A stretch of DNA of 64,000 nt from a virus, in IMG/VR virus record IMGVR_UViG_3300045988_091501, positions 46,226-110,225 of that record; one strand, given 5' to 3'. Shown here piece by piece: positions 1 through 64,000 of this stretch. Made by a program: the position numbers and the translations under genes. Position 1 is the first letter of the stretch, and every line of letters begins with the position of its first letter. The notes beneath the pieces are model-generated. The model was not told the origin of the DNA, did no database searches, and worked only from the letters and a program-made list of their open reading frames with translations.

Positions 1-46
1 ACCGATTCAACAAGGACAATTTAGTTATAGTTAAAGGAGAAAAGAT

Positions 47-571
47 ATGATAACTTTAGGGTTAGATATGAGTAGTAAGAAAAGTGGTTATAGTCTTTTC
101 AATGATAAAGAATTAAAACTATACGGTCTTTGGGAAATACCTGAAGATATTACTGAATGGCGTGATAGAATTGTGTGGATGGGCAGACAGTTGGATAGTT
201 TTGTAAAGGAACACAAAGTAGACCAAGTGTTTGTAGAAGATGTTCCTTTGTCTATGGCTAATCCACAAACATTGAAAATTCTATCAGCATTACAAGGAAT
301 GATTATATCCGTGTGTATTCTTAATAATCTTAAAGTATCATTTATTGGAGTGTCACAATGGAGAAGTGCTCTAGGATTATTTACAGGCACAACAAAAGGC
401 ATGACAAGAGCAGAAATGAAGAAATCAAGTATTGAATATGCTAATAAGACATTTGATTTAGATTTGGTATGGAAGAGTAAGACAAGCAAGTTTAATCAAG
501 ATGACTCTAGTGATGCGATAAATGTGGCTTGGTCACAGTTGATTGATAAGAAACAATTTGGTCGGAGGTGA
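47..571 (+). CDS. RuvC-like Holliday junction resolvase
   Basis: 174-aa ORF with aaaggag RBS. N-terminal ITLGLDMSSKKSGYS, VFVEDVP and C-terminal DDSSDAINVAW acidic motifs are typical of RuvC-type phage resolvases. Confidence 0.65.
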   Translation: MITLGLDMSSKKSGYSLFNDKELKLYGLWEIPEDITEWRDRIVWMGRQLDSFVKEHKVDQVFVEDVPLSMANPQTLKILSALQGMIISVCILNNLKVSFIGVSQWRSALGLFTGTTKGMTRAEMKKSSIEYANKTFDLDLVWKSKTSKFNQDDSSDAINVAWSQLIDKKQFGRR

Positions 572-575
572 TTAG

Positions 576-3500
576 ATGGCTTTACAAGATTTTACACTTA
601 ATTTAAAAGCCAATGCTGATGCTTTAGACCAATCAATTAAAAAAGTTACGGATAGGACTTATACAGTTAAATTAAAACCTGATGGTAGTTCTATTAGAAC
701 ATTAACTCAAGACGTTACAAGTGCTGATGGTAAATTACAAGGTTTAGTTAAGACCATGACTAAATTTGATGCACAAGGAAGAGAATTAAATACAACTATT
801 ACTCAAAGTGCAAAATATGTTAAAACATGGGGTCAAGAATTTAGTGATTCATTCGGCAAGGTCTTGAGATTCGGTACAATTACGGCTATTATTGGAGCTT
901 TTACGAAAGCTATGTATGAAGCTGTTGATGTTGTAAAAGAATTTGATGATGCTATAACTGATTTAAGAAAAGTTTCTGATTTAGAAGGTCAAGCATTAGA
1001 TGATTATACGAAAAAACTAGGAGAATTAGGAGAAACCGTTGCGAGGACGAGAGTTGAGATGGTTCAAAATGCAACGATTTTCAAACAAGCTGGTTACTCT
1101 GATGACGATGCGGCAACATTGGCTAGAGTAGCTGCCCTCTATCAGAACGTAGCGGATTCAGAGGTATCTGCTCAAGAGGCAGGACAGTTTGTTGTATCAC
1201 AACTTAAAGCGTATGGATTAGCCGCTTCTGATGCCGCTAGTATTGTTGATAAGTTAAATGCTGTATCTAATAATTATTCCGTTTCTAACAGTGATTTAGC
1301 GATTGGTTTAACTAAATCAGCCGCCGCATTGCAGACATTAGGAAATACACAAGATGAAGTCATGGGCTTATTAACGGCTGGTACTGAACAGCTTACAGGT
1401 CAAGCATCCAAAGTTGGTAAGGGATTACAAACAATCGGTATCAATATTGCACAAGTAGCAACAGAAGCAGGAGAACTATCATATGAAGTAGGAAATACTA
1501 CAAAGACAATTTCTTTATTAGACGAAGCCACTGGTGATATGCGCTCCACTTTTGATGTTCTTAGCGATATTGTAAAAGATTGGAATAGTATGACCGATGC
1601 TCAACAAACTGCAATATCAAATGCTTTGGCTGGTAAGACGAGATTCGATGTGTTCGCCGCAGTTATGACCCGTTTTGACGATGCAATATCAGCTACTACA
1701 ACATCTATGAAGTCATTTGGCAGTGCAGAAGAAGAAAATGCAAAATACATGGAAAGTATGTCTGCTAAAATTGCTTTATTAAAGCAACAATTTCAAGAGC
1801 TTGTATTGGGTGATGGCGGTCTTGAAAAAGTAGGCAAGATATTTTTAGACTTAGGCATAAATACATTAAAATTAGTTAATGATTTAGGTGGTCTTAAAAC
1901 TGTATTAGTTGCGTTAGTTGGTGTAATTGCCACAATAAAGGCTGATTCAGTATTAAACGGATTAACAAAAATAACAAATATTATTCCTAATTTAATAGCA
2001 AATGTTGGCAAATTGGGAACAGTGTTTAATCTTATTGTATCTTCCCAAATTGATGAAGCATTATCTGGTGGTGCTATTCAAGCAATGTCTTTATCTCAGG
2101 CATTGCAAGCGGCTGGTGTCTCTGCTAGTGTAGCTCAAATTGCAATAGGGGGTTTATTTGCGGTATTAACTGCTGGTATTGCTATATATAGTCGTTTAAA
2201 ACAAGAGCAAGAACAAGCAACACAAAATGCTATTGACAGTGCAAATAGTTTTAAATCATATAGTGATACATTAGGTAATACTTTAAGTAAAATACAAAGT
2301 GAATCTACAACAAAATCACAACTTCTTGAAATCAATAAATCATTAAATGATTCTTATGATAATGAATCTGAAAAATTAAAAGATATAAATGATTTAAGGG
2401 CTGAGAATGTTGAGCTATTACATCAAGAGGCAGTTGCTAGAGCAGAACAAACTCAACATGAAATTGGAGCAGAAGCAACAAAACAAAGAAGATATTTACA
2501 ATCTTCTAATATAGGTCAAGAATCTGATTATGAAAGGGTAGAAGGATTAACAGGAACTCCAGAAGAAAGACTTAAAAAGGCAACTGGATCATTAAAAGAA
2601 TTTGAAGCAAATCAAGAAAATTTAAGTAATGCTGAATTGAGAAGATATTCCGCTTTAAGTTCTTATTATAATAAATTAAGTGCCGATGTTGAAAATGCTA
2701 AGAATGTTGTAGAAACTTATGATGAGGCACAAAAAATAGCCAACTCATCAACAGATGAATGGTCTAAAACAGTACAAGAAAATTCAGCAGAATTAGAAAA
2801 TCAAGGAAGCCAAGTTCAATTCACTGATGAAGAAATACAACAATATGCAGATGATATGGGTATTTCTTTTGAGGAAGCTAAAGATCAATTAAAAAGTTTC
2901 AATGGTGGAATTGATGATACCGCTACAGATATTGATAAATTAGCGAAATCAATAGGTGTATCAGTAGACGAACTTCAAAATTTTGCTGATACAATGGGTC
3001 TTTCTATTGACAGTGCGGCAGAAATCCTTCCTAGATTCAACGAATGGAATGAAGCTGTTGATGATATTCAATCATCTTATGAAGTTTTAACTCAGGCAGT
3101 TGAGGAATATAATGAACAAGGTGGCTATACCACTGATACTCTACAACAACTATTAGCTTTAGACCCAGCTTATCTTGCGGCTTTACAAGAAGAAAATGGT
3201 CAATTAACAATCAATACACAAATGTTAATGACTAAAGTGCAAGCACAAGCAGAAGAAGCTAAACAAATCATTTATAATACTGCAATAGAAAAATTAAATG
3301 CTGTTGCTAGTGGTGAAGCCGGTAATGCTACGGAGACAGCAGGGCAACAACATAATAATGCTGTAGCTGGAATTGATGCTGAAACTGGTTCATTAAATGA
3401 AAATACTAAAGCTAAACTAGCTAACGCAGTGGCAGAAGCTAGAGGTCGTGGAGGCGGTGCGTCTGAGGGTGAAATAAACAAAATTTTGTCTGAGATGACC

Positions 3501-4817
3501 AATCAATTAAAAGCGGTTGACAATTGGGCGAATACTACTGCGAAAAATTTCTCTAAAGGTATGGGAAAAGCCGCAAAAGCTACAAACAAAGCTACCAAAG
3601 CCGTTAAAGAACAGAAATCTGCCACAGAGACTTTAAAGGATAAATACAAGACAGTAATCGACTTTATCATAAAACAATATGACAAACAGATTGATAAGAT
3701 AAAAGAAGCTAAAGATGCCGCAATTAAATCTGTAGAATCCCAAATCAAGGCTCTTGAAAAGGAGAAGGATTCTAAGGTCAAGGCTATTGATGCTGAGATT
3801 ACTGCTTTGCAACGTGAGCGTGATGCAAGAGAAAAGTATTGGCAAGACCAACTTGACAAACTTGAAAAAGAAAATGATGAACGTGAACGGAACATTGCTT
3901 TACAAGAGAAACAACAAGCATTAGCATTAGCCCAACAAACTAATGTCATGGTGCTTAAAGATGGTCAATTTCAATATACACAAGATGAAAGTGCTGTTGC
4001 TGGTGCTGAACAAGATTTAGCACAACAAGAAGACCAAAATGAATATGAACGTCAAAAAGAACTCATTGAAGAACTTAGAGATACAGAACTTGAATGGTAT
4101 GATGAGCGTATTCAATCCTTAGAAGATTATAAAGATCAAGTTGAAGAGTATTATGAGAATCAGATTGAGCAACTTGAAGAATACAAAGAATATCTTGAAG
4201 AATATTATGAAGCTCAAATTGAAGCATTAAAAGCCGAAAAAGATGCTGTCAACGAAACACTTGAAGAAGGTGTGGCTAACCAACAAGAATATTGGGATAA
4301 GATGAAGGAGCAGTTACAATCTTTTGTCGAAGAATGGAACGCTTTAGTTGGTGGAATGACATTCCCTAATATAAGTGGAAGTGGTATTAGTTTAAGTGCT
4401 GTCGGTGGTAAGATTTCTGCTTCAATGAACGGTAAATCCACAGGTGATAACAAAGTATCCGCTTATGCAAGTGGTAAAGGTTCAATCGGTGATTCTGAAA
4501 TTGCTGTTGTAGGAGAAAATCCTAAGTATCGTGAACTTGTAATCGGTTCTAAGCTGAACAATGACCAAGGTGTTGTAATGAATTTGAAACGTGGTAGCGG
4601 TGTTGTTAATGCTGGTACAACAAACACACTTGCTAGTATATTCAATTCATTAAACGGTCAAAAGTCAGTTGGTCAACCTGTAAGCAATAGTAATCAATCT
4701 ATGAGTATTCAGATAGGCTCAATTAATTTACCAGAAGTAAAAGATGGTCAAGGATTTATTGATTATTTACAGAACTTTAGTGCAGATATTACACAACAAT
4801 CATTTAGAAGAGCATAG
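576..4817 (+). CDS. tail tape measure protein (TP901-type core)
   Basis: 1413 aa. Core region DAITDLRKVSD...NATIFKQAGYS...LAIGLTKSAAALQTLG resembles the TP901-family TMP core. Followed by TM segments and a long E/K/Q coiled coil. Confidence 0.85.
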   Translation: MALQDFTLNLKANADALDQSIKKVTDRTYTVKLKPDGSSIRTLTQDVTSADGKLQGLVKTMTKFDAQGRELNTTITQSAKYVKTWGQEFSDSFGKVLRFGTITAIIGAFTKAMYEAVDVVKEFDDAITDLRKVSDLEGQALDDYTKKLGELGETVARTRVEMVQNATIFKQAGYSDDDAATLARVAALYQNVADSEVSAQEAGQFVVSQLKAYGLAASDAASIVDKLNAVSNNYSVSNSDLAIGLTKSAAALQTLGNTQDEVMGLLTAGTEQLTGQASKVGKGLQTIGINIAQVATEAGELSYEVGNTTKTISLLDEATGDMRSTFDVLSDIVKDWNSMTDAQQTAISNALAGKTRFDVFAAVMTRFDDAISATTTSMKSFGSAEEENAKYMESMSAKIALLKQQFQELVLGDGGLEKVGKIFLDLGINTLKLVNDLGGLKTVLVALVGVIATIKADSVLNGLTKITNIIPNLIANVGKLGTVFNLIVSSQIDEALSGGAIQAMSLSQALQAAGVSASVAQIAIGGLFAVLTAGIAIYSRLKQEQEQATQNAIDSANSFKSYSDTLGNTLSKIQSESTTKSQLLEINKSLNDSYDNESEKLKDINDLRAENVELLHQEAVARAEQTQHEIGAEATKQRRYLQSSNIGQESDYERVEGLTGTPEERLKKATGSLKEFEANQENLSNAELRRYSALSSYYNKLSADVENAKNVVETYDEAQKIANSSTDEWSKTVQENSAELENQGSQVQFTDEEIQQYADDMGISFEEAKDQLKSFNGGIDDTATDIDKLAKSIGVSVDELQNFADTMGLSIDSAAEILPRFNEWNEAVDDIQSSYEVLTQAVEEYNEQGGYTTDTLQQLLALDPAYLAALQEENGQLTINTQMLMTKVQAQAEEAKQIIYNTAIEKLNAVASGEAGNATETAGQQHNNAVAGIDAETGSLNENTKAKLANAVAEARGRGGGASEGEINKILSEMTNQLKAVDNWANTTAKNFSKGMGKAAKATNKATKAVKEQKSATETLKDKYKTVIDFIIKQYDKQIDKIKEAKDAAIKSVESQIKALEKEKDSKVKAIDAEITALQRERDAREKYWQDQLDKLEKENDERERNIALQEKQQALALAQQTNVMVLKDGQFQYTQDESAVAGAEQDLAQQEDQNEYERQKELIEELRDTELEWYDERIQSLEDYKDQVEEYYENQIEQLEEYKEYLEEYYEAQIEALKAEKDAVNETLEEGVANQQEYWDKMKEQLQSFVEEWNALVGGMTFPNISGSGISLSAVGGKISASMNGKSTGDNKVSAYASGKGSIGDSEIAVVGENPKYRELVIGSKLNNDQGVVMNLKRGSGVVNAGTTNTLASIFNSLNGQKSVGQPVSNSNQSMSIQIGSINLPEVKDGQGFIDYLQNFSADITQQSFRRA

Positions 4818-4823
4818 ATTTTG

Positions 4824-4843
4824 AGGGGTTGAAACATACCCCT
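4824..4843 (+). terminator. weak hairpin after tape measure gene
   Basis: aggggt-N8-acccct stem directly after the stop codon. The downstream T-run is poor. Confidence 0.3.
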
Positions 4844-4868
4844 TGTACATATTAAGGAGGGCATTTGT

Positions 4869-5333
4869 ATGTCTATGGAAAAAGATAAAATTGCCTATGA
4901 GCAGTTATTACAAGGTATTCAATCATATGTCAATAAATGCCTTGAAGAAAGTAACCGAGATATTACAACAACAGGTAAGATTGTAGAGGTTGTTGAAGAT
5001 GGTGGTTACACAGTTGAAATAAATGGAGTACAGTATTCAGATATTGATACAATAGGTGGAGAATGTACTTTAAATGAAATGGTCAAAGTAGTTATACCAC
5101 AAGGTCAATATAACAATATGTTTATATTAAAAGGTGGTAGCGGTAGTAGTGGAAGTGTTACTCCAACTCCTAGTGTAAGTAGAGTATCAAGCGTAAATGG
5201 TAAAACGGGCGATGTTACACTTAATTATAATGACGTTGGAGCATTACCAAACAGCTATAAAACTAAACTAGACTTATGGGATTTAATAGTTAATACTGAT
5301 GGTAGTTTGACTTTACAATATAATGGAGGTTGA
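4869..5333 (+). CDS. hypothetical structural protein
   Basis: 154-aa ORF with aaggaggg RBS, in the late operon between the TMP and the fibre. Confidence 0.6.
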   Translation: MSMEKDKIAYEQLLQGIQSYVNKCLEESNRDITTTGKIVEVVEDGGYTVEINGVQYSDIDTIGGECTLNEMVKVVIPQGQYNNMFILKGGSGSSGSVTPTPSVSRVSSVNGKTGDVTLNYNDVGALPNSYKTKLDLWDLIVNTDGSLTLQYNGG

Positions 5334-5335
5334 CA

Positions 5336-8300
5336 ATGGCTCAAATTATTGACTTATTGAAAAATACAAGTTTTGAAGATAAAATGGACTTATTAATTAA
5401 AGCTATTTTAAAAGGAGAAAATTGGGATTATACCAAATTAGATAATAAACCTAGTATCAATGGTAATACACTTGAAGGAAATAAAACTAATGCGCAATTA
5501 GGTATTCCTACTAAAACAAGTGACTTAACTAACGATAGTTGGTTTGTATCAGATAAAAATTATGTTCATACAGATAATAATTATACAGATTTAGACAAAA
5601 TAAGTGTTTCATTGGTTAAAGATAAAGTTGACAAAATAGATGGTAAAGGTCTGTCTACAAATGACCTTACAGATGAGTTAAAAGCTGATTATGATGATGC
5701 CGTATTACAAGCTCACACACATAGCAATAAAACTATTTTAGATAATACTACTGCTAGTTATATAACAGAAGAAAAAACAAAGTTAAGTGGTATTGAGAAC
5801 AATGCACAAAAGAACACTGTAATAGGTGTTAAAGGTGAAGTTGAAACCGATTATAGAGTTGGCAATGTAAATATCACAAAGAAAAACATAGGTCTTGGAA
5901 ATGTTGCCAATGAACGTCAATGGTCTGCAACTAATCACCCTACTACAATGAGCGGTTATGGTATCACTGATGGAGCAAGTATCACAGATTATAATACATT
6001 AAAAGGTCGTGTAGGTACTAATGAAGATAACATTGCTATGTTAGATAGTGATGTCGAAGGTCTAACTACAGATGTAGACACGTTGAAAACTGATATGACT
6101 ACTGTTAAAGGTGCTGTAACTACAATTCAAGGTAATTATGTACCTAAGACAAGAAAGGTTAATGGGAAGGCTTTAAGTGCTGATATTACATTAGTGGCAA
6201 GTGATGTTAAAGCAATTCCTACAAGTCAAAAAGGTACGGCTAATGGTGTTGCTGAATTAGATGCAAATGGACTTGTGCTTAGTTCTCAACTTCCAAGCTA
6301 TGTCGATGACGTACTTGAATATGATACAAAGACAGATTTCCCCACAAATGGCGAAAGCGGAAAGATTTATATAGCAACTGACACAAATTTACAATATAGA
6401 TGGACTGGAACACAATATGTTGAAATTAGTTCTAGCCTTGCTTTAGGTGAAACAAGTTCAACTGCTTATCGTGGCGATAGGGGTAAAATAGCTTATGACC
6501 ATAGCCAAAAAACAAGTGGAAACCCACATAAGGTTACGAAAGGTGATGTGGGATTAAGTAATGTTCCTAATGTTACTACAAATGACCAAGCTCCAACTTT
6601 TACAGAATCGACAACTTTAACAAAACTTACAAGTGGCGAAAAATTGTCTGTAGCTTTTGGTAAAATTTCTAAAGCCATTACAGATTTAATCAATCATATT
6701 GCGAATAAAAATAATCCACATAAAGTAACTAAAACACAAGTAGGATTAGGTAGCGTAGGCAACTTTAAAGCAGTATCTACAGTTGCTTCACAAGGATTAA
6801 CCGACACAGAGAAAGCCAATGCTAGAACAAATATAGGAGCTGGAACAAGTAATTTTAGTGGTTCTTATGATAATCTTACAAACAAGCCAACTACTTTTCC
6901 TCCTTCAGAACATAATCATGATGACAGGTATTATACTGAATCTGAAATAGATGAAAAATTAAATGCTAAAGTAGATAACTCTGCTACTGGTGCTGACTTA
7001 TTGTTGTCAAAAATTACGAATAGTTGGACTAATACGATTACAGATAACACATATTTTATTAGACAACATATTGATGGAGCAAATAAATTTGGCAGAGTTA
7101 AATTTTCTGAGTTATGGACATATATAAAAGGAAAACTTGCTAGTGTTGCTACTAGCGGATCTTATAATGATCTATCTGACAAACCAACTTTCTTAGCTGG
7201 TGGTTCACAAACAACAACATCAACCGCTGACAGTGGAAGTAATGTATTTACTTTTACAAAATCAGATGGAACAAATGCAACTTTTACAGTTAAGAACGGT
7301 AGCAAAGGTTCAACTGGCGCAAATGGTACTTCTGCTGGTTTTGGAACTCCTACCGCTAGTATAGATGACAATATAGGCACTCCAAGTGTAACAGTTACAG
7401 CTACGGGAACAAATACAGCTAAAGTGTTCAATTTTTCATTTAAGAACCTTAAAGGTGCAAATGGTAACGATGGTACGAATGGCAAAGATGGTAAAGGAAT
7501 TTCTTCTTACGCCATTACATATCAAGCATCTTCAAGTGGTACAACGATTCCAACTGGGACATGGATCACTTCAGTACCTACTGTAAGTGCAGGACAATAT
7601 TTATGGACAAGAACAATTTTAACATATACAGATGACACTACAAGCACCTCTTATTCTGTTGGCAGAAATGGAACGAATGGTTCTAATGGTACAAGTGCGG
7701 GATTTGGCACACCGACTGCTACTGTTGATGCTAATGTTGGAACTCCAAGTGTAACAGTAACCGCAAGTGGTTCTAATACTGCTAAAGTATTTAACTTTGC
7801 TTTCAAGAATCTTAAAGGAAACACAGGTGCAACGGGTACTAGAGGTTCAGTAATTAATTATGGAACGGCTATTACGGGAACTTCAACAACTGCTACTGTA
7901 TTTTCGGGTTCTGGGTTGTCATCTTCTTTAGTTAATGATATGTATATTAATACTTCTACATTTTATTTATATAGATGTACTGTTGCTGGAAATGCGGCTA
8001 ATGCTAAATGGGTGTATGTAGGAAGTATTAAAGGTGAAAAAGGTGCAAATGGTGTAACACCAACAATTAAAGCCGCCGCTGGTGCAAACATAGGTGCGGT
8101 TGGTACTCCAAGTGTTACCGCAAGCACAAGTGGTACTACTACTACTTTTACTTTTAATAATCTCAAAGGTGAAAAGGGTACAAATGCAACTACTACCGCA
8201 ACTGGTACTGCAACTACTGCTGGATTAACAAAACTTTACACAGGCACAGGCACGGCAACTGATGGAACTATGACACAATCAGCAATAAGCAATAAATTAA

Positions 8301-9031
8301 ATAATAAAGCGCAAAGTGTTGTATTGACACCAGACTCTAATCTAAATAGTATTACAACACCCGGATTTTATAGTTGTGGTGGTGGAAATTCAATATCTAA
8401 TAAACCATCTGGTGTAGATGCTATAGGACTTATTGTTGTTCATAACGCAAGTGGGTCATATTATACACAGATTTTAACAAATTCGACTGACTTAAACACT
8501 TATAGACGAATGTGCCATAATGGCACTTGGAGCAATTGGACACAGGACATATATACCGATACAAACACTTGGAAAGCTAATAGTTTATCATCTGAGGGAT
8601 ATGTTGCTAAAGGATCTGGTCAAGCAAATAAAGTTTGGAAAACTGATGCTAATGGCAACCCTGCGTGGAGAAATGATGATAATACAACTTATAAAGATGC
8701 TACAACTTCTGCTCATGGCTTGATGACTGCTACTATGGTGACGAAGCTTAATGGCATCGCCGAAGGAGCTAATAAGACTACTGTAGATTCTACATTAGAT
8801 AGTACATCTACAAATCCAGTTCAAAACAAAGTTATCCATCATGCTTTAAATAATAAACTTTCAACAGATGGAACAGCGGTTAAAGCAACAGCAGATGCAA
8901 ATGGTAATACTATAACAACTTCTTATGCAAGCACCATAGAAATTAATGGTAGTAAATTAATATTAAAATCAAAGAGTGGAGCAACATTAAAGACTATAAC
9001 ATTACCAAGCTCACAACCTACATGGAGTTAA
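5336..9031 (+). CDS. tail fibre / receptor-binding protein with repeated modules
   Basis: ATG at 5336 lies 6 nt after GGAGG (the track start 5330 is TTG). Contains NPHKVTK repeats, a short collagen-like GANGNDGTNGKDGKG, three Ig-like repeats and a T/S/G/N-rich composition. Confidence 0.7.
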   Translation: MAQIIDLLKNTSFEDKMDLLIKAILKGENWDYTKLDNKPSINGNTLEGNKTNAQLGIPTKTSDLTNDSWFVSDKNYVHTDNNYTDLDKISVSLVKDKVDKIDGKGLSTNDLTDELKADYDDAVLQAHTHSNKTILDNTTASYITEEKTKLSGIENNAQKNTVIGVKGEVETDYRVGNVNITKKNIGLGNVANERQWSATNHPTTMSGYGITDGASITDYNTLKGRVGTNEDNIAMLDSDVEGLTTDVDTLKTDMTTVKGAVTTIQGNYVPKTRKVNGKALSADITLVASDVKAIPTSQKGTANGVAELDANGLVLSSQLPSYVDDVLEYDTKTDFPTNGESGKIYIATDTNLQYRWTGTQYVEISSSLALGETSSTAYRGDRGKIAYDHSQKTSGNPHKVTKGDVGLSNVPNVTTNDQAPTFTESTTLTKLTSGEKLSVAFGKISKAITDLINHIANKNNPHKVTKTQVGLGSVGNFKAVSTVASQGLTDTEKANARTNIGAGTSNFSGSYDNLTNKPTTFPPSEHNHDDRYYTESEIDEKLNAKVDNSATGADLLLSKITNSWTNTITDNTYFIRQHIDGANKFGRVKFSELWTYIKGKLASVATSGSYNDLSDKPTFLAGGSQTTTSTADSGSNVFTFTKSDGTNATFTVKNGSKGSTGANGTSAGFGTPTASIDDNIGTPSVTVTATGTNTAKVFNFSFKNLKGANGNDGTNGKDGKGISSYAITYQASSSGTTIPTGTWITSVPTVSAGQYLWTRTILTYTDDTTSTSYSVGRNGTNGSNGTSAGFGTPTATVDANVGTPSVTVTASGSNTAKVFNFAFKNLKGNTGATGTRGSVINYGTAITGTSTTATVFSGSGLSSSLVNDMYINTSTFYLYRCTVAGNAANAKWVYVGSIKGEKGANGVTPTIKAAAGANIGAVGTPSVTASTSGTTTTFTFNNLKGEKGTNATTTATGTATTAGLTKLYTGTGTATDGTMTQSAISNKLNNKAQSVVLTPDSNLNSITTPGFYSCGGGNSISNKPSGVDAIGLIVVHNASGSYYTQILTNSTDLNTYRRMCHNGTWSNWTQDIYTDTNTWKANSLSSEGYVAKGSGQANKVWKTDANGNPAWRNDDNTTYKDATTSAHGLMTATMVTKLNGIAEGANKTTVDSTLDSTSTNPVQNKVIHHALNNKLSTDGTAVKATADANGNTITTSYASTIEINGSKLILKSKSGATLKTITLPSSQPTWS
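7325..8179 (+). repeat. three copies of a 33-47-aa module inside the fibre gene
   Basis: 7325-7465 (GTSAGFGTPTASIDDNIGTPSVTVTATGTNTAKVFNFSFKNLKGANG), 7688-7828 (GTSAGFGTPTATVDANVGTPSVTVTASGSNTAKVFNFAFKNLKGNTG) and a partial copy at 8081-8179. Confidence 0.8.
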
Positions 9032-9048
9032 TAAAGGAGGAAAATTAA

Positions 9049-11196
9049 ATGGCATTAGTTAAACCTATTGCACAAAGCATATCAGCATTTGACGCAACAC
9101 AAGATAAGACATTTAGTTTTACCTCTAGTGGCGGTAGCCAAGTTGTTGCCAATAGGATTACAATTAGACTACAATCCGATAATAGTGTGGTCTATCAAAA
9201 TAAAGTAACATCTTATCGGTTTGAACAAACTGTGCCTAGTGGTACTTTAAAGAACGATAATTATTATAATTTCTATTTCAATACATTCGATATAGATGAC
9301 AATATGAGTGATGATAGTAATGTAATTCAGTTTTATTGTTACAGTGAACCTACGTTTAGTTTCACAAATTTGCCATTGAATAATTTAGTTGAAAATAGTA
9401 GTTATACATTTAATGTAGCTTACAATCAAACAGAGGGTGAACTACTTAATTATGTCAAGTTTTATCTATATGACAGTTTAGGACAGACAGTTGATGAAAG
9501 CGATTTTTATTATGGTCGTGTTCAAATGCCTATTTACTTTTCACATACATTTGGCGGATTCGACAATACCGCAAATTATGAAGTAGAAGCTATTGCTACA
9601 ACAGTAAATGGTATGACTGTTTCTACAGGTAAATATGCGTTTAATGTAAGATACTATCACCCTCAATTATTTAATCTATTAGACCTAGAGAATAATTGTG
9701 CAAAAGGGTATGTAAATATCAAAAGTAATATAAATGTTGCTGATGGTGAAGTACCACCAGAATTTGATCCACCTACATATCTTGATTCATTAGCGGCCTC
9801 AAATCCACAAGATTATGTGCATTGGGATATACCATTCACTTATGAAGAAGGTCAAGAAATAAGTCTATGGGTTACGCCTAGTGCTTTAGACGTTCACCAA
9901 TATGGTAACTGGGTAAAATGGTCTAAAGGATTTCGTATTAAGCAAAATTTCACATTTACTGCATTTATGAAAGCTGGTCGGTTTGGTGAGTTTGCTTTAA
10001 TTGGAACTAGGCAAAATGGATTTATACTTAGCCTAGTTAGAGAAATTCCTTACACTGAAACGGAAGTAAAGGACAAGATTGTAGTTGATGGATATGTTAA
10101 TGGTGTAAGAAAAGTTCATCAAGAATCTAATACCGTTGATATGTTAAATCAAAAGTCAAAGTATATGGTATGGTTTAGAAAGAGTGAAAATTACTACGAT
10201 GTAAGACTTGAAGTTCTAAGTCGCGGTACTGATACTTTGGCTTGGGATATAAAAGATATTGAGTTTGAACGTCTTACTGATAAATGGTATGTTGGTGAAG
10301 ATTATGCAATGGGTGAAGAATTTGTTACACAAGCTGATGATATGTCTAGTATATTCCCATTGTTTAACTTGATGCTATGGAATGGCATATATGACTTTAT
10401 GGATATTACTGGAAATGTATCAAGGAATTTCGACACAAATCAAAACCCTTATGATTATGATACATTTATACAATGTAATTTTAATGGTAATATAAGTGGG
10501 AGTAATGCGAATGTGCTGTTGTCCCAATTAAGATATGTTCGTATCAAGCGTAGAAAGAAAGGCACGTTTAAGTGGGTAACATTAAAGCAGTATGAAATTA
10601 CTTCTGCCGAAGACTTAGAATCTATCTTAATGCAAGATTATTTTGTACCTACAGATTATGATGCTGAATATGCTATTGTTCCTGTATTAGATGGTGATGT
10701 TGAAGGTGACTATGCTATCAATGGTATTAAGACAAAGTTTACTAATGTAACCATAGCAGACGCAAATACGGCATTTAGTTTTAGAGGTAACATAATATAC
10801 AATGGTGATACTAAGAACGCTCCTATGGCTACATACACGCCTTTAAAGGGCAAGTATGCTATCATAGAGAAGAACAGTGAACTTGATTATTGGAGTGGTT
10901 CAATTACATTAACAGTATTAGGATATAATTTTGACAAAACAAAGAGAATAGATAGAGCAGATGTTGTAAGAGAAACAAATGATTTATGCGAGTTCTTGAA
11001 TAATACAACTGCTAAGATTATAAAGGATTGGAATGGAAATATTCGTCTAGTGCGATTCACAGGTAGTCCACAAGTGGCATACGCTAATCTATATGGCAAT
11101 GGTATTGCTTATGTAACTGCTACTTGGGTTGAGCAAGGTGGATATGACAATCAATACGATTTATACGCAAATGGTCTAGTAGACTTAGAACAATAG
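9049..11196 (+). CDS. putative distal-tail (Dit-like) / baseplate protein
   Basis: 715-aa ORF with aaaggagg RBS. The call rests on position upstream of the Tal-like gene, not on a diagnostic motif. Confidence 0.35.
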   Translation: MALVKPIAQSISAFDATQDKTFSFTSSGGSQVVANRITIRLQSDNSVVYQNKVTSYRFEQTVPSGTLKNDNYYNFYFNTFDIDDNMSDDSNVIQFYCYSEPTFSFTNLPLNNLVENSSYTFNVAYNQTEGELLNYVKFYLYDSLGQTVDESDFYYGRVQMPIYFSHTFGGFDNTANYEVEAIATTVNGMTVSTGKYAFNVRYYHPQLFNLLDLENNCAKGYVNIKSNINVADGEVPPEFDPPTYLDSLAASNPQDYVHWDIPFTYEEGQEISLWVTPSALDVHQYGNWVKWSKGFRIKQNFTFTAFMKAGRFGEFALIGTRQNGFILSLVREIPYTETEVKDKIVVDGYVNGVRKVHQESNTVDMLNQKSKYMVWFRKSENYYDVRLEVLSRGTDTLAWDIKDIEFERLTDKWYVGEDYAMGEEFVTQADDMSSIFPLFNLMLWNGIYDFMDITGNVSRNFDTNQNPYDYDTFIQCNFNGNISGSNANVLLSQLRYVRIKRRKKGTFKWVTLKQYEITSAEDLESILMQDYFVPTDYDAEYAIVPVLDGDVEGDYAINGIKTKFTNVTIADANTAFSFRGNIIYNGDTKNAPMATYTPLKGKYAIIEKNSELDYWSGSITLTVLGYNFDKTKRIDRADVVRETNDLCEFLNNTTAKIIKDWNGNIRLVRFTGSPQVAYANLYGNGIAYVTATWVEQGGYDNQYDLYANGLVDLEQ

Positions 11197-11208
11197 AAAG
11201 GAGAAAAT

Positions 11209-12945
11209 ATGCCTACACAAGCAGAATATAATTTGGCTAAACAAAGGCTACGGGTTAAATATTTTAAGATAAATTTGCTTAATTATCAATTTCAAAATGT
11301 TGGTGAATTAACAGGTGATACGATTGAAACACCAAGTTTTACTATTGATGCAAATTCAGATATTCGTAGAACTTGTAGTATAGTATTTACTCCTAGAGAT
11401 AGTTCTTTCGACATTAGGCAAGGAAACAAAATTTGGCTTGATAAATATGTTCAAGTATTTGTCGGTCAAAAAGATATGAGAACAAATAAGATAGAATATA
11501 CTAATATGGGGATTTATTTAATAAATAATCCCCAACGTGTATATTCTGCAACAGATAACACTTTAACAATTCAAGGTGTTGACTTAATGGCTAGAATGAC
11601 AGGTTTAAGAAATGGCAACTTGCAAGGAATACCATACTTAGTACCTCAAGGCTCAAATGTTCGTGTTGCAATTATAGCTTGTCTTGAAATAGCTGGGTTT
11701 ACAAAATATGTCGTTGACGAATGTGAAATTGATACACCTAATGATATTAAAATTGATGTAGGTGGGACAATTTATCAGATATTGACAAAATTAAGGGATA
11801 TACTACCGAATTATCAGATGTATTTTGATGTAGACGGAGTATTCCATTACAACAAAATCCCTAGTGGTAAGAATGAGCAAGTTATGGTTGATGATGATAT
11901 ATGGAATGTGAATGTGGTCAACTATCAAAAAGCAACTAGCTTTGAAACGTTAAAGAACTCTATTGAGGTGTTTGGCAAGACGCATGATATTAAGAATTAT
12001 GGCGGTCAAGCAACTATTGATGGAGATACATATAAAATTTCTATAGCTGGGGTTAAGAAGTTAAGGAAAAATACAAAGATAGGTTTTAATACAAATGTTG
12101 ACTTAGGACAGACCAAGAAATTATCAGTGACAACAACTAAGACTAAGGTAAATAGTTCTACAGGCGAGGTTACAACAGAAACAACAACTGAAACTTATTC
12201 TATTAGAACTGAAAAGGGTGTTGTACCGACATTTAAAAATGAAGATACTTATTATGTTGTTAAGTTTGTGTTCGGTACTGACCATTGGGAATTTACAAAT
12301 GTTCAACAAGTAGAGAATCCTGTTGTTGCCGTTATCAGTGATGATGTCTATATTATCAATGATGCAAGTATATCACAATTAACAGATGGTATGACATATA
12401 CATTTAGGACTCCAAAGACAGGGTGTGAGAATGTATACTTACCTTATTTCAGAATTAACAATTTAAAGAAGTTAGAGATCAAAAACACTGTCAAGTTAAG
12501 GAATGATACAACTTATACATTGAAATATTTTGAAGCAAGTGAATATGACCAAGAGAAATATTTTCAATTTATGGGTGAGGTAACTCCATATGCTCAAATT
12601 AAAGAAGAAAATCCTGATAGTCCATATTATGTTGGTGGGTCTGTTGGGGAGATTCGGCAAGTGTTACAAGGTGGAGATTATGATAATATCTACACAAGTG
12701 ACTTGGCTATGGAAAGGGCGAAATATGAGTTATATAGGTTATGTAGATTACAAGACAGCGTAACAATAAATACCATTCCTATTTACTGGTTAGATGTAAA
12801 TTGGTTAATAGAGATTACTTTACCCAATAAATATGGAATAGAAGAAAAAGAGTTATACATGATTAAATCTATTAACATAGGGAATGGACTAGGAGCTACT
12901 CAAAGTATTACTGCTTCAAAATATTATCCATTTTATGATGAGTAA
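11209..12945 (+). CDS. putative tail hub / Tal-like minor structural protein
   Basis: 578-aa ORF with aaaggag RBS. The N-terminal region resembles prophage tail hub N-termini from memory only. Confidence 0.4.
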   Translation: MPTQAEYNLAKQRLRVKYFKINLLNYQFQNVGELTGDTIETPSFTIDANSDIRRTCSIVFTPRDSSFDIRQGNKIWLDKYVQVFVGQKDMRTNKIEYTNMGIYLINNPQRVYSATDNTLTIQGVDLMARMTGLRNGNLQGIPYLVPQGSNVRVAIIACLEIAGFTKYVVDECEIDTPNDIKIDVGGTIYQILTKLRDILPNYQMYFDVDGVFHYNKIPSGKNEQVMVDDDIWNVNVVNYQKATSFETLKNSIEVFGKTHDIKNYGGQATIDGDTYKISIAGVKKLRKNTKIGFNTNVDLGQTKKLSVTTTKTKVNSSTGEVTTETTTETYSIRTEKGVVPTFKNEDTYYVVKFVFGTDHWEFTNVQQVENPVVAVISDDVYIINDASISQLTDGMTYTFRTPKTGCENVYLPYFRINNLKKLEIKNTVKLRNDTTYTLKYFEASEYDQEKYFQFMGEVTPYAQIKEENPDSPYYVGGSVGEIRQVLQGGDYDNIYTSDLAMERAKYELYRLCRLQDSVTINTIPIYWLDVNWLIEITLPNKYGIEEKELYMIKSINIGNGLGATQSITASKYYPFYDE

Positions 12946-13046
12946 TTATATATAGTAAAAGGACAGTGGGTTGCAAACTATTTTCTAATGACCTTATTAG
13001 AATTACTTTTACTATATCTATATCTATAAAAGGAAAGGGCTGTACA

Positions 13047-13625
13047 ATGAACAATAAAAAAGAAAAAGAAGAAGAAATTTGGAAACCAATAGTTTCATTA
13101 CAACAGTACAATAAATATTATGAAATTTCTAATTTTGGCAATGTTAGAAATAAAAATCATTATGTTTTAAAACAACAAAAGGGAAAACATAATGAATATA
13201 GACGTATTATGTTAATTAGAGGGTGTTCTTTTGCTATACATAGGCTTGTAGCAGAAGCTTTTCTTGACAAAGCAGATTTTAAATATTGTGATTATGAAGA
13301 TATTAGCAATATTGATTTAGATAAATTAAAAATCAATCATAAAGATGAAGATCCTTCTAATAATTACGTAGATAATCTTGAGTGGTGTACGGATAGTTAT
13401 AACTGTTCTTATGGTACAAGAAACGAAAGAAGAGCAGAAAAAATGAGAATTCCAATAAAACAATATTCTTTAAACGGAGAATTTATTAAGGATTGGGATG
13501 GAGCTTACATAGCGAAAAAAGAATTAAATTTCAAAACAGACACTCATATTATAGAATGTTGTGAAGACAAAAGAAAGACTGCCTATAAATATATTTGGAA
13601 ATATGCTAATTATGATGAAGAATAA
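13047..13625 (+). CDS. HNH homing endonuclease (NUMOD4-like N-terminus)
   Basis: EIWKPIV..YYEISNFGNVRN (NUMOD4-like), INHKDEDPSNNYVDNLEWCT (HNH) and a C-terminal IKQYSLNGEFIKDW repeat. Inserted between tail genes. Confidence 0.75.
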   Translation: MNNKKEKEEEIWKPIVSLQQYNKYYEISNFGNVRNKNHYVLKQQKGKHNEYRRIMLIRGCSFAIHRLVAEAFLDKADFKYCDYEDISNIDLDKLKINHKDEDPSNNYVDNLEWCTDSYNCSYGTRNERRAEKMRIPIKQYSLNGEFIKDWDGAYIAKKELNFKTDTHIIECCEDKRKTAYKYIWKYANYDEE

Positions 13626-13639
13626 AGGAGATTTTAATT

Positions 13640-14272
13640 ATGGCAAATGAATCAGTATTGTTTAAACGTGGTGATAGTGCTACAATTACTAGCACACCAG
13701 TAATAGACGGGCAAATACTTTTTGATACAAGTGGCAATGGGAAAATGTATTTAGACAATGGTACAGATAGACTAGAAATGGGTGGAGCAGTTACAGTTGA
13801 TGCTTCTCTTTCTAAGACTTCTACTAATGCCGTTCAAAATAAAGCAGTAACAGGTAATATCTTAAATAGTTTAAAAGAAGTTAGCGCGGCTACACAACAA
13901 AATACGATTGCTGGTGCTTTGGCATTAAAAGAGGCAAACAGTGTATTAAAAGAGACAAATAGTAATTTGGGCGGTTGTTCATTCGAGCAGGAAGGAAATG
14001 ATTTTTATATCACAGGTGCTGATTCAGTGCGAAAAAAATTGGGTAGAACGGGGACAATCGCTGGTGTTGCCGTATATTTTGACGATCCTCCGCACTCTGT
14101 GCTCAAAACTTGGCAAGGAGGTTGCGTAAAATGGGATGGCGACAAGTTGATCGTCACTGTCGAAGATGACTATGCGCAAGGCCATCTTACAGTAGGCACA
14201 GTAATTGGAAAGAGAAATAGACCTCAAACATGGGGAGATACAACGGAAGGGTTTTTCATACTCTGGTATTAA
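13640..14272 (+). CDS. tail-fibre-like protein
   Basis: N-terminus MANESVLFKRGDSATI...GQILFDTSGNGKMYLDNG is typical of fibre / HylP / Mtd_N-type N-termini. The C-terminal part lies in a visibly GC-richer segment. Confidence 0.6.
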   Translation: MANESVLFKRGDSATITSTPVIDGQILFDTSGNGKMYLDNGTDRLEMGGAVTVDASLSKTSTNAVQNKAVTGNILNSLKEVSAATQQNTIAGALALKEANSVLKETNSNLGGCSFEQEGNDFYITGADSVRKKLGRTGTIAGVAVYFDDPPHSVLKTWQGGCVKWDGDKLIVTVEDDYAQGHLTVGTVIGKRNRPQTWGDTTEGFFILWY

Positions 14273-14290
14273 AGTTCGGAGGTAATATTT

Positions 14291-14374
14291 ATGCGTTATC
14301 TAAAAAACTTCTTTAAACTTTGCATTTTGTTTTCCTTCGGCGGATATTTGTACAGTACACATGGAGAAAGTTGA
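14291..14374 (+). CDS. 27-aa hydrophobic peptide
   Basis: GGAGG sits 8 nt upstream of the ATG. Peptide: MRYLKNFFKLCILFSFGGYLYSTHGES. Lies inside the GC-rich segment. Confidence 0.25.
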   Translation: MRYLKNFFKLCILFSFGGYLYSTHGES

Positions 14375-14460
14375 AACAGTCGAACTATATTATCTTACTA
14401 TTTGTGAAGAAGACGTTCGGCGCATATATAAATTGTTATGTTAAAAGAAAGGAGTTTTAT

Positions 14461-15327
14461 ATGTCATATATAAAATTTTTGAATAGTGATGAACACTTAG
14501 ATGGCGTTGTTAGAGTTGTTGATGAACACACCATTGAGGTTACTGGTTGTAATCAAAATCTAAGTGGTCTACAATGGTTTACAGATAGTGATATTATGTT
14601 TGGTGATTATAGCAAATTCAAATATGACTACGGTGAACCAAATTTAGGAGATAAAGTATATAAATATACGAATGATAACCATAAGTGGAAGAAGCCTATT
14701 TACACTACAACATTTAATGTTAATGGTGGTGGAACTGCTCAAGGGGCTTTAACACAAAAGGTTGCAAAGTATGAGGATTTAGTCATCCCTACAATTACAA
14801 CAGAAGAAAATTATTTGTTTGATGGTTGGAATCCTGTAATCCCTTCAAGTGGAGATATTACAGAGAACCGAACATTTACAGCAGAATTTACTTATGTTGA
14901 ACCATTAGAATCCGTAAAGGCTCGTAAAATTGATGAAATGAATCAAATTCAACAACAGACTATTGAGAATGGATTTAACGCAACTTTAACGGATGGAACA
15001 GTTGAACATTTTACTCTTACAGGGCATGACCAAACATCATTGCTTGGTTTAGCTGGTCAAGTTCAAGCTGGAATTGAACAAATTCCTTGGCACACAAGTG
15101 ACCATGATGAACATTGTAAATATTATTCTAATGCTGATATGAAAATTATTACAGATACGGCTACTTTTTTTGTGACTCTACAGGTAACATGGTTTAGAGA
15201 TTTAAGAATTTATATTAATAGTTTGCAAACTAAAGAAGAAGTAGAAGCTATTGAGTATAATATCATCATTCCAGAAGAGTATCAAAGTGAAGTATTAAAA
15301 GATTTGTTAAAGTCTATGGAGAAATAA
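14461..15327 (+). CDS. fibre-associated protein with Listeria-Bacteroides-type repeat and DUF4376-like C-terminus
   Basis: ATG with aaaggag RBS (the track ORF N-extension is rejected). TTTFNVNGGG...YLFDGWNP...FTAEFTY repeat. C-terminal KARKIDEMN...HFTLTGHDQTSL region. Confidence 0.6.
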   Translation: MSYIKFLNSDEHLDGVVRVVDEHTIEVTGCNQNLSGLQWFTDSDIMFGDYSKFKYDYGEPNLGDKVYKYTNDNHKWKKPIYTTTFNVNGGGTAQGALTQKVAKYEDLVIPTITTEENYLFDGWNPVIPSSGDITENRTFTAEFTYVEPLESVKARKIDEMNQIQQQTIENGFNATLTDGTVEHFTLTGHDQTSLLGLAGQVQAGIEQIPWHTSDHDEHCKYYSNADMKIITDTATFFVTLQVTWFRDLRIYINSLQTKEEVEAIEYNIIIPEEYQSEVLKDLLKSMEK

Positions 15328-15328
15328 T

Positions 15329-15973
15329 ATGAGTTATGGTAAGGACATTAGCGGAAGACGGTATGGGAAACTTGTTGCCATTAAGCCGACTGGTGAAACA
15401 AAAAATGGTAGAAAAATTTGGTTGTGCCAATGTGATTGTGGAAATACAAAAACTACAACTGTGACAATGCTAAATAGTGGAAAAACTTCTTCTTGCGGTT
15501 GTTATAAAATTGAAAAAGCAAGATCTGATTCAACAACTCATAATAAGAGAAATACTAGACTTTATACAATATGGAGTCATATGAAAGATAGGTGTTATAA
15601 TCCTAACAGTAAGATTTATAGATTTTATGGAGAAAGAAATATAATTATATGTGATGAATGGAAAAATGATTTTGAAGCGTTTTATAATTGGGCTATAAAT
15701 AATGGCTATGACGATTCGTCAACGATCGACAGAATAAATTCTTTTGGGAATTATGAACCAAGTAATTGTAGATGGATTACCATACAAGACCAACAAAGAA
15801 ATAGAACAAATAATAGATTTATCACATATAATAGTGAAACGAAAACTCTTTCCCAATGGGCTACAGAGTATGGGTTCACGTGGGAACAATTAAGAGATAG
15901 AATTGATAAATTAGGCTGGGATTTTGAAAAAGCAATTTTGACACCAATACACAAACATAAAATAGGAAAATGA
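15329..15973 (+). CDS. homing-endonuclease-like DNA-binding protein (family with 51334-52248)
   Basis: GRRYGKLVAI, CQCDCGN..SCGC, and the module RLYTIWSHMKDRCYNP..YGERNIIICDEW..FYNWAINNGY..IDRIN..YEPSNCRWI, which is shared with 51334-52248. Confidence 0.5.
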   Translation: MSYGKDISGRRYGKLVAIKPTGETKNGRKIWLCQCDCGNTKTTTVTMLNSGKTSSCGCYKIEKARSDSTTHNKRNTRLYTIWSHMKDRCYNPNSKIYRFYGERNIIICDEWKNDFEAFYNWAINNGYDDSSTIDRINSFGNYEPSNCRWITIQDQQRNRTNNRFITYNSETKTLSQWATEYGFTWEQLRDRIDKLGWDFEKAILTPIHKHKIGK

Positions 15974-15974
15974 T

Positions 15975-16445
15975 ATGAAGTATATATTAGGTAAATTAGG
16001 TTTATTCATATCTGTAGGCTTCACTTATTATATGCTAGAATGTTTCTTCCGAGGATATAGTCATTGGTCTATGTTCCTGCTTGCTGGATTTTTAGGTATA
16101 TTTGTAATAGACGGTGTGAATGATATACTGTCGTTTGAATGTGACTATCTTATACAAGTGCTAATTGTAACAACCCTTTGCACAATAGCGGAGGGTTGTT
16201 GTGGTTTAATTGTAAATGTATGGTTAGGATTAAATGTATGGGATTATTCCAATATGCCTTGGGGAACATTTTTCTTTGGACAATGTAATATTATATTCTG
16301 TCTTGTGTGGATGGCTTTAGTTGGCTTGTTTGGAATATTTTATTGTGATGGATATGATTATTATATAATGAAGATTGATCCTTGTCCTTATTATAAGATA
16401 TTCGGTAAGGTCTTTTTACGTTTCAAAGAAAGGAAGAACATATGA
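15975..16445 (+). CDS. multi-pass membrane protein
   Basis: 156 aa with about 4 hydrophobic segments, immediately upstream of the lysis genes. Confidence 0.6.
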   Translation: MKYILGKLGLFISVGFTYYMLECFFRGYSHWSMFLLAGFLGIFVIDGVNDILSFECDYLIQVLIVTTLCTIAEGCCGLIVNVWLGLNVWDYSNMPWGTFFFGQCNIIFCLVWMALVGLFGIFYCDGYDYYIMKIDPCPYYKIFGKVFLRFKERKNI

Positions 16446-16543
16446 TAGAAGATTTAAGAAAGATTATTATAGATATGAGAGCAAATGGTTTGTCTTTAAA
16501 TACATTGATACGAATAGTAAAAGAAATGTATCGTGTAAAGTAG
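16442..16543 (+). CDS. 33-aa hypothetical protein
   Basis: ATGA overlap with the preceding stop codon. Weak aaaggaag RBS. Confidence 0.25.
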   Translation: MIEDLRKIIIDMRANGLSLNTLIRIVKEMYRVK

Positions 16544-16558
16544 AAAGGAGTACATATT

Positions 16559-16927
16559 ATGCAAGAAGCAATTCAATTATTAGGATTATTAGGATTGGCT
16601 GTTATTAGTAACACTTTAGGTGGAACGTATGTTAATGTAAATATTAAGGATTTTAAGTTCGATTGGAAGAAATTAGTTAATGGTATCGCAAAGGCTTTAA
16701 TGATTGCCTTTATGTTCTTATCATTAGCTTATATTTTAGACCAAATTCCTAGCTTAATTGATGTTTTAGGTATGCAACCTAAGGCTATGATTATTGGTGC
16801 TATCAGTATTTATGTCGCTAAAACAGGTCAACACCTAATTGATATTTTTGGACTAAAGAAAGATGAAGTAAAAAAGGTCGAAGATAACATTCAAGACAAA
16901 ATTGAAGAAGAATATATGGATAGATAG
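16559..16927 (+). CDS. holin
   Basis: 122 aa with hydrophobic segments and a charged C-terminus. Directly upstream of the endolysin, with aaaggag RBS. Confidence 0.6.
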   Translation: MQEAIQLLGLLGLAVISNTLGGTYVNVNIKDFKFDWKKLVNGIAKALMIAFMFLSLAYILDQIPSLIDVLGMQPKAMIIGAISIYVAKTGQHLIDIFGLKKDEVKKVEDNIQDKIEEEYMDR

Positions 16928-16938
16928 GAGATGGTAAT

Positions 16939-18192
16939 ATGACAGTTAAAGAATTTCTTGATAAGATTGTTGATAACACCGTCTTAGATTGTAATAGAAA
17001 TAATCTATTGCCTAGTCCTACATTGGCTCAAGCAATTATTGAGAGTAGATATGGTACTAGTACATTGGCAACTCAAGCAAACGCTTTGTTCGGTATTAAG
17101 GCTAATTCTAAGTGGACAGGAAAGACATATTCTATCAATACAAAGGAATATAAAAATGGTCAATATGTAACTGTTGTAGCCGCATTTAGAGCCTATGACA
17201 GTTGGGATGATTCTATTATTGACCACAACCAATTTCTATTGAAGAATAAGCGTTATAACAATCTTGTGGGGGTACGAGATTATAAGGAATATTGTAAACT
17301 AATTAAACAAGATGGATATGCAACAAGCCCGACTTATACGCAGACATTGATTGATTGTATTGAAAAATATAATCTTGCTCAGTATGATGTTATTGCAGAA
17401 GAAAAGAAGGATGAAGAGGTAATTGAACCTACAACTCCATTCGTTAAAAGAAAGTTTAATGTTCACGCTGGTCACAATCCTAGCGGAATGGTTGCTTGTG
17501 GTTCTATTGGATATTTAGATGAGTCCACAGAAAATAGGAATGTATGCAACGGTCTTATTACATCGTTGACAGATATGGGGCATATCGCTTATGACTGTAC
17601 TTGCAATGATGGAACAAGTCAAAAGGATATTCTACAAAAAATTGTTGCTAAGTGTAATTCACATGAGGTTGATTTAGATATTTCTATTCACTTTAATGCC
17701 ATTAGCAAAGAAACTGAAAAAGATGGTGTAACCAAGGGTGTAGAAGTATGGATTCATCCTAATAGCAGAGGGACTGAAACTGAAACAACTGCAAAGGCTA
17801 TTTGTAGTGCTGTAGCTAATTTAGGATTTACTAATCGTGGTGTCAAGTATAGCAACGGTTTATATGTATTAAAGAATACAAAAGCTCCTGCTATGTTGAT
17901 CGAATGTTGCTTTGTAGATGACCCCGATGATTTTGAACTGTACGATTGTGAAAAAATGGTTAAAGCCATTTTATTAGGTCTTACTGGTTCTGAGGGCGTT
18001 GATAAGCCACAAGTTGAAGATAAGGATTATTATTACACTGTCGTTGTTGGATATTATGCAAATGAAAGCGGTGCTTTGACATTAAAGAAACAACTTGAAG
18101 ATTATGGATATTTGTTAAATCCTAATGAAGATGAGTTACATAAGGGGATTGTGACAAGTATACAAAAGATTCCAAAGGAATACTTAGGATAG
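16939..18192 (+). CDS. endolysin: glucosaminidase + Amidase_3 + SPOR-like domain
   Basis: LLPSPTLAQAIIESRYGTS..LFGIKA (glucosaminidase), HAGHNPSG..ISIHFNA..LIECCFVDD (amidase_3), YYTVVVGYYANESGALTLKKQLEDYGY (SPOR-like). Confidence 0.85.
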   Translation: MTVKEFLDKIVDNTVLDCNRNNLLPSPTLAQAIIESRYGTSTLATQANALFGIKANSKWTGKTYSINTKEYKNGQYVTVVAAFRAYDSWDDSIIDHNQFLLKNKRYNNLVGVRDYKEYCKLIKQDGYATSPTYTQTLIDCIEKYNLAQYDVIAEEKKDEEVIEPTTPFVKRKFNVHAGHNPSGMVACGSIGYLDESTENRNVCNGLITSLTDMGHIAYDCTCNDGTSQKDILQKIVAKCNSHEVDLDISIHFNAISKETEKDGVTKGVEVWIHPNSRGTETETTAKAICSAVANLGFTNRGVKYSNGLYVLKNTKAPAMLIECCFVDDPDDFELYDCEKMVKAILLGLTGSEGVDKPQVEDKDYYYTVVVGYYANESGALTLKKQLEDYGYLLNPNEDELHKGIVTSIQKIPKEYLG

Positions 18193-18196
18193 TACT

Positions 18197-18235
18197 ATGG
18201 GGAGAGGTCTTAATTGACTTCTCCCCATTTTTTTA
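18197..18235 (+). terminator. intrinsic terminator at the convergence of the late and early modules
   Basis: 13-bp stem atggggagaggtc / gacttctccccat (one G-T pair), 6-nt loop, then a T7 run. Confidence 0.8.
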
Positions 18236-18385
18236 CTTTTTTAGTATTTTAAGAAGCATAGAATATAATTTATAAATAAAACTAGAGTGCCATTTATCAA
18301 TCTTTTGTTGAAGTTTTCGATTGTAGTCATCTACAAACTCAACAAATTCTCTGTACTCTTCTTCTGTAATAGGTTTATTCTCCAT
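18233..18385 (-). CDS. small hypothetical protein (50 aa)
   Basis: ATG at 18385 is preceded by GGAGGA. The longer track start would overlap the dUTPase gene. Confidence 0.35.
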   Translation of the reverse strand: MENKPITEEEYREFVEFVDDYNRKLQQKIDKWHSSFIYKLYSMLLKILKK

Positions 18386-18938
18386 TTGTTGAACCAAATC
18401 CTCCATTCCTTTTTGCTGTAATTTTTCCTTCCTTTGCAAGATAATATTTAGTGAAAATACCTTGTGCAAAAGCATCACCTCGTTTTAGATTGATAGTTTT
18501 ATCATCAAGTGTACTATTAGTTATTTTAATAAAAATATGTCCTTCATTATCAGAATAGAAATAATCTTCATCAACAATTCCAACAGTATTATTTAATTGA
18601 CAGCGATACTTAAAACCAAGACTGCTTCTAGGATAGATTTGTAGCACATAATTCTTCTTCATCTTACATCTAATACCTGTAGGAATCTTAACTGTTGTAT
18701 TAGGCACGATATTCAAATCAATAGGTGTATAGAAATCATACCCTGCACTACCACTTGTAGCACGTTGAGGTAGTTTGATTGAATCATAAAATGGTCTGAT
18801 AAATGAATCTAGGTCAATTGTTTTAATAGTTCCATCTTCAAGTTCTCTTGTTGTTTGTAAATTAAATGTCTTAACAAAGTCGTTAAAAAATTGTTCGTAT
18901 GATACCTTTTCAAATTGTGCGACTGTTCTAAATAACAT
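18375..18938 (-). CDS. dut: dUTPase
   Basis: SGSAGYDFY, IYPRSSLG, GIVDEDY and RNGGFGSTN motifs. Confidence 0.8.
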   Translation of the reverse strand: MLFRTVAQFEKVSYEQFFNDFVKTFNLQTTRELEDGTIKTIDLDSFIRPFYDSIKLPQRATSGSAGYDFYTPIDLNIVPNTTVKIPTGIRCKMKKNYVLQIYPRSSLGFKYRCQLNNTVGIVDEDYFYSDNEGHIFIKITNSTLDDKTINLKRGDAFAQGIFTKYYLAKEGKITAKRNGGFGSTNGE

Positions 18939-19122
18939 TATTTTTCCTCCCGTGTTTATATCTTAATTCCCCAATGTCCAAAATCCCATTGATAAACCAT
19001 AATAATGCAGTGGTAATACACAATACTGTAGAAAATGTAGTAGGTACTTGAAATGCACAGATTATAGCTAATAATGACAATGTAAATTTTACAATGATTA
19101 AAATAATATTGATTAAAACCAT
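18928..19122 (-). CDS. small membrane protein
   Basis: 64 aa with two hydrophobic segments. Confidence 0.5.
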   Translation of the reverse strand: MVLINIILIIVKFTLSLLAIICAFQVPTTFSTVLCITTALLWFINGILDIGELRYKHGRKNNVI

Positions 19123-19132
19123 ATTGTCCCCT

Positions 19133-19672
19133 TTACTTTACTTGCATATTCAAATTAGTTACAATCTTAGCACCATTGATTGCCTTACCACTTTTAATGT
19201 CTTTCTTTAATGCGGTCTTATCTGCTGATACTTCAACCTTTTCCTTGATATATTCTTTAGGCAATGAATTAATATCATATACATCAACAGAATCGGATTT
19301 ACGATATGACAACTTCATTCTAGGTGTTTCCATCTTAAATTCATTAAGACCTTTTGTATCAACAACACCGTCTTCATTAGTATACTTCATACGGATATAA
19401 TTGTCAATACGATTCTTAATACGTTCAGCTAAATTTTCCTTAACTTTTCTACGTTGTGCAATGTTCTTTTCTTCTGTCTTAAATGCTTCAATGTCTGCTT
19501 GTAGGTTCTTGTAGAAACACATTGAGTTCTCAATCTTTTCATTTAAAGCCATTTGAATTTCATCAAACTTAGCGTTGAAAGATTCTTCGTCAAGCAACTC
19601 TCCGGTGTCGGGGTCACACATATAATCTTCTAATACTCTTAGCTGATAATCAATTTCATATAAATTAGCCAT
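19133..19672 (-). CDS. Gp157-like protein
   Basis: Start MANLYEID with aaaggag RBS. The coiled-coil pattern resembles the siphovirus Gp157 family. Confidence 0.5.
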   Translation of the reverse strand: MANLYEIDYQLRVLEDYMCDPDTGELLDEESFNAKFDEIQMALNEKIENSMCFYKNLQADIEAFKTEEKNIAQRRKVKENLAERIKNRIDNYIRMKYTNEDGVVDTKGLNEFKMETPRMKLSYRKSDSVDVYDINSLPKEYIKEKVEVSADKTALKKDIKSGKAINGAKIVTNLNMQVK

Positions 19673-19685
19673 AATTTCTCCTTTC

Positions 19686-19919
19686 TTAAATAGCAAATTT
19701 TTTCATTTCATTATAGAAATGAACAATTTCATCTTCATTTACCGAATGAATAACTACCATTGTAGGTTGAGTAAAGTCTAAACTTAAAACACCTAATAGA
19801 CTCTTTGCATTAATAACATAATGGTCTTTAATCATATCAATATTTGATTCAAACGATGTTGTGATCTTAATAAACTCCTTTAAATCTTCATACTTTAGTT
19901 TAATCTTTATACCATTCAC
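19686..19919 (-). CDS. HPr/Crh-like protein lacking the His15 region
   Basis: Probable GTG start 9 nt after AAGGAGG-type RBS. FESNIDM..VINAKSLLGVLSL aligns to the HPr segment around Ser46. No GIHARPA-type His motif is present. Confidence 0.45.
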   Translation of the reverse strand: MNGIKIKLKYEDLKEFIKITTSFESNIDMIKDHYVINAKSLLGVLSLDFTQPTMVVIHSVNEDEIVHFYNEMKKFAI

Positions 19920-20310
19920 TACAATCAACTCCTTCCTTAATTTTTGCATGAACCCATTTTGTAGTATTTGTGCTATTCCAAGAAGTCCCTCCATTGTCAA
20001 AAACGGTTATCATGTTGTTTTCTTTGTCATATCCTGCAAAATGTTTTTTGACATTTTTATTCTCGTGAAAATCCCAAACATAAATAGGTGTATCAACAGG
20101 AACTTTATTCCAATCAATTTCACGTTCTTTATATTCTGAATTAGCCCACTCTGCAAATTGTTCCGAGCAACCATATGGTTCTATATTAAATTCACAATTT
20201 GAACAATCTGTCCCTTTACAAGGTCGTAAATGACCATTTTGTTTTGCTATCTCTTGACCACTACATACAATATCAAGAATTTCCTTCGCATACTTTTCTC
20301 TGTTTAACAT
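19900..20310 (-). CDS. Cys-rich hypothetical protein
   Basis: ATG at 20310 lies 8 nt after AAAGGAG. Contains CKGTDCSNCEF. Confidence 0.6.
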   Translation of the reverse strand: MLNREKYAKEILDIVCSGQEIAKQNGHLRPCKGTDCSNCEFNIEPYGCSEQFAEWANSEYKEREIDWNKVPVDTPIYVWDFHENKNVKKHFAGYDKENNMITVFDNGGTSWNSTNTTKWVHAKIKEGVDCSEWYKD

Positions 20311-20314
20311 AATA

Positions 20315-20752
20315 TTATCTCCTTTCATATTGCCAACCATTATTAGTTGTATAATAAATATTTCTTATACCAAGTTCTTCAAGTCGTTTAGAACAAGCAT
20401 TGCATGGTTTTGTAAGCCGTGTAAGTCTTTTACAGCCTTCTTTTTTTTCGCTATACACAAATATACTGCACTTGCTTAAATCACCCTTAAATGACCTTGT
20501 AGCGTGTTGTAGAGCCATAATCTCAGCATGTAAACAAGGTTCATGTTCTTCACTAATATACTCTCTTTCTCCACTGTGTTCTCTATACTTATTGTATCTC
20601 ATTTGACAAGGATGAGTTTTTTTAGTGTTCCATCCTATCCCTACAACCTTGTTTTTATACATTATGACAGAGCCTATATGTATATTCTTTTTATTGTAAT
20701 CACTAAATTTACTTGCACTTTTGGCTAACTTAAATCCACGTTCTATGTTCAT
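20315..20752 (-). CDS. dCMP / cytidine deaminase family protein
   Basis: HAEIMAL and PCNACSKRL zinc motifs. ATG at 20752 follows AAAGGAG. Confidence 0.8.
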   Translation of the reverse strand: MNIERGFKLAKSASKFSDYNKKNIHIGSVIMYKNKVVGIGWNTKKTHPCQMRYNKYREHSGEREYISEEHEPCLHAEIMALQHATRSFKGDLSKCSIFVYSEKKEGCKRLTRLTKPCNACSKRLEELGIRNIYYTTNNGWQYERR

Positions 20753-20776
20753 AATTATCTCCTTTACTATGAACAT

Positions 20777-20805
20777 ATTATACCATAGAATTATTAATTT
20801 GTCAA
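20777..20805 (-). promoter_or_regulatory. consensus sigma-A promoter
   Basis: Minus strand TTGACA-17-TATAAT with TGG extended -10. 25 nt from the -10 to the deaminase ATG. Confidence 0.75.
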
Positions 20806-20876
20806 CCTATATTTGTTAATCATAATACACACATAGTCCTCTAGTATTATGGTTTAATTTTCTAATTTTTGCCTTG

Positions 20877-21266
20877 TCAAATATATTCTCCTTTTACATG
20901 ACCACTTAACACACCTTTAGATTGCAGATATTCCATCCATTCTTCAACTTGTTCAAAGGTGATTAAAGCTGGTTCAAATGTAGGATTTTTGTGAAGCATA
21001 TACTGATAATCGTAAGGCTGGCAAAAATCTTCATCTAATACATCAATGCGAATATCTGAACCGTCTTTAGGAATTGATACACTAAATGAAATATCAAAAC
21101 CTCTATATCTTTTTGTTTGTGGAAATTTAATAGGTCTACAAAAGTACCAACTTGGTTCATAATGATTAGTAAAGCCAATTTCTTTCATTTCTTCTTCTGA
21201 TAAAATATGTGCTTTGATTTTAGCGTTTACTCCATGACTATTTACTTCTACTTTTTCATCAAACAT
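20877..21266 (-). CDS. hypothetical protein
   Basis: 129-aa ORF with AAGGAGG RBS. Confidence 0.7.
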   Translation of the reverse strand: MFDEKVEVNSHGVNAKIKAHILSEEEMKEIGFTNHYEPSWYFCRPIKFPQTKRYRGFDISFSVSIPKDGSDIRIDVLDEDFCQPYDYQYMLHKNPTFEPALITFEQVEEWMEYLQSKGVLSGHVKGEYI

Positions 21267-21273
21267 AAAATCA

Positions 21274-21309
21274 CCTCCTTTATGATATGTATTATACCAT
21301 ATAAGGAGG
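21274..21309 (-). terminator. SD/anti-SD hairpin spanning the -10 box
   Basis: Minus-strand RNA CCUCCUUAU ... AUAAAGGAGG (7-9 bp with one bulge). The 3' arm is the RBS of 20877-21266. Confidence 0.45.
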
Positions 21310-21319
21310 CAATTGTCAA
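21291..21319 (-). promoter_or_regulatory. consensus sigma-A promoter
   Basis: TTGACA-17-TGGTATAAT. Confidence 0.75.
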
Positions 21320-21322
21320 GAA

Positions 21323-21829
21323 TTAATATAATTCTTTTGCTAAAATTATTTTTTCAGATTTGATTGTTTTATTTACATCAATAATCCTCTGATTAGAAGA
21401 GCCTATAAGATGTAATTTATAATCTTTAAGAGAATCAATAAATTCCCCATCAATAAGATAATCAACAAGTCCTTCACGCAAACAATCTCTTGGAACATCT
21501 TTAATTATAAGTTGCTCATAGGTGTAACCACTCCATACAAATATTGGTTTACCAACTTCATGCCTCAGTCTTTGTAAAAACCAATAAAAATGTTCCCCTT
21601 GGTCAAATGGTTCACCACCTAAAATAGATACGCAGTCAATATATGGGCTATTACACAAAGAAATAAATTTATCTTCTATTTCTTTAGTCCATTCTTCTCC
21701 ACCTTTAAAGTCCCAAGTTTCTTGATTAAAACAACCTTTGCAATGATGAGAACAACCTTGTACAAATAAAGAACACGCTATACCAATACCATTTACAACA
21801 TCCATATCTCTGATACTTGCATATCTCAT
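21323..21829 (-). CDS. nrdG: anaerobic RNR activating protein
   Basis: Radical-SAM CSHHCKGC cluster. ATG at 21829 follows AAAGGAG. Confidence 0.85.
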   Translation of the reverse strand: MRYASIRDMDVVNGIGIACSLFVQGCSHHCKGCFNQETWDFKGGEEWTKEIEDKFISLCNSPYIDCVSILGGEPFDQGEHFYWFLQRLRHEVGKPIFVWSGYTYEQLIIKDVPRDCLREGLVDYLIDGEFIDSLKDYKLHLIGSSNQRIIDVNKTIKSEKIILAKELY

Positions 21830-21832
21830 AAA

Positions 21833-21879
21833 AAACATCTCCTTTCATAGTATATATTATACCATAAAAAGAGATGTTT
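21833..21879 (-). terminator. SD/anti-SD hairpin with the -10 box in the loop
   Basis: AAACAUCUCUUU ... AAAGGAGAUGUUU (one bulge) followed by a U-run and the nrdG ATG. Confidence 0.5.
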
Positions 21880-21884
21880 GTCAA
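21856..21884 (-). promoter_or_regulatory. consensus sigma-A promoter
   Basis: TTGACA-17-TGGTATAAT, directly after the nrdD stop. Confidence 0.75.
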
Positions 21885-21889
21885 TGATT

Positions 21890-24058
21890 TTATTTAATTT
21901 CGTGATTATCTAAGTGAACAAATCTGTGAGCTATTTCATCTGTTCTTCCATCATTCCAAAAATTACTTCCAATATAACCGCAAGTACGTCTGGCTACATT
22001 CATCTTGCTATGGTCACGATTTTTGCAATTAGGACATTCCCAAATTAATTCTCCATTTTCATCAATAATTTTAATTTCACCATCATAACCACATACTTGA
22101 CAATAGTCAGATTTAGTATTGAGTTCAGCGTACATAATATTATCATAAATAAATTTTATAATATTAAGCACTGCTTGAACATTATGTGTTAAATCAGCAC
22201 ATTCAATATATGAAATTGCACCACCCAATGACAGCTCTTGAAATTTTGATTCAATGCTTAATTTATCGAATGGATTGATTTCTTCAAACACTGGAATATG
22301 ATAACTATTAGTAATATAGTTTCTATCTTTTCCGTCTAACTTAACAAAAATATCATTACCAAATCTTTCTTTTAACTTCTTAGCAAATTTATAAGTAGTG
22401 GATTCAATAGGAGAACCGTATAATGAATATCCTAAGTTATCTTGTTTTTTCCATTGCTCGCACTTGTTGTTTAAATACTGCATAATTTCAATCCCAAAAG
22501 AATGACCTTTATCATTGTTTGAATGTGATTGTTTTGTCATATATTTAACACATTCATATAAACCAGCATAACCTAAAGAAATGCTTGAATAACCACCGAA
22601 CAACAATTTATCAATAGGTTCATGTTGATTTAACCTTGCTAATGCTCCATCTTGCCATAGAATAGGTGCTACATCACTAGAAGTTCCTAATAATCTTTTA
22701 TGCCTTAACATTAAAGCCCTATGACATAACTCACAACGGTCTTCTAAAATATTCCAAAATTTATCCATATTTCCCTCGGAACTAAAAGCAACATCTGGTA
22801 AATTGATAGTTACTACACCTTGATTAAAACGACCATAAAATTTATAATTCCCTTGTTCATCTTTCCAAGGGGCTAAAAACGAACGGCATCCCATGTTAGG
22901 GAAACAATTACCTTCTTTTAATTCTTTCATTTTCTTTTCAGAAATATAGTCTGGAACAAGTCTTTTAGCCGTACATTGTGCCGATAGTTTTGTTAAATAC
23001 CAATAAGGAGAATTTTCGTGAATATTATCCTCTTCAAGAACATATAATAATTTTGGAAATGCTTGGGTTACATAAACTCCAACTTTATTCTTCATTCCTT
23101 GAATACGTTGTTTTAAAAATTCCTCAATAATCATAGCAAGTTCTTGCTTGTATTCTTTTGTTTCTCCTAAGTACATAAACACACTTAAGAAAGGAGCTTG
23201 TCCGTTTGTCGTAGACATACTGTTTATTTGATAATTAAATGTTTGCACACCATCTTCAATTTCTTTTGTTAAATCTTCCATTGCATATTTTTCTGCTTCT
23301 AAGTTGGTATTCCCACGTTTTATGTATTTATTATATGCAATATCATAACTATATTTAACAAAGGGTGCAAGATGAGATAAGCTAATGGTGCAACCACCAT
23401 ATTGTGAACTAGCGACTGCTGTAATAATTTGTGTGGCAACAGTGCAAACAGTCAAAAATCTATGTGGTTTATCAATACGAACTCCGTTAATAACTGTTCC
23501 ATTTTGCAACATATCTTCAAGATTGATTAAATCGCAATTATGCAAAGCCTTTTGACCAAAATAATCCATATCGTGAAAATGAATTATTCCTTCTTCATCG
23601 GCTTGTAAAATGTCTGGTGGCATAAGAAACCTTTTTGTAATATCTTTACTTATAATCCCAGCCATGTAATCTCTTTGAGTTGTAGCAAGTTCAGCATTTT
23701 TATTAGAGTTTTCTTTGTTTAAATATTCATTAGTACCGTTTAATAAATTGATTAAATCTTCATCTGTACTATTCTGAACATATCTTTGATATTCTCTTAC
23801 TTGTCTATAGCCCTCATATGCTTTTGCAGTATTTTTTTGTTTATATTTAATCAATTTATCAAATACCATTGATTCAATAGTATAAATTTCTACTTCTTCA
23901 ATTTGTTTTTGTAATAATTCTTGTTCGATTTCTTCTGCAATTCTTAATGCAATTTTTTCTTTAATGCCTTCTCCATATGGCATTGCTTTCATAATCGCGT
24001 TAGAAATTTTTTCTTTATTAAAAGGAACTTCCGTACAATCACGTTTAATTACATTCAT
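21890..24058 (-). CDS. nrdD: anaerobic ribonucleoside-triphosphate reductase
   Basis: 722 aa. ATP-cone N-terminus, C-terminal CQVCGY..CPNC zinc site and RRTCGYIG glycyl-radical motif. Confidence 0.9.
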   Translation of the reverse strand: MNVIKRDCTEVPFNKEKISNAIMKAMPYGEGIKEKIALRIAEEIEQELLQKQIEEVEIYTIESMVFDKLIKYKQKNTAKAYEGYRQVREYQRYVQNSTDEDLINLLNGTNEYLNKENSNKNAELATTQRDYMAGIISKDITKRFLMPPDILQADEEGIIHFHDMDYFGQKALHNCDLINLEDMLQNGTVINGVRIDKPHRFLTVCTVATQIITAVASSQYGGCTISLSHLAPFVKYSYDIAYNKYIKRGNTNLEAEKYAMEDLTKEIEDGVQTFNYQINSMSTTNGQAPFLSVFMYLGETKEYKQELAMIIEEFLKQRIQGMKNKVGVYVTQAFPKLLYVLEEDNIHENSPYWYLTKLSAQCTAKRLVPDYISEKKMKELKEGNCFPNMGCRSFLAPWKDEQGNYKFYGRFNQGVVTINLPDVAFSSEGNMDKFWNILEDRCELCHRALMLRHKRLLGTSSDVAPILWQDGALARLNQHEPIDKLLFGGYSSISLGYAGLYECVKYMTKQSHSNNDKGHSFGIEIMQYLNNKCEQWKKQDNLGYSLYGSPIESTTYKFAKKLKERFGNDIFVKLDGKDRNYITNSYHIPVFEEINPFDKLSIESKFQELSLGGAISYIECADLTHNVQAVLNIIKFIYDNIMYAELNTKSDYCQVCGYDGEIKIIDENGELIWECPNCKNRDHSKMNVARRTCGYIGSNFWNDGRTDEIAHRFVHLDNHEIK

Positions 24059-24243
24059 CTAATCCATATCTCCTTACAATCTTCTTCATCATTACTTTCC
24101 ATAAATTCCATTTGTAATAATTCTTCATCTATTTTATCATAATCATTTAGCCCATATTCCTCACATCTTATCTGTCCTCCTTCAAACCATAATAGAGCAA
24201 TTTGTTCATATGGTTGCTCTAATAAATACTCCTTTAGTGTCAT
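24055..24243 (-). CDS. hypothetical acidic protein
   Basis: 62-aa ORF, overlap-coupled to nrdD. Confidence 0.55.
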   Translation of the reverse strand: MTLKEYLLEQPYEQIALLWFEGGQIRCEEYGLNDYDKIDEELLQMEFMESNDEEDCKEIWIR

Positions 24244-24263
24244 TAGTAATTATATCCTCCTTT

Positions 24264-24974
24264 CTATTTATAAAATGTATGACCACTTTCATCTGTGAAT
24301 TGTTTAGTCCAACCATTCCATTCATTAGGACTACAATCACTTCTGAAAGCAACACAACCGTTAGTAGTGTCTTCTACCATGTAAGCATACAACAACGCAT
24401 ATACAGTTGAATCACTAATATTATCACGACCATAAGCAAATTGATTCTTTTGTGTAATCAATTCAACAGGATCAGTTGGAAATTGATCTGATTCAATCCT
24501 GTTTAAGATTACATTGGCAACGTTTACTTTACAATCAAAACTTGCTTCATGTGCTTCGGTTTCAATACATTTAAGCATCATGGTAATTTCACTCTCTGTA
24601 AACACATCATAAGGTGTTTCTGGTAAATCATCAAACTCGTAAATGTTGAACAATGCGTTGTAATATAACTGAAACCATACATATTTATCTTGGTCTTTGA
24701 TGCTTTCAATTAAATATAAGAAATGCAAACACTCTTCATTTTCTCGTTCACTTTGATTATACTCCATTTCAGAACATTTGTCAACATATTTATCATTTAG
24801 TTCATTATAGTTAATGCTTGACCTTTCAATATCCCCTTGTAAGCTCGTATTAGCCGATTCTAGGGCTTCAATTTGTCCTTGCTTAGACTTTATTGTATAG
24901 CCCATAATCATTAAAATTAGAGTCAATAAAACGATTCCTACACACTGAATAATATTATACTTCTCTATTTTCAC
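24264..24974 (-). CDS. membrane-anchored SleB-like cell-wall hydrolase
   Basis: GTG start 9 nt after GGAG. N-terminal TM, coiled coil, and C-terminal ETEAHEAS..VANVILNRIESDQFP..QKNQFAY (Hydrolase_2-like). Confidence 0.55.
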   Translation of the reverse strand: MKIEKYNIIQCVGIVLLTLILMIMGYTIKSKQGQIEALESANTSLQGDIERSSINYNELNDKYVDKCSEMEYNQSERENEECLHFLYLIESIKDQDKYVWFQLYYNALFNIYEFDDLPETPYDVFTESEITMMLKCIETEAHEASFDCKVNVANVILNRIESDQFPTDPVELITQKNQFAYGRDNISDSTVYALLYAYMVEDTTNGCVAFRSDCSPNEWNGWTKQFTDESGHTFYK

Positions 24975-24990
24975 TTTCTTCTTCTCCTTC

Positions 24991-27261
24991 TTAGTCTACT
25001 TGAGTAATAGGAACTTTTGCTTCTTCACATCTCGTCATCAGTTCTTTTAACCATGTATCACGTTCAGCATTGCCATCAATCAACAAAGCATCATTATATG
25101 TAGCCATATCACCAATATCAATTTGCATAATTTTAGAACGTGTATCAGCAACATATAATAGATTTCTATTTAACATTCTTTTGTGGCTAGGACTAACTAC
25201 ATTTAATACATATTTAGCCTCTGACCCTTGGCTTGCGTGGACACTAATACAATATGCTAACAATAAGTTTTGTAATTTAACTTTATCAAACACAATCAGT
25301 TCTTCATCAAACTGAGCAACAAGTTTCTTATCATCAAGTTCTCTAATAATACCATCTTGACCATTAAATACACTTGTTAAAGCAACGTCATCTAAACTTA
25401 ACATATTATCAGATTGTTCAATTTCTTTCCAAGAATCATATGGCAATGCTTGGTAGTCATTTTTCTTATTTAGTAATTTATCCCCAACTCTGAAAGAAAT
25501 TGTGGTTTTGTCTTTATCGACTTTTCTATCTAAGTGCATTTCATTAGGCTTTGGAGGATTGACTTCTGCTTGAATTGCATTGTTAATTCTATATGAACCT
25601 TCATCTCCTACATTAAACGGACTTAAACAAAGTATATCATGTGGCTTAACCCCTTTAGACAATAGTTTATTGTACTGTTCTACAATGGTGTCAAAAATAT
25701 TATCAGTTTGAACAAATTTGTAATTGTTATACACACTATACTCATTGTTATGTACTTTTACTATATCATTATCAAAGAACTGCTTTCCTTGTCTTACGTT
25801 TGTGGCAACAAATATGCCACCATCGGTATCATATCTAAAGATTTCATCAAGAGTAATCATAGGAACTTTGCCGCTATTGATTAAATCATTAAATACACAA
25901 CCAATTCCTACTGGCATTAACTGAGCTGGGTCGCCAACAAGAACAACTCTGATATTTGGATTCTCAATTACATTTAACATCATAAGAAAAGTAGGTAAAT
26001 CTGTCATACTCATTTCATCTACAATTAAAACGTCAGTAGAAATTTCACCATCTCTCAATGCTTTTCTATGAATAGTGCTTGCTCGACGATTAACGGACTC
26101 TGTAATTCTACGTGAAGCCTTCCCAGTCGGTGCTAATAAAGTATAAGTCATTCCATTGCTTTCCATTAGTTTAATAATTCCACGAATTGAAGTCGTTTTA
26201 CCGGAACCGGAATATCCTGCTAGAATCATAAAATTATATTTACAGAACATTTCAAGTGCTTTTCCTTGTTTTTCGGACATTGTAAAATCATCAATAGTAG
26301 TATATTGTGTCCAATCAATATCAAGTTGTGTGCTATTTGTAATCTTGTCTTTCACAAAATCAGCAACTTTACATTCGCCTTGATAAGTAGACATAATGCT
26401 TAAATCTTTTGACTTCTCATCATAATAGAATAAATCATTATTCATTGCGGTAGGAACAATTAAAGGTTCAAGTTCAGGCACATTATACTCTTCCATGATA
26501 TAATAATATAAATCATTTCCATTAAGTCTTGTACTGCCCTCTTGTTCATTTCTTTCCAACACACTTAAAATCAAATAAGCGCATCTCATTTCACTTACTT
26601 TTAAGTCTTTTCTTAATTCCATAATCGCTCTATCAGCAAATTCAAAAGAACGACCAAGTGTTGAGATTAAAACTTTATAAGGATTGGATTGAATTTCTTT
26701 TGCAATATGTTCTTCATCAAGATATTCTTCAATTAACTTCTTGCAGTCACTTACATCAAATTTGTAATCCTTGAAATGTTGAATAATACCAAGATACTTA
26801 TATTTTTCAAGTAAGTTTCTTGCATAAGCACCAAGATACACTTCTCCGACACCTTTGATTCTACTTACATCAATAACATCTTTGCCTTGAGTTAAAATCA
26901 ATTCAATGAAATCAGGATATGCTTCTAAGATATTATCAGCAATTCTTTCACTTGTAGTACAATCCATAAGAATTTCTTTCTTTTGGTCTAAAGTAAGCGT
27001 TGACACATCAAAGTTGCTCATAGATGGAACTGATAAAATTTTATACGTTCCACCGTATCTTTTGTCATAGGCAATTTCTTCAATTTCAATTTCATAGTCT
27101 TTATTTTCATCTATATATGAATCACCACCTTTCGTTGAAAAGGTAAAGTAAGGACTTAATTTGACACTATCATTGTGGTCAATAGGACTCCATGAAAATA
27201 TTCTATAATCATCTTTCTTAAAACAACATTTTACACATCTTGCTTTTAATGTAATACTCAT
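24991..27261 (-). CDS. RecD-like SF1 DNA helicase
   Basis: GYSGSGKTT (Walker A), LIVDEMSM (Walker B), VGDPAQL, ISVHASQGSE. Confidence 0.75.
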   Translation of the reverse strand: MSITLKARCVKCCFKKDDYRIFSWSPIDHNDSVKLSPYFTFSTKGGDSYIDENKDYEIEIEEIAYDKRYGGTYKILSVPSMSNFDVSTLTLDQKKEILMDCTTSERIADNILEAYPDFIELILTQGKDVIDVSRIKGVGEVYLGAYARNLLEKYKYLGIIQHFKDYKFDVSDCKKLIEEYLDEEHIAKEIQSNPYKVLISTLGRSFEFADRAIMELRKDLKVSEMRCAYLILSVLERNEQEGSTRLNGNDLYYYIMEEYNVPELEPLIVPTAMNNDLFYYDEKSKDLSIMSTYQGECKVADFVKDKITNSTQLDIDWTQYTTIDDFTMSEKQGKALEMFCKYNFMILAGYSGSGKTTSIRGIIKLMESNGMTYTLLAPTGKASRRITESVNRRASTIHRKALRDGEISTDVLIVDEMSMTDLPTFLMMLNVIENPNIRVVLVGDPAQLMPVGIGCVFNDLINSGKVPMITLDEIFRYDTDGGIFVATNVRQGKQFFDNDIVKVHNNEYSVYNNYKFVQTDNIFDTIVEQYNKLLSKGVKPHDILCLSPFNVGDEGSYRINNAIQAEVNPPKPNEMHLDRKVDKDKTTISFRVGDKLLNKKNDYQALPYDSWKEIEQSDNMLSLDDVALTSVFNGQDGIIRELDDKKLVAQFDEELIVFDKVKLQNLLLAYCISVHASQGSEAKYVLNVVSPSHKRMLNRNLLYVADTRSKIMQIDIGDMATYNDALLIDGNAERDTWLKELMTRCEEAKVPITQVD

Positions 27262-27524
27262 TTTCTACTCCAATTCTCTAAATAATTAGCTATTTCTGTT
27301 ATGTTATTTCTTGATTCAATATACTTGTCTATACTTTCTTGAATAAATTGAATAACAGCTTTTGGGGCACAAGAAATTTTTACTGAACTCATATAAGAAT
27401 CATATGAACGTATTGTAGTCCATAGAAACTTCTTTTTTACTTTTACATCACATTGCACTCCTAAACTATCTGCGTTAATATTTACTTTAAAAGTATAACC
27501 ATCTTTCTTTATAATCTTAGTCAT
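27258..27524 (-). CDS. hypothetical protein
   Basis: 88-aa ORF, ATGA-coupled to the helicase gene. Confidence 0.6.
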   Translation of the reverse strand: MTKIIKKDGYTFKVNINADSLGVQCDVKVKKKFLWTTIRSYDSYMSSVKISCAPKAVIQFIQESIDKYIESRNNITEIANYLENWSRK

Positions 27525-27690
27525 AATATTTATATTTATTCTCCTTCTTTTTATTTACAACTTTAAATCCTTTTCTTGCTTTATATTTATCACAGGTCTG
27601 ACATAATTTCTTCTGTTCAGCATTTCTTCCTTTGTCACATTTACCTTTACAAATATAATAGATACAAGGTGCTAATCTTTCTTTAGACAT
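27517..27690 (-). CDS. 57-aa Cys-rich (zinc-ribbon-like) protein, absent from the ORF track
   Basis: MSKERLAPCIYYICKGKCDKGRNAEQKKLCQTCDKYKARKGFKVVNKKKENKYKYYD. AAAGGAG RBS. First gene after the promoter at 27720. Confidence 0.6.
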   Translation of the reverse strand: MSKERLAPCIYYICKGKCDKGRNAEQKKLCQTCDKYKARKGFKVVNKKKENKYKYYD

Positions 27691-27693
27691 AAA

Positions 27694-27743
27694 AAATATC
27701 TCCTTTCATTGATATAGTAATTATACCATGAAAGGAGATATTT
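27694..27743 (-). terminator. 16-bp perfect SD/anti-SD hairpin with the -10 box in its loop
   Basis: 27694-27709 is the exact reverse complement of 27728-27743. The 3' arm AUGAAAGGAGAUAUUU is followed by UUU and the ATG. Confidence 0.6.
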
Positions 27744-27748
27744 GTCAA
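27720..27748 (-). promoter_or_regulatory. consensus sigma-A promoter
   Basis: TTGACA-17-TGGTATAAT. Confidence 0.75.
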
Positions 27749-27756
27749 GTAAAAAT

Positions 27757-28212
27757 TTACCATCTTAATTCAAAATATTTATTATAAATCTTATTCCATT
27801 CTGCTTGTGTAATTCCACCTCTATCATATTTTTCTTCTAAATTATAAAGGCATTGTGCAAGATAACGGTCTGTATGCCAATTACTAAATAAAGGCTCATA
27901 TTCATTGTTGATAAGTACACTTAATTGTCCCCCAAATGTGCTTGATACAGATATTCTACCTTTTAAGTATTGACATAACTTGGCTTTGGTCTTATCAGAA
28001 ACATTGTAGCCACGTTTCTCCATTTCTGTAATGACTAAATTACAATACAATCTAAAATGATCCAAGTCATAATTCATAATAGGATTGATAAGAATTTGAT
28101 TAGTTGCCCCTTTTTCATAAATATCTTTAGCAATAGCAACACATTCTCTTAACTGAGAACACAACTGTTGTCTAGGTAATACATCTAACAAATCATAATG
28201 CCATAATCTCAT
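27757..28212 (-). CDS. DenV / pyrimidine-dimer glycosylase-family protein (TIGR02328-like)
   Basis: The N-terminus MRLWHYDLLDVLPRQQLCSQLREC matches the MRLWH..LP.QQL..QhREC signature from memory. Confidence 0.5.
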   Translation of the reverse strand: MRLWHYDLLDVLPRQQLCSQLRECVAIAKDIYEKGATNQILINPIMNYDLDHFRLYCNLVITEMEKRGYNVSDKTKAKLCQYLKGRISVSSTFGGQLSVLINNEYEPLFSNWHTDRYLAQCLYNLEEKYDRGGITQAEWNKIYNKYFELRW

Positions 28213-28215
28213 ATT

Positions 28216-28602
28216 TTACTCCTTTACAATATACTTACTCAACATATCAATTTCTTCTTGTAATTCTTTAATGTGAGATTCAATTTCTTCCCATTCATCT
28301 GTTTCAAAATTATAATAAAAACTTGCTGGGAAATTACCATTATAATCAATATTATTTGTTCTATTGTCATTAAATATTTTATTCAGATAGTTTAGTGCTT
28401 CCTTAGATTTACAAACCACATAAGCACTGTCTTGTGATAAACGATAATCATTATCAAGCGGAAGTAATGTTCCATAGTCATTATATGCAAACAAGTCTTT
28501 ACCATACTTATCTTGTAATTCTTTGCTTTCATATCTTTCACATTCATTTTCATACTCAAATTCTTTACCATCAAATGCAATATAAATTGTCTTCTCTGTC
28601 AT
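28216..28602 (-). CDS. hypothetical protein
   Basis: 128-aa ORF. Confidence 0.65.
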   Translation of the reverse strand: MTEKTIYIAFDGKEFEYENECERYESKELQDKYGKDLFAYNDYGTLLPLDNDYRLSQDSAYVVCKSKEALNYLNKIFNDNRTNNIDYNGNFPASFYYNFETDEWEEIESHIKELQEEIDMLSKYIVKE

Positions 28603-28606
28603 ATTA

Positions 28607-28771
28607 TTACCCCTTTCTAATATGCCGAATTATTTTATCTAATAAATTAAGTTGCGCGAATAGCTCTTGCCTATATGTTCCCTCTGCTCTGTCGTAACTA
28701 CCAATTCCATATAAATGAGCATCAATATCATCTTTTTGCTCATAAAGCCAAATTAGTAAATCTTTATCCAT
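28607..28771 (-). CDS. 54-aa hypothetical protein, absent from the ORF track
   Basis: AAGGAGG RBS. Translation verified codon by codon (MDKDLLIWLYEQKDD...). Confidence 0.55.
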   Translation of the reverse strand: MDKDLLIWLYEQKDDIDAHLYGIGSYDRAEGTYRQELFAQLNLLDKIIRHIRKG

Positions 28772-28785
28772 ATTATTTTTCCTCC

Positions 28786-29187
28786 TTAAATAATTCCAAT
28801 CGTTTCGTCTTCATAATTACATTTCTTTGCTTTTTCAAACATATCTAAATATTTTTCATCAAATTCAAATGTATCTTTTTTAATATTTGCAATTAATGTC
28901 AAGCATCTATTATACATTTCTGTTGTAAAATCTTTGCAATTTATATTATTTCTATTCCTATTAAAAATATAATAAATTAAATTAGGAGTTCTCTTAATTG
29001 CTTCTGATACCAAAGGCTCTAAAAATAAATGTAAAACAAAATCTTTGGTCAATTCTACTTGTGACTCACCGTAAGTATAATATTTATCATAATATGCTTG
29101 CATAGCTGAAAGTTTGTCTTTATATAATTCTTTGTTGTACCAACCTTTGCAAATTAGCATAATATCAATTAAAGTATTATCTGTCAT
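28786..29187 (-). CDS. hypothetical protein
   Basis: 133-aa ORF. Confidence 0.65.
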   Translation of the reverse strand: MTDNTLIDIMLICKGWYNKELYKDKLSAMQAYYDKYYTYGESQVELTKDFVLHLFLEPLVSEAIKRTPNLIYYIFNRNRNNINCKDFTTEMYNRCLTLIANIKKDTFEFDEKYLDMFEKAKKCNYEDETIGII

Positions 29188-29348
29188 TCAATCACCTCCA
29201 CTTCTAAGTTTTCACATCTCAATCTACTAGCAATTTGTTTACTAAATATTTGATATTGATAAGGATGACGCAGAGCTATACATTCTTCTGCTAATCGTTC
29301 ACACGCTTCTTTTAATAATTCTACATCATCTGTTAAAATCTTAATCAT
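29184..29348 (-). CDS. 54-aa hypothetical protein, absent from the ORF track
   Basis: AGGAGG lies 7 nt upstream. TAATG and ATGA overlaps with both neighbours. Confidence 0.55.
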   Translation of the reverse strand: MIKILTDDVELLKEACERLAEECIALRHPYQYQIFSKQIASRLRCENLEVEVIE

Positions 29349-29524
29349 TATCGTACCTCCTGTAACTTTTCATATAATTCTTCATACATTTCATTATTGA
29401 AATAAACCACTCTACTAGCAAGCATCTTAATAATTTCTTTAGCCTCGTCTAATGTTTGAATATCATCTATTGCTTTTGGGTCATGTTTCATAATACGTTT
29501 GTATAAACTATAAATATTGTTCAT
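29348..29524 (-). CDS. 58-aa hypothetical protein, absent from the ORF track
   Basis: MNNIYSLYKRIMKHDPKAIDD..., verified codon by codon. The RBS is weak. Confidence 0.45.
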   Translation of the reverse strand: MNNIYSLYKRIMKHDPKAIDDIQTLDEAKEIIKMLASRVVYFNNEMYEELYEKLQEVR

Positions 29525-29527
29525 AAT

Positions 29528-29710
29528 TTAACCCTTCCATTCACAGTGTAATACATTTTTATGGAAATTCATTGCACATTCTTTGCACAATAAAATTTTG
29601 GTTGAATGGTCAAGATATTCACCTTCCCATCTAACTGTATATTCTTTTGCCTCATTAAAATCTGTAATTTCTTTTCCACATTTGTCACAATGATATTTAG
29701 TTACTGTCAT
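29528..29710 (-). CDS. zinc-ribbon protein
   Basis: Start MTVTKYHCDKCGK after GGAAAGGAG. A second CKEC pair is present. Confidence 0.6.
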   Translation of the reverse strand: MTVTKYHCDKCGKEITDFNEAKEYTVRWEGEYLDHSTKILLCKECAMNFHKNVLHCEWKG

Positions 29711-29715
29711 AATAA

Positions 29716-29765
29716 AAATCTCCTTTCCATTTGATACTTGTATTATATCATAGGAAAGGAGATTT
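29716..29765 (-). terminator. 13-bp perfect SD/anti-SD hairpin with the -10 box in its loop
   Basis: 29716-29728 is the reverse complement of 29753-29765. The 3' arm GGAAAGGAGAUUU is followed by UUAUUAUG. Confidence 0.55.
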
Positions 29766-29770
29766 GTCAA
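29742..29770 (-). promoter_or_regulatory. consensus sigma-A promoter
   Basis: TTGACA-17-TGATATAAT, 3 nt after the polymerase stop. Confidence 0.75.
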
Positions 29771-29773
29771 GAG

Positions 29774-32700
29774 TTAATCTATACTTTTTAATATTGTATA
29801 ATCTCTTAAAATTTCTTCTTGTTCTTCACTTTCAACCCACTTGTCATTATTGTCTTTAACACGTTTATTTTGTGTTCTAAAAGCAGTTTTAATTATGTCC
29901 CCACTCTTACATGGGTGGTCTTCATAATTACGTTTATTTGCCTTAATAAAGGTGTTCTCACCATCATTAACGTGATATAAAGTAACAAATGGAGTGTTGT
30001 ATTGATTTAACTCTACTTCTGATACAATGTAAATATTATCATCTGTTGATTTATCAATCAATTCTGTATAACCACTAAGTCCTAATTGATAAGCCATTGT
30101 TTCAAGTAATGTAATAGGTTTATACATATACTTTGTAGAAACAAAATCAACAATTCCTTGATAATTATTTAGAATATATTCCATTAAAGAAACATTATCA
30201 ATTTCTTTGAACATTTTTTCTGTTTCTTTACCACAAAATTGTTTAATTTCATGTATATTTAATCCAAAGTTTATACATTCATCTTTCTTTAATTGTTTAC
30301 ATTCTCTTAATCTTTTCATAATAGAATCAACATCATTATAAATATTCCATTGATTTATTACATAATTCACATCCCCATATTCTGCAAAATAATCTAACTT
30401 AAATAAAATATCAATACTCTTTTTATTCAAATCACTTTGTAATAAATCTTTAAAAATAAAGAACAACCCATCATATTCATTTTTATGTTGACTCATATTG
30501 TATAAGATTTGTGGTGCTACCTTTTGCATATTCTTTATACTTGCCATAGTTTGATTGATACAATTGTTTTCTCTATCAATGGAAAATTGTCTATTGTCAT
30601 CACCAAATGCAATAGGTTTTAATTTGATGCCACGTTTAAGCATTTCTTTCTTTAATGCAGTTACCTTATCTTTGTCACCTTTGTTAGTATATCTTTGTAA
30701 TGTTACTTTATAAAATTCTAATGGATAATAAGCCTTTTGCCAAGCAAGTGTAACACTATCAATAGCCATACAATAAGCATGAGCAGAATTGAAACCATAA
30801 GAAGCACTATCCTCAATTACTTGCCATACTTTTTCAGCCATTTTCATAGCATTATCTTTGTCTGTTGTTTCTTTTGTGTTAAGTATAGCTTGTGCAAAAT
30901 TAGGAATAAACTTTTCTTTTGCTTGTGTAATCACATAATGTTTCTTTTTACTAATAGCTTTAATGATTGTATATGTTTCACTCATAGGAAATCCCGCAAA
31001 TCCTAATACTTTCATTAAATGCTCTTGATATAAAATAAATGAGCTTGAACAATATTGGTCTTGAATAAGGTCATCAAAAGCCTTTATTCCATAATCAAAA
31101 TGTTTGCGTTGTTCAAATGTTTTATACATTGATTGAAATGATGGTCTAATACCAGCTACAAATTGTGTCAACTCTGAAATGTTCTTTGGTTTAAATCTCA
31201 TAACTTTTTCAGTAGATTTTTGTTGCTCACATTGATTCACACACATTGTATAACCATTAGCATAAATATCCCAAGTCTTACTATCATTGTCAATCTTAGC
31301 AAGCAATTCGTTTACAGATAATGGTTCAATTCCTATCTCTTTATAAATATCATAGGTCAATCCAATAGAATCTACAATGAGGTAGTCCTGCTTCAACATG
31401 CCGAAAGCATCAATAGTGCCACTTTCAATAACCGCAACGAAAGTTTCTTTAGCTTTATCTCCTTGTGATTCAGATTTTACCATGATAACCCCGACTTCTT
31501 CTACAACATCAAAGTCTGCGCAAATTGTGCCGCAAGGATGTGCTTTCAAATTATCTACAATTCCCATGTATTGTTGACAACCATCAATTAAATATCCATA
31601 TTTTTCTTTATCAACATAATCATAAATATCAATAAATTCTTTTTCATCATCATCTGCGTGTTTTAAAGCATTTTCATATTTACTAATTTGCTTTGTTACA
31701 GTATTGGCTAATTGTGGATCAAGATTATATGCTCTTGAATACATTTTAAATGCAGATTTATAATGCAATGTACCTAAAGCCAATAGGTCAAATGTTCCTT
31801 CTTCCCCAATTATATCTTTTTGCGCTTGTATAAATGGTTCTCTTGATGATACATTGTGGTCAATGTCTGGCGGTGTGTGAGAATCTAATACTCTTTCTTT
31901 TGTTAAAAATCTTTCAGAATACATAAGCACTGGTGAATTAACTTTATCTACTTTTGTAAATCTAAATAATTTATTCAAATAACAAGATACGCCACTACCT
32001 CTACCACTAGGAGTCAATATCCCACCATATTCATCAATTCCACGTTTCATTATTTCATAAGTATCAATGAAATAATCAGCCATGTTACATCCTTCAATTT
32101 CGGCTATATCATGCTTAATTTCTTTAATATATTCATCATACTTATCTTTGTTAATATCATTAGATTGCCTTTCCCATTCATATCTAAGGATATTCTCAAA
32201 AACTTCATTTCTTTGTTCTTGTGTTAAATCACGATATTTTTTAGCCACAGGAACTTTTAATGACCTATCCAATATAATATCATCAAATGTAAGTATAATA
32301 TTAGTATTCTCTATTGCTTCTGTAATTTCTTCATCACTTAAAATTCCTTGTTCTTTAAATCTATTAAAGAATGTTTCATAACTTGGTAAATCCATATACC
32401 AACCTTGTTCATCTTCATAACTAATCTTATTAGATTTTAACAAGTCGTCTCTATCTGCCATTTGTGATTCAGTAATAACATGACTGTCAGTTCCAGCTAT
32501 AATTGGAATGTTATATTTATAATGCAATTCCATAATATGAGCATTTATTTCTTTTTGTGCTTGTGTATTATGAGGTTGCACTTCAAGATAAAAATCTGTG
32601 AAATGATTAAATAATTTAAGAACAATTTCATCAATTTTTGAATAGTCAACTACATTAGCATTATCACCAAATGGCAAATCTCTATCATCTATTGTATATT

Positions 32701-33190
32701 TATTCCAAAAGGCAATACAAGCCGATGTAACGAATACATCATCTTTTGGCAATGACAAAAGAATATCTAAATCCATTCTATTCTTATAATAATACCCAGT
32801 TTTAAATGACTCATAGATTGCTCTATTTATTTTCTTACGACCATTTTCATTCTTTGCTAATAAAATAATATGACAATTACTTGAATCAGAAGAATTTCTG
32901 TCTTTTACCCAATATGCTTCTGTACCAAATACGAACTTGATTGGTTTATAATTAGGATTTGATTCAAGATTCTTTTTATTAAATTTTTCAAGGTCATCAT
33001 AAATCTTAAAATAATTTCCTTGCCATCCGTGTTCAACAGTTGAATAAATTGTTGGTATACCTTGGTCTGCTGATTTCTTATATTCTTTAAAATAATCCAT
33101 AGGCACAAGTGGAGAATCTTTATTATATCTATGTGATAAACTCGTATGTTTGTGATAATTACAAAATGATAAAATTTTACAATTATTCAT
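29774..33190 (-). CDS. DNA polymerase III alpha (DnaE-like) with PHP domain
   Basis: About 1138 aa. N-terminal YHKHTSLSH and GTDSH PHP motifs and size support the call. Start MNNCKIL at 33190 overlaps the HNH stop (ATGAATAA). Confidence 0.75.
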   Translation of the reverse strand: MNNCKILSFCNYHKHTSLSHRYNKDSPLVPMDYFKEYKKSADQGIPTIYSTVEHGWQGNYFKIYDDLEKFNKKNLESNPNYKPIKFVFGTEAYWVKDRNSSDSSNCHIILLAKNENGRKKINRAIYESFKTGYYYKNRMDLDILLSLPKDDVFVTSACIAFWNKYTIDDRDLPFGDNANVVDYSKIDEIVLKLFNHFTDFYLEVQPHNTQAQKEINAHIMELHYKYNIPIIAGTDSHVITESQMADRDDLLKSNKISYEDEQGWYMDLPSYETFFNRFKEQGILSDEEITEAIENTNIILTFDDIILDRSLKVPVAKKYRDLTQEQRNEVFENILRYEWERQSNDINKDKYDEYIKEIKHDIAEIEGCNMADYFIDTYEIMKRGIDEYGGILTPSGRGSGVSCYLNKLFRFTKVDKVNSPVLMYSERFLTKERVLDSHTPPDIDHNVSSREPFIQAQKDIIGEEGTFDLLALGTLHYKSAFKMYSRAYNLDPQLANTVTKQISKYENALKHADDDEKEFIDIYDYVDKEKYGYLIDGCQQYMGIVDNLKAHPCGTICADFDVVEEVGVIMVKSESQGDKAKETFVAVIESGTIDAFGMLKQDYLIVDSIGLTYDIYKEIGIEPLSVNELLAKIDNDSKTWDIYANGYTMCVNQCEQQKSTEKVMRFKPKNISELTQFVAGIRPSFQSMYKTFEQRKHFDYGIKAFDDLIQDQYCSSSFILYQEHLMKVLGFAGFPMSETYTIIKAISKKKHYVITQAKEKFIPNFAQAILNTKETTDKDNAMKMAEKVWQVIEDSASYGFNSAHAYCMAIDSVTLAWQKAYYPLEFYKVTLQRYTNKGDKDKVTALKKEMLKRGIKLKPIAFGDDNRQFSIDRENNCINQTMASIKNMQKVAPQILYNMSQHKNEYDGLFFIFKDLLQSDLNKKSIDILFKLDYFAEYGDVNYVINQWNIYNDVDSIMKRLRECKQLKKDECINFGLNIHEIKQFCGKETEKMFKEIDNVSLMEYILNNYQGIVDFVSTKYMYKPITLLETMAYQLGLSGYTELIDKSTDDNIYIVSEVELNQYNTPFVTLYHVNDGENTFIKANKRNYEDHPCKSGDIIKTAFRTQNKRVKDNNDKWVESEEQEEILRDYTILKSID

Positions 33191-33746
33191 TACTACCTTC
33201 CCTTTCCCACCAATAACCATATGCTGATTTTTGTTTTCCACTAATTACACCATTTATATTAGATGAACATATTTTATTATTTTTACAAATTTTAATTGAA
33301 TTTAAGTATTCAATTGCTTCTTTTGAAGAGTTGAATAATTTAATTTTTTTATGTGTTATTTTATCACACATCCATATTTTTTTCTTTTTTGAAATTGATA
33401 AATTTTTATTATGATTTCCATAATTATTATTATATTTTTGTGTGCCCCATTCTAAATTATAATAATTATTATTTAATTTATTTTCATCTTTATGACATAC
33501 AATTGGATAATTATTTGGATTCTCAACAAACGCTAAAGCCACTAATCTATTTATACGATATGTTCTCATATCATTATTCCCATATCTTAAAGTTATTTGT
33601 TCATATCCATATTTATTTATATGTTTTGTAAGCCATTTATTTGTATTTGTTGACCAAACATTGCCATCATTTGTTATATAAAACATTTTTGAATCATCTA
33701 TTGGTTTAATATATGTATCATCAAGTAAATTTGGTACTAATTTCAT
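33183..33746 (-). CDS. HNH homing endonuclease (NUMOD4-like)
   Basis: FYITNDGNVWS (NUMOD4-like), VCHKDENKLNNNYYNLEWGT (HNH). Sits immediately upstream of the polymerase gene. Confidence 0.75.
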   Translation of the reverse strand: MKLVPNLLDDTYIKPIDDSKMFYITNDGNVWSTNTNKWLTKHINKYGYEQITLRYGNNDMRTYRINRLVALAFVENPNNYPIVCHKDENKLNNNYYNLEWGTQKYNNNYGNHNKNLSISKKKKIWMCDKITHKKIKLFNSSKEAIEYLNSIKICKNNKICSSNINGVISGKQKSAYGYWWEREGSNE

Positions 33747-33780
33747 AACTCATCCCTTATCTCCTTTCTATATTTACTCA

Positions 33781-33809
33781 ATTATATCACAAAAGACCAC
33801 CTTTGTCAA
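33781..33809 (-). promoter_or_regulatory. consensus sigma-A promoter
   Basis: TTGACA-17-TGATATAAT. Confidence 0.75.
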
Positions 33810-33820
33810 GTGGTCTTTTT
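33791..33820 (-). terminator. terminator hairpin with the -35 hexamer in its loop
   Basis: AAAAAGACCAC-UUGACAAAG-GUGGUCUUUU on the minus-strand RNA. Confidence 0.65.
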
Positions 33821-33823
33821 AAT

Positions 33824-34753
33824 CTATTTTAATCCATTAAAAATATGTGCAATAACATCAATAGTCCAACCATTTCCAATACATTTATATCTTTGTGTAT
33901 CAGATAATCCTTCTGTATAATTGTCTGGTAGTGTTTGCGCTCGCTCACATTCAATAGGCGTTGGTTTATAATATTCACCATTTTCGTATTGAATATTAGT
34001 TGCTCCGCTATTTGAGATATTTTGTCCTGTCATTAAACATCTCATTTTTTGGTCTAAAGTTCTAATTGCTTTATGCGCCTTTTCATGTGCAAGAGTTCCT
34101 TCTTGTTTATTATTTAATCTATCTGTTATATTATATTGTTCTTTTTCTTCTGTTGGTTGAACAATATCTTTTAAAGTTAAACCTTTGTCTATTGGTTGTG
34201 ATACATTCGGGATGTTTGTCCAGTATAGTCTTTTTCTACTTTGCGCAGAAAGCAATTTGCTATCAATCATAATAGGTTCTACGCCTAATGCTTGAGTAAT
34301 AACATCTTGCCATTTTTTGCACATCTTTACATTTTCCAATAAAAAATATTTTGGTTTGCTTTCTTTTAATACTCTTACATATTCCCAAAATAAATAAGAA
34401 TATCCATCAAATTCAAATCCTTTTTCTTTCAAATCTAAATATTGTTCAAGTGATGTAATTTCTATATTGTCTTTTGTACTTGCTCCATTCATTCTTCCGG
34501 CAAACGAAAAATTTTGACAAGGACTACCCCCAATTAGCAAGTCTAAATAACCATTATATTGTGTTCCATCAACATCTCTCACATCCCCAATTTCTGTTAT
34601 ATCGTTCCAATTTTTTTGTGCTATTTTAATTGCATAATCACAAATTTCACTAGCATGATAACCATTAACTTTAATTCCAGCTCTGTCTAAAGCACATCTG
34701 CCCCCCCCAATTCCATCAAAAAGACTTAATACATTTAATCCATTTTCATTCAT
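33824..34753 (-). CDS. DNA (cytosine-5)-methyltransferase
   Basis: LFDGIGGG (motif I), GGSPCQNFS (IV), LLENV (VI), QSRKR (VIII), GNGW (X). Confidence 0.9.
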   Translation of the reverse strand: MNENGLNVLSLFDGIGGGRCALDRAGIKVNGYHASEICDYAIKIAQKNWNDITEIGDVRDVDGTQYNGYLDLLIGGSPCQNFSFAGRMNGASTKDNIEITSLEQYLDLKEKGFEFDGYSYLFWEYVRVLKESKPKYFLLENVKMCKKWQDVITQALGVEPIMIDSKLLSAQSRKRLYWTNIPNVSQPIDKGLTLKDIVQPTEEKEQYNITDRLNNKQEGTLAHEKAHKAIRTLDQKMRCLMTGQNISNSGATNIQYENGEYYKPTPIECERAQTLPDNYTEGLSDTQRYKCIGNGWTIDVIAHIFNGLK

Positions 34754-34781
34754 TTTTTATATCTCCTTTCATATTAAAATT

Positions 34782-34797
34782 ATGTTATTTGTAACAT
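34782..34797 (-). promoter_or_regulatory. operator-like palindrome ATGTTA-N4-TAACAT (leader copy)
   Basis: The 6-bp half-sites are exact. Confidence 0.45.
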
Positions 34798-34810
34798 AAT
34801 CCATCAATTT

Positions 34811-34826
34811 ATGTTAATTATAACAT
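34811..34826 (-). promoter_or_regulatory. operator-like palindrome ATGTTA-N4-TAACAT overlapping the -10 box
   Basis: Exact half-sites centred on TATAAT of the methyltransferase promoter. Confidence 0.45.
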
Positions 34827-34845
34827 AAAAAGGAGCTTTTGTCAA
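34817..34845 (-). promoter_or_regulatory. consensus sigma-A promoter
   Basis: TTGACA-17-TGTTATAAT. 64 nt from the -10 to the methyltransferase ATG. Confidence 0.75.
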
Positions 34846-34854
34846 GCCCCTTTT
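34828..34854 (-). terminator. terminator hairpin with part of the -35 hexamer in its loop
   Basis: AAAAGGGGCUU-GACAA-AAGCUCCUUUU (one mismatch). Confidence 0.55.
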
Positions 34855-34858
34855 GCAA

Positions 34859-35071
34859 TTAAATCTCTTCAATTTTAAAATAATCATCATAATCAACGTC
34901 TTCTAATTCATAATTATCAAGTACAAAATCTAAATAATCTGTATATCCTTCATTTCTTAATTTATTTAAAGCTTCTTCTTTAGATTCTGCTTCAATAATT
35001 CCTTCTCTGTGTCCATATCTTAAATGTCCTACTGCATAATTTGCGTCTTGAAATACTCTAAATTTTGCCAT
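34859..35071 (-). CDS. hypothetical protein
   Basis: 70-aa ORF. Confidence 0.6.
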   Translation of the reverse strand: MAKFRVFQDANYAVGHLRYGHREGIIEAESKEEALNKLRNEGYTDYLDFVLDNYELEDVDYDDYFKIEEI

Positions 35072-35082
35072 GTTTTATCTCC

Positions 35083-35412
35083 TTAACCTTCAATCTTTTT
35101 AAATTCAATCTTTTTAAACAATTTTTTGAAATCGTCTTTAGTATATACTCTATATTCATTTTCATATATTCCTTTATGTTCGTCTTGATACATTACAATA
35201 TAATCACCAATATTTACTTTTTCTTCGTTACAAGTAAGCGTCCCAAATTTATTATTATATCTAATAATATTGTTAGTTGTTGCACCTAAAATCCAATCTG
35301 GAATTGTTAAATAATTTTCTGATGATCGACTTGTCAATGGATGCTTTTCATCAGTGTTGTCATATTGAAATTGCCATGCCATACATACATTTTCTCTTAC
35401 ATATTTACTCAT
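35083..35412 (-). CDS. hypothetical protein
   Basis: 109-aa ORF. Confidence 0.6.
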   Translation of the reverse strand: MSKYVRENVCMAWQFQYDNTDEKHPLTSRSSENYLTIPDWILGATTNNIIRYNNKFGTLTCNEEKVNIGDYIVMYQDEHKGIYENEYRVYTKDDFKKLFKKIEFKKIEG

Positions 35413-35425
35413 AATTATCTCCTTT

Positions 35426-35650
35426 CTATGCCATATAATATCCTTGTTCTTGAATTTTATCCCATTCTGACTTATGATACCATAAAATATGGTATTCTTC
35501 TACACCCATACAATTAACTAATACTTTGATTTCCAACATAGGGTCAGTTTCAATAAAATTTGGGTCTTTTTCTTGTATATATTTTTCCCATTTTTTAGTA
35601 ACATCTACAACTGAAATTACCTTTTTAATATAATGTTCTAATAAATTCAT
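35426..35650 (-). CDS. hypothetical protein
   Basis: 74-aa ORF. Confidence 0.6.
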   Translation of the reverse strand: MNLLEHYIKKVISVVDVTKKWEKYIQEKDPNFIETDPMLEIKVLVNCMGVEEYHILWYHKSEWDKIQEQGYYMA

Positions 35651-35926
35651 TTAATCACCAACCTTAATAATATGTTTAAATTGTTTTTCATAGAAATCAA
35701 GATACAATTCTTTAGCATCACCATTATATGTTGCTTCAATAAATTGAGGATAAATAAAATTATACTTGGTATTTTTTACAATAAGCATAGCTTTGTTATT
35801 TTGAATTGTATGATTAGCCCATACAATAATTACTTTTAAGTCATCGTTTGTTTCATCATTGTCATGAAAACAATCTGCATCTTTAATTTCTTGATAACAT
35901 AAATCTAAAAATTCCATTGTGTCCAT
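35651..35926 (-). CDS. hypothetical protein
   Basis: 91-aa ORF. Confidence 0.6.
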   Translation of the reverse strand: MDTMEFLDLCYQEIKDADCFHDNDETNDDLKVIIVWANHTIQNNKAMLIVKNTKYNFIYPQFIEATYNGDAKELYLDFYEKQFKHIIKVGD

Positions 35927-35927
35927 G

Positions 35928-36437
35928 TTACATCACCATCCAATCTTCTGCTAATACATCACTAATGCTAGGAGTCCAAGGAACAACTTTACCTTGCACT
36001 GTTTTAAGTGCGATATAAGGCTCATATTCAACCAAATCTTGTTCATTGACTAATTGTTCAGCTATTTTAGTACATGGCTTATATGAGCCTTGTGGAACGT
36101 AATAAATGAATTGATTCTTTCCATTCCAACCTTGTCTTGTTAATTTAGAACCTTTTAACAGTTTGTCTAAGGCTTCATCAAATTTCATTAAACAATCATC
36201 CGTTTCTGCTATATATTGTTTAAATAATGAATTTCCTTTCCAATATATTCTACGTGATTTAGGACAAGCAACTCCTTTTCTAATGTCATCAATAGTATAA
36301 CTTTTATATATTGTTCCATCAAATAAAACATCAACAATTTTATGACCATTTGATAAAATATGTACTTCACTGTCTATTGATATAAAGTCTACACCATCTG
36401 CTCCAATTTCTTCCATTTCTTCTAAAATTGACTTCAT
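35928..36437 (-). CDS. DUF2829 / Tad2-like domain protein (candidate anti-Thoeris sponge)
   Basis: The C-terminal half FDEALDKLLKGSKLTRQGWNGKNQFIYY...EPYIALKTVQGKVVPWTPSISDVLAEDWMV matches the DUF2829 signature from memory. An extra ~80-aa N-terminal region is present. Confidence 0.6.
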   Translation of the reverse strand: MKSILEEMEEIGADGVDFISIDSEVHILSNGHKIVDVLFDGTIYKSYTIDDIRKGVACPKSRRIYWKGNSLFKQYIAETDDCLMKFDEALDKLLKGSKLTRQGWNGKNQFIYYVPQGSYKPCTKIAEQLVNEQDLVEYEPYIALKTVQGKVVPWTPSISDVLAEDWMVM

Positions 36438-36454
36438 ATTACTCTCCTTTCAAT

Positions 36455-36482
36455 AAAAGGAGTGAATATATTCACTCCTTTT
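36455..36482 (-). terminator. palindromic SD/anti-SD hairpin
   Basis: AAAAGGAGUGAAUAUAUUCACUCCUUUU, between the Sak4-like and Tad2-like genes. Confidence 0.55.
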
Positions 36483-36489
36483 CAGTTTG

Positions 36490-37533
36490 TTATACTTCTA
36501 CATTTCTCTCTCTTGCAAAAGCAACTAGGTTATTATAAATTGTTTCCAACTCAACCAATTGACTGTCTTTTGCTTCTGAAATTCTTACACCCTCTCCAAG
36601 TTGTTTATAAATAATATCCTCTACTTCTTCTGGATATAGTTCAAACAATGCAGTTACATAGGGCTCAATACAATCTAAGTAATCTTGCTTGGTATATCCA
36701 TTGGAATCCATTGTAAATGATACTAAATCAGCACCATAATTTTCAGCAGACCTCTTTTGTGCTTCTTTCATAGCTTCAATTAAATTCTCTGCTGTAAATG
36801 GATTGATAACAGGCTGAATATCAAACCTAGAACCAGCATAATATTCGGCAGTTTCATGTGCATATGCAGTAGACATAATTGTTTTTCCAGTTGTTTCGTC
36901 AACTCCGTTGCCCTTAATATAAAATCTGAAATCGCACATATCCTTTAAAAACCTAGCCGAATCTTTTACAGAATTAGAACCTTTTGGAACAATTTTAAAT
37001 ACACCATTTCCAACAGCTTTAATCTTACCATTTACTACTTGTTGTTCTTTGATTTCAACGAACTCTTCGTGCATAATAAAGATAACAGTATAACCACAAG
37101 AACATAATTTATTTACATCCGCTTTAAATGCTGTTCTATATAAAGCATACCCATTAGGCATATCTGATTGACCATTCATTTCACTTACATCTCTTACACC
37201 ATATTCCCTTGCAGTTGCAGTAGCATAGATTTCAATAATGTCTGTTGCAGTATCAATTACAATAGTTTGAAATTTTTCTTTCATTTGACCGAGGGTTTTT
37301 TCATCTGTTAATTGTTTAACTACGTCTACAAAATCTTTCTTTTGTTTAATAGGAATTTTATACCCCTTAATAGCTGTACCACCAGCTTCTCCCATTAATA
37401 ATAATGGCTTTGGAAATCTCATAGCTTGAGGTGTTTTCCCAAGGGTATTTCCACCATAAATAAGTATCTTCAAGCCTTCAATTCCATAAGATACTCCACT
37501 CTCTTCCAAACCTAATAAGTTTAAATTTGCCAT
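36490..37533 (-). CDS. AAA_24 / Sak4-like recombination ATPase
   Basis: KILIYGGNTLGKT P-loop, PLLLMGEAGG, IVIDTATD. Confidence 0.5.
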   Translation of the reverse strand: MANLNLLGLEESGVSYGIEGLKILIYGGNTLGKTPQAMRFPKPLLLMGEAGGTAIKGYKIPIKQKKDFVDVVKQLTDEKTLGQMKEKFQTIVIDTATDIIEIYATATAREYGVRDVSEMNGQSDMPNGYALYRTAFKADVNKLCSCGYTVIFIMHEEFVEIKEQQVVNGKIKAVGNGVFKIVPKGSNSVKDSARFLKDMCDFRFYIKGNGVDETTGKTIMSTAYAHETAEYYAGSRFDIQPVINPFTAENLIEAMKEAQKRSAENYGADLVSFTMDSNGYTKQDYLDCIEPYVTALFELYPEEVEDIIYKQLGEGVRISEAKDSQLVELETIYNNLVAFARERNVEV

Positions 37534-37578
37534 CTTCTATTTACCTTTCTATATTCACTAATAATAATCAAATTCTCT

Positions 37579-37604
37579 AAAAGGGCAGACATTACATCTG
37601 CCCT
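37579..37604 (-). terminator. intrinsic terminator
   Basis: 8-bp stem AGGGCAGA / UCUGCCCU, 7-nt loop, short U-run. Confidence 0.5.
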
Positions 37605-37614
37605 ATATCTTATC

Positions 37615-38604
37615 TTAGAACGGAGACTTCTTTGTTGAAGAACCAAATGGATTAGCCTTTGTACCACTAGAACTTGCTCCCTTTGGAGAACTCTTAGGCT
37701 TATCCTTGTTCTCTTTAGCGGTTTTCACCATATTGTTAATCTTAATATCACGCTCATTTAATGCCTGTTTCATATCTTCGGGATTGATATAGTATTCATT
37801 TTCCTCATCGAACGCTTCATCACCACGGAATACACTATATTCAGTAACACTAAATCCACTTACCATGTGTGATTCTCTACGACCAAAACCACCAGTTGTA
37901 GGTTTCTTAACTCCTACTTGCTTAGTGATAATCTCATAATATAGCTTTACAGACTGACCAGCTTCATAGAATGAATTGAAATCATCTGCAAGATCAGACT
38001 CTACAATAAATGTGAAAGGTGTAGTTTCAGCGTTTCGATTAAATGTATAAAGCTCAACCTTTAGTCTACCTGTTTCTTCTGCGTCCTCACCCTTTGTTTC
38101 AGGGATAATACTGCGAATAATACCACTGATTTCACAGTCTGCACTGTCTTCTTTGGGAACACCAGTAGATGTAATTCTAAATCCATTCACTTGTGTAATA
38201 GACTTAAATTCATATGTGTCCTTATTAACGTATTCGTTCGCAGATAGGATTCCATCAATCTTAACTCTTGTAGGCACTTCCCCATCCTTTGCATTATTCT
38301 TAGGAATATAATTTTCAAGAACAGTCTTTAAGGACTTAAAATTCGGATTGTCAATAAGCTGTCCGTTCTCATCTAACTTCTTCTCACTTGCAGGGAAGAA
38401 ATCTACACCAATCGCATTTCCCTTTACATCTACAAGGAACATAGGGTTCTTAAATTCCTTCTTTGCCATCTGTTGACAAGTTACCTTCTTTTCAACTCCG
38501 TTTGCTCCCTTTAAGGTAACTTCCTTTGTAATCTCTTCAAGATTCATTTCAAGTAATTCACCAATAACCTGCGTATTGTTAATACTAGCCTTAATTTCAC
38601 TCAT
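37615..38604 (-). CDS. putative ssDNA-binding protein
   Basis: 329 aa, adjacent to the Sak4-like gene. Disordered G/S/K tail ending in ..KKSPF. No strong motif. Confidence 0.35.
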   Translation of the reverse strand: MSEIKASINNTQVIGELLEMNLEEITKEVTLKGANGVEKKVTCQQMAKKEFKNPMFLVDVKGNAIGVDFFPASEKKLDENGQLIDNPNFKSLKTVLENYIPKNNAKDGEVPTRVKIDGILSANEYVNKDTYEFKSITQVNGFRITSTGVPKEDSADCEISGIIRSIIPETKGEDAEETGRLKVELYTFNRNAETTPFTFIVESDLADDFNSFYEAGQSVKLYYEIITKQVGVKKPTTGGFGRRESHMVSGFSVTEYSVFRGDEAFDEENEYYINPEDMKQALNERDIKINNMVKTAKENKDKPKSSPKGASSSGTKANPFGSSTKKSPF

Positions 38605-38715
38605 TTTAATTCTAATTCCTTTCTTCTCTTAAACTTTTTAATATGTACTTATCTATAATATCACTCCGAAGAGATAATAAAATAAATGTATAATTTAATC
38701 TAAGTCATCTCACCC

Positions 38716-38973
38716 TTAGTCATTCACTGTCTTACCATTTGCAACTTTTTCAATTACATCTTTATTCTTTAAGTTGTTTTTAATAAACTCTTTTAATTCT
38801 TCCATTGTACAACCATTGTTAATTTTGTCAAGATATAATTGACTAGCAGTTTCAAAACCAATAACCATATTCTTGATAAAGTTCTCTTTTAAACTACTTT
38901 CATAGTGATTAACAATGTTTGCCATTGCTTGTTTCTTTGTTGGTTTCTTTGATTGTTTACTTTGCATAGCCAT
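38716..38973 (-). CDS. hypothetical protein (85 aa)
   Basis: Start MAMQSKQSKK was chosen because the longer track ORF overlaps 38957-39271. Confidence 0.5.
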   Translation of the reverse strand: MAMQSKQSKKPTKKQAMANIVNHYESSLKENFIKNMVIGFETASQLYLDKINNGCTMEELKEFIKNNLKNKDVIEKVANGKTVND

Positions 38974-39271
38974 AATATTCAAACTCCCCTCTGTCACATA
39001 CTGGACATAACCAAGCTGTAAACCATTCTTTATTATTATACTCCAATTCAGTATGAGTCTCGCAATAATTATAAGGTTGCAGTTTTGCGCTACACTCAAT
39101 ACAATATTGTTCTTTATTAAACCAATCAAGAATTACTTGTTTCATTTTATCATCATTTGTCGTGTGATACAAGTAAAATAACATATCCTTAATCAATTCT
39201 TTCCCATCTGTGCCATCACGATAATAATGTTCGTTGATCGTTTCTACAATTTCTAATGCAAAATTTTCCAT
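38957..39271 (-). CDS. Cys-rich hypothetical protein
   Basis: 104 aa with AAAGGAGG RBS. CIEC and CPVC pairs. Confidence 0.65.
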   Translation of the reverse strand: MENFALEIVETINEHYYRDGTDGKELIKDMLFYLYHTTNDDKMKQVILDWFNKEQYCIECSAKLQPYNYCETHTELEYNNKEWFTAWLCPVCDRGEFEYYGYAK

Positions 39272-39293
39272 ATAATCCTCCTTTATATTTATT

Positions 39294-39389
39294 AGATTGA
39301 GAGATTTATCGGAGTCCCAATATCTAGGACTCCTACAAACGGAGGTAAAAAATGAATAAAAACATTAGAATCCCGATAAATCTCTCAAT
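39294..39389 (-). repeat. 18-bp perfect inverted repeat enclosing a 60-nt structured core
   Basis: 39294-39311 gattgagagatttatcgg is the reverse complement of 39372-39389. Inner 7-bp hairpin ggagtcc / ggactcc at 39310-39332. Confidence 0.7.
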
Positions 39390-39395
39390 CATGTA

Positions 39396-39424
39396 TATTA
39401 TATCATATTATTTAGTTGGTGTCA
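39396..39424 (-). promoter_or_regulatory. consensus sigma-A promoter with its -35 inside the thyX-like coding end
   Basis: TTGACA-17-TGATATAAT. Confidence 0.7.
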
Positions 39425-40055
39425 AGCATAATTCTTTAAAATGTGGTAAAGTCTCAATCCAGCCACAAAAGTCTTGCCACTCTGGAAGCCTATGGAATCT
39501 TCTTTGTTGATAAATCGTCTTTAACTGCTGATAATTTGTAGTCATTCTTGCAGTTAAATACATACCACATGGATTGCTATAAAGAATTTCTAAATATTTT
39601 ACTTCAGCAATTTCTTGTAGCGGAAACTTATCTCCATCTTTTGCCACTTTAATCTTTTCTTGTAAGGCATTATAATCTTCAACTTTTTCTTTAATAACAT
39701 CAATACATCTTTGATCTGTATATCTAATGTATGCTTTATCTAAGTTAAACTTTGTAATCTTGTGCATTGTAGATTGACTTGATACAAAATCAATAAAATG
39801 ATAACGTTCTACTTCTACTGATAATTTAGGTGTAAACTTCCAATCAAATTGAACTACAACACCCTTTAGAAAATTATCGTGTCCAGTTCCAGTTTCAACA
39901 TTTCCAAGTTGCCTTGTTCTATCAGTGATTTCATATGTGCATTTATTAGTATCAATAGCCATAGGATATTTACTTGCTTTGATTGATTCATCAATACCAT
40001 ATACTTTAACATCACTAATTATATTTTTGAAATCTTCTAAACAAATTTCACTCAT
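39408..40055 (-). CDS. thyX: ThyX-family (flavin-dependent thymidylate synthase-like) protein, divergent motif
   Basis: GTGHDNFLKGVVVQF and VERYHFIDFVSSQS align to the ThyX GHE..F and RHR..S regions. RHR is replaced by RYH. ATG at 40055 lies 7 nt after GGAGG. Confidence 0.5.
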   Translation of the reverse strand: MSEICLEDFKNIISDVKVYGIDESIKASKYPMAIDTNKCTYEITDRTRQLGNVETGTGHDNFLKGVVVQFDWKFTPKLSVEVERYHFIDFVSSQSTMHKITKFNLDKAYIRYTDQRCIDVIKEKVEDYNALQEKIKVAKDGDKFPLQEIAEVKYLEILYSNPCGMYLTARMTTNYQQLKTIYQQRRFHRLPEWQDFCGWIETLPHFKELCLTPTK

Positions 40056-40180
40056 CAATCTTCCTCCACAATATCAACAATTCTACCATCATTCACAATC
40101 AATCTCTTACCATTTGCATAAAATCTCTCACAATCTTCTAATGTAATACTGTCTAAATCAATTACTTTGCTATAATCCAT
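40055..40180 (-). CDS. 41-aa hypothetical protein, absent from the ORF track
   Basis: AAGGAG RBS. Verified codon by codon. The stop codon shares one base (40055) with the thyX-like ATG. Confidence 0.5.
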   Translation of the reverse strand: MDYSKVIDLDSITLEDCERFYANGKRLIVNDGRIVDIVEED

Positions 40181-40189
40181 ATAATCTCC

Positions 40190-40873
40190 TTAATCAATCA
40201 ATTCAATTTCATCCCAACGCCAGCACAACTGTCCATTTTCTTTATCAATAGCGTTCATATATTTCTTGTCAAATGTAACTGAAAAGTAAAACCCTCTTTC
40301 TTTCATAGTACAATCATAATTAACAATTCCTTCTTTGCCAACATATTCGTCTAAACAAATATATTTATTTTTTCTATGTGGTTCAACATTGATAATACGA
40401 ACTCTTTGACCTTCCTTAATTGTTCTTCCAATTAGACCTCTGCCTTTTGTTGCAGTCTTATTAGTAAAATCCATTCTATCAATACAATTGTCAACAGCGG
40501 TCTTGAAATTAAAATCATCATATTTTTCATAACGTGATGTGTTTGATCTAGAAACTAATTTGTTATCAATATAATATTTTGCATTAGTATGTTTTCCGTC
40601 TTCACAAGTAATAATCAATTTGTAATTATGCGATGAATTTAATAATTCAATCATATTGCATGTATTTTTTTCAATACATTCACCGTGACCATCTTTAATG
40701 CCGTGACTACTACTACCCCAACCATTTACATCATTATCCCAGTTAATTATAACATTTCTTTCATTAAGGGCAACAACTGTACCTTTATCTCCTGCTTTAG
40801 TATCAAACCAAGTCTTTCCTGTTGCAACAATTCTGTCTCCTTCTTTTAAACTCATCAATTCTTTAAATGTCAT
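40190..40873 (-). CDS. hypothetical protein
   Basis: 227-aa ORF with AAAGGAGGA RBS. Confidence 0.7.
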   Translation of the reverse strand: MTFKELMSLKEGDRIVATGKTWFDTKAGDKGTVVALNERNVIINWDNDVNGWGSSSHGIKDGHGECIEKNTCNMIELLNSSHNYKLIITCEDGKHTNAKYYIDNKLVSRSNTSRYEKYDDFNFKTAVDNCIDRMDFTNKTATKGRGLIGRTIKEGQRVRIINVEPHRKNKYICLDEYVGKEGIVNYDCTMKERGFYFSVTFDKKYMNAIDKENGQLCWRWDEIELID

Positions 40874-41056
40874 TTCTTAATCCTCCTTTAATATAATTTT
40901 GTGCGTTAAGCTCCTTTTCTATTCCGCACATGTAGTCACACCCTTACTCTACTGACTACTCACCTCATCAAATGTTTTTAAGGTATAAACATTTCAAATT
41001 AAACTTCGCTTGTTAAAGTTTTGAGTCAATTAAAAGCTACGAAAAGTTTGACTTCA

Positions 41057-41148
41057 TTCATGCAATAGGAATCGAACCTATACCTCTCCTAGGAATTGTA
41101 TGCTCTGCCTTACTTACTTGGCATCTCCTAATATTACACCATACATGA
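41057..41148 (-). ncRNA. 92-nt tRNA-like RNA with aberrant anticodon region
   Basis: Acceptor TCATGTA / TGCATGA (one G-U). Canonical T-arm ATAGG-TTCGATT-CCTAT. The only central helix is TGCC-N9/10-GGCA. No convincing D-arm. Confidence 0.35.
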
Positions 41149-41292
41149 ACTTTAATTATTATCTCGGTTTAATCGACCTCACCTTAAACGGGGTTGTTCA
41201 TCAACTCACATGGAACAGTTCTACCAAATTAAGCTATTGCTTGTTTAACGATACAAGCTACCTCCAACTGCCAAGTCATAACATATAGCCAT

Positions 41293-41370
41293 GGTGCATT
41301 GTAGGACTCTAACCTACATTTCTCTTATAGCGAGCGTCTTTATTAGACTAAATACCTATATGTTTCGCAC
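41293..41370 (-). ncRNA. weak tRNA-like element
   Basis: T-arm-like GTAGG-TTAGAGT-CCTAC. The acceptor has only 5 of 7 pairs. Stem GTCT / AGAC carries a 5-nt loop. Confidence 0.2.
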
Positions 41371-41396
41371 TGTCTGTGTACTTTAGACGGTGATAG

Positions 41397-41466
41397 TTGG
41401 TTAATTTGGAATTGAACCAAAATTTCCTTTATTAAAAAGGCGTACTTACGTTTATACTATTAACCA
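41397..41466 (-). tRNA. 70-nt tRNA-like gene with non-canonical anticodon loop
   Basis: Perfect acceptor TGGTTAA / TTAACCA. D-stem GTAT / GTAC with no GG in its loop. Stem CCTTT / AAAGG leaves only the 5-nt loop TTAAT. T-arm TTTGG-TTCAATT-CCAAA. Confidence 0.45.
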
Positions 41467-41561
41467 ATTTATATATTTATCTATAATCTTTTGAATGATT
41501 CGGCATATAAATACATTTGTACCCATTAAGTAACATTTTGTGTTTCCTTTCTTAAATAAAA

Positions 41562-41649
41562 TACGCACTCCGAGAATCGAACTCGGCTTTACCTTGTTAG
41601 GGCTTACGATTTATAAGATCGTGGCTCTTACCTACTGAGCTAAGTGCGC
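41562..41649 (-). tRNA. tRNA with anticodon UAU and a 19-nt variable region
   Basis: GCGCACT-TA-GCTC-AGTAGGTAA-GAGC-C-ACGAT-CTTATAA-ATCGT-AAGCCCTAACAAGGTAAAG-CCGAG-TTCGATT-CTCGG-AGTGCGT-A. Confidence 0.7.
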
Positions 41650-41755
41650 ATGTGAGGTTTGTAGCTTTCACTACCATGTTTTATTTTCGATGGGCTAGAC
41701 CTCAAAGTAACCATCTAGTTAGGAGCGACCTAACAACTTCTTGCTTTATATATGT

Positions 41756-41784
41756 ATTATACCACACATATTAACATTTGTCAA
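41756..41784 (-). promoter_or_regulatory. consensus sigma-A promoter upstream of the tRNA-like cluster
   Basis: TTGACA-17-TGGTATAAT. Confidence 0.75.
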
Positions 41785-41937
41785 CTACTTTTTTACAGAA
41801 ACATGATAACCTTGACTTTCATAATTCTTCTTGGCTGTGTCCTTGTCAGAACTCTTAATAGTAACTTCAAACATCTCTACAATTCCATTGTCAAGTTCTT
41901 TTCTACAAATTAAAACGCTTCTTCCTTGCTTTTTCAT
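41785..41937 (-). CDS. 50-aa hypothetical protein, absent from the ORF track
   Basis: AAAGGAG RBS. MKKQGRSVLICRKELDNGIVEMFEV... The stop codon abuts the -35 of the tRNA promoter. Confidence 0.55.
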   Translation of the reverse strand: MKKQGRSVLICRKELDNGIVEMFEVTIKSSDKDTAKKNYESQGYHVSVKK

Positions 41938-41968
41938 TATTCTTATCTCCTTTCTTAACTATATATGT

Positions 41969-41997
41969 ATTATACCATATATTATATCAAAAGTCAA
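41969..41997 (-). promoter_or_regulatory. near-consensus sigma-A promoter
   Basis: TTGACT-17-TGGTATAAT. The -35 overlaps the stop of 41994-42467. Confidence 0.7.
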
Positions 41998-42467
41998 CCA
42001 TTATTTTTATTAAATGGAATAAATGTTTCATAATAATTCTTGCATACATAAACATCATATTCTTCATCTTCATCAAGTTTGAACACAAATACCATAGTGT
42101 TACCACTTCCAGTAAATCTACACCAATCGTTTTCATCATTAGGGTCAAATTTTTCAATACATTCTTTTACCCACTTATTAATTGTGTCATCATCAATATG
42201 TACCCCATTATTAAACGAATAGTAATGTGTTGGAAATTCTACATTGTCTTTAGTCAGCGGAAAATAATCAGCTAATTCATCAGCATATGTTTCTTCTCCA
42301 CAACAAGGACATACTACATATCCAGCTCCATATGTTCCAACTTGAATATCATCATCTTCTACTTCAAGTTCAGAGCCACAATGCTCACAAGTAATTTTAT
42401 AAGTTTTTGGTTTAGATTCGTCTTGTTTCTGTGTTACATGATTATACTTATCCTTTAATACTATCAT
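41994..42467 (-). CDS. zinc-ribbon hypothetical protein
   Basis: 157 aa with CEHCGS..CPCCGE. Confidence 0.65.
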   Translation of the reverse strand: MIVLKDKYNHVTQKQDESKPKTYKITCEHCGSELEVEDDDIQVGTYGAGYVVCPCCGEETYADELADYFPLTKDNVEFPTHYYSFNNGVHIDDDTINKWVKECIEKFDPNDENDWCRFTGSGNTMVFVFKLDEDEEYDVYVCKNYYETFIPFNKNNG

Positions 42468-42850
42468 TATTTTTGCTCCTTTCTTTGCTCCTTATATTGA
42501 TAAATACATTCTCTTGCAATCATAGGAATGTTAGGCTTTGCTTGCATATAACAATCCCATTTTTCTAATTTATTGCAATCTTTTTCAAATGCGTCACCTA
42601 CTGCAATTTCATATTCACATCTGCTCCATTCTTGCCATTGAATTATTCTTTCAATCTCTTTACATAGTCCTTCAAATCCATATAAAGTATCTTCACCATA
42701 TCTTTCATATTTATAGTTCTTAGGAGAACGTAAATATTTCTTAATAGTCTTTTCAGTGTACTCTTGAACATAACAATTTCTAAAAATATTGAATGGTTCA
42801 ATTTTATTTGTGCTTTGATTATAATTCAATACATAATATTCAAATTTCAT
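42467..42850 (-). CDS. hypothetical protein
   Basis: 127-aa ORF. Confidence 0.65.
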   Translation of the reverse strand: MKFEYYVLNYNQSTNKIEPFNIFRNCYVQEYTEKTIKKYLRSPKNYKYERYGEDTLYGFEGLCKEIERIIQWQEWSRCEYEIAVGDAFEKDCNKLEKWDCYMQAKPNIPMIARECIYQYKEQRKEQK

Positions 42851-42854
42851 ATCA

Positions 42855-43658
42855 TCACCTAAGCTTTACTAAATGTTCATTTACAACAGTCCAACAATTA
42901 GGTTTAATCTTCATATCCTTAATCCACTGTTCTACACATTTGTCAATCCGATTGGCAAGTTCTAATTCTTGTTCTCTTGTAATTTCAAAACTTTCACTTA
43001 CTTCTCCACACTCACCATACAAACTATCATACATAGATTCAATAATTTCTTCTTCATTACTGTCCCATGACAATACTGGTTTTTCACAAGTTCCTACATA
43101 TATTTCTTCACAAATATCTTCAACACATTCTTTAGCATCTTCAATAGTCTCTTGTTCTGTATCGAAACTACCATTATAATATTCACCATCAGAAGACCAA
43201 CAGTATTTTGTCTTATCTATTTTATCAATCCAATATGGAGGAATATCATCACAATCATCTTCATCAAGCCAACCTCCAAATTCTTGAGCAATTCCTTTCA
43301 TAATTTCAACTGATTTACCATAACAACTTAAATTTAAAAATGTAGTTTCTGATTTAACCATATCTTCAAGATTATACTTACTATAATATTCTAAATTTTC
43401 ATAAAAGTTGATATTTTTATATTCATAAAACATAGCTCTGTTTTCATTACCATCATTAAATGTAATAAATCCACTTGTTATTTTCCATTCATTACTATCA
43501 TCATATTTTTCTTTAATGTCACTTAAAAACTGATTTACAGAACCATAATTTTTTTCATGAATTCCATCATTGATTAATTTATAATGCTCATCAATATAAT
43601 CAACAATCTGTTCTGCTGTAATGTGTCCTTTTAATCTTAAAATTGTATCACAACCCAT
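42855..43658 (-). CDS. hypothetical protein
   Basis: 267-aa ORF. Confidence 0.7.
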   Translation of the reverse strand: MGCDTILRLKGHITAEQIVDYIDEHYKLINDGIHEKNYGSVNQFLSDIKEKYDDSNEWKITSGFITFNDGNENRAMFYEYKNINFYENLEYYSKYNLEDMVKSETTFLNLSCYGKSVEIMKGIAQEFGGWLDEDDCDDIPPYWIDKIDKTKYCWSSDGEYYNGSFDTEQETIEDAKECVEDICEEIYVGTCEKPVLSWDSNEEEIIESMYDSLYGECGEVSESFEITREQELELANRIDKCVEQWIKDMKIKPNCWTVVNEHLVKLR

Positions 43659-43668
43659 AATCTCGCTC

Positions 43669-43890
43669 CTATTCTACAACCAATTTAACATCCCCAATAA
43701 CAGGTTCAATATCATATGAATTAACATCTTTGTAATATTGATCTTCTTCTAAATCATATAGAATTGGATTTTCTCCATCAATATCTGTTAAATAAATTCC
43801 ATAATAACATGGCATTAATCCTTTATTATTGTATTTTACAAGTATTCCACTTTTAATTTTTTCTGTTTTTGTATTAAATTCTACTTCCAT
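43669..43890 (-). CDS. hypothetical protein
   Basis: 73-aa ORF. Confidence 0.6.
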   Translation of the reverse strand: MEVEFNTKTEKIKSGILVKYNNKGLMPCYYGIYLTDIDGENPILYDLEEDQYYKDVNSYDIEPVIGDVKLVVE

Positions 43891-43902
43891 ATCTGCTCCT
43901 TT

Positions 43903-45588
43903 CTAAAACAAATCATCTTTACAAGGTCTATTATAACATGAAATTTCATATTTGTCAATAATTATTTGATAAGTTTTTTTACCATTCCATTCATTTATGT
44001 TTAATTCACCTACACAATCCATCTTTAGCTTAGTTTTGCTTGGTTCATTTACAAACACATCATTTTCATAATAACCTAATTGTAAATTTCCCTTGTCTTT
44101 TTTTAGACAGTTAAAAATAACAACATCAACACCTTCTTTATGTAACTTTAATGTGCGTTTATTCTTACCAATAATCTGCCATTCTGAAGGAGTAAATACA
44201 ATATTAGTAATGTGCCACAAAGGTTTTTCTAAGCCTTTGCCCCACAACACACTGTAAGGTTCAAATAGACCAAATAATCTTGCAGGTATAGATTTTATTG
44301 AATAAGACTTTAGAACGTCTATATGGGGCGTATATGAAAGTTCAAAGGTATTGTAGTAGTCTACAAGTGCTTGAATGTTATCAACTTGAATTTGAACACC
44401 GCAAGAATCTTCGTGACCACTAGCCCAATCAACTAATTCATTATTATCCAAATCTTCCCTTAATGGAATAGGACTTCTTAATGAACCAATCATTATATCA
44501 CCTTTAATAGATCCGACTATTGTAGGCTTGTTATCACATAATGTCTTAATCTTGCCAGCCAACAATCCACTATAAGAACGTGGTACATCATCACTTGCAA
44601 ATACAATCAAATTGTTCTGTCCACAAGACAATATCGTGTCTATATTGTTCTGAACCACATCGTTCACAATCTTAATCTGATTTTGATGTGATTGCTCTAC
44701 CATATCTAATGTTTCATTTATATCACATTGACCGATAAAAGCAAGAATAAGCTGTTGTTTTAATTCTATATCGTTACAACGACATACACTATTTATTTTA
44801 GGAATAATCTTAAAACCAAGGTCACGTTGAGTATAATCGCTACCGATAAACCTATCAATCATAGCACCAAGAAATTCATTATTTACACAATCTCTTGTTT
44901 CAAGTCCGAAATGATAATACTCTCTATTCTCCATTTCTGACATAATCATACTATCAGATACAAGACTTAATGCTACTAAGTCTATGAAATATCCCGACCA
45001 ATCTAAGCCGAGTTGATTGTCTAATCCTTGTAAGAATTTATGTGTGACTAAAGCACCGCTACCATTTCTTGATACATTATATCTCAGGTCTTGATTATTT
45101 ATAAGACACCCTTTACCAATTGGTGTAACTATGTCATGGTGGTCTAAAACAATAAGCCCAATACCAAGTCCACACAATTCGTCTGCTTGTTCACAATTAT
45201 TTGTTCCAGCATCAGGAATAATCACAAGGTCAGGTCTTTCTTGTCTAATTCTGTCCATAATATCTTCATCATCAAGTCCACGTTGTTTACCGCTATGAAT
45301 AAGAATCTTAATAGTCCACTTGTCACTTAATTTCATAAGATATTGATATAAAATTACAGTAGAACATATGCCATCTCCATCACCATCTTGAATAATAAAC
45401 AATGTACTATCTAATTTAGACCAATATTCAATTTCTTGACAAGCATATGGAATATCTTCATATTTCCACCATTCATCAAGATATTTGCCAGTGGGATTAA
45501 GATATTCTTTCGTATCTTTAACCCCACATTTTTCTAAATACGACTCTACTGTTATAGGCTCATTGCCATATAATTCATTTACTTGCAT
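43903..45588 (-). CDS. DHH-family phosphoesterase (RecJ-like exonuclease)
   Basis: IIQDGDGDGICS, IIPDAGTNN and LDHHD motifs. Confidence 0.55.
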   Translation of the reverse strand: MQVNELYGNEPITVESYLEKCGVKDTKEYLNPTGKYLDEWWKYEDIPYACQEIEYWSKLDSTLFIIQDGDGDGICSTVILYQYLMKLSDKWTIKILIHSGKQRGLDDEDIMDRIRQERPDLVIIPDAGTNNCEQADELCGLGIGLIVLDHHDIVTPIGKGCLINNQDLRYNVSRNGSGALVTHKFLQGLDNQLGLDWSGYFIDLVALSLVSDSMIMSEMENREYYHFGLETRDCVNNEFLGAMIDRFIGSDYTQRDLGFKIIPKINSVCRCNDIELKQQLILAFIGQCDINETLDMVEQSHQNQIKIVNDVVQNNIDTILSCGQNNLIVFASDDVPRSYSGLLAGKIKTLCDNKPTIVGSIKGDIMIGSLRSPIPLREDLDNNELVDWASGHEDSCGVQIQVDNIQALVDYYNTFELSYTPHIDVLKSYSIKSIPARLFGLFEPYSVLWGKGLEKPLWHITNIVFTPSEWQIIGKNKRTLKLHKEGVDVVIFNCLKKDKGNLQLGYYENDVFVNEPSKTKLKMDCVGELNINEWNGKKTYQIIIDKYEISCYNRPCKDDLF

Positions 45589-45914
45589 GGTAATTCTCTT
45601 ACTCTTCTAATAATGTCACAAATTCCTCTGTGATTAAAAGCTCCATAAAGAATATTTAACACATCGTCTTTACTTATCAGTTCTTCATTATAATCATCTT
45701 TTAACTCAGTAAGTTCTAATGAGTTTTCCATATAGTAAAACCCACCGATATATCCATCTCCTAAATCAACAAGATAACCGTTTACACCTTCATCATCAGA
45801 AAGGTCTACAATTGTTCCAATTCTATCAATATTATTTACCATGCCATCATCAGACCATTCATCCATATTTAAGATTTTAACCTTATCTCCAACTTTAAAC
45901 TTATAATCACTCAT
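45579..45914 (-). CDS. hypothetical protein
   Basis: ATG at 45914 lies 9 nt after GGAGG (the track start is TTG). Confidence 0.6.
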   Translation of the reverse strand: MSDYKFKVGDKVKILNMDEWSDDGMVNNIDRIGTIVDLSDDEGVNGYLVDLGDGYIGGFYYMENSLELTELKDDYNEELISKDDVLNILYGAFNHRGICDIIRRVRELPCK

Positions 45915-46479
45915 TATCAATTACCTCCACTTCATATCCTAATGCTTCGCTAATTTGTGCTAATGTCATCTTCTTAGGCTCTTTACGTTCCCAAATACAA
46001 GTAAGATAAATGTTGTCAAACAAATCTTCTAACGAATAAGCCTTGGATTCATAAATTTTCATAATGTCATAATCTTCTACATAATATCCATTTTCATTTA
46101 ATTTTTCATCATATGTTGCTTTAAACCAACCATCAAAATTAGAACAAATTAGTCCATCACTTCTCTTTCTTAATAAATATCTATTTCCGTTTCTACACTC
46201 AACAATCATACCTTCTTTTAGCTCCATTTTATTATCCTCCTTATATTCTACAACTGTTACTTCATTTGGCTTACTAACCACATCTCCGTAATATAAGTGC
46301 CTCCCACTATAAACATAATAATTTCTTTTGTTTTCTTTCCAATAAGTAGTGTTCTCATCACCATAGCACCATTTAATCCCACGTTTGTAACACTCTTTTA
46401 TAAATTCTTCTGCTTTTCCTTCTGTTTTGCAATGCACTGCAATCTTGCTATTTTTAAAATCTTCCCAATTAAATTCCAT
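45907..46479 (-). CDS. hypothetical protein
   Basis: 190-aa ORF. Confidence 0.65.
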   Translation of the reverse strand: MEFNWEDFKNSKIAVHCKTEGKAEEFIKECYKRGIKWCYGDENTTYWKENKRNYYVYSGRHLYYGDVVSKPNEVTVVEYKEDNKMELKEGMIVECRNGNRYLLRKRSDGLICSNFDGWFKATYDEKLNENGYYVEDYDIMKIYESKAYSLEDLFDNIYLTCIWERKEPKKMTLAQISEALGYEVEVIDNE

Positions 46480-46481
46480 TT

Positions 46482-46850
46482 CTATTCCTCCTTTTCTTCT
46501 AACAAATCAATAATTACACTTGTTTTAAATACATATGTTTCATTATTCTTATATTTAGATTTTTTTGATAAATCAGAAATCGACTTCAAAGATTGTAATT
46601 CTTCCTTAACAATCCTTCTTTGTTCACTGATTTCTTTTAATTTTTTCATTAGTTTTGCACTAATAATTGCGTCACATTTCTTCATTTCAATATAGTGCAA
46701 AATATCCTCTCTTTGCAAATCATATTCAGATTGTAATTTTGCAAGTTCTGACTTTCTTTTGTTTACTTTATCAAGAAAATTATTATATTCTAAAATCCAT
46801 TCAGCACCTTTGCAAGAATGTTCTTTTTCTTGTAAAATTTTATTGTTCAT
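46482..46850 (-). CDS. coiled-coil hypothetical protein
   Basis: 122-aa ORF with GGAGG RBS, 25 nt from the -10. Confidence 0.65.
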   Translation of the reverse strand: MNNKILQEKEHSCKGAEWILEYNNFLDKVNKRKSELAKLQSEYDLQREDILHYIEMKKCDAIISAKLMKKLKEISEQRRIVKEELQSLKSISDLSKKSKYKNNETYVFKTSVIIDLLEEKEE

Positions 46851-46874
46851 ATTCTACCTCCATTTGATATATGT

Positions 46875-46903
46875 ATTATACCATATCAATCAATATTTGT
46901 CAA
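46875..46903 (-). promoter_or_regulatory. consensus sigma-A promoter overlapping the 3' end of 46886-47143
   Basis: TTGACA-17-TGGTATAAT. Confidence 0.75.
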
Positions 46904-47143
46904 TGCCAATTTCAAATTATTTAATCTTTCTTGTTCTTTTTTAACTTTTTCTTCTTGTTTCCTAATGATGTTTTTCAGTAATTTTTTCTTGTAATATTCT
47001 TCTTTTTCTTTTGAACAATAATAACATTCACCAGATTTCTCTTTAATAGTACAATATAAATGTTGAGTAGCATAATTACAATTTAAATCTTTAATCTCCC
47101 AAGTTCCATCATAATATACAATTACTGCTGACATTTCTTTCAT
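46886..47143 (-). CDS. hypothetical protein
   Basis: 85-aa ORF with GGGAG RBS. Confidence 0.6.
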   Translation of the reverse strand: MKEMSAVIVYYDGTWEIKDLNCNYATQHLYCTIKEKSGECYYCSKEKEEYYKKKLLKNIIRKQEEKVKKEQERLNNLKLALTNID

Positions 47144-47172
47144 AATTTATTCTCCCTTCATTTGATAAACCA

Positions 47173-47201
47173 ATTATAACATAAAAATCCAGTCTTGTCA
47201 A
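47173..47201 (-). promoter_or_regulatory. consensus sigma-A promoter
   Basis: TTGACA-17-TGTTATAAT. Confidence 0.75.
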
Positions 47202-47211
47202 CTGGATTTTT
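47183..47211 (-). terminator. terminator hairpin with the -35 hexamer in its loop
   Basis: AAAAAUCCAGU-UGACAAG-ACUGGAUUUUU, an 11-bp perfect stem. Confidence 0.7.
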
Positions 47212-47218
47212 AATAAAT

Positions 47219-47602
47219 TTAGAAATTAACATTTGCTAATATATCATTCAATTCTTTCTTTGTTGTTTCGCCTAACTCTAAATCAAGAATAATTTGAGCA
47301 ATTTTATCATCACACTCTTTTCTTAATTTTCTCTCTAACTCATATCTTTTATCTCTTCTTGTATTGTCACCTAAATAATAAAGACGACAATCAATAATCT
47401 CAGCATCCTTCCTTTGTAACATACCGTACTTTTCTGCAATTTGTCTTGCCTTGACATTTGTTTCATTAACTAATGCTTTAATTTCATCAATCATCTTATC
47501 ATAATCTTCTTGATAATCATTAGGAATTAAATCAAGTTTCTCTTGATACTTCTTTGTTACCTCTCTTGTGATATAATCCTTAATTACTCCTGTTACTCTC
47601 AT
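47219..47602 (-). CDS. hypothetical protein
   Basis: 127-aa ORF with AAAGGAG RBS. Confidence 0.65.
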   Translation of the reverse strand: MRVTGVIKDYITREVTKKYQEKLDLIPNDYQEDYDKMIDEIKALVNETNVKARQIAEKYGMLQRKDAEIIDCRLYYLGDNTRRDKRYELERKLRKECDDKIAQIILDLELGETTKKELNDILANVNF

Positions 47603-47619
47603 TGTTTAGTCTCCTTTCT

Positions 47620-48171
47620 TTAAATTCCATACTTTTCAAATAAATTTCTTTGTGGTGCAAATTCACCAAAATATTCTTTTTCTGCTCTTAATCTTGCTAT
47701 AATGGCATCTTCTAAATTCTTATAAGAACCTAAGTTAATCTTTTTATGATTATAACCTATTCTTGCAACATAACTATTATGTTCTATACTTACACCCATA
47801 AAAGGACACTTGCTATTTTTAGGTTTCGATTGATTGTTGCTATTTTGTTTGGGAGTGCATATCCTTAAATTTAATTTTCTATTGTCTAAACGATTATTAT
47901 TGATGTGGTCTATATTTCTCTCTTTATCTTCAATACCCATAATTATGTTATGTAGCCTTACTAATTTTTTATTTTTGTAATCTCTTGCTCTAACATATAA
48001 ATTATCTATACTCCAACAATATTCCTTAATTTTATCATAGTCTTCTAAATCAAAATAAAATTTTTCACCTTTAGAAGTATACCCAATTCCGTATTCACCA
48101 GTTAAATCGTAAGTATTATATCTTTTATTTCCATGCAAAGTTAAATTACCACCTCTAATCTTCGTATTCAA
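47620..48171 (-). CDS. HNH endonuclease with AP2-like domain
   Basis: NIDHINNNRLDNRKLNLRICTPKQN (HNH). GVSIEHNSYVARIGYNHKKINLGSYKNLEDA (AP2-like). Confidence 0.7.
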   Translation of the reverse strand: MNTKIRGGNLTLHGNKRYNTYDLTGEYGIGYTSKGEKFYFDLEDYDKIKEYCWSIDNLYVRARDYKNKKLVRLHNIIMGIEDKERNIDHINNNRLDNRKLNLRICTPKQNSNNQSKPKNSKCPFMGVSIEHNSYVARIGYNHKKINLGSYKNLEDAIIARLRAEKEYFGEFAPQRNLFEKYGI

Positions 48172-49678
48172 TCTTTAACTTATCTACATTGATAGGATTG
48201 TTTTGCTTATCAGTACAAAACATATCTAATGTTCTACTTGTCGATAAATCAATATACTGAAATACTTTAATATTCTTTGGATATTTACTACCACGACCTT
48301 TAATAATATGTATGACATTGTTTGGATAAATTGTACTACCAAATGATTGTTTATTATTCTTACAATTCCACTTGGCAATAGCAGATTCAAGTTGTGACAG
48401 TTCTTTCTTTGTTGGTGGTAACATAATCATTGTTCCATCTGTTTTACGCACTTGGGATTTACCACCAGCTAAACAAGATTCTGTTGGATATTCCATATTA
48501 TCTTCTTGTCCATTTGTTTGAACGGCAGAAATTAAACTAACTCCACATTCACGTTGTACTTGTTTAAGCCTATCTGTTAATGCAAGCAATACCATATCTT
48601 CTCTTTGTGGTACTTTTGTTTCACTTGATATTTCTTTACTTACGAACCCATTATTACTAATGTAATCATAGCATATTGTTTTAACATTTTTATTTAAAGC
48701 ATAGTCTTTAATCGTTTCAGTTAAACTTTTTGTCGTAAACTCTGGATCGTCACAAATATATAACTCACTGTCAAGGAGAATTTCATTTGCTTTATCAACT
48801 CTTTCTTCTTCACCTTCTTCATAACTGCCATCAATAATATGATTTCTTGGAACACCACTTATCCATGCAATAATCATAGGGTCAAGTTCATCTCTTAAAT
48901 CAAGTTCTGTATTTATAAATAATCCAGCACCCTTTCTTGATTTATTTTTAACATAGCATTGTTTGTTTAAATCATAATATTCTTTAATTGTAGCTTTACA
49001 TAAATCGCCCATAGAAAGAATAGATTTGCCACCACCGCTTTTTGCTCCACGAATGATAAAACCATACATACCTCTATAAATACCATTGAGATATTCTGAT
49101 TGAAAACTATTGCCAATCAAAGGTGATTCTTTGAATCTTTCTTTAGACTCCATAAAATCAGTCCCAGCTACATATTCTTCCTTTACACGTTTAACATTAA
49201 ATTGTCGTTTAATTCCTACTTGTAATCCTTCATAATAGTTAATAATATCCTCAATGCTATATTGGTTCAAATTCTCAAGTTGACTTTCTTCACTTTTATC
49301 TTCATCATAGAATTTCTTAATGTCAAACCCTTTTTCTTTATAAGCATTAAGACAACTGAATTTCCTAAACTCTGTATAATAGTATCCAAAGTTATCAACA
49401 TCTGTTAATTCAATAACTGTTGCTATATAATCTTCAAAATTGTTATCCTCTAACACGTTATATTCACTTACAAAAGGTTTAACAAACTCATCTATATCCA
49501 TGATACTAACGCTTTTACAACCGTTTAATGCCAAATTATATATCGTAGCATATAATATCTTTTGAAACAATATAGTCCATTCGTCTTTGTCAAGTGGATA
49601 TTTTGAATCAAGCGTTAATTCGGGTCGTTGTAAATAGCAACCAAGTAAACGGTCGTTTATAGTATGATTAACCAACAT
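48155..49678 (-). CDS. replicative DNA helicase (DnaB-like)
   Basis: 507 aa. N-terminal DnaB-like domain. Walker A GAKSGGGKS. Confidence 0.7.
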   Translation of the reverse strand: MLVNHTINDRLLGCYLQRPELTLDSKYPLDKDEWTILFQKILYATIYNLALNGCKSVSIMDIDEFVKPFVSEYNVLEDNNFEDYIATVIELTDVDNFGYYYTEFRKFSCLNAYKEKGFDIKKFYDEDKSEESQLENLNQYSIEDIINYYEGLQVGIKRQFNVKRVKEEYVAGTDFMESKERFKESPLIGNSFQSEYLNGIYRGMYGFIIRGAKSGGGKSILSMGDLCKATIKEYYDLNKQCYVKNKSRKGAGLFINTELDLRDELDPMIIAWISGVPRNHIIDGSYEEGEEERVDKANEILLDSELYICDDPEFTTKSLTETIKDYALNKNVKTICYDYISNNGFVSKEISSETKVPQREDMVLLALTDRLKQVQRECGVSLISAVQTNGQEDNMEYPTESCLAGGKSQVRKTDGTMIMLPPTKKELSQLESAIAKWNCKNNKQSFGSTIYPNNVIHIIKGRGSKYPKNIKVFQYIDLSTSRTLDMFCTDKQNNPINVDKLKIEYED

Positions 49679-49688
49679 AGTTCATCTC

Positions 49689-49850
49689 CTAAATAATTAT
49701 TGTTTTGACATTGTTTTCTATTTCAATATCACCCTCATCTGTAGTTCTTGACCCATAATAATACCCTCCACCATCTGCGTATTGAGCTTCAATTTCATAA
49801 TCTAATATATTTCTTTCTTTTGCGAAATCATATAATTCTTGTACTGTCAT
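49689..49850 (-). CDS. hypothetical protein (53 aa)
   Basis: Start MTVQELYDF after AAAGGAG. The track N-extension is rejected. Confidence 0.5.
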   Translation of the reverse strand: MTVQELYDFAKERNILDYEIEAQYADGGGYYYGSRTTDEGDIEIENNVKTIII

Positions 49851-49916
49851 TTTTTCTCCTTTCTTAATGTTTATTATAGTAAACCATAATGCCATTTTTG
49901 TATATAATAATAAACA

Positions 49917-50096
49917 TTACGTTTCAATTTCTTCTTTAAGCCATTCAATTTCCGCCTTTAAGGCATCTTCATAACAACAATATTTTTTACCATTGCTTAT
50001 TTTATATCTATAACCTAAAGGATACTCAGATTCTATCATAGAATGAGCAACATTTCCTATTGTCATTTCACTTATAATCTTTTCAAAATTTGTCAT
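49917..50096 (-). CDS. 59-aa hypothetical protein, absent from the ORF track
   Basis: GGGAGA RBS, ATGA overlap with the upstream stop. Verified codon by codon. Confidence 0.55.
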   Translation of the reverse strand: MTNFEKIISEMTIGNVAHSMIESEYPLGYRYKISNGKKYCCYEDALKAEIEWLKEEIET

Positions 50097-50314
50097 ACTT
50101 CATTCTCCCAAATAATACAAATCACACCATCTTCTCTAAATATTTTTCTTACTTCTTTTTCTAACAACTTATTAGGAATACTACCTACATTCTGATAGTT
50201 AATTCCATATTCATATAGTCTTGGTGTAATTGTCATATTCTTACAAATACTTGGGCATAACCAAAATCCTTTACTATCATGTTTATGCTGATTGCAAAAT
50301 TCTTTTACTGTCAT
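50093..50314 (-). CDS. hypothetical protein
   Basis: 73-aa ORF. Confidence 0.6.
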   Translation of the reverse strand: MTVKEFCNQHKHDSKGFWLCPSICKNMTITPRLYEYGINYQNVGSIPNKLLEKEVRKIFREDGVICIIWENEV

Positions 50315-50844
50315 GTTAGTTCTCCTATATCAATATATTTCTTTTTCTTATTACCACAACTTTTCTTAATCACAATTTCATTATCAGTAAAATCAAATTC
50401 ATCAATACTCTTTTCAATCTCTTTGGTCTGATTGAAATATTTTTCAGCTTCAATCCCATAAAAAGGCAATAATGATAAAATACTGCCATTTGATTCTTCT
50501 GAAAATAGATTAAGTTCTAACACTTCATACATATAGTATAGGATATATTGTAATGTTAAATAAGACCATACTTCATGTTCTTGTAAGATGTTTTTCGTCT
50601 GGCTCATCAACAATGTCCATGGCACTTCTGATTTATCATATCCATTGTCTAAGTATATTTTCAATATGTAATCAGTATAAACTCTTCTGTCACTTGATTC
50701 ACTTGGTTCATATTTAGCCTTTGCTTTATTTCTTTTAGCCATTACCTTATTATAACATTCTTCATTACAATAATAACTTGCTTTACCAACCTTATAAGCT
50801 GTATCTTTATCAAGTTGTTTACCGCAACAACGACATTTTGGCAT
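50311..50844 (-). CDS. zinc-ribbon protein near the replication genes
   Basis: 177 aa. N-terminal CRCCGK..CNEEC. Confidence 0.6.
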   Translation of the reverse strand: MPKCRCCGKQLDKDTAYKVGKASYYCNEECYNKVMAKRNKAKAKYEPSESSDRRVYTDYILKIYLDNGYDKSEVPWTLLMSQTKNILQEHEVWSYLTLQYILYYMYEVLELNLFSEESNGSILSLLPFYGIEAEKYFNQTKEIEKSIDEFDFTDNEIVIKKSCGNKKKKYIDIGELT

Positions 50845-51089
50845 TATAATTCAATCCCTTCGATTTCGGCTCTCATTTCAAGACAATATAAATACTGTCC
50901 CATTGTACTTGCTTGTTTCTTTAATAATTCAAGACTACAAGACGGCTCAAAATTCAAAGTATTAGATTCATATTTAACAATCATTTTATGCAACTTATCA
51001 TATCTAATCTTTGTTTGAAAATATTCTGCCTTAAATCTCTCTTTGTAATCATCACTTTCCATAAGTTTTACCGTATCTAATAGCTCCAT
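50844..51089 (-). CDS. hypothetical protein
   Basis: 81-aa ORF. Confidence 0.6.
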   Translation of the reverse strand: MELLDTVKLMESDDYKERFKAEYFQTKIRYDKLHKMIVKYESNTLNFEPSCSLELLKKQASTMGQYLYCLEMRAEIEGIEL

Positions 51090-51277
51090 TACTTTAATTC
51101 CTCCTTAAACTGCTTTAAAATTTCTAACATTTTATAGTCCTCAATATAGAATAAATCTTCAACTCTTGCAAATCTCTTAAAGTTTTCAACTAACTGCCCA
51201 AATCTCCAATCTGGAACAAGTTTCCAAATTTTTAATAATTCATTCATAAATGGTTCAATTCTGTTAATATCTCTCAT
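51089..51277 (-). CDS. hypothetical protein (62 aa)
   Basis: Start MRDINRIEPF after AAAAGGAGG. The longer track ORF would run through the promoter. Confidence 0.55.
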   Translation of the reverse strand: MRDINRIEPFMNELLKIWKLVPDWRFGQLVENFKRFARVEDLFYIEDYKMLEILKQFKEELK

Positions 51278-51301
51278 TGTTTGCCTCCTTTTCATAAACA
51301 C

Positions 51302-51330
51302 ATTATACCACATAATTTACTCGTTGTCAA
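51302..51330 (-). promoter_or_regulatory. consensus sigma-A promoter
   Basis: TTGACA-17-TGGTATAAT. Confidence 0.75.
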
Positions 51331-51333
51331 ATT

Positions 51334-52248
51334 CTAATCTGTTGTTTCAACTTTATATTTATACATTGCTTCATATAATTTTTGCGGTATTTTATCTTTA
51401 TATTCATCTGCAATTTGTTTAATATATTTTTCTTTTGTTTCTTTATATTTGTTAAAAGCATCTATTTCTTTTTCATAATAACCCAAATGTTTTGTGTTTC
51501 CGTTAAAATGAAAACTAGAAATATATTTTCCTTTAAACTTTCTAGTTCCAATTAAACAATTTCTTGTTTTATCACATTTAGTAAATAGGCTATTTATTCT
51601 TTGTGGAACAAATACACAAGTTTTTGGAGAATATAACTTATTTCCTTTAATAAGAATATCTTTGTCTAAACACATTGTTTCATTACCAATTTCATAATAA
51701 TTTTCATCATACCATTTTGCAAAATTGCTAAAGTTATGCCATTCTTCACAAACTGCGCAGTTTTGATATGTTTTTCTGTTATTTTTAAATTTTTCATTAT
51801 AGCATCTTGACATCATGCTTTCCCAATATTTAAAAGCTGGGTGATGATAAGCCATTCCATCTAGTTCACCTATAAAACCTACACCGTAAGTATTTTTAAA
51901 AAATGGATTTTTAACTGATCCTTTAATAAAACTATCATAATTTGAATGTTTTTTAAATTTGTATTCATCTTGAAATTCAATTATAATATTGGTACTATCA
52001 ATATAATTTACTATTTTCATTAAACAACCCTGATTATTTGTATTCATTTTATATAAACGATTTTCTTTTTTTAAATCTTTATTTTTAATGAGTCCATTTT
52101 TAAAATGGTCATATCTACTTTTTGTTTTATATTTATATCCAACAAAACCAACAACAATGTCTTTAGTATTATTATATTCTAAAATTTCCATCAAACAACC
52201 TTGTTTATTATAATTTCTTTCACCAACTCTATTGTTTAGTTTATTCAT
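51334..52248 (-). CDS. homing-endonuclease-like protein (full-length paralog of 61156-61677)
   Basis: Two N-terminal NQGCLM.I..Y repeats, the RCYN..CEEW module shared with 15329-15973, and an AP2-like C-terminus shared with 61156-61677. Confidence 0.5.
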   Translation of the reverse strand: MNKLNNRVGERNYNKQGCLMEILEYNNTKDIVVGFVGYKYKTKSRYDHFKNGLIKNKDLKKENRLYKMNTNNQGCLMKIVNYIDSTNIIIEFQDEYKFKKHSNYDSFIKGSVKNPFFKNTYGVGFIGELDGMAYHHPAFKYWESMMSRCYNEKFKNNRKTYQNCAVCEEWHNFSNFAKWYDENYYEIGNETMCLDKDILIKGNKLYSPKTCVFVPQRINSLFTKCDKTRNCLIGTRKFKGKYISSFHFNGNTKHLGYYEKEIDAFNKYKETKEKYIKQIADEYKDKIPQKLYEAMYKYKVETTD

Positions 52249-52459
52249 TTATTATCAATTCTCCATTATATTTAAAATTGTTATTAATACTTAATTCGCT
52301 TGCATAGTTAATAGTCAAGTCCATTTCCTCTTGTTCAGTTACATCAAATATAATATGACAATCATATACATATTGACCTTTTGGTTTGGTGAACATTACT
52401 ACATATTCGTGACCATGTATTAACCCATTTCTTGACTTATTCTTGTACTTTGCTTGCAT
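52241..52459 (-). CDS. hypothetical protein
   Basis: 72-aa ORF. Confidence 0.55.
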   Translation of the reverse strand: MQAKYKNKSRNGLIHGHEYVVMFTKPKGQYVYDCHIIFDVTEQEEMDLTINYASELSINNNFKYNGELIINE

Positions 52460-52616
52460 TATTCACCTCTGTATGTTCACAAGCCCAAACACTTGTCTGA
52501 GTTTGTATTGGGCTTGTTTTCATAGGGCAATCAATACAACCATCATGTTCTGCACACATTTGTAATATTTGACTTTGTTCTTGTATCATTTGACCCATAT
52601 CAATATTAAGTTGCAT
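52437..52616 (-). CDS. 59-aa Cys-rich protein, absent from the ORF track
   Basis: AAGGAGGG lies 7 nt upstream. Verified codon by codon. Overlaps both neighbours. Confidence 0.5.
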   Translation of the reverse strand: MQLNIDMGQMIQEQSQILQMCAEHDGCIDCPMKTSPIQTQTSVWACEHTEVNNASKVQE

Positions 52617-52797
52617 AAGCTAACCCTCCTTGCAATGTATCTCTATCAGCATACTTTAAAATAGGCACGAAAATTTTTTTGCCACAACAAGTGCAATATT
52701 CACCTATATAATCATTTTCACTGATTTCTTGATTGCAACAACCAGTTTTATAACACTTGTTATTTATATCATAAAACCATATACAATAATCAATCAT
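52606..52797 (-). CDS. Cys-rich protein (intact paralog of 53468-53734)
   Basis: MIDYCIWFYDINNKCYKTGCC...YCTCCGKKIFVP. Confidence 0.6.
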   Translation of the reverse strand: MIDYCIWFYDINNKCYKTGCCNQEISENDYIGEYCTCCGKKIFVPILKYADRDTLQGGLAYAT

Positions 52798-53057
52798 TCA
52801 ATCACCTCAATTTCTTCACACTGTAAATCTTCATCGTAACATACATAATCAAAATTTTTATCTACAAATTCTACAATATTTCCGTCATTGTCTTCGTGTT
52901 CTTCAATCCATTTATTCACTGCTTTTGTATTTGCAAAATACCCTAACGTAATGTCATGATTAACATAATTATCATAATAATCATCATATCCATCTTCATC
53001 AACATAATCACTTGGAATATATTCTTGTTCTAGATAATATAATCTATAAATTTTCAT
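52794..53057 (-). CDS. acidic hypothetical protein
   Basis: 87-aa ORF. Confidence 0.6.
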   Translation of the reverse strand: MKIYRLYYLEQEYIPSDYVDEDGYDDYYDNYVNHDITLGYFANTKAVNKWIEEHEDNDGNIVEFVDKNFDYVCYDEDLQCEEIEVIE

Positions 53058-53209
53058 TAAAATGCCCCTTCCATAGTTAATTTATCTTCATTTTCGTCAT
53101 CATAAAAATCTAATGCTTACTCGCAATTACAACCCTCACATAAAACATATCCATTTGGCATAATTTGTTCACAAGGAATTTCACCATATTAATACTTAGA
53201 TAATCATAT

Positions 53210-53455
53210 TTAGAAATAGCTTGTTTCTGCATTTTCTTTTAGACCTCTCTGCTTAATCATTTGCGTCAACACCCAATTATCCACACAACCATATTGACTT
53301 AATTCTCTAATCATCATAAAATCAGAATACATTTCATTGTATTGAGATAATAATTCTTTATCTCTATATAATGCGTTACAAATCGCAACTAATTCTGATG
53401 AATTTAATGTAATATTTACTTCATTCTTTGTTGAACCTACTGTATTTATTCTCAT
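53210..53455 (-). CDS. hypothetical protein
   Basis: 81-aa ORF with AAGGAGG RBS. Confidence 0.6.
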   Translation of the reverse strand: MRINTVGSTKNEVNITLNSSELVAICNALYRDKELLSQYNEMYSDFMMIRELSQYGCVDNWVLTQMIKQRGLKENAETSYF

Positions 53456-53467
53456 TTAATTTCCTCC

Positions 53468-53734
53468 TTAATTAGAAAAACTAAGACACTCTCCATCTTT
53501 TTCAATACAAGGAACAGCAATCAATTTACCACAATATGTACAAAATCCACCTCTTCTATTATTGTCAAATGAATAATTATGACAACATTCTGTATGGTAA
53601 CATCCATTTTCTCTATCAACCATTCAAACACAACACTCTTTTGGAATCCATCTACAAGATTCAATTCTTGAAACTTGATAATTACTTTCTAGTGCATTTC
53701 TTCTTAAATTTTTTAATAGCTTCTTGTTTGACAT
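53468..53734 (-). pseudogene. Cys-rich paralog interrupted by an in-frame TGA (or a read-through / two-cistron gene)
   Basis: One frame reads MSNKK...KECCV-TGA-MVDRENGCYHTECC...FCTYCGKLIAVP. The TGA at 53624-53626 aligns to Trp of 52606-52797. Confidence 0.5.
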
Positions 53735-53751
53735 ATACTTTCTTAACATTT

Positions 53752-54879
53752 TTAACATACAATTTCTCTCCTTTCAAACAACTTTTCCCATACTTCTTTG
53801 CCTTGGTCAACTGGTGAATCTTTATACCCTAAGAATCTATCTTCATCATTATCCCATACAACTCCTATTTCTTGAGCATATGGTCTAATCATATCAATGA
53901 TTCTATCAACCTTTTCACGATACTTTAAGAACTCTTTAGTATATTTCCCGTCTATCATAACATTTTCATACTGTCTATCTAACGCTATAATAAACTTATT
54001 GACACCATACTTTAACAACAACTTTAACTTAGCTTTTTGTAAGTTCATACCAAACATGGCAACTGATATATTATAGTCATAAAATCCGTCTATATGAATA
54101 ACTGATTTAGGAGCCTCAAACAATATAGCTGTTCTAGTTCGTTCAATATCAGTTTTGTTCATATTTAATCCGTATAGAACAAGACCCATTTGAAACTTAT
54201 ATTCAGTTCCGTCTAGTAATTTAAGTGGTATATACTTTAAACCTAGATTTACTAAATCAGGATTTGTGTTTCTGCAATGTGTTCCCACAAAATTACCTTC
54301 ATCATCGAATATAGGTATAACCACTTGTTGATTATAATTATACCATCTTATATCAAATTTGTCAAGTGTGTCTTTTGTCATTCCTTCTTTTAGCCACGGT
54401 TCATAATAACATGGTGTAAGATAATTCAAAATTGACTTATCATAAATTTGATTTTTTACATTAGAATAGTTCTTAGTATATTTCAATAAGGTGTTTTGCC
54501 ATTTATATATATTAGTATTTACTTGCTTAACTTCTTCTGTAAAGTCAAATGGAATGTTTAATTGCTCACATATCCATTTCATAGCAGACCATGTTGAACA
54601 TTTACCATCTATAAGTTCTTTATGTTTTTTTACAAGGCTTAATAATGAATAGGAACAGTTACAACCACTAAAGCAATAGAATGAACGTGTTTCTTGGTTA
54701 AAAGCAAGGTTATAACCGCCATCAGAAGGGTTAGCATTATGACAGCAAGTTTGAAATCTATTCATTCTTCTGTGTGTATTAAGTCTATTCATTATAACAT
54801 AATAATCATCAATAGACATTTGTTCATATAAGACTTTATTTATAAATTCTTTGAACTGTTCGTACTGTTGTTCTGTCAT
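53752..54879 (-). CDS. DNA primase (zinc finger + Toprim-like)
   Basis: CCHNANPSDGGYNLAF..FYCFSGCNCS zinc finger. LFEAPKSV and IIALDRQ acidic motifs. ATG at 54879 lies 9 nt after AAAGAGG. Confidence 0.55.
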   Translation of the reverse strand: MTEQQYEQFKEFINKVLYEQMSIDDYYVIMNRLNTHRRMNRFQTCCHNANPSDGGYNLAFNQETRSFYCFSGCNCSYSLLSLVKKHKELIDGKCSTWSAMKWICEQLNIPFDFTEEVKQVNTNIYKWQNTLLKYTKNYSNVKNQIYDKSILNYLTPCYYEPWLKEGMTKDTLDKFDIRWYNYNQQVVIPIFDDEGNFVGTHCRNTNPDLVNLGLKYIPLKLLDGTEYKFQMGLVLYGLNMNKTDIERTRTAILFEAPKSVIHIDGFYDYNISVAMFGMNLQKAKLKLLLKYGVNKFIIALDRQYENVMIDGKYTKEFLKYREKVDRIIDMIRPYAQEIGVVWDNDEDRFLGYKDSPVDQGKEVWEKLFERREIVC

Positions 54880-54901
54880 AATCATCAACCTCTTTAACCT
54901 A

Positions 54902-54930
54902 ATTATAACATAAAATAGTCATTTTGTCAA
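54902..54930 (-). promoter_or_regulatory. consensus sigma-A promoter
   Basis: TTGACA-17-TGTTATAAT. Confidence 0.75.
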
Positions 54931-54946
54931 TGCCTATTTTATCTAT

Positions 54947-56029
54947 TTAATTATTCTCCTTCTGTTCTACATTGAATATATAATCATCCCAATACAAATC
55001 ATCTATATCTTTACTTGCCTTCTCAAACGGCACTTTATATTCTGTAATTAGATATGACCTTAATTCTCCCATATCAGAAAATTCTTTTCTTTCTATTTCT
55101 CTTGTGTTATATCCATCATCATAATCTTCTTCTACAACAAGGGTAAGGATATTAGATGTCATACCAATCAACTTTAAAATTTCTTTAGCATTTGAATCAT
55201 CTGTCATTTCGGACAAAAGAGGTTTGATGAACTGATTTTTCTTAATCTCGTTGATTGTTTTATCATTACCAACTACAGAATTGATTACTTCTAATGCAAA
55301 ATCAGACCATTTCAGTCTCAATAATCTTTCAATAAATCGTCCTAAATATGAATTTGGCGTATCGTTTAGCTGAACAATTTCAGAATTAATTAACTCTCTT
55401 GCATAATCATGCGCTTTCTTTAAGTCATAGAAGTTTGTCACTCTTGCAGGTTCAAATGAATATCCAGTATCAAAAGGATGAATCATATCACATAAGTAAT
55501 GTTTACTCTTAGTCATTTTATTAAGCTTATCTAATATTTCAAATGCCTTTTCTTTGTAGCCAGAATTACCTAATGTACCATTGTAAAATATTTTGTCCTC
55601 TAAATTGAAATAGTCGTAATGTTTTACAATGTTCTCAAGCAATTCATCAGCAGTTTTAATTTCTTTCTCTACTCGAAACTCTGATACATAATATTTACAA
55701 TATGCGTCCTGTTCACTCTGTAGTGGCTCTATGTAAAATATTCTGTTTTGTTCAGTAATACCATTAAATAACATTCTGACTGCGAACTCATCTGTGCAAT
55801 TAGTCTTGATTTTATTGTTGTATAGGTTCACATGACCAGATTCAAGTGCGGTAATACACTTCTCATATTTCTCCATGTCTTCTCTATATTTTTTATTCTG
55901 TTCAGTCGTAACCTTTTTATTACCATTCTCAGGTGTTGGCTTATTTGGTTTCGACATTATGATATATTTACAACTTGATGAAAAATTACTTGCATTCCTT
56001 TTCTCTAAAGGAAAATGATAATATCCCAA
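54947..56029 (-). CDS. hypothetical protein
   Basis: 360 aa. TTG start 7 nt after AAAGGAG. Confidence 0.6.
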   Translation of the reverse strand: MGYYHFPLEKRNASNFSSSCKYIIMSKPNKPTPENGNKKVTTEQNKKYREDMEKYEKCITALESGHVNLYNNKIKTNCTDEFAVRMLFNGITEQNRIFYIEPLQSEQDAYCKYYVSEFRVEKEIKTADELLENIVKHYDYFNLEDKIFYNGTLGNSGYKEKAFEILDKLNKMTKSKHYLCDMIHPFDTGYSFEPARVTNFYDLKKAHDYARELINSEIVQLNDTPNSYLGRFIERLLRLKWSDFALEVINSVVGNDKTINEIKKNQFIKPLLSEMTDDSNAKEILKLIGMTSNILTLVVEEDYDDGYNTREIERKEFSDMGELRSYLITEYKVPFEKASKDIDDLYWDDYIFNVEQKENN

Positions 56030-56050
56030 TGTTTGTCTCCTTTCTTATAT

Positions 56051-56486
56051 TTATCTATTTTTTAACATCATAATTTTTCGTTCAATTTCACTAAGATGCT
56101 CTGTAATTTCTTCCTCATCATCCGTAGAAAATTCAGACCAACCATCTAAATTTTTTTCAATATCTTCTATTAGTTCTTTTTCTAAATCTTCAACATTAAC
56201 TTCTGAAAAATCATGCAATATTGGTTTAACTTTTTCTTCTATAATAAAAAACTGAATATGGAGTAATTACCAATGTAAACTCTTCTCCTTCTTCATTGAA
56301 CCATGCCATACCATATCCATTTACACGATAAGAAATAAAAGCATCTAATAAATCATTTGATACATCTGTCAAATAGCTTTGACTACCATAAAAATCACCT
56401 AATTTAAAATTACATCAACCATATTTAGGATTGCTAATCATATTTTTAACCTCCTTATCAAGCCAACCACAATCAAAACATTTCAT
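56051..56486 (-). pseudogene. disrupted gene: in-frame TGA plus a +1 frameshift in a T6 run
   Basis: AGGAGAG RBS and ATG at 56486. TGA at 56415-56417. The frame changes between 56230 and 56270 (cagttttttatt). The C-terminal part ends at 56051. Confidence 0.55.
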
Positions 56487-56495
56487 AATACTCTC

Positions 56496-57065
56496 CTATG
56501 CACTAAAACACTTATCCATGATATAATTAGTATTATCTTTATTATATAAATCTTTACAAGCCTTTATAAATTTATGAATTGATTCACCATAATCAGATAA
56601 GTCAACATTTAATACCTTTAATATTGTTTCATCATCTAATTCTTCTGTTCTATACTTGCTTGTTGGACTACCTTGACCATCCCTATTGCAGAACCCTTTA
56701 ACTTTACTACTCAATCGTAAAATAGTTAAACCATGTAATCCATACATTTCATGTAGAATAATAATATAAGTTTTTCCACGATATTTTACATTAATGTTGC
56801 CATGTAATACAGTTCCATTTTCAGAAATATATACTTCACCGATTAAAGTGTTATATAAATCATAAATTCCATTTTGAGAATAAACATAGGCATTTACAGA
56901 TTCAATATTAGCCAATGTCCCAGTCAATGTATGAAAATATTCATATTCCTTTTCATCGTAATGGATTAAAGGCGTATCTCCATAATAAACTTCACCAATA
57001 TCATGTTTTTCATCATTCCAAAATGTGCAATATTTTTCTTTTAATTCATCGTTAGACAATCTCAT
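56496..57065 (-). CDS. hypothetical protein
   Basis: 189-aa ORF with AAAGGAG RBS. Confidence 0.7.
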   Translation of the reverse strand: MRLSNDELKEKYCTFWNDEKHDIGEVYYGDTPLIHYDEKEYEYFHTLTGTLANIESVNAYVYSQNGIYDLYNTLIGEVYISENGTVLHGNINVKYRGKTYIIILHEMYGLHGLTILRLSSKVKGFCNRDGQGSPTSKYRTEELDDETILKVLNVDLSDYGESIHKFIKACKDLYNKDNTNYIMDKCFSA

Positions 57066-57093
57066 AATTTATCTCCTTTGATTTGATAAGACT

Positions 57094-57122
57094 ATTATAT
57101 CACAAAAAGGAGTCTTTGTCAA
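57094..57122 (-). promoter_or_regulatory. consensus sigma-A promoter
   Basis: TTGACA-17-TGATATAAT. Confidence 0.75.
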
Positions 57123-57131
57123 CTCCTTTTT
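57104..57131 (-). terminator. SD-like/anti-SD terminator hairpin with the -35 hexamer in its loop
   Basis: AAAAAGGAGU-UGACAAAG-ACUCCUUUUU, a 10-bp perfect stem. Confidence 0.7.
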
Positions 57132-57705
57132 ACCACTGGTACATTACTAATCCATTCCAACCTTTTTGCCATTCACGCTCTTTGCCATCATAATATTCCC
57201 TCATCTGTACTTTATAGTCAGCATTACAATCAATTAAATTTTGTGTACTATCATCAATAAATAAAGAATACTCATCAATATTATTCATATTGATAAAACC
57301 TTTACTTACATTCAACGGCAATGCAATCATCTGAATGTCTTTAAACCCTCTATCGTCAAACCACTTTCTTTTAAGCGCATAATTTTCAATATTTGCTTTA
57401 GTCACAAGAATAATCTTATCCCTATATCTATCCATAAATTCTAAAGATCCGTCAATAGGTTTGACAATCTTAAAAAATAACCCATTGTTAAATATACTTT
57501 CAACTTCTTCACTTGTCATTCCACGATAGCAACACTGAAAATTCCAACTTGTTACATCTGAACCATCAAAATTGCCACCATAGCGTTCATTCAGAATATC
57601 AATCATAGCTTGGCAAGAATGAAAAATTACTCCATCTATGTCAAGAAATATTTTATCAATTTCATTATCTGTAATAAAACTGTCAATATCTTTAATTACT
57701 CTCAT
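57130..57705 (-). CDS. HAD-family 5'(3')-deoxyribonucleotidase-like protein
   Basis: IFLDIDGVIF (DxDxV motif I). Size and layout resemble NT5C-type phage nucleotidases. Confidence 0.5.
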   Translation of the reverse strand: MRVIKDIDSFITDNEIDKIFLDIDGVIFHSCQAMIDILNERYGGNFDGSDVTSWNFQCCYRGMTSEEVESIFNNGLFFKIVKPIDGSLEFMDRYRDKIILVTKANIENYALKRKWFDDRGFKDIQMIALPLNVSKGFINMNNIDEYSLFIDDSTQNLIDCNADYKVQMREYYDGKEREWQKGWNGLVMYQW

Positions 57706-58057
57706 TATTGTTCTCCTTTTCCTTAATTGTATAAATCAATCCATCTTGGTCAATTATTTCATATTTATTATTGAACTCAACAAAATTTACTTCATCTGAA
57801 ATTGTTACTTTATATGTATATTCCTTTGCTAACATACTGTATATTCCCTCTACACAAGAAAGAATAGCTACGAGCATACCAGCAACGGTAACAATTATAG
57901 TTCCAACTGTATAATAATTATCTTTTTTTGTAGTCAACAATCCCCATCCAAAAATACAAATTCCAATAATTGCATATATAAACCATGCAATATATTCTAT
58001 TGTTCTACTTTGGCTTAATACTGTAAAATACACCCTCCACAACTTCCATACCGCCAA
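57692..58057 (-). CDS. membrane protein
   Basis: Two or three TM segments. The start is uncertain (TTG, no clear RBS, overlaps the upstream gene). Confidence 0.45.
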   Translation of the reverse strand: MAVWKLWRVYFTVLSQSRTIEYIAWFIYAIIGICIFGWGLLTTKKDNYYTVGTIIVTVAGMLVAILSCVEGIYSMLAKEYTYKVTISDEVNFVEFNNKYEIIDQDGLIYTIKEKENNNESN

Positions 58058-58359
58058 TCATTTAATTGAAAAGCATAATAAATATCTTCTTGTTCACATT
58101 TATCTGTTGTAATTCTATCTAACCATTCTTTATTTTCTTTAATCCAGTCTTCACATTTAAGTCCGTCTTGGTAATTATCACATTTTACTTCCCAATCAAT
58201 TCCAAACCGCCAACTTGAATAAATATCCTTTGTATTCATAGGCTCATTTCTCAAATCTTTTGGAATCTTATCAGACACATTTTTCCCGTCAATCAATAAT
58301 GTCCATTCACCTCTACACAAATTAGGATATCTACCACTCCATTTTGCTTCTACTTTCAT
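58015..58359 (-). CDS. hypothetical protein
   Basis: 114-aa ORF with AAGGAGG RBS. Confidence 0.65.
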   Translation of the reverse strand: MKVEAKWSGRYPNLCRGEWTLLIDGKNVSDKIPKDLRNEPMNTKDIYSSWRFGIDWEVKCDNYQDGLKCEDWIKENKEWLDRITTDKCEQEDIYYAFQLNDWRYGSCGGCILQY

Positions 58360-58360
58360 T

Positions 58361-59236
58361 TCAACATACCTCCTTCATAAATCCTTCAATCTTTTCACTA
58401 TCAGCCTTATAATAATGCTCTAATGTTACATCGGGTTTCTTATGACCCATACTACTTGCTACTGCTAAAATCGGCACTTCTAAATCGTTCAGACAATAGC
58501 TTGCATAACTCGCTCTAAGACAATGATTACTTAATTTTGCAATCTTCTCATCATCAAATCCAGCTCTTTTAGCCAAGCATTTCCATGTTCTTGAACAACT
58601 CTGCTTATCCATTTTAGTACCTTGATTACTAACAAACAAATATACACAACCATCTTTTCTCATATCGGCAATATATTTATCAATAACCTTGCAAGTATTT
58701 TCACTTAAATATACTGTCCTCGGTTTCATACCTTTTGTAATGGCTAAGTCAATAGCATTATTACTATCTCTGTTCAAATACATATCAAGTGTTACATTGC
58801 TAATTTCACAAAATCTTACACCAGTATTGAACATAAACATTAGCATAGCTTTCTCACGAACGTTCTTTGCATTATGAATTAAAGCCATTACTTCATCTTT
58901 AACTAATACCATATGATGTTCTTGTTCTTCCTTACGTTTAGGCAATTTAATACCAATCATAGGATTAACCATATCAATCAACTGTAACTCATCAAGAATG
59001 ATATTATAAAAAGAACTTAAACTTCTAACCATAATCTCAAGTGTAGAATAAGCATGACCATCTTTATATTTCATAAGATACATATTAACATCAGCTTTCT
59101 TAATATCTTCTACATTTTTATTGACAGTATTGAAAAACTTAGTTACGTTTTCAATATATGTGTGAATAGAGTTTGCCGATAAATCAATATATTCTGCATA
59201 TTCTGTATAAGATTTGATATAATCATTTAAGCTCAT
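58361..59236 (-). CDS. tyrosine recombinase / integrase
   Basis: TGVRFCEI (Arg), HCLRASYASY (HxxR), GHKKPDVTLEHYY (catalytic Tyr). Confidence 0.75.
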   Translation of the reverse strand: MSLNDYIKSYTEYAEYIDLSANSIHTYIENVTKFFNTVNKNVEDIKKADVNMYLMKYKDGHAYSTLEIMVRSLSSFYNIILDELQLIDMVNPMIGIKLPKRKEEQEHHMVLVKDEVMALIHNAKNVREKAMLMFMFNTGVRFCEISNVTLDMYLNRDSNNAIDLAITKGMKPRTVYLSENTCKVIDKYIADMRKDGCVYLFVSNQGTKMDKQSCSRTWKCLAKRAGFDDEKIAKLSNHCLRASYASYCLNDLEVPILAVASSMGHKKPDVTLEHYYKADSEKIEGFMKEVC

Positions 59237-59267
59237 AATTGTTACCTACCTTTCATTTGATAAGGTA

Positions 59268-59296
59268 ATTATAACATAGATAGTTGAGTTTGTCAA
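59268..59296 (-). promoter_or_regulatory. consensus sigma-A promoter
   Basis: TTGACA-17-TGTTATAAT, upstream of the recombinase. Confidence 0.75.
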
Positions 59297-59392
59297 CCAT
59301 TAAATTTAAAAAGTTTCTCTTTCTATATCGTAACCTATGTATTTACCCTTCATGATATTATTCTCCGATTCAAAATTATATATATTTATTAT

Positions 59393-59650
59393 TTATGTCT
59401 TAATTTTATATACCCTAATTGGTTGCCCTTTGCTTTTATCACTTTCTTGTGGGTAATATGTATTACCAATCCATTCAAATTTTAAATATACTAATTCAAA
59501 ATCATTTTTTTCAATACTGCATTTTTTAGGTAATTCATGAAAATTTTTACTAAGGTTAAAACAAGCCTCTACATCATTATCCTTATACCAATTCATATTT
59601 ATCAAAAATTGTGTTTTATCATTACTGATACCGCTATAAAAGTTTCTCAT
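59393..59650 (-). CDS. hypothetical protein
   Basis: 85-aa ORF with GGAGG RBS. Confidence 0.6.
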   Translation of the reverse strand: MRNFYSGISNDKTQFLINMNWYKDNDVEACFNLSKNFHELPKKCSIEKNDFELVYLKFEWIGNTYYPQESDKSKGQPIRVYKIKT

Positions 59651-59738
59651 TCATACCTCCAAAAGAAAATCTAAATTGTTGTCATTTTTAATTTTATCAT
59701 AAACTTCTTTTCTTCTGTTCGATTGAAAACTCATTTTC

Positions 59739-60053
59739 CTAATTTTTATATTTGTCTAACCAACCCATTTGCCAACATCTAAATAAAAAACTATCTAATA
59801 CTTTCATTTCTTCATTGTTAGTTTCAATATTAGTTTTTTCTAAAATATCTTCTTTTGCTTTTTCAATGGTATCAAATCTATTATCTGAGCATCTTTCTCT
59901 ATGTTTATTAGCATATTCAAACGCTCTTAATTCATCTTTACCAAGCCATTTCACCCATGCTCCGCAGTCATTACAGTAAAGACTTGTATTATTACCTTTC
60001 ACTTCTGTATGCAAATCAATACTTCCGCATTTCTTACAACAATTCTGATACAT
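59739..60053 (-). CDS. zinc-ribbon protein
   Basis: CKKCGS..CNDCG. Confidence 0.6.
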   Translation of the reverse strand: MYQNCCKKCGSIDLHTEVKGNNTSLYCNDCGAWVKWLGKDELRAFEYANKHRERCSDNRFDTIEKAKEDILEKTNIETNNEEMKVLDSFLFRCWQMGWLDKYKN

Positions 60054-60071
60054 AATTTTTCCTCCAATATA

Positions 60072-60332
60072 TTATTCTCCGTCATATAATTTCACTGTTC
60101 CATCTGAATTGTAGATAGGTGTCATACTATCACCCTGAATCCAGTAATATAAAACATTAGTATTTTTATCTACTAAAATTGCTCCATAAAAATTTGTGTC
60201 GACAACCTCAAAATCACATAACTTTGAATTTGGGCTCTTAATTTTCTCATCAATATTGATAACATTGGTACATCCAGTCATTCCAAAACACAATGTTAAT
60301 CCTAATACAACTGCTAAAATTTTCTTCTTCAT
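60072..60332 (-). CDS. small secreted lipoprotein (candidate superinfection-exclusion factor)
   Basis: MKKKILAVVLGLTLCFGMTGC signal peptide with a lipobox-like Cys. Has its own promoter. Confidence 0.55.
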   Translation of the reverse strand: MKKKILAVVLGLTLCFGMTGCTNVINIDEKIKSPNSKLCDFEVVDTNFYGAILVDKNTNVLYYWIQGDSMTPIYNSDGTVKLYDGE

Positions 60333-60361
60333 ATGATTTATTTCTCCTTTCGTTTGTATGT

Positions 60362-60390
60362 ATTATATCATAATTCTTACGCTTTGTCAA
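60362..60390 (-). promoter_or_regulatory. consensus sigma-A promoter
   Basis: TTGACA-17-TGATATAAT. The -35 contains the TGA stop of 60387-60566. Confidence 0.75.
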
Positions 60391-60566
60391 TCCACATAAT
60401 CGGTCAATTCTGCACCACAGCACATACATTTTACAGTTTGACATTCAATAATGCCACTTGGTAAAAACTTCCATACAAATTGTTCTCCTGCTGTTGCATG
60501 AGTAAAACATTTCTTTCTATGATTTTCTACCCATTTGTCTAATTTTTGACTTGTTTCAAATACCAT
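60387..60566 (-). CDS. 59-aa Cys-rich protein, absent from the ORF track
   Basis: AAAAGGAG RBS. MVFETSQKLDKWVENHRKKCFTH...CQTVKCMCCGAEL. Verified codon by codon. Confidence 0.55.
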   Translation of the reverse strand: MVFETSQKLDKWVENHRKKCFTHATAGEQFVWKFLPSGIIECQTVKCMCCGAELTDYVD

Positions 60567-60568
60567 TT

Positions 60569-61151
60569 TTATTTCTCCTTTTTCAATATTCTTTTAACTT
60601 GTTTTTTAACCAAATCCATATTCAAATTTGCATAGCTATTATCAATTAGTAAATCCCAAGGTCTGTTAGCTTCAAATTCTGTGAATTGTTCATCTTCTGC
60701 TTTGTTCCTATCTTCCCATGCAATCTTAAAATCAGAACGTGTTGATGCTCTTGCTCTACGAATGTACTCATCACAATAAATGTAGATAATTTTAAGATTG
60801 ATTTGGTCTTTGAAATGCTCTTGTAAATACTTGATTCCATCATAATCAATCACATATATACAATTATCTTCAATATCCTCTAACGTAGCACAATATTCAT
60901 ACTCACCTATTTTAGTATAAGCTATTACAGTCTGATTGTCAAGTATATTTTGAAATTCTTCTTTTGAATCAAACCAATGCTCAACCCCATTAGTTTCATT
61001 TGACCGCATAGGGCGCGTTGTATGTGATACTATTAATGGATGGTCTAAGATTGTTGATAATCGTTTTGCAATATAGTCTTTACCCACTAGATGTACGCCC
61101 ACAAATAGCAATAATATTTTTCTTTTTAATAATTTCGTTTCTTAAATCCAT
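60569..61151 (-). pseudogene. guanylate-kinase-like (d)NMP kinase split by a +1 frameshift in the P-loop
   Basis: Frame A reads MDLRNEIIKKKNIIAICGRTSSG-TAA. Frame B reads GKDYIAKRL...SHTTRPMRSNETNGVEHWF. Together they restore GRTSSGKD. The lesion is at agtGGGtaaag. Confidence 0.6.
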
Positions 61152-61155
61152 ATTT

Positions 61156-61677
61156 TTAATCATCAACTTCTACCTCCCATTTATATAACGCTTCATAAAC
61201 ATTATCTTTTATTTGACCTTTGTATTTATCAGCTACTTTTTTAATATACATTTCTTTATATTGTTTATATGCTTCAAACGCTTCTTTTGGTGTATTAAAT
61301 ACTCCTAAATGCTTTTGTTGTTTTTTATCTCTCCCAATTTTTTCACTGCATTGAGCAATATACTTATTTAACTTCTTTTTATAATAAACACCAATAGGAT
61401 ACAGTCCTCTATTTTTATTTGTTTTTGTAAATAACACATTTATTTCATTTGGCACAAAACAACAAGTATCTGGACTATATATTTTATTCCCTTTAACAAG
61501 AATATCTTTATCTAAACATACTCTTTCATTTTTGTCTTTTAATTCTATAAAATTTTCGTTATCAAATTCTACTACTATTTTATTAGAATTTTTGTATTCA
61601 ACAATAGTCATTTTGCAATCTTGTCTATTGATTTTAGATTGTCCTATTCTATCGTATCCTTTAAAATTCTTATTCAT
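61156..61677 (-). CDS. truncated homing-endonuclease-like paralog
   Basis: CLDKDILVKGNKIYSP..FVPNEIN..LGVFNTPKEAFEAYKQYKE matches 51334-52248 but lacks its central module. Confidence 0.5.
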   Translation of the reverse strand: MNKNFKGYDRIGQSKINRQDCKMTIVEYKNSNKIVVEFDNENFIELKDKNERVCLDKDILVKGNKIYSPDTCCFVPNEINVLFTKTNKNRGLYPIGVYYKKKLNKYIAQCSEKIGRDKKQQKHLGVFNTPKEAFEAYKQYKEMYIKKVADKYKGQIKDNVYEALYKWEVEVDD

Positions 61678-61855
61678 TTTCATTCTCCTTATATCTCTTA
61701 ATTATAATACTGTCTCCATCAATAAAAAATTCAAATGGAACACCCCAAGAGTTCCATTCTCCAAGACCAAACACTTGTTTTCTTATTTCTTTTGGAATTT
61801 GAATCCTTCCTAAATCATCTATTCTTCTTATAAGACCAGTTGCTTTCATTTTCAT
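61670..61855 (-). CDS. AbrB/SpoVT-family DNA-binding protein
   Basis: IRRIDDLGRIQIPKEIRKQV is a typical SpoVT-AbrB swapped-hairpin motif. 61 aa. Confidence 0.6.
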   Translation of the reverse strand: MKMKATGLIRRIDDLGRIQIPKEIRKQVFGLGEWNSWGVPFEFFIDGDSIIIKRYKENENE

Positions 61856-61871
61856 CTCTCCTTTCTATTCC

Positions 61872-62090
61872 TTACACAACCCTAATAACATATTTTTTTC
61901 CAGTGGTATTACATTTTGGACACGTTTCAATTCCATTTACATGATTTTCAGCCAACCATGCAGCGCCACATTTCTTACATCGCATTTTGGTTGACCATCC
62001 GCCATTCTTTTCACTATCAATAGTTCCATAATCAACAAATCCAACTACCGCATCATAATCAATCACTCTAATTTCCATTAGTCTCTCCAT
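61872..62090 (-). CDS. zinc-ribbon protein
   Basis: CKKCGA..CPKCN. Start is ambiguous (62090 or 62078). Confidence 0.55.
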   Translation of the reverse strand: MERLMEIRVIDYDAVVGFVDYGTIDSEKNGGWSTKMRCKKCGAAWLAENHVNGIETCPKCNTTGKKYVIRVV

Positions 62091-62159
62091 TTGAAATTGC
62101 TATTTATTTTGTATTGCTAAATATTAAAAACACCATTTTATATTTTATAATATAATATG

Positions 62160-62342
62160 TCAGTCTGGCTCAACAATAATTGTGCTCAATCCTTTTTCGT
62201 CCAACACACAATAACCTTCAATGTCACAATGATATTTTTCCATTAACCATTCACCAATTTCAAAAATATTATAATTATCTGGTGCTTCTACTTCTGTCGG
62301 TAAGTTTTTATTTCCAATCCATTCAACATCTATTACTTTCAT
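62160..62342 (-). CDS. hypothetical protein
   Basis: 60-aa ORF. Confidence 0.5.
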   Translation of the reverse strand: MKVIDVEWIGNKNLPTEVEAPDNYNIFEIGEWLMEKYHCDIEGYCVLDEKGLSTIIVEPD

Positions 62343-62357
62343 ATTATTCTCATCTCC

Positions 62358-62504
62358 TTAATTAAACAATATTACATAAATAAAAAATACAATAAATGCG
62401 GCTATAGCATAAGTTACAAGGTCATTATTATTATTCTGATTTTGTTTTTGCCTTTCCATTTCTTTTTTCTTAATATAATCTTGTGTTTCGATATTAACAC
62501 TCAT
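62358..62504 (-). CDS. 48-aa C-terminally membrane-anchored protein, absent from the ORF track
   Basis: AAGGAGA RBS. ...NNNNDLVTYAIAAFIVFFIYVILFN. Confidence 0.5.
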   Translation of the reverse strand: MSVNIETQDYIKKKEMERQKQNQNNNNDLVTYAIAAFIVFFIYVILFN

Positions 62505-62506
62505 GT

Positions 62507-62704
62507 TTAATTCTCCTTATACAAATCTTTAGCGCAATATGGACAATATAAAATAGAAATGAGCTTATCATTTTCATTATCCAAATGTAAGTGATGATAC
62601 CAATTAGTATAAGCATCATCTATACTATATTCTTCTATACTAATATTGTCAATATTTTTCATGGCTTCGCATGTGTGGTCTTTAACAAATTTAATTTTTT
62701 GCAT
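62507..62704 (-). CDS. hypothetical protein
   Basis: 65-aa ORF. Confidence 0.55.
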   Translation of the reverse strand: MQKIKFVKDHTCEAMKNIDNISIEEYSIDDAYTNWYHHLHLDNENDKLISILYCPYCAKDLYKEN

Positions 62705-62706
62705 AG

Positions 62707-62946
62707 TTAATCCTCCATTTCACTTTCCAATTTAAAATCTAATCTTCTTAAATTTTCTTCAATTTCAAGTGATAATTTACTTTCACATTTTTTACACAAA
62801 TGTTTATGCAAGATATAATACCCACGTTCTTCATACCATCCATCATCATATTCTAATGATTGACCTAAATATTTACCACATCCATCACAATAAAAATTAT
62901 GCACTCTTTCTTCATAATATCTAGGTGATATTTTAATTTGTTTCAT
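62707..62946 (-). CDS. zinc-ribbon protein
   Basis: CDGCGK..CKKCES. Confidence 0.6.
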   Translation of the reverse strand: MKQIKISPRYYEERVHNFYCDGCGKYLGQSLEYDDGWYEERGYYILHKHLCKKCESKLSLEIEENLRRLDFKLESEMED

Positions 62947-62961
62947 CTTTAATTCTCCTTT

Positions 62962-63126
62962 CTAATTATCATATTCTTTAATCTTATCACCAAACATTTT
63001 GCTAAATCCATTCTCAATTTCAGTTTCAATTCTCATTTTTCGTTTTCGATTTTGAATTTCCTTTTTCTTTTGAAATTGAGAATATAAATAATCATTTACA
63101 AATTTAGATTCAATTTTGAATTTCAT
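62962..63126 (-). CDS. 54-aa basic protein, absent from the ORF track
   Basis: Verified codon by codon. The RBS is distant and weak. Confidence 0.4.
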   Translation of the reverse strand: MKFKIESKFVNDYLYSQFQKKKEIQNRKRKMRIETEIENGFSKMFGDKIKEYDN

Positions 63127-63135
63127 TTTTGATTT

Positions 63136-63624
63136 TTAATCCTCGTTTCTTTGTGCTTGTTTAATTAAAGGCAAGATTTGTTTCTCCCATTCCTCCTGAT
63201 AAATTAAATCATATTTATAAACAAGCCCCTTATCAGTAAACCCACCTAGAATTTCATTTACCCAATTTCGCCAATCATATTCCTTATAATATCTATCATA
63301 AACTAAATCATTTACTTTATTGATAAGTAGCTGTAAATGAAGCCAACGATTGATGCTCATTCTGTCTGTTACACACATTAAATAAGAACGAAACTCATCA
63401 TAACATTCTTGATATGTTTCTTGTTGTAAAGAATTAAGATTAGTCCACATTTCAACCATATCGTCAATATCTTGATTCTTTAGATATTCCTTACTTGCAC
63501 ATTTCCATAAATATTGGATATGATTGATTGTTTTAGCATCCTTAATAACTTCATTAGATAATTCAAATTCATCCTTATAAAAATAATCACAAATCGTTTT
63601 CCAATACATATATTCTGTTTCCAT
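63136..63624 (-). CDS. hypothetical protein (162 aa)
   Basis: Start METEYMYW after AAAGGAG, 25 nt from the -10. The track N-extension runs through the promoter. Confidence 0.65.
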   Translation of the reverse strand: METEYMYWKTICDYFYKDEFELSNEVIKDAKTINHIQYLWKCASKEYLKNQDIDDMVEMWTNLNSLQQETYQECYDEFRSYLMCVTDRMSINRWLHLQLLINKVNDLVYDRYYKEYDWRNWVNEILGGFTDKGLVYKYDLIYQEEWEKQILPLIKQAQRNED

Positions 63625-63648
63625 TGTATTCTCCTTTCTTTTGCTTGT

Positions 63649-63677
63649 ATTATAACACATTGGAACAATAATGTCAA
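63649..63677 (-). promoter_or_regulatory. consensus sigma-A promoter
   Basis: TTGACA-17-TGTTATAAT. Confidence 0.75.
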
Positions 63678-63748
63678 TATATTTCCCCCACATTTTTTAA
63701 TTCCTATATTACCCTTTGGCGAATTTTCATATTCCATATTACCCCCCC

Positions 63749-63784
63749 AAATTTCCCTACTGTCTGACAATTCGTGGGAAATTT
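63749..63784 (-). repeat. 9-bp inverted repeat flanking a TGTCTGACAA motif
   Basis: aaatttccc (63749-63757) / gggaaattt (63776-63784). Confidence 0.6.
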
Positions 63785-63868
63785 TGAAATATTCTGACAA
63801 TTTAATCAAATTGTGGCAATTTTACAAACAATTCAAATTGCATACAAAAATAGCACTATTGGTTAAAA

Positions 63869-63879
63869 TTGTCTGACAA
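63869..63879. promoter_or_regulatory. perfect 11-bp palindrome TTGTCTGACAA (operator-like)
   Basis: TTGTC-N-GACAA. Weaker copies at 63761-63770 and 63793-63800. Confidence 0.4.
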
Positions 63880-63960
63880 CTAAAATTGTCAACGCTAATA
63901 GTTTAACCGCCAGTGCCATTGATTCATCAACGCTTTAAAGCCGATTTCTTATTATGCCTT

Positions 63961-63989
63961 ATTATACCATACATTCCTTTGCTTGTCAA
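63961..63989 (-). promoter_or_regulatory. consensus sigma-A promoter with a long non-coding leader
   Basis: TTGACA-17-TGGTATAAT. No credible ORF in the ~260 nt downstream. Confidence 0.7.
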
Positions 63990-64000
63990 CAAAAAAAAGA

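What the first reader, a model, noticed from the sequence alone, without database searches (positions are those of the whole stretch)
41057..41755. Promoter-driven cluster of one good tRNA and several aberrant tRNA-like RNAs
No protein-length ORF lies downstream of the promoter at 41756-41784. Instead there are at least four elements with tRNA T-arms. The element at 41562-41649 has textbook acceptor, D and T arms and a 5-bp anticodon stem with loop CTTATAA (anticodon UAU). It also carries a 19-nt variable region, which is a class-II length not expected for an Ile-type anticodon. The element at 41397-41466 folds into a neat 70-nt cloverleaf, but full stem pairing leaves a 5-nt anticodon loop (TTAAT) and the D-loop lacks GG. 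The element at 41057-41148 (92 nt) has a canonical TTCGATT T-arm and acceptor but only a TGCC-N9/10-GGCA central helix. The element at 41293-41370 is weaker still. The 5' leader (41650-41750) contains extra helices, for example GTTAGG-TCGCT-CCTAAC. Possibilities include decaying tRNA genes, tRNAs with altered anticodon loops that evade host anticodon nucleases, or a class-II body that would be charged independently of its anticodon. I folded these by eye only.
Basis: partly seen in the sequence, partly recalled or inferred. Interest (0 to 1): 0.65.

Follow-up and report, generated by a model that had tools for sequence, protein, structure and literature searches.

The report
Phage tRNA operon hiding conserved RNAs
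A strongly promoted, protein-free stretch of a gut phage genome encodes one isoleucine tRNA of an unusual but widespread extra-armed type, plus worn tRNA look-alikes that flank short RNA segments conserved far better than the neighbouring genes, so the look-alikes probably act as cutting signals for small RNAs of unknown function.

Summary
On the minus strand a perfect sigma-70-type promoter (41784-41756) is followed by about 880 nt with no ORF. ARAGORN and Rfam call two tRNAs. One is an 88-nt tRNA(UAU) with a 19-nt variable region. The other is a 70-nt tRNA(UAA)-like gene with a 4-bp anticodon stem, U37 and no G19. The other two elements fall below threshold here, but their homologues in more than 20 related gut-phage contigs score as tRNAs with unrelated anticodons. 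The extra arm is no accident: CCCU-NN-CAAGG recurs in most phage tRNA(UAU) genes sampled and in tRNA arrays of rumen Firmicutes. I could not find this class described. Between tRNA 1 and tRNA 2 lies the scar of an HNH homing-endonuclease gene. Most unexpected, in relatives whose flanking protein is only 39-57% identical, the segments between the tRNA-like elements (leader, 'EX', tail) stay 80-100% identical. Meanwhile anticodon arms are lost, expanded or swapped, and acceptor and T stems change by compensation. Best reading: a tRNA-punctuated operon, with one AUA decoder plus tRNA-shaped processing modules that release conserved small RNAs of unknown function. Decay alone, nuclease evasion and anticodon-independent charging are less well supported.

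The parts
41756..41784 (-). Consensus sigma-70-type promoter with extended -10 (TTGACA-17-TATAAT, TG)
   Evidence: 12/12 match. Member of a family of about 20 promoters on the minus strand. Conserved in all relatives.
41650..41750 (-). Conserved 5' leader RNA (about 100 nt) that ends at the 5' end of the tRNA. Hairpins GUUAGG/CCUAAC and GUAG/CUAC, helix UGAGGU/ACCUCA.
   Evidence: 88-93% identical to L142, L145 and L148, whose flanking protein is 39-57% identical. One compensatory pair (GUAG/CUAC to GUAA/UUAC) and one wobble change. No Rfam family.
41562..41649 (-). tRNA(UAU), 88 nt: AUA decoder (Ile inferred) with extra arm in the variable region
   Evidence: Rfam 57 bits, ARAGORN. The family cloverleaf covaries: 96% paired, 0/500 shuffles.
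41592..41602 (-). Core of the extra arm, CCCUAACAAGG (3-bp stem CCU/AGG, loop AACA)
   Evidence: Fold. The same core occurs in unrelated phage and bacterial tRNA(UAU) genes. Consensus CCCU-NN-CAAGG in 17 of 24 phage tRNA(UAU) genes sampled without reference to it.
41477..41536 (-). Scar of an HNH homing-endonuclease gene: fused first 13 and last 7 codons, 19 codons plus stop
   Evidence: Aligns to the start and end of the 176-aa ORF present in L003, L004, L006, L007, L010, L026, L027 and L028. That ORF matches HNH_3, E 6.6e-08.
41397..41466 (-). Optional slot-2 tRNA(UAA)-like gene, 70 nt: 4-bp anticodon stem plus G.A, U37, G19 replaced by U
   Evidence: Rfam 48.6 bits, ARAGORN Leu(taa). Present only in the window and L008/L009. 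Other relatives carry a different tRNA-like gene here or none.
41366..41396 (-). Spacer hairpin with conserved loop AAGUACA
   Evidence: RNAalifold, pairs with compensatory changes. 97% identical in L148.
41280..41364 (-). E2: eroded tRNA-derived module. D-like stem GUCU/AGAC, stem CUC/GAG with loop GCUAUAA, T arm GUAGG-UUAGAGU-CCUAC, closed by 12-bp stem AACAUAUAGGUAU/AUGGCUAUAUGUU.
   Evidence: No call in the window. Homologues score 26-41.5 bits. D-like stem covaries C-G/U-A. T stem is GUAGG/CCUAC here and ACAGG/CCUGU in L148. The tRNA-type acceptor is well paired in L142.
41161..41279 (-). EX: strongly conserved non-tRNA segment. Blocks AUGACUUGGCAGUUGGAG (41279-41262) and UGGUAGAACUG...UUAAACCGA (41226-41164) around a variable hairpin (41258-41239, loop AUCGUUAA).
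   Evidence: Blocks 92-100% identical to L142, L145 and L148. The hairpin has at least 4 different stems with the loop kept. No Rfam hit. MFE not significant, z +0.56.
41056..41149 (-). E3: tRNA-derived module. 8-bp acceptor UUCAUGUA/UGCAUGAA, T arm AUAGG-UUCGAUU-CCUAU, stem GUGU/AUAC, inner hairpin UGCC/GGCA. No usable anticodon arm.
   Evidence: Rfam 18.3 bits here. Homologues score 30.8-50.8 bits. Acceptor and inner hairpin covary; the middle is hypervariable.
41002..41055 (-). Conserved tail after E3 (hairpins AGUCAA/UUGACU and AACUU/AAGUU)
   Evidence: 80-98% identical in deep relatives.
40874..41001 (-). Variable 5' UTR of the downstream gene. Two non-homologous versions among relatives, each with an 8-bp AU-rich hairpin.
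   Evidence: 40-49% identity between versions.
40190..40873 (-). 227-aa gene of unknown function, always directly downstream. No terminator separates it from the RNA array.
   Evidence: Synteny in all relatives. No minus-strand terminator. No family or usable model.

Best explanation
This is an early or middle transcription unit of an abundant gut phage lineage: a tRNA operon turned into a tRNA-punctuated small-RNA operon. Host RNA polymerase starts at the consensus promoter and reads through about 880 nt of non-coding sequence into the 227-aa gene (shown: promoter present, no ORF, no terminator). The precursor carries four to five tRNA-shaped modules. Slot 1 is the one true decoder, a tRNA(UAU) that reads AUA. 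AUA makes up 16-21 per 1000 phage codons, more in the structural (presumably late) genes. A UAU anticodon needs no host lysidine synthetase (inferred). This tRNA belongs to a widespread class with a sequence-fixed extra arm, CCCU-NN-CAAGG. I infer that the arm compensates for the known weaknesses of UAU decoders (poor IleRS recognition, AUG misreading) or is a handle for another factor. The other modules (slot 2, E2, E3) descend from tRNA genes. They are kept for their shape: acceptor stem and T arm, the part that RNase P and the 3'-end tRNA-processing nucleases recognise. They are not kept for any anticodon. Cutting at their ends would release the strongly conserved segments between them as discrete RNAs: the leader (about 100 nt), EX (about 120-140 nt), and the tail as the 5' end of the downstream mRNA (inferred). 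An HNH homing endonuclease once sat beside slot 1. It probably drives the frequent swapping of the slot-1 and slot-2 cassettes. What the leader and EX RNAs do is unknown.
For: Promoter, absence of ORF and absence of terminator. Two tRNAs above threshold. The same order of modules appears in every relative examined, 11 distinct versions plus deeper lineages. Slot 1 has at least 5 unrelated bodies. All carry UAU or CAU except a degenerate one in L145. AUA usage. Homologues of E2 and E3 score as tRNAs but with different anticodons or loops: UAU-like, UUA, CAU plus 1 nt, CUA, UGA, 6-nt, 8-nt, or no arm. Acceptor and T stems keep pairing through compensatory changes. E3 acceptor: G-C to A-U, and A-U to G-C. 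E3 T stem: A-U to G-C in L127. E2 T stem: two pairs changed in L148. Against L142, L145 and L148 the flanking protein is 52%, 57% and 39% identical. For L142 and L145 the flanking gene is 63-68% identical at nucleotide level and 51-57% at third codon positions. Over the same three comparisons the leader is 88-93%, EXa 93-100%, EXb 92-98% and the tail 80-91% identical. E3 is only 28-39% identical over its whole length in L142 and L148, because its middle is replaced. HNH gene and its scar. Family-wide extra arm. IleRS recognises UAU poorly and UAU misreads AUG in E. coli components: PMC3575796. Phages of low-GC Firmicutes often carry AUA-decoding tRNA-Ile: PMC10688831. That RNase P and RNase Z recognise the acceptor/T-arm half of tRNA, and that tRNA-like structures are used to excise neighbouring RNAs (mitochondrial punctuation, MALAT1/mascRNA, MHV68 tRNA-miRNA, stable RNAs in the T4 tRNA cluster), is my own knowledge.
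Against: There is no expression or end-mapping data, so processing is inferred only. The conserved blocks never vary, so no covariation can support a fold for EX or most of the leader. Their MFE is no better than shuffles (z +0.56 and -0.39). Two single changes break the predicted EX stem CAGUU/AACUG. The window's own E2 has a mismatched tRNA-type acceptor, A56 in the T loop and no GG, so RNase P may not accept it. Compensatory events in E2 and E3 are few, about 6 in all. Conservation of the blocks could instead act at the DNA level or through protein binding. Ile charging of the tRNA is untested.
Confidence: 0.5

Rival explanations
1. Plain erosion. An old phage tRNA array is decaying after a new AUA-decoder cassette made the other genes redundant. 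E2, E3 and slot 2 are pseudogenes. The conserved blocks are DNA-level signals (operators, protein-binding or replication/recombination sites), not RNAs.
For: tRNA scores fall along a gradient, and the window's copies are the worst: E2 41.5 to 29 to no hit, E3 50.8 to 18.3. Elbow contacts are lost in the window's E2 (no GG, A56). Folds are not unusually stable. Slot 2 and the HNH gene are deleted in several genomes. Slot 1 is degenerate in L145.
Against: No genome has lost E2, EX or E3, even at 39% flanking-protein identity. Stems change by compensation. Changes concentrate in the anticodon region, while the T arm is kept (invariant in 8 close versions). Nothing is known that would explain about 250 nt of DNA-level constraint inside a transcribed tRNA array.
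Confidence: 0.2
2. Counter-defence. The tRNA-shaped RNAs are decoys or sponges for host immune effectors that attack tRNAs (acceptor-end or anticodon-arm nucleases, nucleotidyltransferase or pyrophosphokinase toxins). The extra arm, and the arm-less tRNA-Leu genes in related arrays, let phage tRNAs escape class-specific nucleases.
For: Strong early promoter. A Tad2-like anti-Thoeris gene and a DNA methylase lie a few kb downstream. Only the acceptor/T-arm half is conserved. Arrays that carry the extra-armed tRNA(UAU) also carry tRNA-Leu genes without the long arm. Phage tRNAs are known to counter tRNA-cleaving defences: PMC10264068 and PMC11555353 (listed), PMC13056530.
Against: The good tRNA has a standard anticodon loop. 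No defence system is known to target tRNA-Ile(UAU) or to discriminate by variable arm in bacteria. A decoy role does not explain the conservation of the non-tRNA blocks.
Confidence: 0.15
3. Recoding. The extra-armed tRNA(UAU) is charged by a class-II-type synthetase (LeuRS, as for the nematode nev-tRNA-Ile(UAU)) or SerRS (as for allo-tRNAs). It would then insert Leu or Ser at AUA.
For: Long variable region plus A73. Precedents: nev-tRNA(UAU) is leucylated in vitro (PMC3333845, PMC4300185). UAU is a predominant anticodon of 8/4 allo-tRNAs (PMC5389517).
Against: 7/5 acceptor/T geometry, not 8/4. The D arm has a 4-bp stem, unlike the Leu-type D arm seen in the same arrays. The extra stem has only 3 bp. 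A73 excludes Ser identity. A37, A38, A73 and U12-A23 fit Ile identity. L029 and L127 carry an ordinary tRNA(CAU) of tRNA-Ile2 type in the same slot, so the slot's function is normal AUA decoding. The genome shows no sign of a changed code.
Confidence: 0.05
4. The whole 41750-41000 region folds into one large structured RNA of the kind found next to tRNAs in phages (ROOL- or GOLLD-like), with the tRNA-like parts as domains.
For: Size (about 750 nt), phage context, association with tRNAs, conserved blocks. The leader 3' end ACCUCAC is complementary to EX GUGAGGU (seen in the sequence).
Against: No Rfam match, even at E<=10. Cassettes of 90-700 nt are inserted or deleted between the modules without loss of the rest, which argues for separable units. 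No long-range covariation was seen.
Confidence: 0.07

Closest known systems
Phage tRNA gene clusters with free-standing homing endonuclease genes and co-transcribed stable RNAs (T4 tRNA region with segB and the 'species 1/2' RNAs; T5 tRNA region). Own knowledge.
   Same: Promoter-driven polycistronic array of tRNAs. An HNH-type endonuclease gene sits between tRNA genes (intact in relatives, a scar here). Extra non-tRNA RNAs are embedded in the array.
   Different: Only one clear decoder remains. The other tRNA-shaped units have no conserved anticodon. The embedded RNAs (leader, EX) have no similarity to any Rfam family.
tRNA-Ile with UAU anticodon as lysidine-independent AUA decoder (Mycoplasma mobile, PMC3575796; Lactobacillus plantarum and Bacillus subtilis cases cited there; phage tRNA-Ile genes, PMC10688831)
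   Same: Anticodon loop CUUAUAA, A37, A38, A73. Supplies AUA decoding. Found in low-GC Firmicutes and their phages.
   Different: The known examples are, to my knowledge, ordinary class-I tRNAs with a short variable loop. The papers read here do not mention any variable arm. This one has a 19-nt variable region with the fixed core CCCU-NN-CAAGG.
Nematode nev-tRNA-Ile(UAU) (PMC3333845, PMC4300185)
   Same: A tRNA with a UAU anticodon and a long variable arm.
   Different: Eukaryotic nuclear genes, described as class II tRNAs and leucylated in vitro. Here the D arm is the class-I type, the arm is short and fixed in sequence, and the hosts are bacteria and phages. No homology is implied.
allo-tRNAs (8/4 and 9/3 tRNAs with long variable arm; UAU among the commonest anticodons; PMC5389517, PMC7609411)
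   Same: Bacterial and phage tRNAs with a long variable arm and a non-Ser/Leu/Tyr anticodon, also seen in Clostridia and rumen samples.
   Different: They are defined by a 12-bp acceptor/T branch in 8/4 or 9/3 form and by serylation. The family here is 7/5 with A73.
tRNA-like structures used as processing signals for neighbouring RNAs (mitochondrial tRNA punctuation, MALAT1-mascRNA, MHV68 tRNA-miRNA units). Own knowledge.
   Same: tRNA-shaped elements whose acceptor/T-arm half is conserved while decoding features are dispensable. They sit directly next to conserved non-coding RNAs.
   Different: Those systems are eukaryotic, organellar or from an animal virus. Processing here is only inferred.
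tRNAs with 4-bp anticodon stems (PMC13092985)
   Same: The slot-2 gene 41397-41466 has a 4-bp stem with an unpaired top pair. 5.6% of bacterial tRNA genes do.
   Different: It also has U at position 37 and lacks G19. It is present in only 3 of the relatives.

Membership tests
Canonical tRNA (Rfam RF00005) | Covariance-model score at or above the gathering score of 29 bits | tested here: met
   41562-41649: 57.0 bits. 41397-41466: 48.6 bits.
Canonical tRNA (Rfam RF00005) | The same score threshold, applied to the two weak elements of the window | tested here: not met
   41056-41149: 18.3 bits. 41280-41370: no match at E<=10. Their homologues in relatives do pass: 29-50.8 bits.
Canonical tRNA (decoding competence) | 7-nt anticodon loop with U33 and a purine at position 37; G18-G19 and T-loop UUCRAnn for the elbow | tested here: met
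   41562-41649: loop CUUAUAA, D loop AGUAGGUAA, T loop UUCGAUU.
Canonical tRNA (decoding competence) | The same features in 41397-41466 | tested here: not met
   The loop is 5 nt in the MFE fold, or UUUAAUA with U37 if opened. D loop AAACGUAA has no GG.
Bacterial class II tRNA (Leu, Ser, Tyr, Sec) | Variable region longer than 10 nt that forms a stem-loop | tested here: met
   19 nt; predicted 3-bp stem CCU/AGG with loop AACA.
Bacterial class II tRNA (Leu, Ser, Tyr, Sec) | Anticodon and body of one of the class II isotypes (Leu-type 3-bp D stem with long D loop; G73 for Ser; GUA for Tyr; 8/5 for Sec) | tested here: not met
   Anticodon UAU, 4-bp D stem GCUC/GAGC, A73, 7/5 geometry. Leu-type D arms in the same kind of array look different.
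allo-tRNA | 8/4 or 9/3 acceptor/T-stem configuration | tested here: not met
   7-bp acceptor and 5-bp T stem, both covarying, in 15 family members.
tRNA-Ile AUA decoder | Anticodon UAU (or CAU to be lysidinylated), A37, A38, A73, U12-A23 | tested here: met
   All are present in the window tRNA. A73 is invariant and U12-A23 occurs in 14 of 15 family members. C4-G69 and C29-G41 are not conserved.
tRNA-Ile AUA decoder | Aminoacylation with isoleucine and reading of AUA but not AUG | not testable with these tools
   Needs charged-tRNA sequencing or in vitro assays.
HNH_3 homing endonuclease gene | Intact ORF with HNH motif | tested here: not met
   The window keeps only 19 codons (41536-41477). 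The intact 176-aa ORF of L003 scores 32.5 bits against a 24.8-bit cut-off.
Known phage-associated large or small ncRNAs (ROOL, GOLLD, tmRNA, Y-RNA-like and all other Rfam 15 families) | Match to the family covariance model | tested here: not met
   Only tRNA hits reach threshold; nothing credible at E<=10. ARAGORN finds no tmRNA.
tRNA-punctuated RNA processing unit | tRNA-shaped elements with conserved acceptor and T arm that directly abut conserved non-tRNA RNAs | tested here: met
tRNA-punctuated RNA processing unit | Cleavage by RNase P and 3'-end tRNA nucleases at the element borders; stable products | not testable with these tools
   No transcript data are available.

The most novel reading that the evidence does not exclude
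Two linked novelties. (1) The extra-armed tRNA(UAU) is an undescribed bacterial and phage tRNA class. Its sequence-fixed arm CCCU-NN-CAAGG would be a specific handle: for IleRS, for a wobble-modifying enzyme, or for escape from immunity. That handle would make a UAU anticodon usable for AUA. (2) The leader and EX segments are new structured small RNAs of an abundant gut phage lineage. They are produced by using eroded tRNAs purely as RNase P/Z punctuation, a processing logic not described for phages.
Probability: 0.35. Interest if true: 0.8.

Novelty: new variant of a known kind. Interest (0 to 1): 0.65.

Why it matters
The extra arm would add a new structural class to bacterial tRNAs, beyond Leu, Ser, Tyr and Sec. 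It would also give a direct handle on an open problem: how a UAU anticodon can be charged by IleRS and kept from reading AUG. The class occurs in cultured rumen bacteria (Lachnospiraceae AC2031 and NE2001, Eubacterium ruminantium ATCC 17233), so it can be tested at the bench. The operon also shows phage tRNA genes being kept for their shape rather than their anticodon. That bears on the long-standing question of why phages carry tRNAs. It points to two strongly conserved small RNAs in a phage lineage that is common in gut metagenomes: more than 500 protein clusters of the linked gene.

Tried and rejected
- **Similarity to cultured phages.** No DNA match to INPHARED for the region or for extra-armed tRNAs.
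- **Rfam at relaxed threshold.** Only chance hits besides tRNA.
- **Stop-codon recoding as a reason for odd tRNAs.** Rejected: long ORFs under the standard code, and all three stop codons are in use.
- **Coding potential.** The plus-strand ORFs 41100-41288 and 41652-41774 and a 15-codon minus-strand ORF in EX were rejected. Indels among relatives are not multiples of three. The few substitutions are non-synonymous. There is no ribosome-binding site.
- **Shared motif between tail and extra arm.** YTAACAAG is not enriched in the window: 6 found, 7 expected.
- **Leader, EX and tail in other phages.** nhmmer found them only in this lineage. One exact-motif hit, L149, is a chance match.
- **tRNA-related enzymes in the window (Ro, RtcB, CCA-adding enzyme, TilS).** None found in the ORFs scanned.
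- **Function of the 227-aa downstream protein.** No Pfam, PHROG function, NCBIfam or PDB match. AlphaFold from the single sequence gave pLDDT 35.
- **Isotype by similarity.** The trimmed tRNA(UAU) resembles tRNA-Lys(UUU) of the same array slightly more than tRNA-Ile(GAU), 0.76 against less than 0.70. This is not decisive.
- **Choosing the E2 closing stem.** Neither the tRNA-type acceptor nor the 12-bp closing stem could be chosen by covariation in the close set (the first count used a register off by one). L142 supports the tRNA-type acceptor. The L148 insertion supports the long stem as the module boundary.
- **Contexts of P0122.** The contigs were too short.
- **Literature.** Searches for the arm motif or the class gave nothing relevant.
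Full report
**1. What the window is.**
The window is an AT-rich (about 30% G+C) phage genome with no nucleotide match among cultured phages. Its proteins resemble those of phages of Clostridia, Enterocloster, Fusobacterium and staphylococci only distantly. They include a RecJ-like exonuclease, Sak4-like ATPase, PolIII alpha, NrdD/NrdG, dUTPase, a tyrosine recombinase and a Tad2-like anti-Thoeris protein. Genes from 18 kb to 64 kb lie on the minus strand. About 20 copies of TTGACA-N14-TGnTATAAT lie on that strand, against 0.04 expected. The standard genetic code fits.

**2. Check of the observation.**
The finding reads on the minus strand.
- The promoter at 41784-41756 matches the consensus 12/12 with an extended -10.
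- No minus-strand ORF of 40 aa or more lies between it and the ATG at 40873. No terminator-like site lies on that strand.
- ARAGORN and Rfam agree on two tRNAs.
  - 41562-41649 scores 57.0 bits. It has textbook arms, loop CUUAUAA and a 19-nt variable region. The cloverleaf is also the MFE fold (z -2.55).
- 41397-41466 scores 48.6 bits. The programs open one U-A pair instead. This gives UUUAAUA (anticodon UAA) on a 4-bp stem topped by G.A, with U at position 37 and no G19.
  - A 4-bp anticodon stem is not rare: 5.6% of bacterial tRNA genes have one (PMC13092985). A pyrimidine at position 37 is very unusual (my own knowledge).
- 41057-41148 reaches only 18.3 bits (D-like hairpin plus T arm). 41293-41370 gives no hit. 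ARAGORN calls the former only at a relaxed threshold or with a 24-nt 'intron'.
- So the description is accurate and the hand folds were essentially right.

**3. Relatives.**
The gene directly downstream (227 aa, 40190-40873) was used as an anchor.
- It led to 10 IMG/VR contigs and 7 metagenome contigs, some labelled human gut.
- Later searches added deeper lineages: L125, L127, L128, L142, L145, L147 and L148.
- The protein family has more than 500 clusters at 90% identity, so the lineage is common.
- Every locus has the same order: promoter, leader, slot-1 tRNA, an optional insert plus slot-2 tRNA-like gene, a hairpin with loop AAGUACA, element E2, a segment I call EX, element E3, a tail, a variable 5' UTR, then the gene.

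**4. Slot 1 is an AUA-decoder cassette.**
At least five unrelated tRNA bodies occupy slot 1:
- two extra-armed 87-88-nt types (the window/L008 type and the L003 type);
- a 74-nt type with an odd T loop UCCGACU (L001, L002, L023, L148);
- a 72-nt type (L125, L147);
- a canonical 74-nt tRNA(CAU) of 68-70 bits (L029, L127).

All carry UAU or CAU. Only L145 has a degenerate copy. AUA accounts for 21 per 1000 codons in the plus-strand structural genes (presumably late) and 16 per 1000 in the minus-strand genes. Phages of low-GC Firmicutes commonly bring AUA-decoding tRNA-Ile genes (PMC10688831). The decoder function of slot 1 is therefore ordinary. Ile identity is inferred from the anticodon, A37, A38, A73 and U12-A23, not shown.

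**5. The long variable region marks a class.**
- The two extra-armed bodies in this lineage differ throughout their stems yet share CCCUAACAAGG.
- A scan for CTTATAA-N8-CCCTAACAAGG found 12 further unrelated viral contigs (51-213 kb, with large tRNA arrays) and 5 bacterial contigs.
- In 15 distinct members the four canonical stems covary freely: 96% paired, 101 double changes, 0 of 500 shuffles as good.
- That search fixed the arm by design, so I repeated it with only the D arm and anticodon loop (TAGCTCA-N7-10-GAGCCA-N4-CTTATAA). Of 24 distinct phage tRNA(UAU) genes, 17 carry the arm. The consensus is CCCU-NN-CAAGG, where NN is AA, AG, GA, CA, UG or UA. The other 7 are ordinary class-I tRNAs.
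- Searching for the arm plus a T loop, without the anticodon, returned tRNAs with UAU almost exclusively.
- Among GTDB species representatives, 13 genomes have it. Most are rumen or gut Lachnospiraceae (including isolates AC2031 and NE2001), plus Ruminococcus, Eubacterium ruminantium ATCC 17233, Erysipelotrichaceae, a Tenericutes MAG and Paludibacteraceae. It usually sits inside arrays of 16-25 tRNA genes.
- The arm's 3-bp stem never covaries and only its two loop bases vary. This points to sequence-specific recognition or tertiary contacts rather than a mere spacer.
- The family is 7/5 with A73 and a 4-bp D stem. It is therefore not an allo-tRNA (PMC5389517), and not a Leu-, Ser- or Tyr-type class II tRNA.
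- The nematode nev-tRNA-Ile(UAU) is an analogue, not a relative.
- I found no description of this class or motif. No member occurs among cultured phage genomes.
- A plausible role follows from PMC3575796: E. coli IleRS charges a UAU variant at about 1% efficiency, and UAU misreads AUG on E. coli ribosomes. An added arm could supply compensating contacts or recruit a modifying enzyme. This is inference.

**6. A homing endonuclease was here.**
In 8 relatives (L003, L004, L006, L007, L010, L026, L027, L028) a 176-aa ORF follows slot 1. It matches HNH_3 (E 6.6e-08). The window keeps only the fused first 13 and last 7 codons (41536-41477), apparently through deletion between short repeats TATATGCC.AATCAT. 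The slot-2 gene travels with this insert. The window, L008 and L009 have the tRNA(UAA)-like gene. L003-type genomes have another tRNA-like gene with a 12-nt loop (36-49 bits). Several genomes have neither. Related arrays contain 74-76-nt tRNA-Leu(UAA/UAG) genes without the long arm. The window's slot-2 gene, however, has a class-I D arm. Its status as a working tRNA is doubtful.

**7. E2 and E3 derive from tRNA genes but are not kept as decoders.**
- Homologues of E2 score 41.5 bits (L010, L028, L125, L147), 41.3 (L142), 35.4 (L029), 29 (L003, L006) and 26-28 (L002, L023). The window's copy does not register.
- Homologues of E3 score 50.8 (L142), 36.6 (L006), 35.2 (L003), 33.3 (L145), 32.6 (L028) and 30.8 (L029), against 18.3 here.
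- Their anticodon regions disagree completely.
  - E2 has GCUAUAA, UGUAUAA, CGCAUAG, CAUAUAG, 8-nt CUUAUGAA or CUUAUUAA, or CUUUAAA (UUA) in L142.
  - E3 has CUA with C33 (L028), 6-nt CUUUUG (L029), 8-nt AGCAUAAG with a perfect D arm (L142), UGA (L148), no arm at all (L002, L003, L006), or an inserted hairpin (the window).
- The acceptor and T arms, by contrast, persist, and they change by compensation.
  - E3 acceptor: G-C to A-U in three versions, and A-U to G-C in L142.
  - E3 T stem: A-U to G-C in L127.
  - E3 inner hairpin: UGCC/GGCA to UACC/GGUA.
  - E2 D-like stem: C-G to U-A.
  - E2 T stem: GUAGG/CCUAC to ACAGG/CCUGU in L148.
  - E2 acceptor: AGGCAUU/AAUGCCG is well paired in L142.
- The number of independent events is small, about six. 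The contrast between an intact top half and a scrambled bottom half is nonetheless clear.

**8. The most conserved parts are not tRNA-like.**
I compared the window with three deep relatives. Flanking-gene identities:

| Relative | 227-aa protein (aa identity) | Gene, nt identity | Third codon positions | 50-codon ORF, nt identity |
|---|---|---|---|---|
| L142 | 52% | 63% | 51% | 71% |
| L145 | 57% | 68% | 57% | 76% |
| L148 | 39% | not measured | not measured | not measured |

Non-coding blocks, nucleotide identity to the window:

| Block | L142 | L145 | L148 |
|---|---|---|---|
| Leader | 93% | 88% | 91% |
| EXa | 100% | 93% | 100% |
| EXb (63 nt) | 95% | 98% | 92% |
| Tail | 91% | 91% | 80% |
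| E2 | 73% | not measured | 61% |
| E3 (whole element) | 39% | not measured | 28% |

- E3's T arm and 3' acceptor strand alone are 70% identical in L142 and 93% in L145.
- The UTR exists in two unrelated versions.
- The hairpin inside EX has at least four different stems with the loop UCGUUAA kept.
- One leader hairpin shows a compensatory change.
- These blocks are not coding (see 'tried and rejected'). They match no Rfam family and occur only in this lineage.
- Because they never vary, covariation cannot test their fold. Their MFE is not better than shuffles.

**9. Mechanism proposed.**
Three facts fit one model:
- tRNA-shaped units are kept for the acceptor and T arm only;
- their anticodon parts are freely lost;
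- the segments that abut them are strongly conserved.

In this model the tRNA-like units serve as RNase P and 3'-end-nuclease punctuation. Cutting there would release the leader, EX and the downstream mRNA from one early transcript. Slot 1 doubles as the AUA decoder. The recognition of the top half of tRNA by these enzymes, and the use of tRNA-like structures to excise other RNAs, are established elsewhere (my own knowledge). Their use here is inferred. I give this composite model 0.5. Plain erosion with DNA-level constraint gets 0.2, a counter-defence decoy role 0.15, a single large RNA 0.07, and recoding by a class-II synthetase 0.05.

**10. Verdict.**
The locus is a new variant of a known kind, the phage tRNA operon. 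Two aspects appear to be undescribed:
- the extra-armed tRNA(UAU) class, which extends well beyond this phage;
- the strongly conserved leader and EX RNAs framed by eroded tRNAs.

Noticed in passing
window 20776-63989, minus strand: About 20 copies of an extended consensus promoter, TTGACA-N14-TGnTATAAT, all on the minus strand (0.04 expected by chance). Many sit just upstream of short ORFs. This suggests heavy use of unmodified host polymerase for the early and middle genes.
   Followed up: partly
L063, L067, L078, L079 (e.g. L067 about 1540-1660, plus strand): In 156-168-kb phage contigs the extra-armed tRNA(UAU) gene is interrupted inside the anticodon loop (CTT^ATAA) by a 45-50-nt insert. 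The insert has a closing stem and a T-arm-like hairpin. ARAGORN does not call these genes. They could carry short non-group-I introns or be non-decoding derivatives.
   Followed up: partly
L119 about 4721-4868; L124 from 1346 (Eubacterium ruminantium ATCC 17233): The extra-armed tRNA(UAU) gene is interrupted in the T loop, after TTCGA, by an insert of at least 62 nt. The 3' part of the tRNA resumes after the insert in L119.
   Followed up: no
L044 5852-5927, L046 2618-2691, L030 10281-10355 and 14380-14454: The same arrays hold 74-76-nt tRNA-Leu(UAA/UAG) genes. At least the L044/L046 UAA genes have a Leu-type D arm (3-bp stem, 11-nt loop). All lack the long variable arm. This is the mirror image of the extra-armed tRNA(UAU).
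   Followed up: partly
L051, L053, L057; L064: The string CCCTAACAAGG also occurs as the anticodon arm (CC-CUAACAA-GG, anticodon AAC) of phage tRNAs that ARAGORN calls Val. It occurs as the variable arm of a tRNA-Ser(GCU) too. The extra arm thus looks like a small anticodon stem-loop.
   Followed up: no
L002 5424-5497 (same in L025): One variant of the 74-nt slot-1 tRNA(UAU) has acceptor GCGCCCA/UGGGUGU, which creates a G3.U70 pair. G3.U70 is the main alanine identity element (my own knowledge).
   Followed up: no
window 35928-36437, minus strand: A 169-aa protein with a Thoeris anti-defence 2-like domain (Tad2, E 1.6e-24), about 5 kb downstream of the RNA operon. A C-5 DNA methylase lies at 33824-34753.
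   Followed up: no
window 33183-33746 and 47620-48171, minus strand: Two more free-standing HNH_3 (one with NUMOD4) endonuclease-like ORFs, both slightly below the Pfam cut-off. The genome carries several homing-endonuclease genes besides the scar in the tRNA operon.
   Followed up: no
window 40874-41001; relatives: The 5' UTR of the 227-aa gene exists in two unrelated sequence versions among close relatives (40-49% identity). Each begins with an 8-bp AU-rich hairpin (AAAUGUUU/AAACAUUU or AAAACUU/AAGUUUU). The module was swapped with its structure retained.
   Followed up: partly
window 41785-41937, minus strand, with its own promoter at 41997-41969: A conserved 50-codon ORF with a good ribosome-binding site and its own near-consensus promoter lies directly upstream of the RNA operon in all relatives.
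   Followed up: no
L127 1359-1988; L148 between E2 and EX: Other cassettes enter the operon at module borders. L127 has a 209-aa ORF between the UTR and the gene. L148 has an insert of about 190 nt exactly between the E2 closing stem and EX.
   Followed up: partly
window 41650-41665 and 41171-41183: The leader's 3' end ACCUCAC is complementary to GUGAGGU in EX. The motif UGAGGUC occurs in both the leader and EX. This could mean leader-EX pairing or a shared protein site.
   Followed up: no
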